Shown here in pieces: positions 1 through 62,982 of a stretch of DNA of 62,982 nt. Each line of letters begins with the position of its first letter. The first letter of the stretch is position 1. This DNA is from Methanothrix sp. Lineage in GTDB: Archaea; Halobacteriota; Methanosarcinia; Methanotrichales; Methanotrichaceae. Position numbers and translations under genes: made by a program. A model generated the notes under the pieces. The model worked only from the letters and a program-made list of their open reading frames with translations. It did no database searches and was not told the DNA's origin. The DNA is taken from contig JAXGJB010000011.1 of NCBI GenBank assembly GCA_040770465.1, forward strand, positions 1 through 62,982. The letters run 5' to 3'.

Positions 1-590
1 AGGTCGCCGCTCGCCATATCGGCGATCTCCTCGATAATCTCCGGGGTGCATCCGGCCTTTTCGGCCCGGCATATGTCTCTCAGCGCCGAGACGACGGTGC
101 TCTTCCTGATGGACCTGAATTGAATTCCCAGGGTCGCCTCTCTCAGGGGCTTAGTCAGGCCGTAGTAGTCGTTTGCTATCAGGATCACCGGCTGGTCGGT
201 CTCCCGGACGAGCTTCAGCATCGCCGCAGAGCCGCCCCGGTCCGCCGAGCCGTAGAGGTTGTCCGCCTCGTCCAGGATGACGAGCCTCTTTTTGCCGGAG
301 AAGGTCATCATCCTCGAGGCCGCTCCCGCCACCTTCGCGATGGCGGCGGCGGTCCTGCTGTCGCTCGCGTTCATCTCGATCTGGTCCCAGCCCATCTCCT
401 CGGCCAGGGCTAGGGCCGCGGAGGTCTTCCCCACGCCAGCGGGGCCGTAGAGGACGACCGCCCTCTTCTCAGGCACCCCCCTCTCCCAGGACCGGGCCCA
501 GCCCTCCAGGTCCGAGACTGCCTTGCCGTTCCCAAGAACCCCCTTCAGGGCTTTGGGCCTGTACTTCTCCGTCCACTTGATCGCTGCCAT
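1..590 (-). CDS. rfcL: Replication factor C large subunit (5' part; runs off the window)
   Basis: Manual translation: MAAIKWTEKYRPK, Walker A LYGPAGVGKTS, IEMNASD and VILDEADNL RFC boxes; ATG at 590. Confidence 0.9.
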   Translation of the reverse strand, partial: MAAIKWTEKYRPKALKGVLGNGKAVSDLEGWARSWERGVPEKRAVVLYGPAGVGKTSAALALAEEMGWDQIEMNASDSRTAAAIAKVAGAASRMMTFSGKKRLVILDEADNLYGSADRGGSAAMLKLVRETDQPVILIANDYYGLTKPLREATLGIQFRSIRKSTVVSALRDICRAEKAGCTPEIIEEIADMASGD

Positions 591-1019
591 CTACCAGACG
601 CCCTCTCGCCCCGTCATCTCCTCGACCTCGATCTCCCAGATCACCATCGGCATCTTCTCCATATCCTCCCGCCGAAATGTCTTGCCGCCATGGCCTGCCA
701 TCTCCTCCCTGGTGAATATATCAAAGAGCTTCTCTTTCGCCTCCGCATCCGCTGAGAGGCGGACCCTCCCGGAGGCGATGACGCTCTTCCACCTCCCACC
801 CTCGGCATGGTCCACCTCGAAGGAGACCCTGGGGTTCTCCCTCGCCATCTCCAGCTTCTTTCCCCTCGGGCCGGAGTGGAGGAGGATCTTGCCCTCTGCG
901 TAGACGTAAGACATCGGCACGACGTAAGGCTCGTCCCCCGCCGAGAGGCCGACCCTCCCGAACCTGGAGCTTGCGAGCAGATCCTCGCACTCGGCAAAAG
1001 ACATCTCCCTCGGTTTCAT
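591..1019 (-). CDS. Pyridoxamine 5'-phosphate oxidase-like (NimA-type) flavin-binding protein
   Basis: GRVGL...PYVVPMSY...LHS..GKKLEM..ENPRVSFEVD...WKSVIASG pattern. Confidence 0.85.
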   Translation of the reverse strand: MKPREMSFAECEDLLASSRFGRVGLSAGDEPYVVPMSYVYAEGKILLHSGPRGKKLEMARENPRVSFEVDHAEGGRWKSVIASGRVRLSADAEAKEKLFDIFTREEMAGHGGKTFRREDMEKMPMVIWEIEVEEMTGREGVW

Positions 1020-1108
1020 GGTTTTTAGTCTCAGGGTCCGTGGCTATTAAATTCTTCTTCCCCTGCCTCGCCAAAGGTTTTTAGCCTCGGGCCGCCAAAC
1101 CTGCGGCG

Positions 1109-2593
1109 ATGTTCAAGAAGATTCTGATCGCCAACCGTGGGGAGATCGCCATCCGCATCATGAGAGCCTGCCGCGAGCTCGGCATCTCCACCGTCGCTGT
1201 GTACTCCGAGGCCGACAGAAATGCCCTCTTCGCCAAGTACGCCGACGAGGCGGTCTTCGTGGGCCCCTCGCCGGCTTCCCAGAGCTACCTCCGGATCGAC
1301 AAGATCCTGGATGCTGCGGAAGAGACCGGTGCCGAGGGGATCCACCCAGGTTACGGTTTCCTCTCTGAAAACCCCGTCTTCGCCCGGGCCTGCGAGGATA
1401 AGGGCATCGTCTTCATAGGACCCACCAGCCGATCCATCGAGAAGATGGGAAGCAAAATCGCCGCCCGAGACATCATGAAGAACGCGGGCGTTCCCATCGT
1501 CCCGGGAAGTGAGGGGGGGATCTCCTACCCCGAGGAGACGAGGGATGTTGTGGAGTCGATCGGCTACCCCGTGATGCTGAAGCCGGCAGCCGGAGGCGGC
1601 GGGATAGGGATGAAGATCGTGTGGGACGAAAAGGAGCTGGGCCCCGCCCTGAACTCGGCGAGATCGATCGCAAAATCCGCCTTCGGCGATGAGACCGTCT
1701 ACGTCGAGAAGTACCTCACAGATCCGAGGCACATCGAGTTTCAGATCCTGGCCGACTCCAGGGGGAAGACGATCTACGTCTCCGACCGGGAGTGCTCGAT
1801 CCAGAGGCGCCACCAGAAGCTGATCGAGGAGTCGCCCTCTCCGATAATGACCCCGGAGCTCCGGGAGGAGATGGGATCGATCGCCGTCCGGGCGGCGGAG
1901 GCGATCGACTACCGGAGCGCCGGAACTGTCGAGTTCATGTACTCCCGAGGCGACTACTACTTCCTGGAGATGAACACCAGGCTCCAGGTCGAGCATCCCA
2001 TCACCGAGATGGTGACGAGCGTCGACCTCGCAAAAGAGCAGATCCGGATCGCCGCCGACGAACCCCTCGCCTACTCTCAGGACGAGATCGAGATCCGGGG
2101 CTGGGCCATCGAGTGCAGGGTAAACGCCGAAGACCCCCTCAACGACTTCGCGCCGGCCCCCGGAAGGATCAAGAGGTACAGAAGCCCCGGAGGCCCCGGC
2201 ATAAGGGTCGACAGCGGCGTCTACGCCGGTTTTGTCATACCCCCATACTACGACTCCATGATATCCAAGGTGGTGGCCATGGGGAGGGACAGAAAGGAGG
2301 CTATCGCCCGGATGGAACGGGCCCTCTACGAGTACATCGTCACCGGGGTCCAGACGAACATCAACTTCCACCTGGCGGTCCTCCGCCACGAGAGGTTCAG
2401 GAGGGGCGACATCAACACCAACTTCCTCAAGGAAGAGGCGATAATGGAAGAGGTGAAGAAGGTCGCAGAGGCGGAGCGCGAGAAGGGGCTCTCCCTCGCC
2501 TCGGCCCTGGGCGCCGACACCCGGAAGGTGGCGGCGATATCCGCGGCCGTTGGAGCCTACATGTCCCAGCGTGAACCCGCCTCCGAGGAGTAG
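1109..2593 (+). CDS. pycA: Biotin carboxylase, pyruvate carboxylase subunit A
   Basis: MFKKILIANRGEIA, HPGYGFLSEN, RECSIQRRHQK, EMNTRLQVEH, YYDSMISK; adjacent to birA. Confidence 0.92.
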   Translation: MFKKILIANRGEIAIRIMRACRELGISTVAVYSEADRNALFAKYADEAVFVGPSPASQSYLRIDKILDAAEETGAEGIHPGYGFLSENPVFARACEDKGIVFIGPTSRSIEKMGSKIAARDIMKNAGVPIVPGSEGGISYPEETRDVVESIGYPVMLKPAAGGGGIGMKIVWDEKELGPALNSARSIAKSAFGDETVYVEKYLTDPRHIEFQILADSRGKTIYVSDRECSIQRRHQKLIEESPSPIMTPELREEMGSIAVRAAEAIDYRSAGTVEFMYSRGDYYFLEMNTRLQVEHPITEMVTSVDLAKEQIRIAADEPLAYSQDEIEIRGWAIECRVNAEDPLNDFAPAPGRIKRYRSPGGPGIRVDSGVYAGFVIPPYYDSMISKVVAMGRDRKEAIARMERALYEYIVTGVQTNINFHLAVLRHERFRRGDINTNFLKEEAIMEEVKKVAEAEREKGLSLASALGADTRKVAAISAAVGAYMSQREPASEE

Positions 2594-2601
2594 GTCGCCC
2601 C

Positions 2602-3588
2602 TTGAGGAGGAAGGAGATAAGGAAGGTCCTGATCGAGAGCCTCGGGGACTGGACCAGTGGCGAGACCCTGGCAGAATCCCTGGGGATCAGCCGGGCCGCC
2701 GTCTGGAAACAGGTCCAATCCCTCCGGGCGGAGGGGTACGATATAGAGGCCTCGAAGAGGGGCTACAGGCTCAGGTCGGTGCCCGACCTCCTCAGCGAAG
2801 ACCTGGTCAGGTCAGGCCTCGAAACGAAGTTTGTAGGAAGGACGATCCTCACCTTCCCCTCCGTCACCTCCACCAACGCCGAGGCGAAGAGGATAGCGCC
2901 CTCGGCCGAGGACGGGACGGTGGTAATCTCCGAGGTCCAGACCGCCGGGAGGGGAAGGATGGAGCGTCCCTGGCTCTCCCCTCGAGGCGGCCTCTGGATG
3001 AGCATCATCCTGAAGCCGAAGATCCCCCCGGCCCTCGCCTTCAGTGTGAACATCGCCGCTGCCGTCGCCGCCGCAAGAGCCCTTGAGGGGCTCTACGGCC
3101 TCAAGGTCAGGATCAAGTGGCCCAACGACCTCCTGGTGGGGGAGAGGAAGATCTGCGGGATTCTTACGGAGATCGGAGCCGAGATGGACCTTTTGGAATA
3201 CGCCGTGGTGGGCATCGGGATCAACGCCAACCTGGATCGCGACCTCCTCCCCCAGGAGTGGAGGGCCACCTCCATATCCGCGGAGCTTGGAAGAGATGTA
3301 TTCCGGGCAGAGCTAGCCGGAAGAGTCCTTGAAGAGGTGGAGAGGGCCTCGGAGGAGATGGCGGAGTCCTTCGACCGGCTCCGGAAAGAATGGTCTGTCC
3401 GCTCCGGGACGTTGGGGCGAAGGGTGAGGATTATAACAAGGAGCGGGGAGTTTGAAGGGGTCGCAGAGGCCCTGGAAGACGACGGGTCGCTTCTGGTGAG
3501 AAGAGACGATGGGGCCCCGGAGAGGGTCATCGCCGGGGACTGCGTCCACCTAAGAGCCGCCAGAGAGAGGACGGATGGTGGAGCGTGA
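2602..3588 (+). CDS. birA: Bifunctional biotin-protein ligase with N-terminal HTH
   Basis: SGETLAESLGISRAAVWK HTH, QTAGRGR, KWPNDL, KICGIL. Confidence 0.93.
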   Translation: MRRKEIRKVLIESLGDWTSGETLAESLGISRAAVWKQVQSLRAEGYDIEASKRGYRLRSVPDLLSEDLVRSGLETKFVGRTILTFPSVTSTNAEAKRIAPSAEDGTVVISEVQTAGRGRMERPWLSPRGGLWMSIILKPKIPPALAFSVNIAAAVAAARALEGLYGLKVRIKWPNDLLVGERKICGILTEIGAEMDLLEYAVVGIGINANLDRDLLPQEWRATSISAELGRDVFRAELAGRVLEEVERASEEMAESFDRLRKEWSVRSGTLGRRVRIITRSGEFEGVAEALEDDGSLLVRRDDGAPERVIAGDCVHLRAARERTDGGA

Positions 3589-3653
3589 CCTCTCGCTTGC
3601 GCTGGCGCAGGGTATTTGTAACTGGAGATTTTTGAGATGAGATGGGGTCATAG

Positions 3654-4070
3654 ATGAAGCGCAAGATAGAGGTGAGGGGGATCGCCAGGGACACGCTCTA
3701 CTTCATCCTCGAGGCCTCCCGATCGACCCTGCCCGTGGAGTTTGCGGGGCTTCTCCGGGCCGAGGACGGCGTCATCACCGAGGTGATCATGCTCCCCGGG
3801 ACCGAGTCGTCGAGCAAGAGCGCCCTCGTCCGGCTTTACATGCTCCCCAACATGAGGATCGTGGGATCGGTCCACAGTCACCCCTCCCCCAACACCCGAC
3901 CCTCTCAGGCGGACCTGATCTTCTTCTCCAAGACCGGCGACTACCACATAATAGCGGGCACCCCCTTCGACATAGAGAGCTGGACCTGCTACGACAGGAC
4001 GGGACGCAAAAGAAGCCTTCCCGTCCTGGACGTGGAGGTCGGGGAGGATGATGAGGACTGGTTTGATTAG
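3654..4070 (+). CDS. JAMM/MPN+ (Mov34) metalloprotease
   Basis: E...GSVHSHPSPNTRPSQADL JAMM motif. Confidence 0.9.
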   Translation: MKRKIEVRGIARDTLYFILEASRSTLPVEFAGLLRAEDGVITEVIMLPGTESSSKSALVRLYMLPNMRIVGSVHSHPSPNTRPSQADLIFFSKTGDYHIIAGTPFDIESWTCYDRTGRKRSLPVLDVEVGEDDEDWFD

Positions 4071-4512
4071 GGTTCTGGCGACGGGAACCTTCGACCTCCT
4101 CCATCCGGGACACCTCATGTACCTGGAGCAGTCGAGGGCCCTCGGCGACGAGCTGGTGGTGATCGTGGCGAGGGACGCCAACGTCAAGCACAAGCCGAAG
4201 CCGATCATCCCCCAGGATCAGAGGCTCCTCATGGTATCGGCTTTGAAGACGGTGGACAGGGCGGTCCTGGGAAGCGAATCGAACATGTTCTCGCCGATAG
4301 AGGAGCTGAAGCCGGACATCATCACCCTGGGGTACGACCAGCACTTCGACGTCGTCCTCCTCAAAGAGGAGCTGGCGACCCGGGGGATCGACGCTGCGGT
4401 GGTGAGGCTGGAGGAGCACGACCCCTGCCCCCTCTGCAGCTCAAGGATGATAGTCGCGAAGATACTCTCCGAACGCTGCTCGAAGGAGGGAGGGCACTCT
4501 CCTGAGGGCTGA
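4048..4512 (+). CDS. ribL: Archaeal FAD synthase
   Basis: ATGTFDLLHPGH nucleotidyltransferase motif, IVARD, KPDIITLGYDQ, C-terminal CPLCSS. Confidence 0.85.
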   Translation: MMRTGLIRVLATGTFDLLHPGHLMYLEQSRALGDELVVIVARDANVKHKPKPIIPQDQRLLMVSALKTVDRAVLGSESNMFSPIEELKPDIITLGYDQHFDVVLLKEELATRGIDAAVVRLEEHDPCPLCSSRMIVAKILSERCSKEGGHSPEG

Positions 4513-4609
4513 TCGGCCTTCCCATCGAGGTCGATCAGCGAAATGGAGGTGCCAGACCTTCTGCCAAAGCGCCAGTTACTTATACCGACCGTCCCTCTTT
4601 GCCGACAAT

Positions 4610-5077
4610 ATGGCCCCCAAAGTCGCAGTCGGCGGCACCTTCGACCCCATTCACGACGGCCATCTCGCTCTTTTGAGGAAGGCCTTTGAGGTGGCTGGAG
4701 ACGACGGCGAGGTGGTGATCGCCCTGACCTCAGACAGGATGGCCAAAAGTCAGCGAACCCGCTCGGTCCGAGACTTCGATGCCAGAGTCCGGAACCTCAG
4801 GGAAACCCTCAAGGAGAACCTGGGGGTGGATCGGTTCACGATCGAGATGCTTCACACCTTCCACGGGTCCGCCATCGAAGAGGATTACGACATCATCGTC
4901 GTCTCGCCGGAGACGGAGCCGATGGCCTGCAACATCAACGAGATCCGGAGGGAGAACAACCTTCCGCCCCTCAAGATCGTGAGGATCGACTACCAGATGG
5001 CCGAGGACGAGATCCGGATCTCATCCACCCGGATCTGCGGTGGCGAGATCGACTCTCACGGCAAGATGCTGGTCTAG
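4610..5077 (+). CDS. coaD: Archaeal phosphopantetheine adenylyltransferase
   Basis: VAVGGTFDPIHDGH, IVVSPET, RISSTRI. Confidence 0.9.
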   Translation: MAPKVAVGGTFDPIHDGHLALLRKAFEVAGDDGEVVIALTSDRMAKSQRTRSVRDFDARVRNLRETLKENLGVDRFTIEMLHTFHGSAIEEDYDIIVVSPETEPMACNINEIRRENNLPPLKIVRIDYQMAEDEIRISSTRICGGEIDSHGKMLV

Positions 5078-5190
5078 CAAGGAGATCCCGGCCAAACCAT
5101 CAGAAGTGTCGGACATCTGTCAGGCCGGCGACGACCGACGACCATCAGCGACCGTAATCCATATCAACTCACACAATAAAAGGGCAAAGC

Positions 5191-6657
5191 ATGAAGCTTC
5201 GCCTCTTCACTCTCTTCGCGCTCTTTTCGGTATCCATTGTGCCTGCCGTGGGGGAGAGGTATTCGGAGGACAATCCGCTATACCCTCTGGCCTGGTACAA
5301 CAAGGGCGTCGCTCTCTCGGAGCTGGGCAGATACGATGAAGCCATCAACTGCTATGACAACGCCATCGAGCTGGACCCAGAGTACTCTCTCGCCTGGAAC
5401 AACAAGGGGATCGCCAAGAGCGCTCTGGGAGAGCGCGAAGATGCCCTGGCCTGCTACAACCGTTCTCTGGAAATAGACCCCGATTATGCTCCGGCCTGGA
5501 ACAACAGGGGTGTCGTCCTGGAGGCTCTGGGCAGATCTGACGAGGCCCTGGCATCTTACGATAGGGCTCTCGAGATCGATCCCGGCTACGCTCTGGTCTG
5601 GAGCAACAAGGGAGGGATCTTCTACGACCGGGGAGACTACAACAGCTCCATCGACTGTTACGAGAAGGCCCTCGATATAGATCCAGAGATGAAAGAAGCA
5701 TGGAACAGCATGGGTCGATCCCTGTACGCCGCGGGCTCGTACGATCGGTCCATAGAATGTTACGAAGAGGCCCTGAAGCTCGATCCGAACTACGCTGCGG
5801 CCTGGAACAACAAGGGGATCGCCCTCGGCACCCTGGGACGCCACCAGGAGGCTCTAGACTGTTACGAGGAGACTCTGAAGATCGACCCAGCTCACGTAAT
5901 GGCCCTCTACAACAAGGGGATCGCCCTCGGAATTCTCGGGCGGCAGGAGGAGGCGATCGGAAGCTACGACGAGGTTCTGAGCCTCGATCCGAACAACTCT
6001 CAGGCCTGGTACAACCGGGGGGTGGCCCTGGGGCTTCTGGGCAGGTTCGAGGATGCGTTGGCCAGCTACGATGAAGCTATATCCATCGATCCCGGCTACG
6101 CCCCGGCCTGGAACAACAAAGGGATCGCTCTGGGAGCTCTGGGTCGGCAGGAGGAGGCGCTGGCATCTTACGAAGAGGCCCTGAAGCTCGATCCGGATTA
6201 CGCCTCGGCCTGGTACAACAAGGGTGTCGCCCAGAGCGCCCTCGGCCGCTACGAGGAGGCGGTCGACTGCTATACACGGGCGCTGGATATCGACCCGGAG
6301 ATGAAAGAGGCCTGGAACAACAAGGGGATCGCCCTCAGCGCCCTCGGGAGACACGAAGAGGCGATCGAGTGCTACGAGCGGGCGCTGGAAGCGGAGACCG
6401 GAGAGGCCGATGCAGGGAACGGAACTGAGCCGGACACCGGCGCTGTCGCGGGATCAAATTCCGGAAACGTCACGGCTTCGGACGACGACAATGTCGCAGA
6501 ATCCGGTCCCGGAAACGTTACGGCCTCAGACACCGGCGCCGTCGCAGAATCCAGTCCCGAAAACGTCACGGCTTCGGACGACGACAACGTCACGGGGTCC
6601 GGTCCAGGAAACGTAACGGAAGCCGATGCCGGGAACTTCGCATTATCCCACGCCTGA
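5191..6657 (+). CDS. Secreted TPR-repeat protein with acidic repeat tail
   Basis: Hydrophobic signal peptide; about 11 tandem 34-aa TPRs (AWNNKGIAL..LGR.EEA..CY..ALEIDP). Confidence 0.9.
   Translation: MKLRLFTLFALFSVSIVPAVGERYSEDNPLYPLAWYNKGVALSELGRYDEAINCYDNAIELDPEYSLAWNNKGIAKSALGEREDALACYNRSLEIDPDYAPAWNNRGVVLEALGRSDEALASYDRALEIDPGYALVWSNKGGIFYDRGDYNSSIDCYEKALDIDPEMKEAWNSMGRSLYAAGSYDRSIECYEEALKLDPNYAAAWNNKGIALGTLGRHQEALDCYEETLKIDPAHVMALYNKGIALGILGRQEEAIGSYDEVLSLDPNNSQAWYNRGVALGLLGRFEDALASYDEAISIDPGYAPAWNNKGIALGALGRQEEALASYEEALKLDPDYASAWYNKGVAQSALGRYEEAVDCYTRALDIDPEMKEAWNNKGIALSALGRHEEAIECYERALEAETGEADAGNGTEPDTGAVAGSNSGNVTASDDDNVAESGPGNVTASDTGAVAESSPENVTASDDDNVTGSGPGNVTEADAGNFALSHA
6415..6630 (+). 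repeat. 48-bp (16-aa) tandem repeat in the TPR protein tail
   Basis: GGAAACGT at 6463 and 6511; units GNVTASDDDNVAESGP / GNVTASDTGAVAESSP / ENVTASDDDNVTGSGP. Confidence 0.85.
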
Positions 6658-6758
6658 AACGTCATGAGGGAAGATCGCAAGAGGGACCCGGCAAGGTCCG
6701 GGTTCCCGAAACGAGACGGTGAAGGCCGAGGCCGTATAGGATCGGGCGCGAGAAGACG

Positions 6759-7274
6759 TCACTCGTCGTCGCCGCGGCTCACGTTCTTCAGCCTCTCGAC
6801 CCCTCCGATCTCCTCGATCACCGAGACGACTGAGAAGGGGACGAGCCGCTTCCAGATCTCGTCTCCGGCGAGCATCATCCTCCTTATCGCGGTTCCCGAG
6901 TAGACCTCTCTTCTGTACATCGGCGGCATCCTGACCACAACCCCGGCCTCGGAGAAGAGCTGGACCACCAGGGGGTTGTTGGAGTAGACGACGTCGAAGT
7001 TGGGGGTCATGGCCTTGACGTGAGATACCCAGACGGCGTTTCTGGCCATATCCTCCAGGGGTATGACGTAACAGGTCGCGTCAAGGCTGCGGAGGGCGGG
7101 CCAGATCATGCTGATCCTCTCCCCGGCGGTGAAGGGGTTTTCGAGGGTGTGGCTCGCCTGGGCGGACCCGAGGCCCACCACGATCTCGTCCACCTCCTCG
7201 ACGATCTTCTGGAGGACGGCCTGGTGGCCCAGGTGGTAGGGCTGGAACCGTCCTATGTAAAGGCCTCTTTTCAT
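6759..7274 (-). CDS. nadM: Nicotinamide-nucleotide adenylyltransferase
   Basis: [34 protein letters not shown]. Confidence 0.93.
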
Positions 7275-7288
7275 AGACGTTCTTCCGA

Positions 7289-9015
<1,727 letters not shown>

Positions 9016-9185
9016 GACGATCCATTGGCCCTTCTGTCTTTAAGTCGTTGTCCAGATAAACGGCTGAAGATCCGCCAGCCCGTCCGCTAATTTTCTCGCA
9101 TCCCCCCGCGGGCCGGGGCCTGGGGTCTGATGGAAAAGTTCAACAGGGAGAAAGGTTTATGGCCCTCTCCGGGAGATGTTGTAAC

Positions 9186-9362
9186 ATGGCAGATTGTGAA
9201 CTTTGTGGACTTGCTAAGCCAACCCTGGTTGCGGTGAGAGTTCAGGTGCACACCCTCGCAAACCCCGAAGGCGCTTACAAGGGGCTTTGTCAGGACTGTC
9301 TCGCGTCCTGCGAGGCGGCTTACCAGCAGTACTTCGGCGAGAAGACGGAAGAGAAGAAGTAA
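9186..9362 (+). CDS. Short FpoO-like Cys-rich protein
   Basis: MADCELCG..PTLVAVRV...NPEGAYKGLCQDCL resembles the N-terminal half of Methanosarcina FpoO; 58 aa from ATG 9186. Confidence 0.7.
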   Translation: MADCELCGLAKPTLVAVRVQVHTLANPEGAYKGLCQDCLASCEAAYQQYFGEKTEEKK

Positions 9363-9440
9363 GGCTCGATCGCGCATTTCTCTTTTTTGGCAGTCGATCT
9401 TCGATCCGGCGGCGCCGCAGGCCGGGGGCATGAGGACCTG

Positions 9441-9794
9441 ATGCAGAAGGAGGAGAAGGTCGTGGTGGTTCTGCTATTGATGGCCCTGGGATCACTCTTA
9501 GTCGCCTCCTGGGCCCTGGAGGACTTCGACGCCCCCGCCGAGCCCGGCGAGGTTCCGATCTCGATAGTCGCCGAGGGGCAGGTCAGCTCGATCGCGACCA
9601 CGACCGGCGGCCACCTGATCATCCGGCTCCAGTCCTCCGCGATGCCGATATTTGTAAAGAGCGAGAGCGGCGCCGTTGATGTGGCGATGAGGGTCTCCAA
9701 GGGCGATCGAGTTAGGGTGAGGGGCGAGGTCTCCGAGTACGAGGGACTCAGGGAGCTTGTGGTCCGGAGGGCCGAGGACGTGGAGGTCCTGTGA
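9441..9794 (+). CDS. Membrane-anchored OB-fold protein
   Basis: N-terminal hydrophobic helix; GDRVRVRGEVSEYEGLRELVV OB-fold strands. Confidence 0.7.
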   Translation: MQKEEKVVVVLLLMALGSLLVASWALEDFDAPAEPGEVPISIVAEGQVSSIATTTGGHLIIRLQSSAMPIFVKSESGAVDVAMRVSKGDRVRVRGEVSEYEGLRELVVRRAEDVEVL

Positions 9795-9922
9795 GGGGGA
9801 CGGGCCCGGTACCGGTAAAGACTTTAGCAGACTGACGTAATAGCAGACTGGCGCGATATCTGGTATCTGGTCGGCGAAGCCTTTCTTGGATGAGGGATGG
9901 ATAAGGAGGACGGGAAGGGAGG

Positions 9923-10489
9923 ATGGATATGGTGGAAGTTCTTCAGCTGGACGGAAAGACCCTCTACGCCGAGGACGAAGATTGGATGGTCGATCTGGGG
10001 GATGGCGCCCCCGCGGGGCTGGGGATCGTATTCGAGGCCGTTGACCTCTCGGGTACCGAGGGGTTCGGGGATGAGGAGTACTCGATCGTCGTCGAGGCGG
10101 CGATCGTCCCCCGCCCCGAGGACCTGGACGAGGAGGTCGTCCTGGAGGTCTCCGAGGAGGAGAGCCCGAGCCGCAGCGCCCTGGCGTTCGACGTATACCG
10201 CCATTATGGCGGCGTTCCCGTCAACATCGACGCCCTCCAGCCCGCCAGGGCCTCCTGCGGCGCCTCGGCCTTCGTCGCCGACCAGGTCGTCCGGCCGGAG
10301 AAGACCGCCGCAGGTCAGATGATCGAGGTCCGTCACTTCAAGACCGTCGAGGACGCCCTCGCGTTCACCCGGGAGTTTTACATATTCATGTCTCCCATCG
10401 TCTTCGAGTTTCTCGACTTTCTCCTCGACCAGCCCCTCGGCCGGGGGACGGGTTGGGACATGATCAGAAGATTATCGAAAGGCGAGTAA
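9923..10489 (+). CDS. Acidic hypothetical protein
   Basis: Host-like codon usage and upstream GGAGG; no recognisable motif. Confidence 0.65.
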   Translation: MDMVEVLQLDGKTLYAEDEDWMVDLGDGAPAGLGIVFEAVDLSGTEGFGDEEYSIVVEAAIVPRPEDLDEEVVLEVSEEESPSRSALAFDVYRHYGGVPVNIDALQPARASCGASAFVADQVVRPEKTAAGQMIEVRHFKTVEDALAFTREFYIFMSPIVFEFLDFLLDQPLGRGTGWDMIRRLSKGE

Positions 10490-10514
10490 TCGGGACCTTG
10501 CCCAGGGATCCAAG

Positions 10515-11084
10515 ATGAATGGAATAGTGAACGGGATAGACGTCCAGCGGCTTCAAAGGACGATAGATGAGGTGGGGAAAGAGCCTGAAAAGGGGAGGTT
10601 CACCATCCGGACCAGGACGGAGTGGAGTGGATGCTGCCGCTGTCGGACCTTCATCGAAAGGGGTAGTGGGGCAGATGATACGAAAAAGCCGATGAAGTTC
10701 GTCATCGAGTCCGACGAGCCGCCAGCCCTTATGGGACAGGACCTTGCTCCCAACGCCGTGGAGTTCGTCTTACACGCCCTAGCCTCGTGCATCGAGGTGG
10801 GTTTTGTTCTCAGGGCGGCCATGCTGGGAATCGAGATCGAGGCCATGGAGCTATTTCTGGAAGGAGATATAGATCTGAACAACTTTTTCGGTCTCTCCGA
10901 AGATCCGAGGCCTGGGCTTCAGAACGTATCTGTGAGGTGCGCCGTTTCTGCCGCTGCCCCACATCGGGAGATCGAAGCCCTTTGCCGGGAGGTCGTCAAA
11001 CGGTCTGCGGTGATGGACATAGTCCAAAACCCTGTGCCAGTATCGGTGGAGATGATCGGGCGACGAGAAGGTGCCCGCCTTTAG
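10515..11084 (+). CDS. OsmC family protein
   Basis: SDEPPALMGQDLAPNAVEFVLHALASC, EGDIDL, RSAVMD. Confidence 0.85.
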   Translation: MNGIVNGIDVQRLQRTIDEVGKEPEKGRFTIRTRTEWSGCCRCRTFIERGSGADDTKKPMKFVIESDEPPALMGQDLAPNAVEFVLHALASCIEVGFVLRAAMLGIEIEAMELFLEGDIDLNNFFGLSEDPRPGLQNVSVRCAVSAAAPHREIEALCREVVKRSAVMDIVQNPVPVSVEMIGRREGARL

Positions 11085-11123
11085 GTGTCGGGAACCTCGA
11101 ACCTCTTGATCAAAGGGTCGGGG

Positions 11124-12248
11124 CTAGAATATACCGTGGATCTCGGATAGGCAAGCCCGAAGGCTGCCGAGAGTCCGATCGAGATCTTCTGCTATCCTAC
11201 CTCGACTCGATTCGTCCCGCTCCGGCTCAGCGTCCGGCGGGCACAATGGCAGGCTTCCGATCTCGTTTCTGAATAGCTCGGCCCAGAAGGGCGGCAGATA
11301 CTCCCGGACCGCTTCCCCCTTCATGATCTGGAGGGCGATCGCCCATGAGGTGGGGACGACTCTGAGGTTGTAGCCGCCGCCCCCCAGGGCGAGGAGCCTC
11401 CCTCCGGCGTAGAGGTCAGCCAGCTCCTTGATCCGTGAGACGAGCATCCCGTAGCCGGAGAGGGTCAGGTTCAGGTCGGTCAGGGGATCGGCGTAGTGGG
11501 CGTCGGCTCCCAGCTGGGCGACCACCACCTCCGGCTTGAACTTCTCAACGAGCTGGGGTACGACCGCCTCGAAGGCCCGCTGGTAATCGCGGTCGCCGGA
11601 GCCCGGGGGCATGGGAACGTTCACCGAGCTGCCTCGGCCGGAGCCCTCGCCCAGCTCGTCGACGAAGCCAGTGCCGGGAAAAAGGTACCTTCCCGACTCG
11701 TGGATCGATATGGTGAGGACGTTCGGGTCCCGGTAGAATATCTCCTGGACGCCGTCCCCGTGGTGGGCGTCGATGTCGATGTAGAGGACCCGCTCAAACC
11801 CCTTCTTGAGAACCGTGATCGCAAGAGCCGGGTCGTTGAAGATGCAGAATCCCGAGGCCTGGGCCGGCATGGCGTGGTGGAGTCCGCCGGCGAAGTTGAA
11901 GGCGCTGCCTCCTTTCTCGACGATCCTCTTCGCGGCGTCGATGCTCCCACCGGCGACGAGGCGGGATGCGTCGTAGATCCCCTCGAAGACGGGGTTGTCT
12001 CCGAATCCCAGGCCGAATATGGGATTCGGAATCTCGGACCTGACCGCCTCCATGTACTCGGGGGCGTGGACCGAGAGCAGCTCCTCGTCGCTCGCCAGAG
12101 GAGGCTCGACGACCCGGACGTCGTCGCCGTCGAGGAGGCCGTAGTCCTCCATCAGCCGATAGGCGAGGGTCAGACGAGCCGGCCTCAGGGGATGGTGGGG
12201 ACCGAAGTCGTATCGCGAGAAGCCGTCCGAGTAGTAGATGTATATCAT
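11124..12248 (-). CDS. Histone deacetylase family / AcuC-like protein deacetylase
   Basis: HHPLRPAR, GGLHHA, GFCIFND, IDIDAHHGDG, FPGTG, GADAH, GGGGY. Confidence 0.92.
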   Translation of the reverse strand: MIYIYYSDGFSRYDFGPHHPLRPARLTLAYRLMEDYGLLDGDDVRVVEPPLASDEELLSVHAPEYMEAVRSEIPNPIFGLGFGDNPVFEGIYDASRLVAGGSIDAAKRIVEKGGSAFNFAGGLHHAMPAQASGFCIFNDPALAITVLKKGFERVLYIDIDAHHGDGVQEIFYRDPNVLTISIHESGRYLFPGTGFVDELGEGSGRGSSVNVPMPPGSGDRDYQRAFEAVVPQLVEKFKPEVVVAQLGADAHYADPLTDLNLTLSGYGMLVSRIKELADLYAGGRLLALGGGGYNLRVVPTSWAIALQIMKGEAVREYLPPFWAELFRNEIGSLPLCPPDAEPERDESSRGRIAEDLDRTLGSLRACLSEIHGIF

Positions 12249-12331
12249 CTTTAATGGCTTAAGTTGTCGGGAACGTCCAAAAAGGTTTTGCTCTCATGAA
12301 AACGATACGTTCCCGACAGGAGGCGAGAAAG

Positions 12332-13426
12332 ATGCAGATCCCAACGACCATGCGGGCCATGGTTCTTGAAGAGCCGAGAACGCCCCTCCGTGAGATGACC
12401 GTCCCGGTGCCGCGGCCCGGCTCCGGCCAGATTCTGATCAAGGTCCGGGCCTGCGGCGTCTGCAGGACCGATCTTCACATCGTCGACGGCGAGCTCACTG
12501 AACCGAAGCTCCCCCTGATCCCCGGCCACGAGATCGTGGGGACCGTCGTCTCCGGAGGCGGAAATCTGGAGGAAGGCGCTGGGGGAGACGAAGGTGGGGG
12601 CGACGAAGGTGTTGGAGATGCCGGATCTGAAGGCGAAGGCCGGAGGACGGGCAGATTCCGGATCGGAGAGAGGGTGGGGGTCCCGTGGCTGGGATGCGCC
12701 GATGGGACCTGCGCCTATTGCAGACGGGGGAAAGAGAACCTCTGCGACAACGCCCGATTCACCGGCTACACCATCGACGGCGGGTATGCCGAGTACGCCG
12801 TCGCCGACGAGAGGTTCGCATTTCGGCTCCCCGAGTCTTACGCCGACGCCGAGGCAGCTCCGCTATTATGCGCCGGCCTCATCGGCTACCGGTCTTACCG
12901 AATGGCCACCTGCGACCCCGGCGCTGAAAAGATCGGGATCTACGGCTTTGGGGCCGCAGCCCACATCATCGCCCAGGTGGCCCGGTTTCAGGGAAAAGAG
13001 ATCTACGCCTTCACCCGCCCCGGCGACGCCGAGGCCCAAGAATTCGCCCTCCGGCTCGGGGCATCCTGGGCCGGGGGCTCGGACCAGGAGCCGCCCCAGG
13101 CCCTGGACGCTGCCATCATCTTCGCCCCCGCGGGGCCCCTCGTCCCCGCGGCGTTGAGGGCGACGGCGAAAGGCGGGACCGTCGTCTGCGCCGGGATCCA
13201 CATGAGCGACATCCCCTCCTTCCCCTACCGCATCCTCTGGGAGGAGAGGGTCCTCCGATCCGTCGCCAATCTGACCAGAGAGGACGGAGAAGAGTTTCTG
13301 GAGATCGCCCCACAGGTCCCCGTCAGGACCGAGGTGATCGCTTTCGCTCTGGAGGAGGCGAACGTCGCCCTGGAGAGGCTCCGGTCCGGGGAGATCGAGG
13401 GGGCTGCGGTCCTGGTGATCCGGTGA
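12332..13426 (+). CDS. Zinc-dependent alcohol dehydrogenase
   Basis: CGVCRTDLH, GHEIVG, structural Zn region C-x3-TCAYC-x7-C, LLCAG, GIYGFG. Confidence 0.92.
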   Translation: MQIPTTMRAMVLEEPRTPLREMTVPVPRPGSGQILIKVRACGVCRTDLHIVDGELTEPKLPLIPGHEIVGTVVSGGGNLEEGAGGDEGGGDEGVGDAGSEGEGRRTGRFRIGERVGVPWLGCADGTCAYCRRGKENLCDNARFTGYTIDGGYAEYAVADERFAFRLPESYADAEAAPLLCAGLIGYRSYRMATCDPGAEKIGIYGFGAAAHIIAQVARFQGKEIYAFTRPGDAEAQEFALRLGASWAGGSDQEPPQALDAAIIFAPAGPLVPAALRATAKGGTVVCAGIHMSDIPSFPYRILWEERVLRSVANLTREDGEEFLEIAPQVPVRTEVIAFALEEANVALERLRSGEIEGAAVLVIR

Positions 13427-13504
13427 AGCCTCCGAGGAATCATCTCGTCTCCGCCGTCCAGCCGCCTCTTCCGCCATCCCAAATACTTTCGCGCCGCAGA
13501 ACCG

Positions 13505-14758
13505 ATGGCCATAACCGGGAAGATCCGCTCTTTACGTATTGTGACAACCCTCGAGAAGATGGCGCGGCTCGCCGCCCTGAGCAGCTTCGACTCCCTGGGC
13601 CCGTTTTCTGGAGGAAAGATCGATCCGGCCAAGGTCGATGCCCTGGGGAGGGGGACGAAGCACGACATCTGCTCGTCCACCTCGACGAAGAGGAAGGTCG
13701 AGGGGACCGATCGCTTCGGCGACGCCCTGTTTGGAGGGGTCTGCCACTCTTTTACCGGCAGCGGTAGATGCGTCAGCCTCTTCAAGACCCTCTACACCAA
13801 CGCCTGCCCCTTCGACTGCAGGTACTGCGCTAATGCCCGCGGCTCTGAGGGCTCGCGGACCTTCTCCTACTCGCCCGAGGAGCTGGCGAAGATCACCGTC
13901 GCCCTCTACCGAACAAATCGGATCGAGGGTCTATTTTTGAGCTCGGGGATCGGAAAGGGCGAGGACGAGACGATGGAGGAGATGATCGAGACGGTGAGGC
14001 TTCTGAGAAGATCCTACCGGTTCGGTGGCTACGTCCACCTGAAGATCCTTCCCGGATCGTCGAAAGAGCACGTGAGGGAGGCAATGGAGCTATCGGACAG
14101 GGTGAGCGTGAACCTGGAGGCTCCGTCGAAGTCGCGGTTGGCGGAGCTCTGCCCGTCGAAGGATTACGATGGGGACATCCTGGCGAGGCAGAGGTACGTG
14201 ATGGACCTATCGAAGACCGTCGATCTTCCAGCAGGCCAGACCACCCAGATGGTGGTGGGGGCCGCCGGCGAGACCGATCGGGAGATCTTCGACAGGCTCC
14301 ACTTCGAGTACGACGTCTTAAAACTAAAACGGGTCTACTTCTCGGCCTTTCGGCCCGTTGCTGGGACCGCCTTCGAGGGGAGGGAGAAGGAGGATAGCTG
14401 GCGGGAGCACCGCCTCTACCAGGTAGACTGGCTCCGCCGGGTCTACAGGCTGGAAGAAGAGGAGATCCTCGCCGCCTTCGACGACGACGGTTTTCTCGGG
14501 GACAGAGATCCGAAGGTGGCGATCGCCAGAAACTTCTTCGACTCGCCGATCGACCCGAACTCGGCCTCCTTCAATGAGTTGATCAGAGTTCCGGGGATCG
14601 GCCCCAAGAGCGCCCGGCGGATCGCCCTCCTCCGAAAGAGGGCTCGGATCGAGAGGATGAGGGACCTTGCGGCCCTCGGCGTCGCGACCCGCCGGGCGGG
14701 CCCCTTCCTCAAAGTCGACGGAAAATGCGTCACGACCCTCGACCGGTGGATCGGATGA
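13505..14758 (+). CDS. Putative DNA modification/repair radical SAM protein with C-terminal HhH (TIGR03916-like)
   Basis: GVCHSFTGSGRCVSLFKTL, CPFDCRYC, GYVHLK, REHRLYQ, LIRVPGIGPKSA; true start may be 13541 or 13559. Confidence 0.88.
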   Translation: MAITGKIRSLRIVTTLEKMARLAALSSFDSLGPFSGGKIDPAKVDALGRGTKHDICSSTSTKRKVEGTDRFGDALFGGVCHSFTGSGRCVSLFKTLYTNACPFDCRYCANARGSEGSRTFSYSPEELAKITVALYRTNRIEGLFLSSGIGKGEDETMEEMIETVRLLRRSYRFGGYVHLKILPGSSKEHVREAMELSDRVSVNLEAPSKSRLAELCPSKDYDGDILARQRYVMDLSKTVDLPAGQTTQMVVGAAGETDREIFDRLHFEYDVLKLKRVYFSAFRPVAGTAFEGREKEDSWREHRLYQVDWLRRVYRLEEEEILAAFDDDGFLGDRDPKVAIARNFFDSPIDPNSASFNELIRVPGIGPKSARRIALLRKRARIERMRDLAALGVATRRAGPFLKVDGKCVTTLDRWIG

Positions 14759-15390
14759 GAACCCCCGACGACTTCATCGAGCTTCTCGCTTGTCACAAAA
14801 ACTCTGAGAGGAGGCTGATCGAGGGGGCGAGAAGGCTCACTCCCCTGGAGATCGAGACCTCGACCGACCCGAAGATCGTCCGGATAAGGAGGATGATTTA
14901 CGCTGTCCAGGGCGAGATTCACCGGATGAGGGGGTTTGTGAGGCTTCTGCCCCTCGGAGGAAAGGTCCTCTGGGGCCGGATGAGCCCCGAGCACGACATC
15001 GGATTTTATGTCGCCGACTTCTTCGCTAGGAGGTTTCCTGGGACGATGATCGTCCTGGGAGACGAAAAGAGGTCCTGGGCATCGGTCCGGACCGACTCCG
15101 GATTTCTCCGCCATAGGGGCGGCGGGGTCTCAAGCGCCCTCGAAGAGCTCGGCCGGCTCATGAATGTTGGATCCGGAGAGGGCAAGGGCGAGAAAGAGGA
15201 CGAAGAGGAGGGGGACAGGGCCGAGGCCGGCGTCAACGACCTCTGGGAGGTTTACTATCGAAGCCAGGACCAGCCCCGAAAAGACGGCAGACGGCCCTTC
15301 GGAGGGCGGATATCCAGACGTTCCCTCAAATCGGCCGGAATGGAGACGGAGAGGGGGCGAGGGAACAGGAGGCTCGGGGAGTTCATTTGA
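14755..15390 (+). CDS. DUF4130 (TIGR03915-like) partner protein
   Basis: EIHRMRGFVRL, PEHDI, FFARRF, LWEVYYRS; ATGA overlap with the radical SAM gene. Confidence 0.78.
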   Translation: MRTPDDFIELLACHKNSERRLIEGARRLTPLEIETSTDPKIVRIRRMIYAVQGEIHRMRGFVRLLPLGGKVLWGRMSPEHDIGFYVADFFARRFPGTMIVLGDEKRSWASVRTDSGFLRHRGGGVSSALEELGRLMNVGSGEGKGEKEDEEEGDRAEAGVNDLWEVYYRSQDQPRKDGRRPFGGRISRRSLKSAGMETERGRGNRRLGEFI

Positions 15391-16033
15391 ATATCTCGCC
15401 AGTCTCCTTGGACCAGAGGAGGAGGTCCAGGTGGCCCATGGGAATTCCCGTCTTCTTCGAGAATTCGATCATCCTCCGCTCGATCTCCAGGTACCTCTTC
15501 TTTGTGAGGGAGGCTGGGACCTCGTCGATGACGCCGAGTAAGACCAGATTCTTGAGGATGTGGCGGTCGAGGATGGCGAGGTCCTCGCCGAGGCCGACGT
15601 TCCGGAGGAAGTGGCCCGCCTCCTTGTAGCCGAGTCCCATCACGTTCTCCACCAGCCACTCCCGTAGGGCGAAGGGGCTTTCGAACCCCTCAAGGACGGA
15701 TCGGACCCTGAGCCGGCCGTCACGCGTGAACTGATTCCGGGCCGCGACGATGTAGCTCGCCTTCCTCTCCTTGAAGCGGACGTTCGATAGCTTTTCGAGG
15801 ATCTCGTCGGAGCTTCCGGCGAAGAGGAGGTCACAGCCTCTGAGCCGCTCGACGGCGGGCCAGCATGTCCTAGCCCGGGACTGGGGGGTGAGGATGCAGA
15901 AGGCAAGTTCTGCGAAGAGGTCGCGGTCCGAGCCCTCAGACCAGATCCGTCTGAAGTCGGCGAGGCGAGCGTCTATCTTCTCTTTCTGGGCCCGGTGGAA
16001 GGCGAGGATATCGTCGGTCTTGTCGGAGTTCAT
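15383..16033 (-). CDS. ogg: 8-oxoguanine DNA glycosylase/AP lyase (archaeal Ogg)
   Basis: ELAFCILTPQS, GLGYKEAGHFLRNVG, AILDRH, LDLLLW. Confidence 0.93.
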   Translation of the reverse strand: MNSDKTDDILAFHRAQKEKIDARLADFRRIWSEGSDRDLFAELAFCILTPQSRARTCWPAVERLRGCDLLFAGSSDEILEKLSNVRFKERKASYIVAARNQFTRDGRLRVRSVLEGFESPFALREWLVENVMGLGYKEAGHFLRNVGLGEDLAILDRHILKNLVLLGVIDEVPASLTKKRYLEIERRMIEFSKKTGIPMGHLDLLLWSKETGEIFK

Positions 16034-16318
16034 CGGAGACCTCTCGTCGTCGGGCGATAAGACGGTGTCGGAATGGGCCTAGCTTTCGATCCGATCTCGT
16101 TTGAACAGGTCAGAAGAGCGCATCGAAGAGAGCATCGAAGAGAGTATCCAAAGAACGCTGTTAATTCTTCCGCGGATGGTCGCGGCGGATGGGAACACCC
16201 TTTCAATGCGAGCATCCTATCCTTAAACAAAGATGCTTACATTGCAGGCCACATGCAGATGATTGGAGTAACCTTATAATACAATTAATCCTCATCAGTC
16301 TCCGGCGCGGTTGGGAAC

Positions 16319-19126
16319 ATGTCGGAAATCAAACTTATCATCGACGGTCGAGAGGTCGCGGTCCCCCCTGGGGCCACCATCCTCGATGCGGCCCGGAAGG
16401 CGGGCTCTTATGTGCCGGCGCTCTGCGATCATCCGGACCTGAAGCCCACGGGCTCCTGCAAGCTCTGCATCGTCTCGGTAGAGGGGCTTGATCACTATCC
16501 TACATCCTGCAACACCCTGGCGGAGGAGGGGATGGTGGTACAGACCCGGACCGAGGAGCTCCAGGAGATGAGAAGGCACACCCTGGAGATGATCCTCGCT
16601 CTCACCAATCATCCCACGTCATGCCTCTTTTGCGAGCGGAAGGACGAATGCATCGAGCTTCGCGAATGCATGAAGAAGTTTCCGGTGACGGTGGGATGCA
16701 AGTACTGCCCCCAGGACGGGAGATGTGAGCTGCAGGAGGCGGTGGAGTTCGTCGGCCTGGAGAGGGTTCGATACCAGCACTCTTTTAGAGATATGCCGGT
16801 ATTGAGGGAGCCCTTCTTCGACCGAAACTACAACCTCTGCATAATGTGCGGTCGGTGCGTCCGAATCTGCGACGAGGTGCGAGGAAACAGCGTCCTATTC
16901 ACAAATCCCGATTTTCACCGGATGCACTGGATCGGACCCGCCTCTCTCCAGGACTCAGACTGCAAGTTCTGCGGAGCGTGTGTGGACGCCTGCCCCACCG
17001 GCGCCCTCTCCGTCCGGTCTGATAAATGGGTCCGGCCGGAGATGATGGTTGCCACCGTCTGCCCCTACTGCGGCGTTGGATGCAGGCTGGATCTGGGAGT
17101 CAAGGACGGCATGATCGTCTCCATCGCCCCGGATCGGGACGGGCCGGTCAATCGGGGGCAGCTGTGCGTCAAGGGCCGCTTCGGCCTCGACGAGATCGTC
17201 CACCATCCCGACCGGCTGACAGTCCCCCTGATAAGGCGGAACGGGAAGTTCGAGGAGGCGAGCTGGGAGGAGGCCCTGGACCTCGTCGCCCGGAGGTTCA
17301 CCGAGATCAGAAACGAGTACGGTCCCGACTCTCTGGGGGCGTTCTCCTCATCAAGGTGCACCAACGAGGAGAACTACCTGGTCCAGAAGCTCGCCCGGGC
17401 CGTCTTCGGGACGAACAACGTCGACAACTGCGCCCGGATCTGCCACGCCCCCTCCGTGACGGGTCTTGCCGCCTGCTTCGGAAGCGGGGCTGCCACCAAC
17501 TCCTTCGACCAGATCGAGGACGCAGACGTCCTCTTCATCATCGGCTCCAACACCACAGAGGCTCACCCCATCGTCGGGCTGAAGGTGATCAAGGCCGCTA
17601 ACAAGGGCGCAAAGATCATCGTCGCCGACCCCCGGAAGATCGAGCTCGTCGACCGGGCGGAGGTCTGGCTGAACCTCCGGCCTGGAACCAACATCGCCCT
17701 CCTCAACGGGATGATGAACGTCATCCTCAGAGAGGGGCTGGAGGACCGGGAGTTCATCGCCGGCCGGACCGAGGGGTTCGAGGAGTTCAGAAAGGTGGTG
17801 GAAACGTATCCGCCAGCCAGGGCCGCCGAGATCGCCGGAGTTTCCGAGGAGGAGATCATCGAGGCGGCCCGGCTCTACGCCGGAGCCGAGAAGGCGATGA
17901 TCATCTACAGCCTGGGGATGACCGAGCACGTCACAGGAACCTACAACGTGATGTCTTTGGGCAATCTGGCCATGCTGACGGGGAACGTCGGCCGCCGATC
18001 GACGGGGATAATGCCCCTCCGTGGGCAGAACAACGTCCAGGGGGCCTGCGACATGGGGGCCCTTCCCAACAGCTACGTCGGCTATCAGCCGGTGACCAGC
18101 CCCGAGAACCGGTCCAAGTTCGAAGAGGCCTGGAAAGTCCGGCTCCCCGAGAAGCCAGGGCTCACCTCCACTCAGATGCTGGAGCAGCTAGCAGCAGCAG
18201 GAGGGGGGGAAGAGAGAGAAGAGGTGGGCGAGGGAGACGGTGAGGGAGGTATAGGGATCAGAGGGATGTACATCCTGGGGGAGGACCCCGCCCAGACCGA
18301 CCCCGACACCAACCGGGTCCGCTCCGCCCTCGAGGCTCTGGACTTCCTCGTCGTCCAGGAGATATTCCCCACCGAGACGACCAGGTACGCCGACGTGATC
18401 CTCCCGGCCGCAAGCTTCGCCGAGTGCGACGGGACCTTCACCAACGGCGAGCGGCGGATTCAAAGAGTGAACAAGGCAATCCCTCCCCTGACGGGGCTTG
18501 CGAACTGGGAGACGATCTGCATCATCGCCGAGAAGATGGGCTATCCGATGAAGTACGGCCATCCATCGGAGATCATGGACGAGATCGCGTCTCTTGCGCC
18601 CATGTTCGGGGGAGTGAGCTTCGAGCGGCTCGGCGCCCGGGGTCTGCAGTGGCCCTGCCCCTCCCTGAACCATCCGGGGACGGAGACGATGCACGTCGGC
18701 TGCTTCAGCCGGGGGCTCGGGAAGTTCAACGCCGTCGAGCACAGGCCTCCCGCCGAGGTGACCGATCCCGAGTACCCGTTGATCCTCACCACCGGCCGGA
18801 GGCGCGAGCACTACAACTGCGGCTCCATGACCCGCCGCTCCAAGGGGATCATGTGGGTCTGGCCGGAGGAGGCGATCGAGATCAGCCCCGCGGACGCCGG
18901 GGAGCTGGGGATCGAGGACGGCGAGACGGTCCTGGTAAAGTCCAGGCGGGGCGAGGTGAGGGTGAAGGCGAGGGTCACCGAGAAGTCGTCCCGCGGCGTG
19001 GCCTTCATGTCCTTCCACTATCAGGATGTACTCACAAATCTTCTCACCAACGCCGCCTTGGACCCTGTGGCAAGGACGCCGGAGTACAAGGCCTGCGCCA
19101 TACGGGTGGAGAAGATACCGTCGTGA
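16319..19126 (+). CDS. Formate dehydrogenase alpha-subunit-like Mo/W-bisPGD enzyme with N-terminal Fe-S module
   Basis: 2Fe-2S and 2x4Fe-4S motifs (CIMCGRCVRIC, CKFCGACVDACP), CPYCGVGC, NCARICHAPS with Cys ligand, LRGQNNVQG, PEYK. Confidence 0.9.
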   Translation: MSEIKLIIDGREVAVPPGATILDAARKAGSYVPALCDHPDLKPTGSCKLCIVSVEGLDHYPTSCNTLAEEGMVVQTRTEELQEMRRHTLEMILALTNHPTSCLFCERKDECIELRECMKKFPVTVGCKYCPQDGRCELQEAVEFVGLERVRYQHSFRDMPVLREPFFDRNYNLCIMCGRCVRICDEVRGNSVLFTNPDFHRMHWIGPASLQDSDCKFCGACVDACPTGALSVRSDKWVRPEMMVATVCPYCGVGCRLDLGVKDGMIVSIAPDRDGPVNRGQLCVKGRFGLDEIVHHPDRLTVPLIRRNGKFEEASWEEALDLVARRFTEIRNEYGPDSLGAFSSSRCTNEENYLVQKLARAVFGTNNVDNCARICHAPSVTGLAACFGSGAATNSFDQIEDADVLFIIGSNTTEAHPIVGLKVIKAANKGAKIIVADPRKIELVDRAEVWLNLRPGTNIALLNGMMNVILREGLEDREFIAGRTEGFEEFRKVVETYPPARAAEIAGVSEEEIIEAARLYAGAEKAMIIYSLGMTEHVTGTYNVMSLGNLAMLTGNVGRRSTGIMPLRGQNNVQGACDMGALPNSYVGYQPVTSPENRSKFEEAWKVRLPEKPGLTSTQMLEQLAAAGGGEEREEVGEGDGEGGIGIRGMYILGEDPAQTDPDTNRVRSALEALDFLVVQEIFPTETTRYADVILPAASFAECDGTFTNGERRIQRVNKAIPPLTGLANWETICIIAEKMGYPMKYGHPSEIMDEIASLAPMFGGVSFERLGARGLQWPCPSLNHPGTETMHVGCFSRGLGKFNAVEHRPPAEVTDPEYPLILTTGRRREHYNCGSMTRRSKGIMWVWPEEAIEISPADAGELGIEDGETVLVKSRRGEVRVKARVTEKSSRGVAFMSFHYQDVLTNLLTNAALDPVARTPEYKACAIRVEKIPS

Positions 19127-19238
19127 AGGAGAGGAGGGAGGTGATCGGTCTTTGTGACCGACCCGGCCTTCCTACCCCTACTCTCCCTCCTAACCCTATA
19201 CCTGAGGCGGAGGCATAAGTCATAAAATCGAAAAGGTT

Positions 19239-19421
19239 TCAGTCTTCAAGCAGATCTTCTATCAGGTCCTCGACTGAGTCAAAACGCTTTCCCCGGCCCT
19301 GCTCCGCCTCCCTCTTCGCCTCCAGCACGTCGGCTATGAACTCCTCGCTGAAGTCTCCACAGGAGTCGAAGGCGTGCAAGGGGGCGCCTTCTTTCTGAAC
19401 CTCTTTAAGAGCCATCTTCAC
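19239..19421 (-). CDS. Small antitoxin-like protein without partner
   Basis: C-terminal EFIADVLEAKREAEQGRGKRFDSVEDLIEDL resembles RelB-type antitoxin tails; GGAGG upstream. Confidence 0.5.
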   Translation of the reverse strand: MKMALKEVQKEGAPLHAFDSCGDFSEEFIADVLEAKREAEQGRGKRFDSVEDLIEDLLED

Positions 19422-19455
19422 CGACAGCCTCCCGAATAATTCCCAGCAGACATGT

Positions 19456-19785
19456 TCAGCGGCCCTTTTCGTCTCTCCGCCCGCCGCAGCCCTCTTTCGG
19501 CTCGGATGCGTCCCCGCCGGCTAGCCTCTGCTTCCGCTCCGGGGTATAAGCCCACCAGGGCCGCTTGGGCTCGCCTTCCATGAATCTGACCGCGGAGATG
19601 AAGACGTCGATGACGCAGGGGTCATGCAGCTCCCCTGTTTTGAAACATAGCTCCTCGTACATCGAGTAGGGGTCTCGCCCTATCAGATCCTGGGGATGAG
19701 AGACTCCCACCAGGCGCAGATCCTCCGCCAGGGCGGGACCGATGTTGGGGATCTCTTCCAATCGAGTGTATTTTTTTCGGTTCAT
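19456..19785 (-). CDS. Helix-hairpin-helix protein (Cdd1 / mitomycin-resistance family)
   Basis: LEEIPNIGPALAEDL, HDPCVIDVF, PWWAYT. Confidence 0.85.
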   Translation of the reverse strand: MNRKKYTRLEEIPNIGPALAEDLRLVGVSHPQDLIGRDPYSMYEELCFKTGELHDPCVIDVFISAVRFMEGEPKRPWWAYTPERKQRLAGGDASEPKEGCGGRRDEKGR

Positions 19786-19804
19786 AGAGGATCTGCCCCT
19801 AAAC

Positions 19805-20110
19805 CTAAATCAGCAGTCGCCGGGATGACCAAGGCGGATGGTCAAATCCACCCGCCGCGGCCCGGGCGAGCATCTCACGGGACAGGTCCAGCCCGGTGAC
19901 AGAATAGCCGCGCCGCGCGAGCTCGATGGAGTGGCGTCCCGTCCCGCATCCGACGTCGAGGATCGAGCCGCCTTGTGGCAGCGCCAGCTCCTCGATGAGG
20001 AAGTCCACCTCTGGAAGCGTGTTCTTGGTGAAGGCGTTGTCCTCGTAGACCGGCGCATGCGCATCAAAGAACGTTTCCCATGTGCTCTTCTCTTTCAACG
20101 GGTCACCCAT
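19805..20110 (-). pseudogene. 3'-truncated class I SAM-dependent methyltransferase
   Basis: ILDVGCGTGRH and VTGLDLS motifs present; homology stops after MLARAA near 19855. Confidence 0.75.
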
Positions 20111-20145
20111 CTTTTATTGAGCTCAGAGTATTATATAATCTAAAA

Positions 20146-21084
20146 TCATCTGTAAACCCTTGGGAACCTAAACTCTGATCCCTTAAGATACTCTTCAACA
20201 GTATCTATGGCTATCCATTTTCGCTTGCTATTCTCAGCTACAAACCCTGTTACGTTGCTGCCACAGAAGGGATCCATGACTATATCCCCTGGGTCCGTGA
20301 GGAAGTCAACGAAGAATTGAGGTAGTTCCTTCGGGAATCTGGCTGGGTGAGGATTTATGCCAAATTCTTTACATTTTTTCAAATAGGGACTACTGGAATC
20401 GGTGTTCCCTACCTGCAGAACATTGGGTGGGATAGCACCATTATTGTCTTTTCTAAATTTAGATGTAATGTTATGACCTGATGGTCTCTTTTTGGCTACA
20501 TATCCCTTTTCAATGATCCTCTGCATGTCCTTACTGTAGGGTTGAAGAACACTTCTGTTATCGGCTTTTGGGTAGGGGTTCTTGGAGAACCACAGCACCA
20601 ATTCTACTGAATCCTTAACTCTAATTCGCCTTACTGTAACCCATTCTGCCGGTGCTGGAAGCTTTGCAGGATTATACCAATAGAATTCTTGAGCAAAATG
20701 GAATACCTTGGCAAGCTCTAAGATTAATTCGAATTGATATGTGGACCGGGTAGGCACTCCTTTGTTCCACGATCCACCTATATTAATTACAAGACTTCCA
20801 TCATCTTTTAGAATTCTTTGAAATTCTTGAGCAAATCCCATGAACCATTTTACATAATCTTGGGCATCGACATTACCATACTCCTTTTTAAATACAAGGG
20901 CGTATGGAGGGGAAGTAACTATTAAATTAATTACTGAGTCTGGCATTTCTCCCATTATATCAATTGCATCTCCTAGGTAGGCTGAACCGTATTCGGTGAA
21001 ATAGTATGGTTCGGTTGATACGATACTCCTAAACGGATTCTCGATTCCTAGGTCTACTAATGGCTTTGTTTCATATACAGGCAT
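20146..21084 (-). CDS. Beta-class N4-cytosine DNA methyltransferase, M.PvuII-like
   Basis: TSPPY precedes DPFCGS; KKEYGN, KLPAPAEWV, RPSGH, DNNGAIPPN and HPARFP match M.PvuII as recalled; AT-rich. Confidence 0.9.
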   Translation of the reverse strand: MPVYETKPLVDLGIENPFRSIVSTEPYYFTEYGSAYLGDAIDIMGEMPDSVINLIVTSPPYALVFKKEYGNVDAQDYVKWFMGFAQEFQRILKDDGSLVINIGGSWNKGVPTRSTYQFELILELAKVFHFAQEFYWYNPAKLPAPAEWVTVRRIRVKDSVELVLWFSKNPYPKADNRSVLQPYSKDMQRIIEKGYVAKKRPSGHNITSKFRKDNNGAIPPNVLQVGNTDSSSPYLKKCKEFGINPHPARFPKELPQFFVDFLTDPGDIVMDPFCGSNVTGFVAENSKRKWIAIDTVEEYLKGSEFRFPRVYR

Positions 21085-21089
21085 GGCAG

Positions 21090-21275
21090 TTACCTCGAAG
21101 GCGAATTGGTCATTTTAGACTTAGCATTGGTAGAGATTATCGATTTCTCTGAAAGCCAAGCAATGACTATATTTCTTACTATCTCAGCATCCCCATCTCC
21201 GAGATCGCCTCGGAATTTCTCAATTAGGGACCATTGCTCTCCCGTGAAGACAACCTGTACTCTCTTCCGCTTCAA
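21090..21275 (-). CDS. Ribbon-helix-helix (CopG-like) regulator
   Basis: KRVQVVFT ribbon followed by two helices (EQWSLIEKF, DAEIVRNIVIAWL); directly upstream of the MTase. Confidence 0.7.
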   Translation of the reverse strand: MKRKRVQVVFTGEQWSLIEKFRGDLGDGDAEIVRNIVIAWLSEKSIISTNAKSKMTNSPSR

Positions 21276-21379
21276 GTCAATCTACTTCCTTTGTAGCTAA
21301 AACAACTGTATGAAGACACAATTAAGATAGGTTGCCATTATATTAGCACTTTTCCATTGGGTGCTACTGAAGTGAGCAC

Positions 21380-21943
21380 ATGGTTCATGAATTAGAGGAT
21401 ATTCTAAATGCCCCCGCTAGCGATATAATGGATGCGATACTGAGGGGCTTTAGAGCACTGGTAGATGTGAAGGGTAAGCTTGCAGAGTTATATCTGTACC
21501 GCTATTTGAGAGGTTTAGAGGAACAAGGATTCATTCAGAATTTAGAATGGAGAGATAAAGACGGTCTTCCCGATTTTGCTTTTGAATTTAAAGGAAATAG
21601 CTACCGATTAGAGTGTAAGAATCTGAGGAATGAGGTTTACAAGACACCGAAATTAAGCTATAAAGTAGAAATTCAACGGACCAGGAATTCAAAGGATGGC
21701 AGCAATACCCGAAGCTATCGTGCTGATTACTTTGACATACTGGCGGTTTGCACATTCAATCAGACCGGAAAATGGGATTTCATGTTTGTCAACGTGGATG
21801 ATCTTGAATTAGTTAGCGACAACCCAGAATTTCTCAAAATTATGCAACGTGTGCCTATAACTATTACCAATTGCTGGAAAAAGGACTTGATAGATGTTCT
21901 AACTGACTTTAAAGATGAGCAGTTTTCTAAGAGCGGCAGATAG
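21380..21943 (+). CDS. Putative PD-(D/E)xK restriction endonuclease
   Basis: GKLAE helix, LPDF...LECK catalytic motif, FDILAVC; divergent from the MTase; AT-rich. Confidence 0.7.
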   Translation: MVHELEDILNAPASDIMDAILRGFRALVDVKGKLAELYLYRYLRGLEEQGFIQNLEWRDKDGLPDFAFEFKGNSYRLECKNLRNEVYKTPKLSYKVEIQRTRNSKDGSNTRSYRADYFDILAVCTFNQTGKWDFMFVNVDDLELVSDNPEFLKIMQRVPITITNCWKKDLIDVLTDFKDEQFSKSGR

Positions 21944-22110
21944 GTCAATCACTCCAAAGAACATTGTAAATCCAATCCATTTAATAATTAATGATTAATC
22001 AAACGGCGCGCGCCCGGTTTTCCGGAATTCAGAGATGGTCGAGTCTTTGTTGCCCAGATTCCATGAACAGTCACTAATGTTTTATCGATAAAGGAGCACG
22101 AAAAACAGGC

Positions 22111-22160
22111 GAGGGTCCACTTCATCCCCAACCTAAAGGTTGGGGAATTCGTGACCCTCT
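22111..22160. mobile_element. IS200/IS605-like subterminal hairpin relic
   Basis: Perfect inverted repeat TCCCCAACCT-AA-AGGTTGGGGA (22125-22146) extended by GAGGGTC/GACCCTC; no transposase nearby. Confidence 0.45.
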
Positions 22161-22269
22161 GCGCTCCCGAAGTAATAAATTTAGAATCATTCAAGAGGTA
22201 TATAAAGTCAAAACATTCGGGACTACACAGTGCTGGCACCTGGGCGAAACGTCTCGATTCTCATTCGCT

Positions 22270-23532
22270 TCAGCTGGGCATCTCCGGCCTCACCCTGAGG
22301 AACTTCTCCTCCTCTCTCAGGGTCATGGTGGCGTCGATCCCAACCTTGGTGGTGATCCCGTCGACGGACCGGGGGTCGAGGGTGCTCCCCCGGACGTTGG
22401 GGTACACGACGATGTCCTCGTCACCCCTGACCCTGGTGGCGACGGCGTACTCCAGGTCTTCGGGGCTGTAGATGTCGACGTCTTCGTCGACGACCAGGAC
22501 GTGCTTGAGGCTTTTGTGGGCCTCGAAGGCGGCGTCGATCACCCTTCTTGGCTCGGACTGGTCCCTCTTTTTGATCTGAACGACGGCGTGAAGGTAAGAG
22601 CATCCGCCTTCGGTCAGGAGGACGTTCTTCACATCGGAGACCTCAGACGCCGCCCTGAATATCAGGGGCTCGTAAGGGATTCCCATCAGCATCTTGTGCT
22701 CGCCTCCCGAGGGGAGGAGGCCGTGGTAGATCGGAACCTCCCTCGTCATCATCTTCGTCAGGTGGATAACCGGCTCCATCCTCGGAAAGTCCCGGGTCCC
22801 GGTTATGTCCACAAACGGCCCCTCAGAGGCCCTCTCCGGATCGATGTACCCCTCGAAGACGATCTCGGCGTGAGGGACCAGAACGCCGTTCTCCAGGGCC
22901 ACAAGCTCCACCGGGTTTCCCGACAGGGCGGAAGCGTACTGAAACTCCATCCCCAGAGGGACCCGGGTGCTGGCGGCGATCATGACGACGGGGTCAACCC
23001 CAATGACGATCCCCACCGGGAGCTTCTCGCCCTGGCCAAGAGCCTCCTGGAGGAGCATGTGAGTGTGCCTTCCGGGGACGAGCCTCGCCGCCACCTTGTC
23101 TTTTCCAAGAACCATCATCCGGTGGACCGAGGCGTTGGTCTTCCCCCCGAATGCGGATACCACGATCCCGGAGGTGATGTAGGGTCCGCCGTCCCCTCGA
23201 AAGTGGGTGAGGATGGGCAGGCTCGATAGGTCGGGATCGCTCTCGACCTCCATGAAAGGGGACGACTCCACCTCCCGAACCCAGCCGCCCTTCATGTCGA
23301 TTCCGGCGAGCTCCTTTGCCATCTCCTCTTTGGTGGTCGCGAGGGCCCGAGCCAGAAGCTCCCTGGTCCCCAGGACGTTCATGCAGCACTTTTTGCCGTC
23401 GACGTTGTTGTAGAGGATGGGACCTGCCCCGACGGAGAGGGCCGCGGCCTCAAGCTTCGGCGATACGGGGCGGTCCACCTCTTCCAGGAGGCCGGCCTCC
23501 TGAAGCTCGTGGAGGAAACCTCTGAAGCTCAT
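22270..23532 (-). CDS. UbiD family decarboxylase (likely anhydromevalonate phosphate decarboxylase)
   Basis: DGGPYITSG, NASVHRM, EGPFVDITG, GGCSYLH, VDEDVDI, KVGIDAT. Confidence 0.88.
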   Translation of the reverse strand: MSFRGFLHELQEAGLLEEVDRPVSPKLEAAALSVGAGPILYNNVDGKKCCMNVLGTRELLARALATTKEEMAKELAGIDMKGGWVREVESSPFMEVESDPDLSSLPILTHFRGDGGPYITSGIVVSAFGGKTNASVHRMMVLGKDKVAARLVPGRHTHMLLQEALGQGEKLPVGIVIGVDPVVMIAASTRVPLGMEFQYASALSGNPVELVALENGVLVPHAEIVFEGYIDPERASEGPFVDITGTRDFPRMEPVIHLTKMMTREVPIYHGLLPSGGEHKMLMGIPYEPLIFRAASEVSDVKNVLLTEGGCSYLHAVVQIKKRDQSEPRRVIDAAFEAHKSLKHVLVVDEDVDIYSPEDLEYAVATRVRGDEDIVVYPNVRGSTLDPRSVDGITTKVGIDATMTLREEEKFLRVRPEMPS

Positions 23533-23572
23533 GGGAGAGGGGAGGGCCCCTCCCGATAAAGACCTTTGCTCT

Positions 23573-24280
23573 TCAGACGATGAGGACCGCGATTACTCCA
23601 GTCATGAATATGCCGTCGAAGGTCCCCGCGCCTCCGATGCTCGCCACAGGAGCCCCGAGGTCCGAGATCCTCTTGAGGTTGAGTAGGTCTGCTCCGATCA
23701 GAGTTCCCAGGACCCCGCCGACGTAGGCGGTGACAAACCGGCACTCGGGGATCGGGCAGAAGGCCGCCGTCAGGAAGATGGCGGAGAGGGCCGCCGCCAG
23801 GGGCGGTATGAATAGCGGTGTTGCGATCCCAAGGCCTCGTATTGGCCTTGCCACGCTGTGAGTCACCAGGGCGACGATGACCGTTCCCGCAAGGGCGAAT
23901 GGAAAGACCTGGGGATAAGCGACCAGCAGGTAGGCCGAGACGATGATCGGGATCATGGCGCCGCCGACGTTGACGGCCACCGTCGTCTCGTTGGTAACCG
24001 TCTTCACCACCGGAATCCGATAGACCATCCCAAAGTACCTGACGAAGGTCTCCCTCACCACCGGGACCTTCGACTCGACGGTGAATAGGGGCAGGTTCAC
24101 CCCGGCGCCCAACAGGGATGCGGCGAGGAGGAAGAGGGCGTCAGACCATGAGAACCCCATCTTGGCGAAGGCGGTGCTGAGGGCGCCGAAGAAGAGGAGG
24201 GTGACGCTCGCCCAGAGGACCAGGGCCAAGAGGAGGATCGCCAGGATCCCGAAGGGGAGGTAGATCATCCGGTGGTTCAT
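23573..24280 (-). CDS. DUF1614 membrane protein
   Basis: AVNVGGAMIP, GTLIGADLLNL, SIGGAGTFDGIF; ATG at 24280. Confidence 0.88.
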   Translation of the reverse strand: MNHRMIYLPFGILAILLLALVLWASVTLLFFGALSTAFAKMGFSWSDALFLLAASLLGAGVNLPLFTVESKVPVVRETFVRYFGMVYRIPVVKTVTNETTVAVNVGGAMIPIIVSAYLLVAYPQVFPFALAGTVIVALVTHSVARPIRGLGIATPLFIPPLAAALSAIFLTAAFCPIPECRFVTAYVGGVLGTLIGADLLNLKRISDLGAPVASIGGAGTFDGIFMTGVIAVLIV

Positions 24281-24446
24281 GGCAATCTTTTGACCCATAG
24301 ACGTATAACTTTTCGTCTCCGTCGAGGGCGTGGTCGTCGTCATCGTCAAAAATGACGGTCCCTGCCAAAAAGATGATGTAATTTCAGATCGGACGTCGAT
24401 CTGAGTGTCGCAGGATGTCAGAAACGAGCCGGACGGAGGAGATATC

Positions 24447-25262
24447 ATGACAGAACCTCAAAAAAACAGGATCAAGCACAGCATAATGGTGATGAGCGGC
24501 AAGGGCGGCGTCGGAAAGACGACGGTGGCGGTCAACCTCGGCCTCGGCCTCGCCCTCTACGGCAAAGAGGTTGGGATCCTCGACGCCGATATCACGGGGC
24601 CGAACGTCCCCAAGATGCTGAATATCGAAGACGCCTCCCTGACGGGGGAGGAGGACCAGACGATCCATCCCGTTGAGCTTCCGGTGGGGTCGGAGAGCGG
24701 CATAAAGGTGGTCTCCATGGCCTTTGTGATCGGAAAAGACAGCCCCGTCGTCTGGAGAGGCCCCCTGAAGATGCAGGTCTTGAAGCAGTTCATCGAGACC
24801 GTCTCCTGGGGAGACCTGGATTACATGCTCATCGACCTTCCCCCGGGGACGAGCGACGAGCCCCTCAGCATCGCCCAGCTCCTCAGGCCCGACGGCACCA
24901 TAGTCGTCACCACCCCCCAGGATCTCGCCCTCCTGGACGCAAGAAAGGCGATCGACATGTCGCGCTCCCTTGGGATACCGGTCCTGGGAATCGTCGAGAA
25001 CATGAGCGGCTTTACATGTCCCAAGTGCGGGAAATCCATCGACCTCTTCAAGGTCGGGGGCGGGATGAGGGCGGCCGAGGAGCTGGGGGTCCCGTTCCTG
25101 GGAAAAATCGAGATCGATCCCGCGATCTGCGAGAGCGGCGACAGCGGCAAACCCTTCATCCTGAACGTCGCGTCCAAGAACGCCGAGGCCTTCGACGAGA
25201 TCGCAAGAAAGGTCATGGCTCACTACGAGGGGGATAAGGTCTCAGCCGAGATACCTGAATGA
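24447..25262 (+). CDS. Mrp/NBP35 (ApbC) Fe-S carrier ATPase
   Basis: SGKGGVGKTT, DADITGP, WRGP, DLPPGTSD, ENMSGFTCPKC. Confidence 0.93.
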   Translation: MTEPQKNRIKHSIMVMSGKGGVGKTTVAVNLGLGLALYGKEVGILDADITGPNVPKMLNIEDASLTGEEDQTIHPVELPVGSESGIKVVSMAFVIGKDSPVVWRGPLKMQVLKQFIETVSWGDLDYMLIDLPPGTSDEPLSIAQLLRPDGTIVVTTPQDLALLDARKAIDMSRSLGIPVLGIVENMSGFTCPKCGKSIDLFKVGGGMRAAEELGVPFLGKIEIDPAICESGDSGKPFILNVASKNAEAFDEIARKVMAHYEGDKVSAEIPE

Positions 25263-25350
25263 AAATTTCTTGGGTGAAGGGCAAGAGAAGCCAAAAATGG
25301 GGATGGCCGGGGAGAGGGCCGATCCGCCCAGACCTATCTGATTTGAGAGG

Positions 25351-25626
25351 TCACCACTTCCCCGACTTGATCACGTTCAGGCTCTCGACGACCTTCGCCC
25401 CAGCCTCCGGGCTGAGCTTGTGCTTCTGGCTGATGGCCAGGGCCCTGGTGATCTCGTCCTGCTCGTCGGCTCCGGCCCGCTGGGAGACCAGAACCTCTGC
25501 GGCGGCGTACCCCTTCTCCAGGAGGGCTTTTCTGACCTCCTCCAGAAGGGACTCGTTCATGCATAGGGGACCCTTCCCGATCTCCTTGACCACCTTGTCC
25601 ATATTCTCCATTTCCTTCGTCTTCAA
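25351..25626 (-). CDS. Hypothetical protein
   Basis: GGAGGTGA RBS upstream of TTG; host-like codons. Confidence 0.6.
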   Translation of the reverse strand: MKTKEMENMDKVVKEIGKGPLCMNESLLEEVRKALLEKGYAAAEVLVSQRAGADEQDEITRALAISQKHKLSPEAGAKVVESLNVIKSGKW

Positions 25627-25783
25627 GCTTTCACCTCCAGTCTTTGCTTTAGCTAATTTTAGCCAATATATGTACGGGCAAACTTATTAAATTTTCGCCA
25701 AGACGAAACGAGGAGGGGAGATCCGGAATGATTGTCGACCACCTCCAAAAAGATCTTCAGCTCGTCGGGCCAATATTCCGTTC

Positions 25784-26362
25784 ATGACTCTCCACGTCAA
25801 CAAGAGGGGGGTTCGGGTCCTGGGGGTGGCCGAGAGCTTTCTGAAGACAGAGCCGCAGTCGAGGCTGGCCGGCGTCGTCATGAGAAAGGACCTCCGGATC
25901 GACGGGTTTGGCTTCGCCCGGATATCCGTCGGAGGTGACGACGCCACCGAAGGTGTTCTGGATATATGGAGGAGGCTTGAGAGAAGCGACGTCAACGCCA
26001 TCCTCCTGAACGGATCGATCATAAGCTGGTTCAACATCGTCGATCTCGACATAGTCTTTCAGGAGACGGAGATCCCGGTGATAAGCCTCACCTACGAGGA
26101 GTCGGCGGGAATCGAGGGTTACATCAGGGAGTACTTTCCTCATCCCGATGAGAAGATCGAGAGGTACCGAAGGCTCGGTCCGAGGGAGCCGGTCAGGCTG
26201 AAGACGGGCTTTGAGGTCTATGCGAGGTCCCTCGGGGCGACGGCGGAGGAGACGAAGGGGCTCCTAAACTCCTTCATCCTGGAGGGGAAGATCCCCGAGC
26301 CCCTCCGGGTGGCGAGGCTTCTTGCGAGGAGCGTCCTTGCGGAGGAACTCCGAGGGGCTTGA
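25784..26362 (+). CDS. DUF99 family (endonuclease V-like) protein
   Basis: RVLGVAESF, VGGDDAT, SWFNIVD, KIPEPLRVA. Confidence 0.87.
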   Translation: MTLHVNKRGVRVLGVAESFLKTEPQSRLAGVVMRKDLRIDGFGFARISVGGDDATEGVLDIWRRLERSDVNAILLNGSIISWFNIVDLDIVFQETEIPVISLTYEESAGIEGYIREYFPHPDEKIERYRRLGPREPVRLKTGFEVYARSLGATAEETKGLLNSFILEGKIPEPLRVARLLARSVLAEELRGA

Positions 26363-26483
26363 AAAGATGCTATAGGATAATGATAGGATACGATAGGATA
26401 TAGCGAGATCAACAGGACTTGATCAGAAACTACGAGATTGCAGATACGAGATTGCAGAGCTGGCTTGGCTCGGAGGCGTTAGT

Positions 26484-26810
26484 GGGCGCGAGTCTGGAGA
26501 GTAAGCCCCCTTCTGTTCGTGCCTATTGGCATTGGCGGCATTCAGCTTAGCGCCATACCCGGGCGTTGGCTGGACTCCATCGATCGCCCTTATTTTGGCT
26601 TGCACCCGCAGGGATTCGCCGTTTCATCTGCCTTCCTCGCGACCTCAGCCTTTCGGCATCATGGCATTGGCGAGGTGCAGTCTCGTTTCTGTGCCAGAGC
26701 CAGAGCTCTCGCCCTACACCCGAAGAGGTGTCTGCGTGTCCAGAGGTGGGGGGACTTTCCACACCGGCGAAGGGTTCGCCAGCGGCAGCCGCCCTTCCAC
26801 TCTCGCGCCC
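26484..26810 (-). ncRNA. rnpB: Archaeal RNase P RNA
   Basis: Minus strand: P1 GGGCGCGAG/CTCGCGCCC ends; GGAAAGTCCCCCCAC near the 5' end and AACAGAAGGGGGCTTAC near the 3' end form P4. Confidence 0.93.
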
Positions 26811-26830
26811 GGCCCGGAAAGGGGAGGAAG

Positions 26831-26840
26831 ATATAAAAAG
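26831..26840 (-). promoter_or_regulatory. TATA box of rnpB
   Basis: CTTTTTATAT on the minus strand about 25 nt upstream of the RNA 5' end. Confidence 0.6.
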
Positions 26841-26959
26841 GCTTTGTAGCGAGCTGCGAGGGTCCGGCCACCCATGCGGTTTTGCCTCGAAAAGAGATGG
26901 ACCCGGGAGTCTTTGGGGCCAGGAAAAAAGGAGGGGACGGGGACGAGCCGGACCGAGGC

Positions 26960-27664
26960 TCAGGTTCCCCCAATCGTCCAGACCGAGAAGTTGTCGAAGC
27001 TGACTGTGACGTTCTCCCCGCCGCAGGCGGTCGTCCCGGCCATGATGCCCACGTTTCCTTCGGGGAATGTGTCGTCGGCGTATTCGGCGAGCCGGATGCC
27101 GTTGGCGAAGAAGGATAGGGAGTCTCCCTGGCGTTTCACCTGGATGAGGTTAGTCTCTTTTCCAAGGTTTATGGCTTCGGATCTGGTCCAGGGATCGTTC
27201 CGGGTCCAGTTGCCTTCATCCCTCATGGCGAACTTGAAGTATCCGTCTCCGGATATCATGAACAGATAGTAGTTGGACCAGTCGATCCAGCCGGTCATCA
27301 GCCCGTAGACGTTGTCGTCGGGGCCACCGATCGGGGTCGCCTCCACCTCCACGATGCAGTCGCCGAAGGACTTTCCGGACTGGACCCGCCACCAGGAGTC
27401 TGCGGGGACGACGTTTATGATGTACCTGCCAGCCTCGCAGTAGTTGCTCTGGTTCTCGCCGCGGACGCATCCCCAGTCCGCAAGCTTTGTGGTCTCGAAT
27501 TCGTCGATGAAGAGGAGCTCCCCCTTCTGAAGCTCCAAACCCGTCTCATTTGCCGAATCGGCTCCCGTCCCCGTTCCCGTCTCCTCCGCCGTGATGCCGA
27601 GGGAGCTTGGCAGGAGAAGGATGGTCAAAAGGCACGTCAGAGCCATACGAAATGAAGAGTTCAT
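26960..27664 (-). CDS. Secreted ConA-like / DUF1080-like beta-sandwich protein
   Basis: Signal peptide; YGL...NYYLFMISGDGYF, LSFFANG, GNVGI, VSFDNFSV. Confidence 0.7.
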   Translation of the reverse strand: MNSSFRMALTCLLTILLLPSSLGITAEETGTGTGADSANETGLELQKGELLFIDEFETTKLADWGCVRGENQSNYCEAGRYIINVVPADSWWRVQSGKSFGDCIVEVEATPIGGPDDNVYGLMTGWIDWSNYYLFMISGDGYFKFAMRDEGNWTRNDPWTRSEAINLGKETNLIQVKRQGDSLSFFANGIRLAEYADDTFPEGNVGIMAGTTACGGENVTVSFDNFSVWTIGGT

Positions 27665-27882
27665 GATCAAACCTCCTGTTCATTATCGATATTTTCGTGA
27701 GGCGGTGGCCGATGATCTCCACAAAAAGCCGCATCTCAGCAAGAACCATGGAGACTGCTGATTATAAATATTTATTCGTAACTTCGGGCCGTCAGAACTT
27801 TAGAACAGGATCAAGCGGATCGGCAGATCGGTGCTGGTGGCTGCCATCAAGATCTGCGGTGCGGTCAGAGGTGCAGGCGCCT

Positions 27883-27910
27883 GGGCGGCGCCGGATGGGG
27901 GAGGCTGCTG
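27883..27910 (+). repeat. Dispersed intergenic repeat, copy 1
   Basis: GGGCGGCGCCGGATGGGGGAGGCTGCTG; 27/28 identical to 29332-29359. Confidence 0.75.
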
Positions 27911-28108
27911 GATGATCCGTTTTTGAGTTGGAGCAAGAATCGGTTCGCAGTTCAGCTATCAGGGAGACTTAAAATAATATGGCATCGGCCCGAAGGCACA
28001 TCAACGGTTCTCTTCGAACTTGATGCCGAAAAACCAGCAAAATCCACCAAAAACAGTTAATCTTTTAATCAGAAGATGGAAAGCTTTTTACATCATAAGT
28101 GAGAACAG

Positions 28109-29239
28109 TTGATAAAAGGAGGAATTGAAATCGCCACCAAAGAAGTAATTCTGGCCGTTCTGGCTCTTGGGGTGCTGTTTGCAGGTACTGCCTCTGGCGC
28201 TGGTGCCATGAATGGTAATGCCCAAAAAATCGCATCCATGGAGGACTTCCAGCTGTTGGAGTGGGGCTCCTTCTGGGCAGTCGACCTCCAGGGTGAGATG
28301 TTCTTTGCTGCCTACACTGAAGGAGGCCATCTGGCGGAGAGTTCGATAGAGACCGACCTGACGAAGTCCAGCAAACTATCGCGGGTGCTGATCGACGACG
28401 TCGATGATCGCGTCTTCACTTCGGGCATGCCCCTGGAGCTGGAGGAGGGGTACGAGCTGGCGATCCAGTCCATCGACCTCGACGGAAACAAGGTCTTCGT
28501 CCAGCTGATGAAGGACGGTGCAGTCGTCGACTCTGCCGTAGTGGAGCCCTCCATGGAAGGAGCAGACGTAGACGACAAGACCTACACCTACGCGGTGGGT
28601 CTGGGCGGAGCTGAGGAGATCGCCATAATAGCCGTCCATTTCAAGAACTCCTTCCGAGGAGCCGACAGGGACCTGGCCACCGTCGACGGGATCTGGCAGA
28701 TCTCTGATACCCCTATCGAGATCGGGGAGGGAGATGTCCGGGTTCCTCAGTGGCAAAATTTCGAGCTGGATGATTGGGGGCACTTCTATATCCTCGAATT
28801 GGACGGAGAGGAGTACTTTGCCGCCTACGCCGACGACGGCTGCCTGTACGACGGCTCGAAGGAACCGGACCTTGTGAAGCACAACCTGCTCTCTCGGATC
28901 ATCTACGACGACGGTCAGGAGAGGACCTTCACCAGCGGCACGTCGCTGGAGCTGGAGGAGGGATACGAGCTGGCGATCGAATCGATCGACCTGGACGGCA
29001 ACAAGGTATACGTCGAACTTCGGAAGGATGGCAGGGTTGTTGATGCAGAAATTATCGATGCCGGAGTGCCGGGAGCTGCCGCCGAGGAGAAGACCTTCAC
29101 CTACACCAGGGACATGGGCGGAGCCGAGGATGTGGTCATAATAGCGGTCCACTTCGAGAGATCCTTCAGGGGGGCCGATCAAGACCTGGCCACCATTGAC
29201 GGGATCTGGCAGATCTCCGAGACTCCAATCAGCGTCTAG
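28109..29239 (+). CDS. S-layer domain protein (Methanosarcinales type) with internal duplication
   Basis: Signal peptide; two copies of LELEEGYELAI.SIDLDGNKV...IIAVHF..SFRGAD.DLAT.DGIWQIS; start uncertain. Confidence 0.85.
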   Translation: MIKGGIEIATKEVILAVLALGVLFAGTASGAGAMNGNAQKIASMEDFQLLEWGSFWAVDLQGEMFFAAYTEGGHLAESSIETDLTKSSKLSRVLIDDVDDRVFTSGMPLELEEGYELAIQSIDLDGNKVFVQLMKDGAVVDSAVVEPSMEGADVDDKTYTYAVGLGGAEEIAIIAVHFKNSFRGADRDLATVDGIWQISDTPIEIGEGDVRVPQWQNFELDDWGHFYILELDGEEYFAAYADDGCLYDGSKEPDLVKHNLLSRIIYDDGQERTFTSGTSLELEEGYELAIESIDLDGNKVYVELRKDGRVVDAEIIDAGVPGAAAEEKTFTYTRDMGGAEDVVIIAVHFERSFRGADQDLATIDGIWQISETPISV

Positions 29240-29331
29240 GAGGCGATATCCAAAGGAAGATCGCCAATATTACCAGGGCTCCGAGCATAGATCGACCGCC
29301 GCCCGGAAGACGTCGTAGGGGCGCGGCTCTC

Positions 29332-29359
29332 GGGCGGCGCCGGATGGGTGAGGCTGCTG
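29332..29359 (+). repeat. Dispersed intergenic repeat, copy 2
   Basis: GGGCGGCGCCGGATGGGTGAGGCTGCTG. Confidence 0.75.
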
Positions 29360-29403
29360 CCTGGCGCGGTGAAGTTTGCCGAGATGTGGAGATCGAGGCC
29401 TAT

Positions 29404-29505
29404 ATGATTGAGCAGAGGGGGGGCGGCTTTATAATCACGGCGTTTCTCACGAGAAGGTTGAAGCAGCTTGAAAGGAGGGCGAAGATATGGGCGCGGCAGA
29501 GGTAG
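29404..29505 (+). pseudogene. C-terminal remnant of the toxin-like partner of DUF2283
   Basis: Manual translation MIEQRGGGFIITAFLTRRLKQLERRAKIWARQR overlaps the DUF2283 start; GFIITAF resembles the final strand of RelE/DUF4258-like partners. Confidence 0.55.
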
Positions 29506-29735
29506 AGAAGGTCTCGGCACTGGTCCCCCACCTGCTCACCATCCCCCATAAGAAGATCTGGGTCGATTACGACGAAGAGGCTGACGTGCTTTACGTGAAC
29601 TTCAAGAAGCCGAGCCGTGCCGACGACTCCGAGCTGACCGACGACGACGTCATAATCAGGCGCGAGAAGGGCGAGGTGGTGGGGATGACCTTCCTCAACG
29701 CAGCCAAAAGGTTCGGGACGAAGAGCCAGGCCTGA
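29487..29735 (+). CDS. DUF2283 antitoxin-like protein
   Basis: WVDYDEEADVLYVNF, GEVVGMTFLNA. Confidence 0.85.
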   Translation: MGAAEVEKVSALVPHLLTIPHKKIWVDYDEEADVLYVNFKKPSRADDSELTDDDVIIRREKGEVVGMTFLNAAKRFGTKSQA

Positions 29736-29774
29736 GCCGGAGACGATAAACAGCGTAATAATCTCCAAGATACC

Positions 29775-30083
29775 ATGAGACGATCCGAGATCCTCCAGAC
29801 GCTGGAAGCCCGCAGGGATGAGCTGGTCGGGATGGGTGTTAAGAGCCTCGCCATCTTTGGGTCCGCAGCCAGGGACGAGGCCCGGCCAGAGAGCGACGTG
29901 GACGTCCTGGTGGAGTTTGCTGGCCCTGCCACCTTCAACGGCTACATGGACCTGAAGTTCTTTTTGGAGGATCTTCTGGGCCGTCCGGTGGATCTAGTCA
30001 CCAGTAGGTCGATCCGGCCGAGGCTGAAGGAGCGGATCGAGAGCGAGGCCCAATATGTCCAGGGACTACAGGCTCTATCTTGA
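29775..30083 (+). CDS. Minimal nucleotidyltransferase (MNT) antitoxin
   Basis: IFGSAARDEARPESDVDVLVEF, GRPVDLVT. Confidence 0.92.
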   Translation: MRRSEILQTLEARRDELVGMGVKSLAIFGSAARDEARPESDVDVLVEFAGPATFNGYMDLKFFLEDLLGRPVDLVTSRSIRPRLKERIESEAQYVQGLQALS

Positions 30084-30110
30084 GGACATGCAGATCTCCT
30101 GCAGGAAGCG
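30055..30110 (+). pseudogene. Truncated HEPN (DUF86/HepT) toxin
   Basis: ATG 30055 MSRDYRLYLEDMQISCRK is a typical HepT start overlapping MNT; homology is lost after about 18 codons. Confidence 0.7.
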
Positions 30111-30180
30111 GTTTGGTTGTGCTGATGGTGGGGGGGGCCCCAACCGTTAAATCCCTTCAGAGTCATAACGGTCAGATGAC

Positions 30181-30435
30181 ATGTTTTCAGAGTACGTGGA
30201 GACGGCGCTAGCCAGGGCGGAATACAAGGTGATCGAGGACGATGAGCCCTACTTCGCCTCGGTCCCCGAGCTGCCCGGCGTCTGGGCATCGGGCAGAACG
30301 GTAGAGGAGTGCAGAAAGGAGCTGATCGAGATCATCGAGGAGTGGATCGTGGCAAGACTCCAGAGGGGGCTTCCGATTCCGCCGATGGGCGAGCACAAGA
30401 TCGGCGGCGCCGAGGAGCAGGTTTCCGTTGTCTAA
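30181..30435 (+). CDS. hicB: HicB family antitoxin
   Basis: YFASVPELPGVWASGRTVEECRKEL, GLPIP. Confidence 0.88.
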   Translation: MFSEYVETALARAEYKVIEDDEPYFASVPELPGVWASGRTVEECRKELIEIIEEWIVARLQRGLPIPPMGEHKIGGAEEQVSVV

Positions 30436-30646
30436 GCTCGTGCCGGTCTCTTACAGGGAGCTGATAAGAAAGCTCAGAAAGCTGGGGTTCGAAGGCCCCC
30501 ATTCCGGCGGAAAGCATCCGTACATGGTCAGGGGAGATCTGGTCCTGATCATTCCAAACCCTCACAAAGCGACGATTGGAGTCGGACTGTTGGCCGAGAT
30601 TTTGAAGAGGAGCGAGATCGATCGAGAGGAGTGGCTTTCGGCCTGA
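30428..30646 (+). CDS. hicA: HicA family toxin
   Basis: LRKLGFEGPHSGGKHPYM, IPNPH, LLAEILK. Confidence 0.88.
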   Translation: MSKLVPVSYRELIRKLRKLGFEGPHSGGKHPYMVRGDLVLIIPNPHKATIGVGLLAEILKRSEIDREEWLSA

Positions 30647-30717
30647 GGGAAAATAAGCGCACCGTCAGAATGTTTTTCGGGATTCTTTGAGACAGGAGCA
30701 ACCCGTCCGGATCTACC

Positions 30718-31000
30718 CTCATCGTATCGGTCCCTCCTGCTCATTTCCAATTCTCTCTTTAAGCAGGCGATGACGGGCGGCGCGGAGGCGCGGGCGAGGG
30801 GCGTCCGCCTCCCGGCTGATCGCCCCCCGAAAGCCCGCGATTCGTCAGGCCCGAGAGGTCCATGGGGCTTTCTCGACCCGCAAACTCCACCAGGATCTCT
30901 CCGTCGACCTCGCGTTTCATCTCGCCCCGGACGATCGGCCGGAAGAAGGCGGCCCTCAAAACGCTCGTTTATCAAGAGGGCGGCGAGGATCTTTTCACGC
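30718..31000 (-). pseudogene. Degenerate MNT gene, copy 1
   Basis: Frameshifted blocks KILAALL / IVRGEMKREVDGEILVEFAGRESPMDLSGL / HRLLKERI. Confidence 0.65.
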
Positions 31001-31195
31001 CGCGCTCCTTTCGGGGATGGCACCACTTCGGCGAAGGCTGATTTGCGGCCGGTGGAAGTGGGGCGCGGGCGCCGGGCGGCTCCGGGAGGTGGAGCTGTTG
31101 CCGGAGTGGGGCAGGTTGCAGATAGGGGGGATCGATTCGGTTCTCTTGGGACTGCTTAAAAATACGCGGATCGAAGCCCAAAAGCCTGCTCACCT

Positions 31196-31426
31196 TCACT
31201 GGTGCTTTTCGAACTCTTCAGGATCGATCTTCGCCAGCTTCAATACGCTCCTTAGGGTTCCAAGCTTCAGTTCCCGATGCATCGGAACGACGGTGCCCAC
31301 CTTTCCCTCCGGCGTCATCTTCGAAAGCCTCACGTGGCTTCCAGAGCGACCGGAGATCGAAAAGCCGAACTCGTTGCAGAGGATCTTGACCACTTTTTGG
31401 CCTGAGGTGGGTTTAAGTCCTGGCAA
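31196..31426 (-). CDS. hicA: HicA family toxin
   Basis: GFSISGRSGSHVRL, VVPMHRELKLGTLRSVLK. Confidence 0.9.
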   Translation of the reverse strand: MPGLKPTSGQKVVKILCNEFGFSISGRSGSHVRLSKMTPEGKVGTVVPMHRELKLGTLRSVLKLAKIDPEEFEKHQ

Positions 31427-31625
31427 CCCTCGCCACCTCGAAGGTGGTCACGAAGGATCTTTCAGCCTTATCCAGGGGAAACTCCTCCAGGTAGAGCTCC
31501 GTTGCCTCCTTCAGGTTCTCCACGGCCTCTTCTATCGTCTCCCCCTGGCTTGCGGTCCCGACCTCGGGGCATTCGGCAACGTAAACGTCCTCTTCCTTAT
31601 GGACAACGGCAGTTAATGTGACCAC
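31413..31625 (-). CDS. hicB: HicB family antitoxin
   Basis: YVAECPEVGTASQGETIEEAVENLKEATELYLE. Confidence 0.9.
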   Translation of the reverse strand: MVTLTAVVHKEEDVYVAECPEVGTASQGETIEEAVENLKEATELYLEEFPLDKAERSFVTTFEVARVART

Positions 31626-31736
31626 GGGCGATCGCCTCTTTTCTAGTATTGTACCCCTCTCGATAAGTAGTCTTTTGTCATTCAGCCTATTTCCCGGAGG
31701 CTGCAGGAAGGCGATGCTTCTTGCGGTCAGGGTGGC

Positions 31737-31970
31737 TCAGGTGAGGACGTCCGCCTCCCGCCCGATCGCCCACCGAAAGCCCGCGATTCGTCAGGCCCGA
31801 AAGGTCCATGGGGCTCTCTCGACCCGCAAACTCCACCAGGATCTCACCGTCGCTTTCGTCGGTCATCTCGCCCCGGACGATCGACCCGAAGAAGGGCGGC
31901 CCACAGGACGCTCGTCTTTCGAGAGGGCGGCGAGGGCTCTCTTGCGCAGCTCTTCGATCTGGTCGGTCAG
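31737..31970 (-). pseudogene. Degenerate MNT gene, copy 2
   Basis: DQIEELRKR / FGSIVRGEMTDESDGEILVEFAGRESPMDLSGL / GREADVLT-stop; DNA closely similar to 30802-30996. Confidence 0.7.
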
Positions 31971-32013
31971 ATCTCCCGCCTCGAATCAAGCCGTCTGCTT
32001 TTCGTCTGCTTTG

Positions 32014-34755
32014 TTATTCAGCTACTAGTTCAAATTTCAGCTCCGCTTCAATTGCAGGGTTAAAATTAATGGTGTATTGTCGAAGTTCATTTAAATGGCT
32101 CCAACTAAGGAGGCTATCGTTCACGTTCAAAAGCTGATCAAGTTTATCGAGGTCGTAATCAAGCTTAACCTGTAGATCAAGCGAAAATTGTGGACTTTTC
32201 TTGGTTTCTTCGAGAAGATATATAAGTGAATTTTTATCTGGCAGAGATTCGAGTCCATTTTTAGATATCTTGTCGAAATGGCGCAACATTGAATGCAACG
32301 TATAAGGCCACTGGCCACAGATAACCAGCCAAAAAATCATAATATTGGGATTATCCAAAATAGTTTTCTGACTTTTATATTTAGCTAAAGTGCGGGCGAA
32401 GCTATAGATATTTATTAATCTCTTCATATGACGAGGATTGGGTCGTAAGAAGCCAACGAGGCTTTGAAACGCTTTTAGCTCATCATCTGTGAAAGGAATA
32501 TGTTTAGAAGTTGGTATCTCTTTATTAACTGTTGGTTGCACAGTCTTCTCATCCATTGTTTGCTCTGCCTTCTTACCTGTTGATTGTTCGGTCTTTTCAC
32601 CCATTGGTTGTTCTACCTTCTTTCCTGTTCGTTGTTCGGTCATCTCGCCCATTGGTTGTTCTGCATTCTCACCTATTGGAGGCTTGGCTTTGCCCAGTTG
32701 CTCAGCTATGAATCGCTTGACTTCGTCTTGGTTAGGCTCAGGTATGCGAAACGGAATTTGCACAATTTTTTCGAGGTATTCATATCCAGACGCCCCAGAA
32801 GGACCAAGCAAATTTTTGTAATGCCTTTCTACTGCGCGAGTTATTATCCTAGCATCTATACCCAAACATACTATGAAACTTTTAAAGTTAAGTAGCAGAT
32901 TTATTGCTTGTAATACTTCCACAGTTTTGCTGGGCTCGCAACGATCAAGATCGTCAATAATTACCAAAACTCTCTCATTTTTATAATTAAGACGTCTTTC
33001 CAGGAATTTAAGATCTTCATGGATCTCTTCCATGTATCCGATCTTTTTTCCGTAATCAACATCTTGGAAAATTTTTATAGTCCATTGGCTCATTGGTCTA
33101 AATATATACTGAGATATCTGTAATAACACAAGTACAATCAAAGGCAAACCAGAAGCACCAAGCGCAAACAAGATCGGCCATATGCCTTTCTGAATATCAG
33201 TTCTACCCCGATAACCATTTTCGAATCCCAGTTGAAGAATGTTCCAAACTTCTGCTAAATCATATTTAAATAACAAGAATACGAGTGAAAATATGAAACA
33301 GAAAAATAAAGTAATAAATGCGAATTTACCGAGAGATTTTCTCGACCTTTGGTTTCTATTGTGCATTAACTTTGAGATGAAATACCAAGGATCGTCTCGC
33401 GATAATTTTTTGGGCTCAATTTCGTCAATTATCTTACGTACTAGTCCATGCCATATAACTTCCGAAGAGCTGTATTCCCAGGCATTAAAATTTATTATAT
33501 GAACTTTGGGGGTAGGCGGATCTGAAGTAGAACTTTTATCTGACCGTGGCTTCTCATGGCGTTCCTTCAGCTCTTTAGCAATCTGGTCAAGCAATGATGA
33601 CTTGCCTATACCCCACGATCCGTAGATACCTATAGTTAATGGGGGTTCCGTATAGGGAGATCCTATCAGATCTGCAAAAGCATTGGCATAATCCTTAAAC
33701 CCTAGAAGATCTTCCGATGATTTCAGATCGCTGCATGCCCGCATTTGGTTACCAATCTGCAATGCTTGTCCAGGCCGATCCGAGTAGAATGTGCCTCCCG
33801 TCTCCTTGATCGATCCTTCGAACCTTTTTGTGGATTTTATGACCATCTTATCGATGTATTCGAGAAGATCGGAAGGAATCGGCTCGAGACCTGCGTGGAA
33901 GTACTCTTCATCGATCTTGAGATCTCTGTTGAGCCTTATCCCATATCTGTCCAGGATGCTGTATACCTCTAAATACTTTTTCTGTATTGTTTCGATGACC
34001 GTATTGCGGAGAACTGATATATCTGAATTTTTATAATAATCCGGAAACCTAAGGCTGAGCTCGACGGTCCCATTTTTGATCGAGACGCTTTGGACGTAAT
34101 GATGAGCCCACCAGTGGTACTTGCTCTCCGGCGGGATGTCCCTCATCTTCAAAACTTCCATGTTCACCCTTCGGTAGTCAGCGTCCAGCTCGTCCCCAAG
34201 CCTCAGAAGAGCCACCAGGAGGGGGAGCTTCACATCTATTCCGCCGACCGACCTGTCCTTCAGCTCTTCGAGGTCCAAGGAGCGGTGATACCTGCATACG
34301 CTGGCGACGTAGTTTGCCAGCTCCTTGCAGCCCTCCAGCCCCAGGGAGATACCCGACCCCGGAGTGAGGCTCTCGATGATGATCTTCGCGCTAGCCTCGT
34401 TGTGATTCTTTCTAACAATCTCCAAATCTTCAAGTGTGTACGCCGCTTTTTCGGGAAGGCCCGCATGTTTCGGAGACTGCATCCCGATGTCGTGAAGATA
34501 GGCCGAGGCGAGGAGGATGAACCTCTCGTAATCGTTCAGGCGATCTGAATGGTCTTCGAGGAGCGCCCCCAGAACCGCCACGATCCTATCGGAATGGTCG
34601 GGACCGTGTCTTGTATAATTCTGGAGCAGAGGCGGGTCCCAGAACTTCTTTGCAGCCTCTCGAACGCTGCCTAGACAGGTTGCGAGCTGTTCATCGCCGA
34701 TCAACAGATTTTCCGGGATCATAATAGACCTCGCCGAATGCGACTCCTCCGACAA
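32014..34755 (-). CDS. HD-domain / KAP-family P-loop NTPase fusion with transmembrane helices
   Basis: N-terminal YTRHGPDHS...AYLHDIGM...CRYH...LRLGDELD; Walker A GSWGIGKS; two hydrophobic helices; Walker B IIDDLDRC; YLEKIVQIPF; NPRHMKRLIN. Confidence 0.88.
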   Translation of the reverse strand: MSEESHSARSIMIPENLLIGDEQLATCLGSVREAAKKFWDPPLLQNYTRHGPDHSDRIVAVLGALLEDHSDRLNDYERFILLASAYLHDIGMQSPKHAGLPEKAAYTLEDLEIVRKNHNEASAKIIIESLTPGSGISLGLEGCKELANYVASVCRYHRSLDLEELKDRSVGGIDVKLPLLVALLRLGDELDADYRRVNMEVLKMRDIPPESKYHWWAHHYVQSVSIKNGTVELSLRFPDYYKNSDISVLRNTVIETIQKKYLEVYSILDRYGIRLNRDLKIDEEYFHAGLEPIPSDLLEYIDKMVIKSTKRFEGSIKETGGTFYSDRPGQALQIGNQMRACSDLKSSEDLLGFKDYANAFADLIGSPYTEPPLTIGIYGSWGIGKSSLLDQIAKELKERHEKPRSDKSSTSDPPTPKVHIINFNAWEYSSSEVIWHGLVRKIIDEIEPKKLSRDDPWYFISKLMHNRNQRSRKSLGKFAFITLFFCFIFSLVFLLFKYDLAEVWNILQLGFENGYRGRTDIQKGIWPILFALGASGLPLIVLVLLQISQYIFRPMSQWTIKIFQDVDYGKKIGYMEEIHEDLKFLERRLNYKNERVLVIIDDLDRCEPSKTVEVLQAINLLLNFKSFIVCLGIDARIITRAVERHYKNLLGPSGASGYEYLEKIVQIPFRIPEPNQDEVKRFIAEQLGKAKPPIGENAEQPMGEMTEQRTGKKVEQPMGEKTEQSTGKKAEQTMDEKTVQPTVNKEIPTSKHIPFTDDELKAFQSLVGFLRPNPRHMKRLINIYSFARTLAKYKSQKTILDNPNIMIFWLVICGQWPYTLHSMLRHFDKISKNGLESLPDKNSLIYLLEETKKSPQFSLDLQVKLDYDLDKLDQLLNVNDSLLSWSHLNELRQYTINFNPAIEAELKFELVAE
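32530..32675 (-). repeat. 24-bp (8-aa) tandem repeat inside the KAP NTPase
   Basis: GENAEQPM GEMTEQRT GKKVEQPM GEKTEQST GKKAEQTM DEKTVQPT. Confidence 0.85.
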
Positions 34756-34902
34756 GGGATGAGAACTTCTCGTATTTTAAATTGAGGGAGAAAAGAAGAA
34801 GCAGAAAATGCGAATGGATTTTGTGGCCCCCCGGACGGCGGACGCCGCCTGTGGCGCCCGCCCTCCCGATGGGCTTAGTCATCCCTCCTTAAGAGATAAT
34901 CT

Positions 34903-35898
34903 TCACTCTTTCTTCAGCCAGGGCATCATCGACCGGAGCTCCGCGCCCACCTCTTCGATCAGGTGCTCGGACTCCATCTTCTCAAGAGCCCTCTTGACGG
35001 GAAGGCCGGCCTGGCTCTCCAGAATCCACTCCCGGGCGAACTCGCCGGTCTGGATCTCCGTCAGGATCTCCCACATAGCCTCTCGGGACTTCTCGTTGAT
35101 GATCCTGTCGCCCCGGGTGAGGCCGCCGTACTCGGCGGTGTTGGAGACGTTCTCCCACATCCTCATCAGGCCGCCCTCGTGGATCAGGTCGACGATCAGC
35201 TTCAGCTCGTGACAGGCCTCGAAGTAGGCGATCTCAGGCTGGTAGCCGGCTTGGACGAGGGTCTCGAAGGACGCCTTGACAAGCTCGGTGACGCCGCCGC
35301 AGAGGTCCACCTGCTCGCCGAAGAGGTCTGTCTCCGTCTCCTCCCGGAAGGTCGTCGCCAGAACCCCGGCGCGGGTGCCGCCGATCCCCTTGGCGTAGGC
35401 CATCGCCTTATCGAAGGCGGTGCCCGTGAAGTCCTGCTCGACGGCGACGAGGCAGGGGGTTCCTATCCCCTCGACGTAGGTCCTCCGAACCAGGTCGCCG
35501 GGCCCCTTCGGCGCCACCATGTAGACGTCGACGTTCTCGGGGGGTATGATCTGCGAGAAGTGAATGTTGAAGCCGTGCGAGAACCCCAGGGCGTTCCCCT
35601 CCTCCAGGTACGGCTCGATGTCCTTTTTGTAGACGATGGGGTGGATCTCGTCGGGCAGGAGGATGTGGATCATGTCCGCCTCCTTCGCCGCCTCCGCCGC
35701 GGTGGTCACCCTGATCCCGTCCGCCTCCGCCCTCTTCCACGCTTTTGAGCCGGGGACGTCTGCTGCGACGACGTTGAGCCCCGAGTCCTGCAGGTTCTGG
35801 GCCTGGGCGTGCCCCTGGCTTCCATACCCGATGATTGCGATCGTCTTCCCCTTCAGAACGCCGAGATCGGCATCCTGGTCATGGTATATCTTCACCAT
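34903..35898 (-). CDS. ilvC: Ketol-acid reductoisomerase
   Basis: [39 protein letters not shown]. Confidence 0.96.
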
Positions 35899-36001
35899 CT
35901 CTTTTATCCTCCCTATTCTGAATAGTCCGCTGAGAAAGCATCTCTCATTTAATATAAACTTGATCTGGCCGGTCGAGCCGGTGAGACTCGGTCGAAAGGG
36001 A

Positions 36002-36499
36002 TCAGGGGCCCACGACTCTGGTGCCCCTGACCATGGAGACCTTCCCGGTCCGCGCCATCTCCTTGATCCCGAACTGGCGGAGGAGCCTGACCATCGCCTC
36101 CACCTTATCCTGGCTTCCAGTCACCTCGATTATCAACGACCTCGGCGATACGTCGATGATCTTCGCCCGGAATACGCTGACGATCTGCATGATCTCGCTT
36201 CTGTCCTCTTTCCGGGCGGCGACCTTTATCATCGCAAGCTCCCTCTCCACCGACTCATCGGGGTGCAGCTCGCTGACCCGGATGACGTTGACCAGCTTGT
36301 TCAGCTGCTTTGAGACCTGTTCGAGGACGACGTCGTCACCGTCGACGGTGATGGTCATACGCGAATAGTCGGGGTTGTCGGTCGCCCCGACGGTGAGGCT
36401 GTCGATGTTGAACCCTCGTCTGCTGAAGAGGCCCGCTATCCTGATCAGAACCCCGGGCCTGTTCTCGACGATTAGGGCGATTGTATGAAGCATTCTCAC
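36002..36499 (-). CDS. ilvN: Acetolactate synthase small subunit
   Basis: [30 protein letters not shown]. Confidence 0.95.
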
Positions 36500-38166
36500 G
36501 CCTCCAGCTCCAGAATCTCGGAGAGGGAAGCCCCCGCCGGGACCATGGGTGAGACCTTCTCGTCCGGCGATATTATGACGTCTACGACCGTCGGCCTCTC
36601 GGAAGCGATCGCCTTCTTCAGGACACCCTCCACCTCCGAGGGCTTCTCCGCCCGCAAGCCCAGGGCTCCGTACGCCTCGGCGACCTTGACGAAGTCGGGA
36701 ACTCGGGTCAGGGTCGTGTTCGAGAACCTCTTGTCAAAGAAGAGGTCCTGCCACTGCCGGACCATCCCCAAAACTCCGTTGTTCAAGACGATCACCTTGA
36801 CGGCGACGTCATTGATCACCGCCGTAGCCAGCTCCTGGATGTTCATCTGGAAGCTTCCGTCCCCGGCTATGTCGAAGACCTCCGCGTCGGGACAGCCGAG
36901 CTTCGCTCCGATCGCCGCCGGAAACCCGTACCCCATCGTACCGAGGCCCCCCGACGATATGAACTTCTTTGGGTCCTTGTGGGTGAAGAACTGGGCTGCC
37001 CACATCTGGTTTTGGCCGACCTCCGTCACGATGACGGCGTCGGGGCATAGTTTGCAGATCGTCTCCAGGACGGCCTGGGGCTTGATGGTGTTGCCATCCT
37101 TCCGATAGCCGAGGGGATGGTCGTTCTTCCAGCCTGCGACCTTGTCGTTCCAGGGGCTCCAGGGCTTCTCCTCGACGGCTTTCGCCAGCTCCGCCAGGGC
37201 CGACTTTGCGTCCCCCACCACCGGGATGTCGACCCGGACGTTCTTTCCGATCTCGGCGGGGTCGACGTCGACGTGGATAATCTTCGCCTGGGGGGCGAAG
37301 CTCGCTATCTTTCCCGTCACCCGGTCGTCGAACCGGGCCCCCACGGCCAGTATGGCGTCTGCCTCCTGGACGGCGTAGTTTGCGTACGTCGTCCCGTGCA
37401 TCCCCAGCATCCCCAGGGATAGGGGATGGTCTTCTGGAAAGCAGCCGATCCCCATCAACGTCGTCGTCACCGGGGCCTTGATCTTCTCGGCAAGTTCGAC
37501 CAGCTCCCTGTGGCCGTCGGAGTACTTGACGCCGCCTCCGACGTATAAGACGGGCCGGTCCGCCTCCATCAGGGCGGCAGCCGCCCTCTTGATCTGGAGG
37601 TTGTGGACCTTGAGGTTGGGGTTGTAGCCGGGCAGGTTGATCTCAGGATACTGGAAGTCCAGCTCGTCGACGGTGACGTCTCGGGGGAGGTCGATGAGGA
37701 CCGGGCCGGGCCTTCCGGTCCGGGCGATGTAGAACGCCTCTCTGAAGATGCGCGGGATATCCTTCGCGTCCTTGACGAGGTAGCTGTGTTTGGTCACAGG
37801 CATCGTTATGCCCGTGATGTCGGCCTCCTGGAAGGCGTCTTTTCCGATAAGGTTCGTGGGCACCTGGCCGGTCATCGCCACCATCGGCACCGAGTCCATG
37901 TAGGCGGTGGCGATCCCAGTTACCAGGTTTGTGGCGCCGGGTCCCGATGTCGCAAGACATACGCCCACTCGGCCCGTCGCCCTGGCGTATCCGTCTGCGG
38001 CGTGCGCTGCCGCCTGTTCGTGCCTGACAAGGATGTGCCTGATATCCGAATCGTAAATGGCGTCGTAGAGGGGCAACAGCACCCCGCCCGGAAGCCCGAA
38101 GATTATCTCGACCCCTTCGAGCTTCAGGCACTCCAGGATGGCATCGGCCCCGCTCATCTTACCCAT
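36496..38166 (-). CDS. ilvB: Acetolactate synthase large subunit
   Basis: RHEQAAAHAADGYAR, TSGPGATN, RFDDRVTG, GDGSFQMN. Confidence 0.95.
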   Translation of the reverse strand: MGKMSGADAILECLKLEGVEIIFGLPGGVLLPLYDAIYDSDIRHILVRHEQAAAHAADGYARATGRVGVCLATSGPGATNLVTGIATAYMDSVPMVAMTGQVPTNLIGKDAFQEADITGITMPVTKHSYLVKDAKDIPRIFREAFYIARTGRPGPVLIDLPRDVTVDELDFQYPEINLPGYNPNLKVHNLQIKRAAAALMEADRPVLYVGGGVKYSDGHRELVELAEKIKAPVTTTLMGIGCFPEDHPLSLGMLGMHGTTYANYAVQEADAILAVGARFDDRVTGKIASFAPQAKIIHVDVDPAEIGKNVRVDIPVVGDAKSALAELAKAVEEKPWSPWNDKVAGWKNDHPLGYRKDGNTIKPQAVLETICKLCPDAVIVTEVGQNQMWAAQFFTHKDPKKFISSGGLGTMGYGFPAAIGAKLGCPDAEVFDIAGDGSFQMNIQELATAVINDVAVKVIVLNNGVLGMVRQWQDLFFDKRFSNTTLTRVPDFVKVAEAYGALGLRAEKPSEVEGVLKKAIASERPTVVDVIISPDEKVSPMVPAGASLSEILELEA

Positions 38167-39669
38167 CTATCCGTCCTCCTCAAGTTGCATCAGCCTGTTT
38201 ATCCCTTCCAAAACCGCCTCCACAGAGGCCATGATTATGTCCCCACCCGCTCCTCGGGCGGAGATGCTCCGGTCGCCCATCGCCATCGTAACCCAGACCT
38301 CGACGACGGCGTTCGTCCCGCCGGTGATGGCGTCGACGTGGTACTCTTCGAGCCTCACATCCCTCACCCCGGAGATCGCTCGCCGGACGGCGTTGACCGC
38401 CGCGTCCACGGGGCCGACCCCCGTCCCCGCCTCCAGCATCTCCGTCCCGTTGACGGTTATCCTGACGCTGGCGGTGGGGATGGCGTGGTTGCCGCTGACG
38501 ATGGTGAACTCGTTGAGCTTCACCCTCGGCTCCTTCTGGATCGATAAGACGATCTCCGCGATCGTCTGAAGGTCGGCGTCGGTGACCCGTTTCCCCTTGT
38601 CCCCCAGCTCCTTGACCCGGGATAGTATCTCGACGAGCTCGCCCGCCGTGCACTCGATCCCCAGCTCTCTCAAGGCCAGCTCGACGGAGCTTCTCCCGGC
38701 GTGCTTTCCGAGGACGATCCTCCGCTTCCTCCCGACGGTCTCGGGATGGATCGGCTCGTAGGTCGAGGTGTCGGCGAGGAGGCCGTGGACGTGGATCCCG
38801 GCCTCGTGGGTGAAGGCGTTCTCCCCCACGATCGCCTTGTTGGGGGCGACGGGTATCCCCGTCAGCCGGCTGACGAGCCGGGAGAGGGTGTAAAGCTCCG
38901 AGCAGCGTATCTCCGTCTTTATGCCGTAGAGGGACTCGAGGGTCATCACCACCTCTTCGAGGCTGGTGTTCCCACCACGCTCGCCGATTCCGTTGACGGT
39001 GACGTGAGCCTGAGAGGCTCCGCCCCGGAGGGCGGATACGGTATTGGCCGTCGCAAGGCCGAAGTCGTCGTGACAGTGGACGCTCACCGGGGCCGGAAGG
39101 TCGGAGAGGCGAGAGAAGATCTCGACGGCCTTCTCCGCCACCAGAACCCCGACGGTGTCGCAGTAGCAGAGCCGGTCGGCTCCGGCATCGATCCCCGCCC
39201 GATAGAGGGACGTGAGGTATCCCTCGTCGGCGCGGCTCGCGTCTTCGCCGGATAGCTCGACGACGAGGCCGTGGTCTTTTGCGTACTCGGTCACCGTCAC
39301 CGCCGATCTCAGAACCGACTCCCTATCGGACCGGAGCTTGCTTTTGATGTGGAGGTCGGAGACCGGCACCACCAGGTGGATGGAGTCGACATCACAATCA
39401 AGGGCCAAGTCCACGTCGTCGGTCCTCGCTCGAACGTAGCTTGCGATCTCGGCCCCGAGCCCCTCGTGTGCCACGGCCTTCATCGCCTTCCTCTCGCCTT
39501 CGGAGGTGACGGCCGACCCCGCCTCTATGACGTCGAGGCCGAGGGCGTCCAGGTGCCGGGCGATCTCGAGCTTCTCGTCTTCGGTCAGGGAGACCCCTGG
39601 GGTCTGTTCCCCGTCGCGAAGCGTTGTGTCCAGTAAATGAACTCTACCAAATAAAGCGATCCCACGCAT
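38167..39669 (-). CDS. cimA: (R)-citramalate synthase / isopropylmalate synthase family
   Basis: DTTLRDGEQ, HCHDDFG, GERGGN, HEAGIH, regulatory-domain GVGPVDA; position upstream of ilvBNC favours CimA. Confidence 0.75.
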   Translation of the reverse strand: MRGIALFGRVHLLDTTLRDGEQTPGVSLTEDEKLEIARHLDALGLDVIEAGSAVTSEGERKAMKAVAHEGLGAEIASYVRARTDDVDLALDCDVDSIHLVVPVSDLHIKSKLRSDRESVLRSAVTVTEYAKDHGLVVELSGEDASRADEGYLTSLYRAGIDAGADRLCYCDTVGVLVAEKAVEIFSRLSDLPAPVSVHCHDDFGLATANTVSALRGGASQAHVTVNGIGERGGNTSLEEVVMTLESLYGIKTEIRCSELYTLSRLVSRLTGIPVAPNKAIVGENAFTHEAGIHVHGLLADTSTYEPIHPETVGRKRRIVLGKHAGRSSVELALRELGIECTAGELVEILSRVKELGDKGKRVTDADLQTIAEIVLSIQKEPRVKLNEFTIVSGNHAIPTASVRITVNGTEMLEAGTGVGPVDAAVNAVRRAISGVRDVRLEEYHVDAITGGTNAVVEVWVTMAMGDRSISARGAGGDIIMASVEAVLEGINRLMQLEEDG

Positions 39670-39897
39670 TCATATTCGATCACCAAATAATGACCATGCC
39701 AAATATGGTCGATCTCCAACCATGGAGTTTTTTATCGTTGATAAAGTTGACGACGGAACCGTCGACCGTTGTCGGGATCTGGCAGCATTCGATCCGTCGA
39801 ATGAAGGAAAGATTTATCACTCTCGGGGGGTCATTACTCGCCTTCAGCCATAGGGCTGCTCGATATATCGGGTGTAAAGTTGGGGTCAGGTGCAAAA

Positions 39898-41217
39898 ATG
39901 GGGTCAAGCGCAAAGACTGAATCAGATGCTGAGCTGAGCGGTACTGGAACGTCGGGCGAGCTGGAGATAGCAGAGCTGCTTCTCACGGCGGAGATATACA
40001 ATCGATCCGAGAACCTGACCGAGGACGACCTGCCGCCGAAGATCAGAAAACACTACTTCGATCCCGTGGTGAGGAGGGTGAAGCGGCCGGTCTACGTAAC
40101 AGAAGGAGACGTCCAGGAGATCTACGGTCTCGGCTCCGTCCGGGAGGCGGCAAGAAACCTCCCCTTCGTCGACCGCGAGGGGATCCGAGACCAGCTGAGG
40201 CTCACCGTATTCGACGTAGGAGCAAAGTGGTTCATCAGGCGCGACACCCTGGAGAGGGTCAGGTCCAACCCCACCCTGGCCTACTTTTACGAGAGCTACG
40301 ACTCGCTGGACGTCAGCTACTCCGAGGCGAAGAAGAGAAACCAGCCCCTCCTCACCGACCGGGAGTGGATCCAGTCCAAGATCCGGGAGATGACCGCCAA
40401 GGTCGAGGAGGCCGACGACATCCTCAAGCTCGTCCGGATAAAGGCCCCCGAGGACGTCCGCGACCGGATAGAGGATCTGGTCCTGACCAAAGAGCAGGTG
40501 ACCGAGATCGAGAAGGCGGCAAAGGCCCTGGAGCACCGGGATTACCTGAGAGATGTAGGGCTCTACGACATAGGAAAGCTCCTCTTCGTAGGGCCGCCGG
40601 GGACGGGCAAGACCTCCACCGCCATGGCCCTCTCGGGAAAGTTCGGCCTCCCCCTCGTCGAGGTCCGGCTCTCGATGGTGACGAGCCAGTACCTCGGCGA
40701 GACGAGCAAGAACATCGACAAGGTCTTCGACCTCGCCAAGACCCTCAGCCCCTGCATCCTCTTCATCGACGAGTTCGACTTTGTTGCCAAGACCAGGACC
40801 TCCGAAGAGCACGGGGCGATCAAGAGGGCAGTCAACACCCTCCTCAAGGCCATCGACGACGTCAGCCTCGTGGAGGACGGCGTCCTTCTTATAGCCGCGA
40901 CCAACCACCCCCAGCTCCTCGACTACGCGGCCTGGAGAAGGTTTGACAAGGTGGTCAGCTTCCCCCTGCCAGACCTGGCGATGAGGCGGAAGATCTTCGA
41001 GAAGGTGCTGGGGAGGATGGACGCTGAAGCAGACGTCGAGATCCTGGCCGAGAGGACCGAAGGCTACTCCGGCTCCGACATCAGGCTGGTGGTGAGGGAG
41101 GCGGTCTTGAACGCCCTCCTGGAGGACAGAAAGTCCATCGATCAGGACGAGCTGCTCCAGGCGATCGCGGACTTCGACCGGAGGATCGCCGACCATCGGG
41201 GGAGCGCCGCTTCATGA
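39898..41217 (+). CDS. AAA ATPase
   Basis: GPPGTGKT, LFIDEFD, AATNHP, AAWRRFD. Confidence 0.9.
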   Translation: MGSSAKTESDAELSGTGTSGELEIAELLLTAEIYNRSENLTEDDLPPKIRKHYFDPVVRRVKRPVYVTEGDVQEIYGLGSVREAARNLPFVDREGIRDQLRLTVFDVGAKWFIRRDTLERVRSNPTLAYFYESYDSLDVSYSEAKKRNQPLLTDREWIQSKIREMTAKVEEADDILKLVRIKAPEDVRDRIEDLVLTKEQVTEIEKAAKALEHRDYLRDVGLYDIGKLLFVGPPGTGKTSTAMALSGKFGLPLVEVRLSMVTSQYLGETSKNIDKVFDLAKTLSPCILFIDEFDFVAKTRTSEEHGAIKRAVNTLLKAIDDVSLVEDGVLLIAATNHPQLLDYAAWRRFDKVVSFPLPDLAMRRKIFEKVLGRMDAEADVEILAERTEGYSGSDIRLVVREAVLNALLEDRKSIDQDELLQAIADFDRRIADHRGSAAS

Positions 41218-41954
41218 AAGTGACCCTCCTTGGGACCGGAGACGCCATAGGTACCCCAAAGATCGGATGCAGGTGCCCCGCCTGCGTCGACGCCCTCTGC
41301 GGCGGGAGGAGCAGGAGGCTCAGGTTCTCGATCCTGGTGGAGAACGGCAACGGAAAGGTTCTGATCGACACGAGCCCCGACCTCCGGTGGCAGCTGATCA
41401 AGACCGGGATCAGCCGGGTGGACGGGGTTATCTGGACCCACGCCCACTACGACCACTACGCGGGCTTCGGCGACTTTCACCGGGTCCAGAACCGGGTTCC
41501 GGCCTACGCCCTCAAAGAGACGATGGACTACATTTTGAACTATCTCTACTTCATGAGGCCGAGGCGAAACGTCGTCGAGATCGGCCGGCCCTTCGAGATC
41601 GCCGGGATGGAGTTTGTCCTCTTCGAGGTGAACCACCCACCCATCTGCGAGGCGGCCGGGGTCCTGGTGAGTGAGGGAAACAAGAAGCTGGTGGTGACGG
41701 GGGACACAACCCTCCAGATCCCAGAGGCGAGCCTTGACCTGATGAGAGACGCCGACCTTTTGGTCGCCGACGCCATAACCCCGCCGGGGTACGACCTCAC
41801 AAAGCACATGAATGCTGAGGAGGCGGTCGGCCTCGCCCGCGATCTGGGGGCGAAAGACCTGGTCCTGACCCACATCAGCCATCTATTCCCGCCCCACGAC
41901 GTCGCCGTCAAGAAGTGGCCCCTCGGCCACGACATGATGACGATGGAGCTTTAA
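41214..41954 (+). CDS. MBL-fold metallohydrolase (PhnP-like)
   Basis: LLGTG, GCRCPAC, THAHYDH, TGDT, THISH; ATGA overlap with the AAA gene. Confidence 0.9.
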   Translation: MKVTLLGTGDAIGTPKIGCRCPACVDALCGGRSRRLRFSILVENGNGKVLIDTSPDLRWQLIKTGISRVDGVIWTHAHYDHYAGFGDFHRVQNRVPAYALKETMDYILNYLYFMRPRRNVVEIGRPFEIAGMEFVLFEVNHPPICEAAGVLVSEGNKKLVVTGDTTLQIPEASLDLMRDADLLVADAITPPGYDLTKHMNAEEAVGLARDLGAKDLVLTHISHLFPPHDVAVKKWPLGHDMMTMEL

Positions 41955-42100
41955 CCCTCCACCGAATTTTTGCTTTTCCTTCATCTTCAGGTACCCGTCC
42001 AATCGTTGGCCCTCCAGCCGTTTTCTGATGTTCCTCTCCGTTTTTCCCCCCTCACCGGTCGGGTCCCTGATCGAAACTTGTTTATCTTTGCATCCCAGCG

Positions 42101-43858
42101 ATGGTTAGCATGGGAGGTCGTCGTCTTTCTCTGGGCGTCCTGCGCCCTTTTGGTGTGAGTCTCGTCTCTTTTGCAGTCGTATCCCTCGTCATCGCTCCGA
42201 CGTTGGGTGACGACGTCTTTGGCTTCGAAGACGGTTTCGGGGATCTCTTCGAGCTATCCCCGACGCTGGCGGCAGCGGTCGGGGCGGAAGATCCCGGAAA
42301 CGAGACGTCCGAGATGGAGGGCGAGACCGTGCCCAGCCCTTTGGCGATGGATGGGATAACTTTCGTCGTCCCCGACTCGGATCTCGGCGATGACCGGAAC
42401 AGAACCCGAGGTGCCAACTTCTCCTTCGAGCTTCCGGCGGGCTGGACGGCTACCTCGGCGGGAGATCGAAATGATGGAAACCTCACCCTGGAGGGAAACT
42501 GCGCCCGAGCGTTCATCGGCTGGTTTGAGGACGTTGGCGTCGATCCCGACCTCCTCCTCAGGCAGGTGGTGAGGGCTTACCGGAGCGGGTCTATCCGGTT
42601 CACAGTCCTGGAGGCGGAGCCCGGAGGCGCCGTCGAGGTCGACGGACTGCGGGGGTCGACCCTCAACATCTACTACATGTACAGCGGCCAGGAGTCGCAG
42701 AAGCGGCTGGTCGCCTGGCCGTCTCCGAGATCCGGCCGCATCTTCTACGCCTCGTTCTGGTCCTGCTCCGACGGCTGGGAAGAGAACCTCGAAGAGTTCG
42801 AGTCGGTACTGGCGAGCTTCAGAGACGAGCCGTTCGAGGGGTACGCCGTCTTTGAGCCCAGGTCTGCCGCCTTCGACGGCTGGGGCACCGTCCTCTCGGA
42901 GACCCTCCAATCTTACCGCTTCGGAAAGGTTGCAGCACCTTCCGGCCCCGAGGTGACGGTGAGGGTCTCGTTGACGTCCCATCGGGAGGACGGCCGGGTC
43001 GACCAGCTTGCCTCCGAGGAGATCGCGTCATCGACCCGCGGGGCTGAGGTTCCATCGAGGGAGGCCGCCCTCAAAAGCCTCCTCGTCGATGAGGGTTACA
43101 GGGCCGTCGTCCTCCGGAGGGGCGGGGCCTTCTGGGTGGCGGTCCAGGGCCCCGAGGGAAGGTGGCAGGCGATATCCCCGGCCGACGCCGGAGATGATCG
43201 GTCCGTCGGGACTCTGGTCGGTCCCGCCGATGATGCGGAATGGTACCGGGGCCTCGTGGTGGCTGGTCCGGAGACTGCGGGTGAGCCGGAGACATCAACA
43301 GCAGATGAGCCGGAGATGGCAGATGTGCCGGTGGCGGCAGAAGCACTGGAGAGATCCGGCTGGACGGTGGGTGCGGCCGAAGATGTCGGGTTCGCCGACG
43401 CGGCGGCGATCGAGAAGCGGTGCGACCCGCCTCACATGGTCCGGCTCGCCCCCATGGCAGAGGTGAACCTCACCTGGGTCCTGGAGATCAAGGACCTTCT
43501 GGACCGGTACAGCTACTCTCAGGAGGAGGCCGATCCGGGGTCGTTCTTGAGGTCTCAGGTCTGCTGGGCCCTCATCGAGAGGGAGGGGCACGACGCAATT
43601 CTGGTGACCGGGTACGAGGGCCATCCCCTCCACCCCCGGATGTGGGTCGCGGTGAAGCATCCGGGGGAGCTGGGCTACATTGCCGTGGATCCGGCGGCCG
43701 GGGATGGGGGGCTTGGAGAGATCGTCCACGGAGCCGAATACTTCGAGGGGATCGGCTACGAGACGAGCGGCCAGTACTCCTGCCTCCACCCCGATCGGGG
43801 ACTTTCAATCGATCCTGGGACCGTCGGAGTTCCGGCGCAGGGTGAAGCCGCCTCCTAG
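42101..43858 (+). CDS. Large secreted hypothetical protein
   Basis: Signal peptide; FSFELPAGW PsbP-like segment; two related C-terminal modules containing WVAV. Confidence 0.7.
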   Translation: MVSMGGRRLSLGVLRPFGVSLVSFAVVSLVIAPTLGDDVFGFEDGFGDLFELSPTLAAAVGAEDPGNETSEMEGETVPSPLAMDGITFVVPDSDLGDDRNRTRGANFSFELPAGWTATSAGDRNDGNLTLEGNCARAFIGWFEDVGVDPDLLLRQVVRAYRSGSIRFTVLEAEPGGAVEVDGLRGSTLNIYYMYSGQESQKRLVAWPSPRSGRIFYASFWSCSDGWEENLEEFESVLASFRDEPFEGYAVFEPRSAAFDGWGTVLSETLQSYRFGKVAAPSGPEVTVRVSLTSHREDGRVDQLASEEIASSTRGAEVPSREAALKSLLVDEGYRAVVLRRGGAFWVAVQGPEGRWQAISPADAGDDRSVGTLVGPADDAEWYRGLVVAGPETAGEPETSTADEPEMADVPVAAEALERSGWTVGAAEDVGFADAAAIEKRCDPPHMVRLAPMAEVNLTWVLEIKDLLDRYSYSQEEADPGSFLRSQVCWALIEREGHDAILVTGYEGHPLHPRMWVAVKHPGELGYIAVDPAAGDGGLGEIVHGAEYFEGIGYETSGQYSCLHPDRGLSIDPGTVGVPAQGEAAS

Positions 43859-43865
43859 AAAGCCA

Positions 43866-45794
43866 TCACCGCGCGCCGCCCCCGCCGCCTCCAAACCCAC
43901 CACCGCCACCAAACCCGCCTCCTCCAGACCCGCCAGAACTGCTGCTGGGCGGTACCGTCAATCCGTAAGAGTGTCTGAAGGTGCCGGGCATATCGCTGGA
44001 AGCCCGGATCTCCGGAATCTCGACGTTCAAGGCCTCCATCGCCTCCACGACCTTAGCGCCCACCCCCAGGGCGGTTCCATAGACGAGCCACTCCTTCCAC
44101 ATATTCAGGTCTTCGGGGGCGTACTTCTGGATAGAGGCGAAGTCTGACAGATGTCTTCGGAAGGCATCCCACTCCAGCTTCTCTTTGTAGTAGTCCCCCT
44201 TCCACCTGCCAAAGAGAGCTGAGGGAGCTATCGCCACCGGTACCAGCTGGAGCGCCAGTATGAGGAACCTGGACGCTATCGGAGACCGAAAAATCCCTGC
44301 AATTCCGTGGATGATGATGTCGAGAAATATAATAAAAACCACTAACATTGTGAAATATGTATTGACTCTCCACCCTCTGACCCATCGACCGGATTCGGTT
44401 ATGAAGGATCGCGGGCACAACTTCGGTCTGGCGACGAATCTTCCGCACATCTCTTTGTTTGGGATGTACATCAGCCGTTTCATCCTATCCCTGATGAAGT
44501 TCAGGCTTGAAGGATCGTCCTTCGCATCTTCTCTCATCCTCTTGAGGGTGTCCTCAAATGTCGCCGTGCTGAAAATGCCACCTGAAGAATAGGCCTTTAG
44601 AAAACTCAGAACATCTTTCTCGTAATCGTCGTCCAACTCCTCAGGGCCCTTCAGAAGCTTGATCCTCAAATCGGACTTCTCGGATCTGAATAGGGATCCG
44701 CTCTCCTTGACCTCTTCGGATCCGATCTCTATTACGCCGCGACGCTGGAAGTCCAGGATGGTGGCGTAGAATCCGTTCTCGTTGAAGTCGAAGGAGTCGC
44801 CGTTGAAGACCAGGTTCACCAGCCAGGGCTTCCTCTTCTCCGGGACGTAGCTGAGAGTCTCGGGAACTGTGTACTCTCTCTCCCTGCCGTATCGGAGATA
44901 GATCAGAAATAGGGCTGCCGGCAGGAAGAGTATGAGCCCAGTCAACCAGCGGTCCGGGATTGTACCGCTCCCCTTCCCCCCCGGACCGTCTGCGTTGGCG
45001 GCGAGGGTCCTGTTGCCTACTTCGGTGACGTTTCGCGGAAAGCCGTCCATAGCCCCGGCGACATCAGGATCGAAGAGGATCTCAACCTCCAAAAGCTCAT
45101 CTTTTGGGCTTGATCCCCTCAAGAGCCACACGTCTCCCTCATGGACTACTTCCATCGGCGGGTGGGGGAATATCCGGCGAACGGATCCGTTCTCGTCGTG
45201 GATGGCTATCGTGGCCGTCCGGTACGGCAGATGCTCGTCGGCCAGCTTCAGGTTCAGGTGGCAGTATTCGTCATCGCATTCCAGGGGCGGGTGAACTTTG
45301 AAGAGGTAGCTTATCTCGTATCGACCCCGGGAAAACCTCTCCGGCCGGTAGCATCCCGCCTCGTTTGTCATCGCAAGGGATTGGATCTCCGAAGCCCTGG
45401 AGGCGTCTCCTGAGATGATCTCCACTCTGCCGGACCAATCCTTCAGATAAGCGGTGGTTTCCGCAGGGGGACAGACCTCCACCAGCTCGATACAAGGCCG
45501 ATTGAGCTTTTCGGAGGCGAGGCTTTCCTTGAAGTTTCGATAAAGCATCCTGTACTTTCCGGAAGCTGATATCTGGTAGACGAAACGCTCTTCGAGGGTG
45601 CCGTTCGGGTAGAAGTCCGCGCTGTATTCGTAGACGTAGACGTCATCATGGACCGACAGGGGTTGTTGCGATGCATCTTCGGTTTCATTCGCCGCGGATC
45701 CGATCATCCCCTCCGTCAGAAGGAGCCCGACGGCTCCGATCAGAAATACCGAAACTATCAGAACTGCAATTTGTCTCTCTTCTCTCATCTCCAC
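43866..45794 (-). CDS. DUF2207 membrane protein
   Basis: [24 protein letters not shown], Gly-rich [12 protein letters not shown] tail; downstream of lemA. Confidence 0.88.
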
Positions 45795-46384
45795 GTCACC
45801 TCCGGCCGGCTTGGATTCTCATCTTCGCTGGTCAGGTAGCCTTGCCTCCGCAGCTCGTCCTCCTCGAAGTTGAGATACTCCCTCTTCCTCATCCCAGCAG
45901 AGGAGGCGACGAAGCTTGAGGGGACGGTATCCAGCATGGTGTTGAAGTTCTGGATTATGTTGTTGTAAGTGTACCTGTGCCTTGCGATCTCGTCCTCCAC
46001 GTCCCTGATCGCATCCATGGTGGCCACCACCGTCTCGGAGGTCTTCAGATCCGGATAGCTCTCCGCCACCGCGGCGAGGCTTCCGAATATCCCCTTCGAC
46101 TCGCCCTCGATCCTCGTCAGCTCCTCCGGTCCGGCCGATTCCACGGCGGATCGCATGGAGGTGATCTTCTCCAGAACTTCCCTCTCAAACTGGGCGTAAC
46201 TTTTGACAGAGTCGACCAATGCCTCGATCATCTCCAGCCTCTTTTTCATCGCCACCCTGATCTGGGAGATGGTGGCTTCGGCACCGTTGCTGAGGCTCTG
46301 GAGCCGGTTGTAGATGGATACAAAGTAGATCAGGACGATGATCAAGATCAGGATTAGACCAAATCCTGCCCATGTAATTCCCAT
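45785..46384 (-). CDS. LemA family protein
   Basis: N-terminal [19 protein letters not shown]...FNT. Confidence 0.9.
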
Positions 46385-46534
46385 GCAGGAATTAACGGAC
46401 GTTTCTTATTAAGTATTTTTCGATCAAGTATATGACGAAAAATAAAAAATTGTTATTCGCCCACATCAAAGGATTCGGCACACGGAGGGCGAATTTTTAG
46501 AATATGAGCCTGCTCCTCTCAGAGAGCAAGCTCG

Positions 46535-46815
46535 CTAGCTTTCGCCGCATCCGGTGCATGTCAGATCCTCGCATGTCAGCTCGTCCGGCTCGTACCCGTA
46601 ATGCTCGAAATCCCAGTTCGGCGGCTGCCATATCCCGCAGGATGCGGCGTCGCACTCACCCTCGACGACGCCGACGTCGATGACGCAGGATGCATAGACC
46701 GGCTGGACAATTGGTCCATCGACGGACCTCGGATCGACCTCGACGGTGTTCGTAAACCTGCCGTCGCCGGGGGCAAGGGTGGAGGCTAGGATGCTGGCGA
46801 AACTGATCTCATCGG
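46535..46815 (-). pseudogene. Orphan C-terminal fragment of a Cys-rich secreted-type protein
   Basis: Frame with no start codon: ...GRFTNTVEVDPRSVDGPIVQPVYASCVIDVGVVEGECDAASCGIWQPPNWDFEHYGYEPDELTCEDLTCTGCGES-stop; in-frame stop upstream. Confidence 0.55.
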
Positions 46816-47293
46816 CTTATTGCTCAGAGCAGCTATTTCGCGAATGTTCAACGCATCTCCCGACGGAGAGATCGTCCAGGTCGGGTGACGGATCTTCCGG
46901 TTTAAGGGACGATCTGGATTTTATCCCCTTCAGCAGGGATTTCCGTTCATCAAACGCCCTTTTGAGGTACTATCAGCTCGGATGGCATGCTTTACGGGAC
47001 ATTTTCGCAATTAGTCCAATATAGAGATTAATTCGTATTTTGATAAGATAACCAATGATAATACGCCATTTTAAGAGGATCAAACTCTCGGATCAACAGG
47101 TTTATTTACCTGGTATAGATATCGGCGGGTTGATAAACACATGACCGCGAATAACTTCGCAAACCACCTTGATGGTCGTATTTCGGGGGTTATATCAGGT
47201 TTAAAGCCATCAGGGGATGAATTGAAAAGCTTTAGCCTAGGGAAGAGTTCATTGGGGTCATTCCAGATGAGAAAGTCCTCCATATCGGAGATA

Positions 47294-47316
47294 TCACCTC
47301 TCTTGAGGAGAGGTGA
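47294..47316 (+). promoter_or_regulatory. Hairpin covering the Shine-Dalgarno sequence of the kamA-like gene
   Basis: TCACCTCTC-TTGAG-GAGAGGTGA, a perfect 9-bp stem ending 5 nt before ATG 47322. Confidence 0.6.
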
Positions 47317-47321
47317 GGCCA

Positions 47322-48410
47322 ATGTTTGATTCAACGTGCACTTCCGGCGGCGAAACCGATTTTGCGGCCGAATCTTCCGAAGATAAGCCTCCACAAAGAG
47401 CCGAAACCGTCCACGAGCTTCTGGCCCGCCTCGGCGGCGACATGGAGGAGATCGAGCGCGTCAAGCGGGTCTACCCCATGAAGATCAGCAGCCACTTCAT
47501 GAGCCTCATCAAAGAGAAGGACGACCCCATCTGGAGGCAGGCGGTCCCCGCCGCCGAGGAGCTATCCGACTTTCGGAACGTCGCCGACCCGCTCTCGGAG
47601 GGGAGGGACACCAAGGTCCCCGGCCTCATCCACCGCTACCCCGACCGGGTCCTCCTCCTGATCAGCTCCAAGTGCGCCATGTACTGCAGGTTCTGCACCC
47701 GAAAACGGTCCGTCGGGAGGGTCGAGCAGACCCCCATGCAGCAGATCTTCAAGGGGATCGACTACATCCGGGGCCACCCCGAGGTGAGAGACGTCCTCCT
47801 CAGCGGCGGCGATCCGCTCCTCCGGAGTAACCGGGAGCTGGACATCATCCTCCGGGAGCTGAGGTCCATCCCTCACGTCGAGATCATCAGGATAGGGACG
47901 AGGGTACCCTCGGTGATGCCCGAGCGGGTCACCCCGAGGCTCGTCAAGGTCCTCAAGAAGTACCATCCCCTCTACATGAACATCCACTTCGAGCACCCGA
48001 GAGAGATCAACCCCGAGAGCGAGCGGGCCCTCAAGCTCCTCGCCGACGCCGGGATACCCCTGGGGAGCCAGACGGTCCTCCTCCGGGGGGTCAACGACGA
48101 CCCCGAGGTTATGAAGGATCTGATGCAGAAGCTGGTCCGAAACCGGGTCAGGCCCTACTACATCTACCTCTGCGACCTGGTGAAGGGGGTCGAGCACTTC
48201 AGAACACCCCTCCAGACGGGCTTCGACGTGATTCACCATCTACAGGGCCACACCTCGGGGCTCTGCGTCCCCCACCTGATCATAGACTCGCCGGGCGGAG
48301 GAAAGATCCCGATACTTCCGCCCGACTACCTCATCTCCAACGACGAGGAGAAGGCGGTCATATCCAACTACAAGGGCGAGGTCTACGAGTACCCCAACCC
48401 GAGGATCTGA
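47322..48410 (+). CDS. KamA family radical SAM/PLP 2,3-aminomutase
   Basis: GLIHRYPDRVL, CAMYCRFCTRKR, LLSGGDPL, IRIGTR, QTVLLRGVND, RPYYIYLCD, IDSPGGGKIP. Confidence 0.92.
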   Translation: MFDSTCTSGGETDFAAESSEDKPPQRAETVHELLARLGGDMEEIERVKRVYPMKISSHFMSLIKEKDDPIWRQAVPAAEELSDFRNVADPLSEGRDTKVPGLIHRYPDRVLLLISSKCAMYCRFCTRKRSVGRVEQTPMQQIFKGIDYIRGHPEVRDVLLSGGDPLLRSNRELDIILRELRSIPHVEIIRIGTRVPSVMPERVTPRLVKVLKKYHPLYMNIHFEHPREINPESERALKLLADAGIPLGSQTVLLRGVNDDPEVMKDLMQKLVRNRVRPYYIYLCDLVKGVEHFRTPLQTGFDVIHHLQGHTSGLCVPHLIIDSPGGGKIPILPPDYLISNDEEKAVISNYKGEVYEYPNPRI

Positions 48411-48411
48411 G

Positions 48412-49419
48412 ATGAAGGTCGCCCTCACCTGCAACACCCTCCCCCCCGACTACAGCCGGGAGTCGGGGGACGACACCTTCGCCGAGTTCGACGCGCCCTC
48501 GACGATCTCAGCGATCAGAACGGCCCTGCTGAACCGTTGCGACGAGGTCGAGGTGGTCGAGGCGGACGAGGACGCCTACGAGCGGCTCCGGCGCGGAAAC
48601 TTCGACTTCGCCTTCAACATCGCCGAGGGGGTCCGGGGAGAGGCGAGGGAGGCCCAGATCCCGGCGATGCTGGAGATGCTGGGAATCCCCTACTCGGGCT
48701 CCGGGGTCACAACCCTCGCCATAACCCTCGACAAACGAAGGACGAAGGAGGTCCTCGAAGCCAACGGCATCCGGACCCCGAGGTTCCAGCTCCTGAGCCG
48801 GGCCAATGATCTCAGGTCCGACCTCAAATTCCCGCTTTTCTTGAAGCCGAACGGCGAGGGGTCGAGCCGGGGGATCACCGCCAAATCCCTGGTCAGCTCG
48901 AAAGAGGAGCTGGAAGAGACCGTCTCCGAGATGGCGGCGGCTTACCGGCAGCCGGTCCTCGTCGAGGAGTACCTGACGGGTAGAGAGTTCACGGTGGGGC
49001 TCGTTGGAAACCCGCCGGAGGTCCTTCCAATAGTCGAGGTGAGCTTCGAGGGGCTCCCCGCCGGAGCGCCGAAGTTCGACTGCTACGAGGTGAAGTGGAT
49101 TTACGACTCCCTGGATGCGGGGTTCGATACCACGACCTGCCCCGCCAACCTGGACGACGACCTCCGAGCCAGGATCTCTGAGGCGGCGACGAGGACCTTC
49201 GAGGCCCTGGAGGTGAGAGACCTGTGCAGGCTCGACCTCCGACTCGACGAAGACGGCGAGCCATCCGTCTTCGACGTCAACGCCCTCCCCGGACTCATCC
49301 CCGACCCCGCCGAGAACTCCCGGTTCCCCAAGGCCGCCTATGCTGCCGGATACTCGTACGAAGAGCTTATAGGCAGAGTCTTCGATGCAGCTCTCGCACG
49401 AGAGGGAATTTTGAGATGA
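48412..49419 (+). CDS. D-Ala-D-Ala-ligase-like ATP-grasp enzyme
   Basis: FNIAEG, GIPYSGS, DKRRTK, KPNGEGSSRGI, VEEYLTGREFTV, RLDLR, DVNALPGL. Confidence 0.9.
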   Translation: MKVALTCNTLPPDYSRESGDDTFAEFDAPSTISAIRTALLNRCDEVEVVEADEDAYERLRRGNFDFAFNIAEGVRGEAREAQIPAMLEMLGIPYSGSGVTTLAITLDKRRTKEVLEANGIRTPRFQLLSRANDLRSDLKFPLFLKPNGEGSSRGITAKSLVSSKEELEETVSEMAAAYRQPVLVEEYLTGREFTVGLVGNPPEVLPIVEVSFEGLPAGAPKFDCYEVKWIYDSLDAGFDTTTCPANLDDDLRARISEAATRTFEALEVRDLCRLDLRLDEDGEPSVFDVNALPGLIPDPAENSRFPKAAYAAGYSYEELIGRVFDAALAREGILR

Positions 49420-51002
49420 AGGTGGCGATCCTCTACAACATCCCCGGCGAGGGCTCCGCTAGGAGCAAGACCGAGATGGCGGCGGAGACCGAGGTCCTGG
49501 AGACGGTTGAGGGCGCGAAACGGAGCCTGGAAGCGAGAGGCATCGAGGCCGTCCCCCTGAGTTGCAGCCTCGAAGCGCTCTTCTCCTTGCGAAACTTCGA
49601 CCTGGTCATCAACCTCGCCGAGGGCTTTCTCGACGACCTCCGTGCCGAGCCGAACGTCGCCGGGTTCATCGAGCTTCTCGGCGTCCCTTACACCGGCTCC
49701 TCGCCCCGAGCCCTGGAGGTCGCCAGGGACAAGGGGCTCTCAAAGCTCGTCCTCGAGCAGGAGGGGATACCCACCCCCCGGTTCTCGATATTTAGGACCG
49801 CCGCCGACCCATTCAGCCTCGACTTTCCCGTGATCGTCAAGCCCCTCCTGGAAGATGCAAGCATAGGCATCACAGTCGACTCCATATCGAGGGACGAGGA
49901 TGATCTGCGGGCGAAGGTCGCCCGAGTTATCGAGACCTACAGCCAGCCCGCCCTCGTCGAGGAGTACATCGAGGGTAGAGAGGTGAACGCCGCCCTCTTC
50001 ATCGGCCCCGACGGCACAGAAGTCCTCCCCCCATCGGAGATAGTATTCAACCTGCCCGAGGGCGTGCCGAGGATCCTCGGCTTTGAGGCGAAGTGGATCG
50101 AGGACAGCCCCTTCTATCAGAACACGGTGCCCCTCTGCCCAGCCCCCCTGGAGCCGAGGCTGTTGAAGAGGATCGAAAACCTGGCAAAGCGGGCCTGCTC
50201 CGCCCTGGGGGTCGAGAACTACGCCCGGGTCGACTTCCGGATCAGAGACGTTGACGGCGAGCCCTTCGTCATCGAGGTGAACCCCAACCCCTGCATCAAC
50301 CCGACGGGGAGCGGCTTCGCCCGGGCCGCGGCTGCCGCAGGGATGGACTACCCGACGCTCATCGAGAGGATAGCTAGGTCCGCCCTGGACCGGTTTGGCG
50401 CGGCCCATCAGTGGGCCGAGCCGACGAGGGAGGCGGAGAAGGGTGGAAAGGAGGGAATGGAGGGAATGGTCGGCGAAGACGGCGGCTTCTCGGCGGGAAA
50501 TCTCAGATTCGCCCGGGTGAGGGCAAAAGACGCCCCCCTCCTCTTCGGGTGGTTTGAAGACCAGGAGCTGACAAAGTACATGGAGCCCTCATCGTCCCTC
50601 ACGATAGATCAGCTGACCGTCAGCATCCTCTGCTCCAAGGACGAGGATTTCTTGATTTATTGGGCCGAAAGGCCCATCGGGTTTGCCTCCCTCTACGAGA
50701 GGACCCCCTGCACCGGAGAGATCTCGTACCTCATCGGCGACCCTGAGAGGAGGGGCAAGGGCCTTGGTAGAAAGATCGTGGAGGCGCTTCTGGACCACGG
50801 CTTTTTGCGCCTGGGCCTGAGATCGATCTTCGCCTCGGCGACCGTCGAGAACCAGTCGTCGATAAGGGCTCTGGAGGGGGCGGGCTTTCGGAGGATCGGG
50901 ACCCGTCGGGCCTGCTCGCGGCTGGGAGCTTGCTGTCTCGACGACATCCTCTTCGACATCACGAGAGAGGAGTATCTCGCCCGGATATCACATTTATTTT
51001 AA
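49416..51002 (+). CDS. D-Ala-D-Ala-ligase-like ATP-grasp enzyme fused to RimJ/RimL-type GNAT
   Basis: ATG 49416 (ATGA overlap); INLAEG, KPLLEDASIGI, YARVDFR, IEVNPNP; C-terminal RRGKGLG, NQSSIRALEGAGF. Confidence 0.88.
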   Translation: MKVAILYNIPGEGSARSKTEMAAETEVLETVEGAKRSLEARGIEAVPLSCSLEALFSLRNFDLVINLAEGFLDDLRAEPNVAGFIELLGVPYTGSSPRALEVARDKGLSKLVLEQEGIPTPRFSIFRTAADPFSLDFPVIVKPLLEDASIGITVDSISRDEDDLRAKVARVIETYSQPALVEEYIEGREVNAALFIGPDGTEVLPPSEIVFNLPEGVPRILGFEAKWIEDSPFYQNTVPLCPAPLEPRLLKRIENLAKRACSALGVENYARVDFRIRDVDGEPFVIEVNPNPCINPTGSGFARAAAAAGMDYPTLIERIARSALDRFGAAHQWAEPTREAEKGGKEGMEGMVGEDGGFSAGNLRFARVRAKDAPLLFGWFEDQELTKYMEPSSSLTIDQLTVSILCSKDEDFLIYWAERPIGFASLYERTPCTGEISYLIGDPERRGKGLGRKIVEALLDHGFLRLGLRSIFASATVENQSSIRALEGAGFRRIGTRRACSRLGACCLDDILFDITREEYLARISHLF

Positions 51003-51051
51003 AAATTGAGCCGGCAGCTCTGCTAGAGGATGCGCCGCCGCAACTTGACTC

Positions 51052-51654
51052 TCATTTGAGATCATCCCGAGTGGGATGCATTAAATAGCCACCGAATCCA
51101 AGCACCCAAAGAACAAATGGATAAACAATCATTCTCTCCATCCCGCCAGGACCCAATCCTAAATATTGTTTAGTAATATACAGAATGAGTGCAACTGATG
51201 TAATAACCCCAAGAATAATTGATATGTAACGGAATGGAGACTTCAACAAAAAGAATGCTGCGATTGGAGAAAGCCCTCCAGAGACAAAAGTAATTAAGGC
51301 TGCAATGACATGAATTTTACCTGTAAATTCTGGGAAAATACCAACACACATTGCTCCAATGCCTGAAAATGCAATCAAAAAAGAAAGAATATTTGATTTA
51401 AATTCGGAATAGATCAGGTAAGCTGCGATAATAGACAGCACCCCAGTTAAAATAATGGATGTATTAAAAATAGTTGCGGATGGTTGAAAAATATGACAAT
51501 CAGTTCCTCGGCAGGTGGCCCCCAAATCACTGATATAATTTTGTGATACATTATACCCTGGATATAGTTCCTCAGCTACGTTTAATCCAATGTGAAATAT
51601 AAGCATCGAACTAAAAAGAAGCGCACCAGCAAGTTCTCTGTTGAAATGTTTCAT
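51052..51654 (-). CDS. DUF998 membrane protein
   Basis: YPGYNVSQNYISDLGA, GIFPE, GGMERMIVYP; markedly AT-rich. Confidence 0.85.
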   Translation of the reverse strand: MKHFNRELAGALLFSSMLIFHIGLNVAEELYPGYNVSQNYISDLGATCRGTDCHIFQPSATIFNTSIILTGVLSIIAAYLIYSEFKSNILSFLIAFSGIGAMCVGIFPEFTGKIHVIAALITFVSGGLSPIAAFFLLKSPFRYISIILGVITSVALILYITKQYLGLGPGGMERMIVYPFVLWVLGFGGYLMHPTRDDLK

Positions 51655-51772
51655 ATGCGACCAACTATTCTTTATTGCTTAAATAAATTACGACATTGTT
51701 AAGAGGGTGGAGCATTTCACATATCAAGCCCAAAATCAAGATATACGATCAATCCCTCTCATTTCTGATCGG

Positions 51773-52297
51773 ATGATGAAGAGGAACGAACAGATCGAGG
51801 TCGCCCTCGGCGACATCACGAAATTGAAGGTTGACGCCATCGTCAACGCCGCAAACCCATCCCTCCTCGGCGGCGGAGGCGTCGACGGCGCGATACATCG
51901 GGCGGCGGGCTCCGGCCTTCTCGCGGAGTGCCGGACCCTCAGCGAATGCCCTCCCGGAGAGGCGAGGATCACAAAAGGGTACAACCTTCCCTCGAAATTT
52001 GTGATCCACACAGTGGGACCGATCTGGCGGGGCGGCGGCGCTGGCGAGGACGAGCTTCTGGCGAAGGCATATCGGAACTCTCTCTTGCTCGCAGAAGAGA
52101 ACGGGATTAAGACGATAGCCTTTCCGGCCATCAGCGCCGGAGTCTACGGTTTTCCGATGGACAGGGCTTCAAAGATCGCCGTCGCCGAGATAATGGAATT
52201 TCTGGAGAATAATCAGACTATCGAGAAGGTGACGCTCGTCTGCTTCAGCGAGAGGGCAAGAGGGAGCTATATCGAGGCGCTGGAGCAGGCTGAATAG
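51773..52297 (+). CDS. Macro domain O-acetyl-ADP-ribose deacetylase (YmdB-like)
   Basis: [42 protein letters not shown]. Confidence 0.93.
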
Positions 52298-52492
52298 TTC
52301 CATATCCGGCATCATACCCTATACCCTCTTCGCGGTTTGAGAATTGGGGGGCCTTGATGAATCCTTTTTGGGACTGTTATTCTCAAGCCCAGCATATTTT
52401 CAAATACCCAAATCGATCATGCCTCTGAGCGCAAGAGAGATGTATCCCCGGCGCGAAACCCGTCCCCAGGCATAAACTGCGAGGTATTCTCT

Positions 52493-53194
52493 ATGGAACT
52501 TGATGAGATGGCAAAGACGCTGGTCGCGACACTCCACCTGGAAACAAACCCTGTGGGCGTGAAACTTATCAAGAAGGATGAAGACATTCCCAAGGACATG
52601 AAGATGATCCCCGAGCCCCTCCGCTACTGCGAGATGGTCCAGGCTGCAAGGCTCAGGGGCGAGACGACCCTCGCCAAGGTCGATATGCACTCCTGCAAGG
52701 GAGGGGCTGCGGGGCTGGGGCTGATGGAGTTTCCCGAGAACATCGCTTCTGGAAACCTCTACTTCTCGAAGCTGAACAAGGTGGTGACGAAGGAGGCGGG
52801 CTCGAATATCGTATCCTCCTTCCCGGCCCAGAAGGCGGGAAGCACCGTGGCGACCCTGGTTTCTCCCCTCGATAAGATGACAGTGAAGCCTGACGTCGTC
52901 ATCTTCGTCGGAAAGCCCTTCCAGGCGAGAAGGATCGTCCAGGCGGCCCTCTGCAAGGAGGGCGGCAGGGTGAACTTCGACACCTCAGGCATCCAGTCCT
53001 TCTGCGTCGACGCCACCTCATCGCCGATCCTGAAGGGGGACGTCAACGTCTCCATGGGCTGCGACGGCGCCGCCAAGAACGCCGGGCTTGAGGACGACTT
53101 CGTCGTGGTGGGGATCCCCTTCGACATGGTCGAGAAGATCACCCCGATCCTCGCCGAGAGGGGCGAGGGCTGGGACAACTGGATGAGATCCTGA
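52493..53194 (+). CDS. DUF169 family protein
   Basis: PVGVKL, RYCEMV, HSCKGGAAGLG, QSFCVD, SMGCDG. Confidence 0.82.
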   Translation: MELDEMAKTLVATLHLETNPVGVKLIKKDEDIPKDMKMIPEPLRYCEMVQAARLRGETTLAKVDMHSCKGGAAGLGLMEFPENIASGNLYFSKLNKVVTKEAGSNIVSSFPAQKAGSTVATLVSPLDKMTVKPDVVIFVGKPFQARRIVQAALCKEGGRVNFDTSGIQSFCVDATSSPILKGDVNVSMGCDGAAKNAGLEDDFVVVGIPFDMVEKITPILAERGEGWDNWMRS

Positions 53195-53240
53195 TACTGA
53201 TATCGATACCAAGGCTGACGTAATGACGTAAACCGAAATA

Positions 53241-53906
53241 TCAGCGGAGGACCCGCCACCGGAGGAGGACGCCCCCGTCGACGACGTCGGCTCTTATAAG
53301 CTCGAGCCTGGGAAAATCGCGGGAGAAGCCGGGGCCGTCCACCGGGGTGGGCGCCCCCTCTCCTCCGATGATGATGGGGCCTATGTAAACCGAGATCTCG
53401 TCGACGAGCCCAGCCTCAATGAGCGACCAGTTCAACGTGGCTCCCCCCTCCACCATCAGCTTTCTGACCCCTTTTTTCTTCAAAATCGATAGAAGCTCTC
53501 TGAGATCAACCCTATCTTCACCGGCGACGACGATCTCGCATTTCTTTCGCAAGGTGGCGAGCCGATCAGCCGGAGCAGCTTTTGAGACGGCGAGGATGCA
53601 ACCTTTCCCCAGCACCTCCGACCGGGGAGGTGTCCTCGCCCGGCTGTCGACGACGACCCGTAGGGGATCTTCGGGAAGGCCCCGATCCCTCCTCATATTC
53701 CTCAAGTCCAGCGACTTGACCCTGAGCCCCGGATCGTCGGCGAGGACCGTCCCGACGCCCACCATGACGGCGTCGCTCTCGGCCCGGAGGAGCCTCACAC
53801 GGTCCATATCCCTCTGGCCGGATATCCTCACCTGTCGGCGCTCGAAGGAGCTTATTTTGCCGTCGGCGCTCATGGCGCAGTTGATGATTACGTTGGGCCT
53901 CTCCAT
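53241..53906 (-). CDS. 2,5-diamino-6-ribosylamino-4(3H)-pyrimidinone 5'-phosphate reductase (RibD C-terminal type)
   Basis: AMSADGKI, VMVGVGTVLADDP, VVDSRARTP, MVEGGATL; ATG at 53906. Confidence 0.9.
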   Translation of the reverse strand: MERPNVIINCAMSADGKISSFERRQVRISGQRDMDRVRLLRAESDAVMVGVGTVLADDPGLRVKSLDLRNMRRDRGLPEDPLRVVVDSRARTPPRSEVLGKGCILAVSKAAPADRLATLRKKCEIVVAGEDRVDLRELLSILKKKGVRKLMVEGGATLNWSLIEAGLVDEISVYIGPIIIGGEGAPTPVDGPGFSRDFPRLELIRADVVDGGVLLRWRVLR

Positions 53907-53963
53907 GATTATCTCGGGCTTGGAGGAGAAAGCTAAATATTTTCCCTCTCCGACCTTAGGCCG

Positions 53964-55043
53964 ATGAAGAGGACGGCTGACGAGGAGATCGTCCTTTCGG
54001 GGACGATCCTTTTGGGCGAGGACTTCGAGCCCTTCGAGGGGCACCTGACCGTCCGAGACGGGGTCGTAGCCGAGATCGGGTCAGAGAAGGTCGAATCGGA
54101 CTATCAGGGGATAATATGTCCAGCCCTCGTCAACTCTCACGTCCACCTCGGCGACTCAATCTTCAAAGACCCGCCATACCTGCCCTTAGACGAGCTGGTG
54201 GGGCCCGGTGGGCTGAAACACCGGGCCCTCGCCTCCGCCTCCCGGCGAGATCTGGTGGGTGGGATGAGAAGTTCGATATCGATGATGGCCCGCTCGGGAA
54301 CATGCGCCTTCGCCGACTTTCGGGAGGGGGGGATCGACGGGGTCGAGATGCTCATCGAGGCGATGGAGTTGGCGGAGAGGACGGAGGGGATTGACCTGAT
54401 CGGAAGAATCCTGGGAAGGCCCGATCCCGGATCGGTCCGGGTCCACCCGGACTGCTGGGGGGTGGGGATCAGCAGCACGAGAGATCATCCTCGGTCCTGG
54501 GTCGAGGAGGTGGTACAGACTGCGAGGTCAGAGGGGAGAAAGATCGCCCTCCACGCCGGGGAGTCGGGAAGGGGCGACATCGAGGACGCATTGAGCCTCG
54601 AGCCCGACCTCCTCGTCCACCTCACCCGCGCCGAGCCCCGGGACCTGAAGATGGTGGCGGATGCCGGAGTCCCGGTGGCCGTCTGCCCTCGGTCGAACCT
54701 CGCAACGGGGGTGGGGCTTCCCGACATTCCAAGGATGCTGGATCTGGGGATCGTCGTGGGCCTCGGAACCGACAACGTAATGCTCAACAGCCCAAGCCTC
54801 TTCTGTGAGATGGAGTTTACGTCCAAGGCGCTGCTGCATAACGATAGACAGGTATTTATGATGTGCACGCTAAACGGTCCTCGGATCCTGGGCGCTGACG
54901 ACGAGGCCGGACCCATCAGCGCTGGCAAGAAGTGCAGGATAATGGTCATCGACCGACGGTCGGAGAACATGATGGGGACAAAAGACCCCCTCGCAAGCGT
55001 CGTCAGGAGGGCGATGCCCTCCGACGTTCTGGCCGTCATCTAG
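53964..55043 (+). CDS. Amidohydrolase family protein
   Basis: NSHVHLGDS, LHAGE, VHLT, CPRSN, LGTDN. Confidence 0.9.
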   Translation: MKRTADEEIVLSGTILLGEDFEPFEGHLTVRDGVVAEIGSEKVESDYQGIICPALVNSHVHLGDSIFKDPPYLPLDELVGPGGLKHRALASASRRDLVGGMRSSISMMARSGTCAFADFREGGIDGVEMLIEAMELAERTEGIDLIGRILGRPDPGSVRVHPDCWGVGISSTRDHPRSWVEEVVQTARSEGRKIALHAGESGRGDIEDALSLEPDLLVHLTRAEPRDLKMVADAGVPVAVCPRSNLATGVGLPDIPRMLDLGIVVGLGTDNVMLNSPSLFCEMEFTSKALLHNDRQVFMMCTLNGPRILGADDEAGPISAGKKCRIMVIDRRSENMMGTKDPLASVVRRAMPSDVLAVI

Positions 55044-55054
55044 AGGTTCTTACC

Positions 55055-55489
55055 ATGTTTGAGAGGATAATGATAGCAACCGACGGCTCGAAACATAGCG
55101 AGCGGGCGGCGGAGGTAGGGGTAGAACTCGCCAGGCTTTCTGGGGGCGCCGTCACCGTCGTCTACGTCGCCGATACGGGACGGCTGAGCCACCTTCCCGA
55201 GGACATGGCCCTTGCGAGCATCAGAGACCTTCTGATCAAAGAAGGCGAGGACGCCACCAATTTCATCGGAGAGATGGCCGAGAGGGCGGGCGTCCCCTGC
55301 ACCAAAGAGGTGATCGAGGGCAACCCCAGCGAGGAGCTGATAAGGCGCGCAGAGTCCGGGGCGGAGATGCTGGTCATGGGGAGCGTCGGGCGGACCGGCC
55401 TCGACAAGTTCCTCCTGGGCAGCGTCGCCGAGAAGGTTGTCCGAAACTCCAGGGTGCCGGTCCTTACAGTGCCGGGGGAGAAGGTTTGA
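55055..55489 (+). CDS. Universal stress protein
   Basis: IMIATDGS, VMGSVGRTGLDKFLLGSVAEKVVR. Confidence 0.93.
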   Translation: MFERIMIATDGSKHSERAAEVGVELARLSGGAVTVVYVADTGRLSHLPEDMALASIRDLLIKEGEDATNFIGEMAERAGVPCTKEVIEGNPSEELIRRAESGAEMLVMGSVGRTGLDKFLLGSVAEKVVRNSRVPVLTVPGEKV

Positions 55490-56349
55490 AGATAATTCCG
55501 GTCAGAGAGGTGATGGTGAGGGACGTCGCCTACGTGACGGTCCCCGGATCGAGGGACATGGTGCTGAAGGCCCTGAAAGAGAGGCACGTCTCGGGGGTCC
55601 CGGTGGTCAAGGGCGGCGAGCTTGTTGGGATGGTGACCAGGACCGACCTTCTTCGTAACCCCGAGGAGGACCAGACGGCGCTTCTGATGACCCGGGACCC
55701 TCTGGTCGTCAGTCCCGACGACAGCATCATCGAGGCGGCGAGGCTTCTGGCGGAGAACGACATAAGGCGTCTTCCCGTGGTGGAGGACGGCTCCCTTGTG
55801 GGGATCGTGAGCGTCGCCGACGTCATCCGGGTGGTCTCAGAGCTGGATATTAAGAGGCAGATAGAGAGGTACTTTGAAAAGGCTACTGTAGCTCTCTGGG
55901 ACGAGATGCCTCTTCCGGTGGCGGGAGCCGTGATGGAGTACGCCAACGTCCAGGCCTCTCCGGTCATAGACACCGACCTCAAGCTGGTGGGGATCGTCTC
56001 CGACCGGGACCTGATAAACGCGTCCGTCATTGAAGACTCCGTGGAGATGTCGGACATGTCCTCCGCGACCGACGAGGACGAGTGGACCTGGGAGAGCACC
56101 AGGGACACTTTGAACTTCTACTATGGGGTTTCTCGAATCTCTCTGCGGGATGTGCCCGTAAAACAGGCGATGGTCCCTGCCGTCACCGCCATCAAGACAA
56201 GCGAGGTCTCGGAGTGCGCAAGAGTGATTATGAGAAACAAGATCGACCAGCTCCCAGTGGTTACGGCCCATCAGAAGCTGGCGGGGATGCTGAAAGACTC
56301 CGACCTACTCTGGGCTCTGATCGAGCACTCCCTTGAAATAGAGGCCTGA
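55486..56349 (+). CDS. CBS domain protein (four CBS motifs)
   Basis: Repeated VPVV..GELVGMVTRTD / LPVV..LVGIVS motifs. Confidence 0.9.
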   Translation: MKIIPVREVMVRDVAYVTVPGSRDMVLKALKERHVSGVPVVKGGELVGMVTRTDLLRNPEEDQTALLMTRDPLVVSPDDSIIEAARLLAENDIRRLPVVEDGSLVGIVSVADVIRVVSELDIKRQIERYFEKATVALWDEMPLPVAGAVMEYANVQASPVIDTDLKLVGIVSDRDLINASVIEDSVEMSDMSSATDEDEWTWESTRDTLNFYYGVSRISLRDVPVKQAMVPAVTAIKTSEVSECARVIMRNKIDQLPVVTAHQKLAGMLKDSDLLWALIEHSLEIEA

Positions 56350-56466
56350 GGTCGAGTTCGACGGGCAGAGAGGGTGCGACCGGCCCCTCTCAGCCTCATT
56401 CCGAATCGGATGTATATTTTTGGGGTATTTATTTAAGGTCTCGGAAGATATCTTTTAGCAGGTCTT

Positions 56467-59205
56467 ATGAGCAGCCAAAAGAGCCTCCGGTTCTTCCCGA
56501 AGGACGTGGTATTTGCCCGCCTCAACACCAGCCCGTCGGGGCTTGACGGGTCTGAGGCGGATAGAAGGCTTGAGGAGTTCGGGCCCAACGAGATCGAGAG
56601 GAAGAGGGAGAAGAGCTACCTCAAGGAGTATCTCCGGCAGTACCTCGCCTTCTTCGCCATCCTCCTGGAGGTGGCGGCGGCCCTCTCTCTGGTGGCGGAC
56701 CACTACTCGCCAGGCGAGGGGTACAACATCCTCTCTTTTGCCATCCTCGGAGCCGTCTTCATCAACGCCACCTTCGCCTTCTGGCAGGAGTACAAAGCTG
56801 ACAAGACCGTCGAGGCCCTCAGAAAGCTGATCCCCAGCATGGCGAAGGTGAAAAGGGGCGGCATAATCGAGGTGGTGGACGCCAAAAAGCTCGTCCCCGG
56901 AGACGTATTGGTCGTCGACGAGGGGGACAGGATCGGTGCCGACGCGGTCCTCTTCGAGGCGAACTCCCTCTCCGTCAACATGGCAGCTCTGACGGGGGAG
57001 GCGATGCCGGCGAGGAGGTCGGCCGAGGCCGACGCCAGCGAGGAGATCCTGGACGCGAGGAACATCGTATTCGCCGGGACGACCGTCGCCTCGGGTAACG
57101 GCCTTGCCGTCGTCTTTGCCACCGGGAAGGAGACGGAGTTCGGAAGGATCGCGTTGCTCTCCAAAGAGGTCGAGAAGAGGCTGACGCCGATGGAGATTGA
57201 GATCACTCGGATCACAAGGATCCTCACCCTCGCGGCTCTTTTGGTCGGCGGGATCTTCTTCGGACTCGGCGTCCTCTCGGGGCAGGGATGGCCCGTCGCC
57301 GCCATCTTCGCCCTCTCCCTCATCGTCGCCAACGTCCCCGAGGGGATGCTCCCCACCATCACATTATCCCTGTCGCTGGCCAGCCGGAACATGGCGAAGA
57401 GGAACGCCCTCATCAAGAACCTCTCCTCCGCCCAGACCCTGGGGAGCGCCACGGTGATCTGCACCGACAAGACCGGGACGATCACCCGAAACGAGATGAC
57501 GATGAAGGAGATCCGGCTCTCCAGCGGCGAGGAGATATCGGTCAGCGGAGAGGGTTACTTCGAGGACGGCGACTTCAGCTTCGATGAAGAGAGAACCGGC
57601 TCCCGGGATCGGCTCAGCTTCCTCCTGGCAGCTGCCGTCTTGAACTCCAGGGCGACGATCGGCGATGGGGGGTCCGCCTTCGGCGATCCGACGGAGCTGG
57701 CCATCGTCGCCGCCGCCAGGAAGGCACGAATTTCAGGAGAGGGGTACAGGAAGGTCGAGGAGATCCCCTTCACGAGCGACAGGAAGATGATGTCGACGAT
57801 CTGCGAGAAGGATGGCTCGAGGATCATCTTCTCCAAGGGAGCGCCGGAGGTGCTGATCAGGCTGTCGAGCCGGATCGTCGACGGAGATGGGAGGATCCGG
57901 CCCCTGGAAGGCCCGGATAAAGAGTATATCGAGGCGAAGGCCGAGGAGCTGGAGCGGAACGCGTACAGGCTCATCGCCGTCGCCTACAAGGAGGGGGAGG
58001 GGAACGAGGAGGGTGAGGATGAATCGGACCAATCGGACCTGGATGAATCGGACCTGGTATTTCTGGGGCTTCTGGGGATCATGGACCTTCCCCGAGAGGA
58101 GGTCTACGACGCCATAGCAAAGTGCCAGAAGGCCTCGATCAGGGTGATGATCCTCACCGGCGACAACCCTCTGACGGCAGGAGCGATCGCCGAGAAGGTG
58201 GGGCTCCGTGTGGACGCCGCCCTCACCGGCGACGAGATCCGGCACATCCCCGACGAGGATCTGGCGAAGCTCCTCGCCGAAAAGAACGTCCTCTTCGCCC
58301 GGATGAGGTCGGAGCAGAAGCTGCGGATCGCCTCCATCCTCCAGGAGAACGGGGAGGTGGTGGCGATGACCGGCGACGGCGTCAACGACGCCCCGGCTCT
58401 GAGGAGGGCGGACATCGGGATATCCATGGGAAAGAAGGGGACGGAGGTGGCAAAAGAGGCGGCGGACATGATCCTCCTCGACGACAACTTCGCCTCCATC
58501 GTCGCCGCCATCGAGGAGGGGAGGACCGTCTACTTCAACATCAAAAAGTTCGTCACCTACATTCTCGCGTCGAACGTCCCCGAGATCGCGCCGTACATAC
58601 TCCAGTTCTTCCTCAAGATCCCCCTCCCCCTCTCAGTCATCCAGATCCTCTCCATCGACCTCGGGACGGACATGCTCCCCGGCCTGGCGCTGGGGAGCGA
58701 GGCGCCGGAGCGGGACATCATGGACCGACCACCCGTCGGCAAGAACGAGCGGATCCTCGACCGGGAGGTCTTCAAGCGGGGGTACTTCTTTTTGGGGGCG
58801 ATCGAGGGGACGGCGGCCATTACCGCGTTCCTCGGTTTTCTCTTCTTGAACGGCTGGCACTACGGCGACCTCTCGATCTCCAACACCGCCCTCCACAAAC
58901 AGGCGATGACGATGACCCTCCTCGGCGCCGTCAGCTGCCAACTTTTGAACGTCTGGACGCTGCGGTCCTGGGAGTTCTCGGCTTTCAGCCGGGGCTTATT
59001 CAAAAACAGGCTTCTCTTGGCGGCCATCGTCATCGAGCTTCTCTGGGTATACGCCCTCCTGAACGTGGGGTTCGTCCAGTTCGTCTTCAACACCGCCGCT
59101 GTACCCACCGGATACCTCTGGATCCTCCTGCCCTTCCCGATCGTTCTATTTGCAAGCCACGAGGCCTACAAGCGGAGGCTGCGGAAGAGGGCAAAAAGAG
59201 AATGA
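56467..59205 (+). CDS. Cation-transporting P-type ATPase (type II)
   Basis: LTGE, VPEG, DKTGT, KGAPE, TGDN, MTGDGVNDAPAL. Confidence 0.95.
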   Translation: MSSQKSLRFFPKDVVFARLNTSPSGLDGSEADRRLEEFGPNEIERKREKSYLKEYLRQYLAFFAILLEVAAALSLVADHYSPGEGYNILSFAILGAVFINATFAFWQEYKADKTVEALRKLIPSMAKVKRGGIIEVVDAKKLVPGDVLVVDEGDRIGADAVLFEANSLSVNMAALTGEAMPARRSAEADASEEILDARNIVFAGTTVASGNGLAVVFATGKETEFGRIALLSKEVEKRLTPMEIEITRITRILTLAALLVGGIFFGLGVLSGQGWPVAAIFALSLIVANVPEGMLPTITLSLSLASRNMAKRNALIKNLSSAQTLGSATVICTDKTGTITRNEMTMKEIRLSSGEEISVSGEGYFEDGDFSFDEERTGSRDRLSFLLAAAVLNSRATIGDGGSAFGDPTELAIVAAARKARISGEGYRKVEEIPFTSDRKMMSTICEKDGSRIIFSKGAPEVLIRLSSRIVDGDGRIRPLEGPDKEYIEAKAEELERNAYRLIAVAYKEGEGNEEGEDESDQSDLDESDLVFLGLLGIMDLPREEVYDAIAKCQKASIRVMILTGDNPLTAGAIAEKVGLRVDAALTGDEIRHIPDEDLAKLLAEKNVLFARMRSEQKLRIASILQENGEVVAMTGDGVNDAPALRRADIGISMGKKGTEVAKEAADMILLDDNFASIVAAIEEGRTVYFNIKKFVTYILASNVPEIAPYILQFFLKIPLPLSVIQILSIDLGTDMLPGLALGSEAPERDIMDRPPVGKNERILDREVFKRGYFFLGAIEGTAAITAFLGFLFLNGWHYGDLSISNTALHKQAMTMTLLGAVSCQLLNVWTLRSWEFSAFSRGLFKNRLLLAAIVIELLWVYALLNVGFVQFVFNTAAVPTGYLWILLPFPIVLFASHEAYKRRLRKRAKRE

Positions 59206-59282
59206 CGTAATCAGATCGCTCCGATCATCCCGGCCATCAGGGGTTTGAGATTTTGAGACAGAAGTCCGACGGGGTCCAAGCT

Positions 59283-59573
59283 TCATCCCGCCCCGCCCCT
59301 CTCGGCCTGGGACTTGACCAGGGCGCCGTAGGCCTCTCCTGACTCGGTGAGGACGATAGCCCCGTCGGCGATCTCGATCAGCCCCGCCAGCTCCAGCCGA
59401 TGGAGATGGTAGCCGAGCATATTCGGGCCGACGGCCTTGGCGATCCCTTCGACCGAGAGGCACCCCTCCACCATCAGGATGATCATCCTCCTTCGAATGG
59501 GGTTTTCGAGGGCGTGATGGACGAGGGCCATCTCCTCGGGGGACTCGGGCTTCGGCTTTCGTCCGATCTTCAT
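59283..59573 (-). CDS. ArsR-like winged helix protein
   Basis: ALENPIRRRMI, LGYHLHRLELAGLI. Confidence 0.8.
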   Translation of the reverse strand: MKIGRKPKPESPEEMALVHHALENPIRRRMIILMVEGCLSVEGIAKAVGPNMLGYHLHRLELAGLIEIADGAIVLTESGEAYGALVKSQAERGGAG

Positions 59574-59677
59574 GGTGGCGAGATCGTCGGTGGCCAGTAT
59601 CTGCGTTTCGGTTGGGATCGAAGATTGACGGTACTTTATATTGTCGGAGAAAGGGGATTTTGAAAAGGCCGATCCCG

Positions 59678-59890
59678 CTAGGCGACCTCAATACATCTCG
59701 CTGATGTGGTCGGCTCTGGGATGGGAAGGTCGTCTTCCCTCAGCCCTTCAAGGTGAAACTCTATCGCTTCCTTCATCAGCTCAATAGTCTCCTCCTCGGT
59801 TTCACCGGCTGCAACCACTCCAGGTAGGTCGGGGCAGTATGCGGAATAATTTCTTTCACCCCGCTCAATAATAATTGTGTAACTAATCAT
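59678..59890 (-). CDS. hicB: HicB family antitoxin
   Basis: YSAYCPDLPGVVAAGETEEE, EAIEFHLEGL, LPIPEP. Confidence 0.9.
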   Translation of the reverse strand: MISYTIIIERGERNYSAYCPDLPGVVAAGETEEETIELMKEAIEFHLEGLREDDLPIPEPTTSARCIEVA

Positions 59891-60083
59891 CTTCTTTCTC
59901 CTTTAAGCCCGCCTGCTTTAATATGCTTTTCAAGGTCTTTGGGTGGAGGTCCAAGTCCGACTTGCCTGCGACGGTAACTCGTCCCTTCTTAAAAGGGTGC
60001 TTGAACTGCCGATGGCTCCCTCTGGTGCCCGCCAGGCTCCAGCCGTCTGCCTCAATCAGCTTGATAACGTCTCTGACCTTCAA
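59883..60083 (-). CDS. hicA: HicA family toxin
   Basis: IEADGW, RGSHRQFKHP, TLKSILKQAGL; TTG 60083 after GGAGGT. Confidence 0.9.
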   Translation of the reverse strand: MKVRDVIKLIEADGWSLAGTRGSHRQFKHPFKKGRVTVAGKSDLDLHPKTLKSILKQAGLKEKEDD

Positions 60084-60134
60084 TTTACCTCCCCGTTTAA
60101 TTGCCACACACCATGCCGAATGGAGCCCATTCTC

Positions 60135-60647
60135 TCAGCCTCTTAAGATCTTCTCGCGATGGAGCTCCTCGGCCAGGACCGGCTCCAGCTCCTCACCGGG
60201 GTATCCGAAGGCGATCATCGACTCGACCCGCATATTTTCGGAAAGGCCCAGGATCGACCGGACGTACTCCTCGCTGGTCACCGAATCGTCGTGCATCCTC
60301 AGCCTTATCTGGATCCAGCAGGAGCCGAGCCCCAGGCTCTGACCCGCCAGCTGCAGGATGATCGATGCGATGGAGCAGTCCTCGATCCAGACGTCCGACT
60401 CGTTCTCGTCGGCGCAGACGACGACCCCGAGCCGCGCCCCCGCGAGAAACGACGAGCCGCTCGGCTTCGCTCTCGACAAAGCCGCAAGCTTTTCTCGATC
60501 TTCGACGAAGACGAACCTCCAGGGCCTGAAGTTCCTCGACGTGGGCGACCGGAGGGCCGCCTCCTTCAGAAGCTCCACGACCTCGGGCTTGATCTCCTCG
60601 TCCCTGTACTTCCTGACGCTCCTCCTCTTTCTCAGCAAATCCAGCAC
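60135..60647 (-). CDS. Nitroreductase family protein
   Basis: RRSVRKY, SPTSRN.RPWRF, LGLGSCW, FGYP. Confidence 0.92.
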   Translation of the reverse strand: MLDLLRKRRSVRKYRDEEIKPEVVELLKEAALRSPTSRNFRPWRFVFVEDREKLAALSRAKPSGSSFLAGARLGVVVCADENESDVWIEDCSIASIILQLAGQSLGLGSCWIQIRLRMHDDSVTSEEYVRSILGLSENMRVESMIAFGYPGEELEPVLAEELHREKILRG

Positions 60648-60717
60648 GAATCTTCCTCCGGTTTTGGTTTGTTTTGGTTTGGTTTATATTTCTCGATATA
60701 TATCATATCGTTGGCCT

Positions 60718-61872
60718 TCAGCGATCTTCGCCGATGTACCGGTTCAGCCGTCTGATGGCGTCGTACTTCTCCCGCTTTTCGAGCTTCGCGTTCTCAACCG
60801 CCTCTTTGAGGGTCGATATCGAGCAGTCGAAGGTATCCCGGTCGACGGGGTAGGGGTGGCCGTCTTTGCCGCCGTGGGCGAAGCTGTACTTCGCCGGGTC
60901 CTTCCAGCAGGTCTTTGCCCCGTAGATCAGCTCGGAGATGAGGGCGAGGGCCCGGACCCTCTTCGGCCCCATACCCCGGAGGCTGATCAGCTCCTCGTAG
61001 CTCTCGGGCTGGATCTCGTATGCCAGCTCCAGAGCCCTGATCCCGTCCTTCCCGAGGTCGGCGGGCAGAACCTCGTGGCGGAGCGGCAGGGTCAGGGCCG
61101 GCTGCTGCTGCGCCGCCGACCGGATCGACCGGGCCGAGGGGCCAGCAGGTTCCGAAGGGGCGGAGAAGTCGAAGAGGGTCCTCTGGCCGGTGTACTTCAA
61201 AAAGTGTGACGGCCCGTCCCTCACCAGGTCGAGGGTGACGTCCCGGTTCTCTCGGCTTTCCTGGCTCGTCAGGTCTAAAACGGCGTCGAGCCTCTCCTGG
61301 GCGCAGATGGCGGAGTGGGGCTCCTCGACGAAGCTAGCCACCCGGTCGGAGAGCCAGTGGTAGCGCCTCGCGTAATCGTCGTTCATCCCCTGCTGGACCA
61401 CCGCCCAGCTCCCCCTCTCGGTGAAGATGAGGACGTGGTGGTAGAGCCGGTACCCGTCCTGGACGAGGGCGCTGTCCACCTTGGCCGCCATCTTGCTGGC
61501 GAGCTTCAGCTCTGTGATCATCTCCTGGGAGAGGGCGAGGGACTCGCCCGCGGTCTCGATGTCCAGGGGCGTCTTCCTCCCGGTCTTCCCCTTCCCTCCC
61601 GCGACCCCGACGGAGTGGACCTCGGGCTTTATCGCGAGCTTCAAAGCTCCCGTGGTGGTGGTCGTCGTCCCGGAGGAGTGCCAGTCGAAGCCGAGGACAC
61701 AGGAGAGGGCCTGAAACCAGCAGGGGTCGGAGAGCCTTCGCAGGAGCTCCTCGGGGCCGTACTCGAAGATCACGGCGTCCACCACCCCCTCCGCCAGGCT
61801 CACCATCCTCTTGAAGAGCCAGGGGGGAGCCTTCCCTCCGTGGAGGGGCAGGTTTGCGGTGCCTGTTCTCAT
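60718..61872 (-). CDS. DUF763 family protein
   Basis: LPLHGGKAPPWL, FDWHSSGTTT, QDGYRLYHH, FAHGGKDGHPYPVD. Confidence 0.9.
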   Translation of the reverse strand: MRTGTANLPLHGGKAPPWLFKRMVSLAEGVVDAVIFEYGPEELLRRLSDPCWFQALSCVLGFDWHSSGTTTTTTGALKLAIKPEVHSVGVAGGKGKTGRKTPLDIETAGESLALSQEMITELKLASKMAAKVDSALVQDGYRLYHHVLIFTERGSWAVVQQGMNDDYARRYHWLSDRVASFVEEPHSAICAQERLDAVLDLTSQESRENRDVTLDLVRDGPSHFLKYTGQRTLFDFSAPSEPAGPSARSIRSAAQQQPALTLPLRHEVLPADLGKDGIRALELAYEIQPESYEELISLRGMGPKRVRALALISELIYGAKTCWKDPAKYSFAHGGKDGHPYPVDRDTFDCSISTLKEAVENAKLEKREKYDAIRRLNRYIGEDR

Positions 61873-62196
61873 GCAAGACCACCTGGAACAAAGACGCCAG
61901 CCGAAGCGAGATTATGCGAGATTATCAGAGATCGATCGCCGGGCTGTTCCCTCCGTTGGGTAGCGATCTGTATTGAAATCTTCGATTCATTCATCCGTTT
62001 ATTGGAATGATAATTGGGCTGGCCCTGGAGAGGCTTCGCCGAGTCCTGATTCATGGATTTCTTATGATGAACGTGAGGATGATCACGTTCGAAGCGTTGA
62101 TGGGATAAGAACTGACATCAATTGACTTCATAAAAGAGACTAGCATGAGCAACAGCCTTTAATACCTTGTTGGTCCATGATTATAGGGTGTTAGCT

Positions 62197-62556
62197 ATGA
62201 GGGATATGTCGGCAGTTCTTCTATTTGCGGTTGGGTTACTCTGCGGCATGGCGGCCGCTCACGCACCGGTCCATGGAGATGGAGGGGATCCAGAGTATTC
62301 GAAGGGAATCGATCCGTCGGGAGATCGGCTATTGTCACCTTCAAACTACGAGTCGTTTTGTAGCCAATCCTCCCATCACCCCTATGATCATTGCCACCCC
62401 CACGGGTATTGTATAGATCGATGCCCGAGCGTTTACTATACCTATCAATACCCTGCTGGCCATTATTACACCTGGTATTACTACCCGTATAGTTACTTAA
62501 GATACTCCACCGGCAACTTCTATGGCAGATACAACTATCCGTTGGTTATCGGCTGA
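62197..62556 (+). CDS. Small secreted His/Cys/Tyr-rich protein
   Basis: Signal peptide then HHPYDHCHPHGYC and a Tyr-rich tail. Confidence 0.55.
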   Translation: MRDMSAVLLFAVGLLCGMAAAHAPVHGDGGDPEYSKGIDPSGDRLLSPSNYESFCSQSSHHPYDHCHPHGYCIDRCPSVYYTYQYPAGHYYTWYYYPYSYLRYSTGNFYGRYNYPLVIG

Positions 62557-62620
62557 GGGTTTGAGCTGAAGCTTTCCGATGCTGGCATCTGAACGGTCAT
62601 AAAAGGGAGGAGCGCTCAAG

Positions 62621-62644
62621 ACTCTACTCTACTCTACTCTACTC
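62621..62644. repeat. (ACTCT)n microsatellite
   Basis: Four full copies plus ACTC. Confidence 0.8.
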
Positions 62645-62703
62645 ATGCGGGGATCGAGATCGTTCGGCCATGAAATGATTCATCCCATCTCGCTATATCT
62701 GCA

Positions 62704-62982
62704 TCAAAATCGACGACTTTTGCCGATATTATGTCCTCCACCTCCGAATGCGTAAAACTGGCTCTGGTCGATCAGGCCCTGAAGCGCCTCCTGGGGGGTG
62801 GACTCGCCGCCCCGCCCCAGGGGCCCCAGGATCTGGGCGATCTCCTCCAGAGTTGGGGTATCGGCCTCGCACTGAGAAATGACCCGGGAGATGAGGTCGA
62901 TGAGGGGGTCGACGGAGGGTCCCGAGGTGAGGAGGAACAGAAGGACGTCCTCGTGGGTGAGATGATAGTCCCTGGCGATCTT
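62704..62982 (-). CDS. 3' end of a hypothetical protein entering from beyond the window
   Basis: Open frame KIARDYHLTHEDVLLFLL...FGGGGHNIGKSRRF-stop with host-like codons. Confidence 0.55.
   Translation of the reverse strand, partial: KIARDYHLTHEDVLLFLLTSGPSVDPLIDLISRVISQCEADTPTLEEIAQILGPLGRGGESTPQEALQGLIDQSQFYAFGGGGHNIGKSRRF

Follow-up and report, generated by a model that had tools for sequence, protein, structure and literature searches.

A conserved aminomutase, ligase and acetyltransferase cassette in Methanothrix: a candidate pathway to a derivatised beta-lysine compound

Three genes on the same strand of a Methanothrix sp. contig (JAXGJB010000011.1) encode a KamA-family aminomutase, an ATP-grasp ligase (Lig1) and another ligase that carries a fused GNAT acetyltransferase (Lig2-GNAT), and the question is what such a set could make in a methanogen. 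The window, i.e., the whole stretch of DNA that was analysed, is 62,982 nucleotides long, and the three genes lie at 47322-51002. The preliminary description of this DNA had read them as tightly coupled, and the coordinates of the open reading frames bear this out. KamA starts at the ATG at 47322 and its stop codon (48408-48410) is separated by one base from the ATG of Lig1 (48412), and the TGA of Lig1 (49417-49419) shares an ATGA overlap with the start of Lig2-GNAT (49416), which ends in TAA at 51000-51002. The proteins of 362, 335 and 528 aa have the same lengths as the fellow members of their respective 90% clusters. The domain matches are far beyond chance, so that the assignment to an aminomutase, an ATP-grasp ligase and a second ligase with a fused GNAT also stands. 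The features are collected in Table 1.

Table 1. Features of the operon, in window coordinates
Feature	Positions	Strand	Basis
Shine-Dalgarno-like purine-rich run, 4-17 bases upstream of the KamA start	47305..47318	+	letters only
KamA-family radical-SAM/PLP enzyme, predicted lysine 2,3-aminomutase; short form of 362 aa that lacks the Cys-rich tail at the C-terminus	47322..48410	+	TIGR00238, 2A5H alignment
Lig1, Ddl-fold ATP-grasp ligase (335 aa), of the type fused to KamA in other lineages	48412..49419	+	Dala_Dala_lig_C (PF07478) 6.8e-34
Lig2, Ddl-fold ATP-grasp domain paralogous to Lig1, at residues 1-336 of the fusion	49416..50423	+	Dala_Dala_lig_C (PF07478) 2.8e-25, residues 134-319
Flexible linker between ligase and GNAT, residues 337-354	50424..50477	+	sole stretch of the AF2 model with pLDDT < 50
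Acetyltransferase domain of the GNAT family (residues from about 355 to 528), plus stop codon	50478..51002	+	Acetyltransf_3 3.9e-17, residues 363-492
T/A-rich stretch spanning the stop codon, a possible terminator of the archaeal kind	50993..51007	+	letters only

The surroundings of the operon were also inspected. The gene downstream is a convergent DUF998 gene (51052-51654). The 940-base spacer upstream contained no tRNA and gave only two chance-level Rfam matches (E 0.31 and 0.35), and no leader RNA was found by these searches. No exporter, regulator or hydrolase that would hint at a role was found in the window. The GC content of the operon (0.63-0.64) is similar to that of the rest of the window, and therefore, the composition gives no sign of recent transfer.

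The substrate of the aminomutase was approached through curated models and a solved structure. KamA matched Radical_SAM (2.6e-18) and LAM_C (3.1e-15) in the domain search, and its score of 280.7 bits with the KamA family model TIGR00238 exceeded the curated cut-off of 199.2, in agreement with the genome-wide search. By phmmer, it matched the solved lysine 2,3-aminomutase 2A5H at 2e-117. In this alignment, Arg134, which binds the carboxylate, Asp293 and Asp330, which bind the epsilon-ammonium, and Lys337, the PLP lysine, are all identical, and all three Cys of the cluster motif CxxxCxxC are aligned identically. The scores with the models for EpmB (TIGR03821; 239.3, cut-off 369.3), glutamate 2,3-aminomutase (TIGR04368; 382.1, cut-off 650) and arginine 2,3-aminomutase (TIGR04468; 324.7, cut-off 600) were all below the cut-offs. 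Judged from the residues of its pocket, the aminomutase named in the preliminary description is of the lysine type.

[quoted passage not shown] The cassette differs in its two additional ATP-grasp ligases, in a KamA of another clade and in a GNAT that is not AblB. With the AblA equivalog model TIGR03820, the window KamA scored 449.7, below the cut-off of 525.4; true AblA proteins of the same class scored 658-808, and the KamA proteins of Methanothrix 439-450. A C-terminal tail of 57-59 aa with three or four Cys is present in 14/14 true AblA, while more than one Cys after the core occurs in 0/58 cassette-type KamA, and nothing follows the core in the window protein. In the tree, a branch with a support of 91/100 separates these 14 true AblA, all of the same class, from the window KamA, which is about 52% identical to them. 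A separate ablAB pair had been proposed as a check, and neither a canonical AblA nor an AblB (TIGR03827, no match at E <= 0.001) was found in this 94.85%-complete genome. By its sub-cut-off score, the missing Cys-rich tail and the absence of AblB from the genome, the cassette KamA is not an AblA.

The two ligases are about 38-40% identical to each other. For Lig2, the AF2 model (pLDDT 87.6) was closest by Foldseek to the Ddl structure 6u1k (2.4e-23), and in the model of the whole fusion the ligase and the GNAT are predicted to have no fixed contact across the disordered linker. All Ddl models of NCBIfam scored below the cut-off, the best scores being 188.1 (Lig1) and 132.6 (Lig2) against 243. 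Residues were mapped in E. coli DdlB numbering on 67 Lig1-type and 74 Lig2-type sequences. K97, K144, E180, E187, K215, R255, D257 and N272 are kept in every one of these sequences, and the E270 position is Glu or Asp in all of them. The cassette ligases thus share with Ddl/Van the fold and the full residue set for ATP, Mg and phosphoryl transfer, from which an acyl-phosphate mechanism is expected. They differ in the substrate positions. H63 is replaced by Glu in 67/67 Lig1-type and 71/74 Lig2-type sequences, Y216 by Trp in 62/67 and 74/74, and L282 family-wide by Cys or Arg in Lig1 and by Gly in Lig2; by DdlB mutagenesis and structures, these three are D-Ala site residues. Position 149 is Asp in 74/74 Lig2. 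A further difference is that they sit with a lysine aminomutase instead of cell-wall genes. Both ligases look catalytically intact and, at the aligned substrate positions, unlike Ddl, in keeping with the earlier view that they are unlikely to synthesise D-Ala-D-Ala.

The fused acetyltransferase had been labelled as RimJ/RimL-type, and this label, which was based only on Pfam Acetyltransf_3, did not hold. Among solved structures, the archaeal GNAT profile matched diamine N-acetyltransferase at 1e-20 (profile positions 6-170) and the spermidine N-acetyltransferase SpeG at about 1e-16, i.e., its best solved relatives along the whole length, whereas RimJ (5e-12) and RimL (4e-8) were far behind; AAC(6') was also among the closest relatives. 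The NCBIfam rimI score of the fused GNAT was 22.3, below the cut-off of 86.4. It differs from SpeG and the diamine N-acetyltransferases in being fused to a ligase. This likeness to polyamine and diamine acetyltransferases favours a small amine as the acceptor over a protein or envelope target.

To survey the linkage, 80 loci were fetched with the Lig2-GNAT profile; in 51 of them, the flanks extend for 3 kb or more in each direction. KamA neighbours the ligases in 58 of the 80 loci and in 38 of the 51 with long flanks, and is absent from the other 13. In one lineage with KamA-less cassettes, four of five genomes have a KamA elsewhere, about 50% identical to that of the window. Lig2-GNAT fusions were found in 10/80 loci and KamA-Lig1 fusions in 5/80. 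An ATP-grasp half is present in 92 of the 120 best long KamA homologues, and is of the Lig1 type in 91 of these. No in-frame Lig1-Lig2 fusion was found among the 80 loci. Tandem ATP-grasp proteins of 669-773 aa were considered as such fusions and dropped, because both halves are nearer to Lig1 (32-45% identity). Beyond the core, no flanking family recurs across lineages, and no conserved carrier or target gene was found there. In six or seven KamA-less loci of one lineage, genes for a deoxyhypusine-synthase-like protein and an arginine decarboxylase adjoin the cassette, with plain housekeeping genes on the other flank; the link to polyamines is a lead only.

The cassette is carried in archaea by Methanotrichaceae, Methanoperedens, Thermoplasmatota, Hadarchaeota and Bathyarchaeota, and in bacteria by Thermodesulfobacteriota/Deltaproteobacteria, Aminicenantes, Ignavibacteriota, Bacteroidota and Planctomycetota. 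The cassette always includes a GNAT, which is of two types, i.e., a free protein of 155-177 aa in bacteria and an Acetyltransf_3 domain, fused or free, in archaea. The nearest named solved structures of the bacterial type are RimI-type protein acetyltransferases, at only 5.6e-8, and this type alone accounts for 4495 clusters at E <= 1e-25. By their record titles, the habitats are digesters, groundwater, sediments and hot springs, and are not notably saline. Within Methanothrix, the operon is present in 14 of 15 other genomes, with no stops within the matches. Methanothrix harundinacea is a key acetoclastic methanogen of saline digesters, and its cultured strain 6Ac has the operon. Two RNA libraries from an anaerobic digester contain contigs that overlap in part with KamA, Lig1 and Lig2, a weak observation as DNA carry-over is possible; the GNAT domain and the downstream genes are uncovered, and contigs of this kind cannot show absence. 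The neighbourhood survey thus found the linkage conserved in archaea and bacteria and reinforced by gene fusions, and the similar gene sets that the preliminary description had mentioned in anaerobic bacteria are real. These comparisons of sequences and gene order support the gene set as a functional unit, and the operon is best explained as a copy of a self-contained cassette of four functions that has spread horizontally. All of its enzymes belong to known families, and no description of the cassette was found in a literature search judged mostly on titles and abstract openings.

We favour, with modest confidence, a pathway that starts with the conversion of lysine to beta-lysine, continues with the ligation of beta-lysine by Lig1, and is completed by Lig2 and the GNAT to give an N-acetylated amide or peptide of beta-lysine. 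The KamA-type enzyme would convert L-lysine to beta-lysine, as its residues and close similarity suggest. Because KamA-Lig1 fusions recur, Lig1 would take beta-lysine directly and form the first ATP-dependent amide bond via an acyl phosphate, as Ddl does. The Lig2-GNAT fusions suggest that Lig2 would make a second amide bond and that the GNAT would use acetyl-CoA to acetylate a primary amine left free on that intermediate, the two steps occurring in either order. Beta-lysine could be joined to amino acids, to another beta-lysine or to an amine of the polyamine type. Since 13 of the 51 loci with long flanks have no KamA, the two ligases may accept a different amine as well. The product is most likely a small cytoplasmic compound built on beta-lysine, which could plausibly act as a compatible solute or as a cation resembling a polyamine; the carriers' habitats weaken the osmolyte role. 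More tentatively, it may belong to an unseen class of beta-lysine metabolites, in which the carboxyl, the beta-amine and the epsilon-amine are each derivatised by one of Lig1, Lig2 and the GNAT. Ngg, which has a GNAT and an ATP-grasp ligase in one polypeptide and makes the osmolyte N-acetylglutaminylglutamine amide, would be a functional analogue of Lig2-GNAT; it uses glutamine, is not known to belong to the Ddl clade, and has neither the aminomutase nor the second ligase.

Other explanations were weighed against this pathway. That the operon is merely the Methanothrix version of AblA/AblB seems unlikely to us, although it accords with the operon GNAT being of the diamine-acetylating kind and with a genome that has no other AblB candidate. 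[quoted passage not shown] However, the granules were mixed communities, and the 'ablB' of the paper is an unlinked, marginal GNAT (BLASTP 1.5e-5, HMM 0.011), with none found in strain 6Ac (PMC9128505). The fusions of the ligases to KamA and to the GNAT in other lineages, their occurrence together in most loci, their intact catalytic residues, and the score, position and missing tail of KamA all argue against it. It is scarcely credible that Lig1 and Lig2 are D-Ala-D-Ala (or D-Ala-D-X) ligases of the ordinary kind. They bear this name in databases and have Ddl structures as their best matches in sequence and fold, but every Ddl model is missed, the three D-Ala site residues are substituted throughout the families, linkage and fusions tie the genes to a lysine aminomutase, and to our knowledge Methanothrix has no murein.

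It is known that the KamA-family EpmB provides beta-lysine for a protein modification, and that the ATP-grasp enzyme RimK tails a ribosomal protein. With EpmA/EpmB on EF-P and RimK on S6 as precedents, beta-lysine or a short beta-lysyl chain could be attached to a side chain or a terminus of a protein, or to another macromolecule, and then acetylated, which we regard as improbable. The RimI-like bacterial GNAT would fit such a target, and the cassette KamA, like EpmB, is a short enzyme without the C-terminal tail whose beta-lysine would enter an ATP-dependent ligation. In contrast, EpmA is a LysRS paralogue while the cassette ligases are ATP-grasp enzymes of the Ddl and not the RimK clade, the KamA is well below the EpmB cut-off, the archaeal GNAT is closest to small-amine acetyltransferases, and no conserved target or carrier gene adjoins the cassette. 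Moreover, the cassette occurs in both domains, which have no EF-P-type target in common; we know of no EF-P in archaea. There is little to recommend a polymer or oligomer, such as oligo-beta-lysine or an alternating chain of the cyanophycin kind, capped by the GNAT and serving as storage or polycation. Two ligases could by analogy perform backbone and branch steps, as happens in cyanophycin synthesis, and streptothricins contain oligo-beta-lysine chains, but Ddl-clade enzymes make single bonds, no sequence feature suggests processivity, and the neighbourhood has no conserved primer, hydrolase or granule protein.

If the favoured pathway is correct, a new beta-lysine compound would be made by a conserved set of enzymes represented by thousands of protein clusters, and the natural fusions would give a concrete, testable order of steps. 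It would also correct a published conclusion, as the 'ablA' of M. harundinacea would belong to a different, larger pathway and its 'ablB' is marginal and unlinked. If the more tentative class of fully derivatised metabolites is real, a capped solute or polyamine-like compound would be widespread in anaerobic archaea and bacteria and would have been missed by metabolomics, and the potential for N-acetyl-beta-lysine inferred for M. harundinacea would belong instead to a derivatised beta-lysine compound.

The three genes of the operon were delimited as listed in the table below, and the one-base gap, the ATGA overlap and the domains of the products were all as the preliminary description had them. 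The lengths of the three proteins are the same as those of members of their respective 90% clusters. KamA, the aminomutase, carries radical-SAM and LAM_C domains (Pfam, NCBIfam) and scored 280.7 with TIGR00238, for which the cut-off is 199.2. Lig1, the first Ddl-fold ATP-grasp ligase, matched Dala_Dala_lig_C at 6.8e-34, and Lig2-GNAT, the second ligase fused to an acetyltransferase, matched the same Pfam domain at residues 134-319 (2.8e-25), followed by Acetyltransf_3 at residues 363-492 (3.9e-17). The neighbours of the operon look unrelated to it: 5' of it, on the opposite strand, are LemA and DUF2207 genes, and 3' of it are genes for DUF998 (convergent), a Macro domain and DUF169. The names borne by near-identical proteins and loci assign the window to the Methanothrix harundinacea group (Methanothrix_A / Methanocrinis). 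The 940-base spacer 5' of KamA contained no tRNA, no Rfam match and no conspicuous ORF of 40 aa or more. A GC-rich stretch within it, where metagenome contigs break with many loose ends and the depth doubles, could be what remains of a gene or a junction that varies.

Features of the operon and of the loci compared with it
Feature	Sequence	Position	Strand	Remarks
GC-rich stretch	window	46540-46800		in the spacer 5' of KamA
Purine-rich run	window	47305-47318	+	precedes the KamA ATG; direct reading
KamA	window	47322-48410	+	362 aa; ORF listing and direct reading
Lig1	window	48412-49419	+	335 aa; starts one base past the KamA stop
Lig2-GNAT	window	49416-51002	+	528 aa; start codon and Lig1 stop share ATGA
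Long-form KamA-family gene	L001 (G000, the window's genome, contig C5)	892-2760	+	622 aa
Orphan KamA-family gene	L121 (genome G028, same class)	3527-4603		358 aa
KamA-less cassette in gene row	L096	5525-13508		likewise L087, L064, L065, L066
Regulators between Lig1 and KamA-Lig2	L037	2901-6119		likewise L040, L044, L048; partly L046, L053, L071, L074

KamA matched the solved lysine 2,3-aminomutase of Clostridium (2A5H) at 2e-117, and the cluster cysteines, Arg134, Asp293, Asp330 and Lys337 of 2A5H, which we take to have the functional roles described with that structure, are identical in the alignment. Because these residues are retained, the substrate is likely to be lysine and the product beta-lysine. 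[quoted passage not shown] The AblA model gave 449.7 against a cut-off of 525.4 (NCBIfam), and AblA was detected at 658-808 bits in 26 of 81 genomes of the class, while the window's genus reached only 439-450. A phylogeny, one of the checks proposed earlier, was built in a quick and then a careful version after exclusion of rows with a match shorter than 280 residues or with stops. In the maximum-likelihood tree (72 rows), one side of a branch with a support of 91/100 is made up of the 14 true AblA proteins. The window KamA falls outside them, in a well-supported clade of 10 rows that contains the cassette KamAs of the archaeal groups Methanotrichaceae, Methanoperedens, Thermoplasmatota and Hadarchaeota. 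All 14 AblA proteins have a C-terminal tail of 57-59 aa with three to four cysteines; past the core, the 58 cassette-type KamAs have one cysteine at most, and the window KamA stops at the core. The separate ablAB pair that had been suggested as a search target was not found in the window's genome (94.85% complete): AblB is absent, and the sole other KamA-family gene is the long form on a different contig, which has an N-terminal extension of about 200 aa, scored 328.8 with TIGR00238 but far below the cut-off with all specific aminomutase models, and adjoins neither a GNAT nor a ligase gene. By these comparisons and the match to 2A5H, the window's enzyme belongs with the lysine-type aminomutases but differs from AblA. 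The orphan KamA-family gene at L121 scored about equally (363-369 bits, all below cut-off) with the arginine, lysine and glutamate 2,3-aminomutase models and adjoins a MarR-type regulator and an HAE3 transporter. It has relatives in five more genomes of its family and is a candidate maker of another beta-amino acid.

No description of the cassette was found in the open-access literature, subscription papers being outside the scope of the search. In the available parts of PMC9128505, WP_014586563.1 and KUK95837.1, which share a 90% cluster with the window KamA, are listed as ablA of M. harundinacea. According to the same parts, the paired 'ablB' is unlinked and was assigned at 1.5e-5 by BLASTP and 0.011 by HMM, no 'ablB' was found in strain 6Ac, and the ligases are not mentioned. 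A work cited there (reference 41) reportedly describes acetyl-beta-lysine being released by granules. An earlier paper from the same group contains the same statement in its available parts (PMC6036115).

Ddl is the best match of both ligases in sequence and in fold (the AF2 model of Lig2-GNAT has a pLDDT of 87.6), and every cut-off of the curated Ddl models was far from reached (NCBIfam; 188.1 for Lig1 and 132.6 for Lig2, against 243). We aligned 67 Lig1-type and 74 Lig2-type proteins, the window's own included, to E. coli DdlB, leaving out matches below 150 bits, shorter than 280 residues or with a stop. The residues for ATP, Mg and phosphoryl transfer are intact in all proteins of both sets. 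DdlB His63 is replaced by Glu and Tyr216 by Trp family-wide in both ligases, and Leu282 by Cys or Arg in Lig1 and by Gly in Lig2; in Lig2 only, Gly149 is Asp (74/74) and Ser150 is Ala or Gly. Because the catalytic residues are kept and the substrate positions swapped, both appear to be working ligases with altered, more acidic pockets, and the acidic side chains gained would suit a cationic substrate. The homologue tables also contained 34 proteins of 669-773 aa (P0074-P0118), each with two Ddl-like ATP-grasp halves in tandem, both closer to Lig1 than to Lig2. These are a separate paralogous family, and two genomes of the window's class hold relatives.

The profile of the archaeal fused GNAT matched diamine N-acetyltransferases at 1e-20, many SpeG structures at about 1e-16 and also AAC(6'), whereas RimJ (5e-12) and RimL (4e-8) ranked well lower. 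The closest relatives acetylate primary amines of small polycations, and by these matches the archaeal GNAT is classed as polyamine-type, not Rim-type, so that the RimJ/RimL-type label given initially had to be dropped. The bacterial cassette GNAT is a free protein of 155-177 aa and of a distinct subtype. An orthologue with a solved structure, PDB 2R7H (1.2e-48), was deposited as 'putative D-alanine N-acetyltransferase', a name probably derived from the adjoining 'Ddl' annotation. Scoring of 8000 candidates put at least 4495 clusters in this bacterial family (E <= 1e-25), and the 120 best all lack a functional name.

Of 15 further genomes in the genus, 14 have the operon, and the one without it is only 66% complete; the operon was not found in any of nine other genera of the family. 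Sampling of 301 genomes of the phylum, from 100 genera, found it in eight, which belong to four genera (E <= 1e-50), a patchy distribution. The Lig2-GNAT profile, run against one genome per species, yielded 580 confirmed stretches, and genes were counted at the best 80 loci by tblastn with the window's proteins. Among these best 80 of 580, KamA was found at 58 loci, both ligase types at 67, a GNAT, fused or free, at 50 or more, and all four functions at 39, so the linkage proposed from the window is conserved elsewhere. GNATs are undercounted here: at both Bathyarchaeota loci checked, a free Acetyltransf_3 GNAT that adjoins KamA fell below the threshold. Restricting the count to loci flanked by at least 3 kb on each side left 51, of which 38 have KamA. 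Of five genomes from a deltaproteobacterial lineage whose cassette lacks KamA, four encode, at another site, a KamA that shares about 50% identity with that of the window. The carriers belong, by record titles, to at least five archaeal and at least six bacterial phylum-level groups, the bacterial gene order being Lig1, Lig2, free GNAT, KamA. When all flanking ORFs were clustered, only the core families recurred across lineages.

Two local arrangements were observed. At loci of the L096 type, in one deltaproteobacterial lineage, the cassette is preceded by a deoxyhypusine-synthase-like gene and a pyruvoyl arginine decarboxylase and followed by a methyltransferase and a second GNAT; this could reflect a link to polyamines or simple proximity. 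At loci of the L037 type, in another deltaproteobacterial lineage, the inserted genes encode a histidine kinase, a sigma-54 activator and a single-domain response regulator, suggesting signal-controlled expression.

Lig2 and GNAT are fused at 10 of the 80 loci, and KamA and Lig1 at five (Methanomethylophilaceae, three Thermoplasmatota and Hadarchaeota); at these five the system therefore consists of just two proteins. Among 355 longer KamA homologues (E <= 1e-40), 92 of the best 120 have an ATP-grasp half (table count, BLAST-confirmed), which is Lig1-type in 91 with a median margin over Lig2 of 144.5 bits. Fusions thus pair KamA with Lig1, and Lig2 with GNAT, and we therefore propose an order of steps in which KamA would act first, then Lig1, and then Lig2 with GNAT. 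The general proposal that the operon would make a beta-amino acid, form one or two amide bonds and acylate the product holds. Another 19 of the best 120 long homologues (within P0362-P0387, about 700-745 aa; for example from Dehalococcoides mccartyi) are KamA-GNAT fusions and look like single-chain AblA-AblB-type enzymes; P0364 and P0389 contain an intein/homing-endonuclease insert.

Near-identical DNA occurs in digester and activated-sludge metagenome runs. Contigs from two metatranscriptome libraries give partial coverage (depths 2-4.5) of KamA, Lig1 and Lig2, a weak hint of expression. The operon is real, as first described. Its gene set is a cassette shared widely among archaea and bacteria rather than something peculiar to methanogens, and the window contains the archaeal fused form, in a cultured, industrially important genus.
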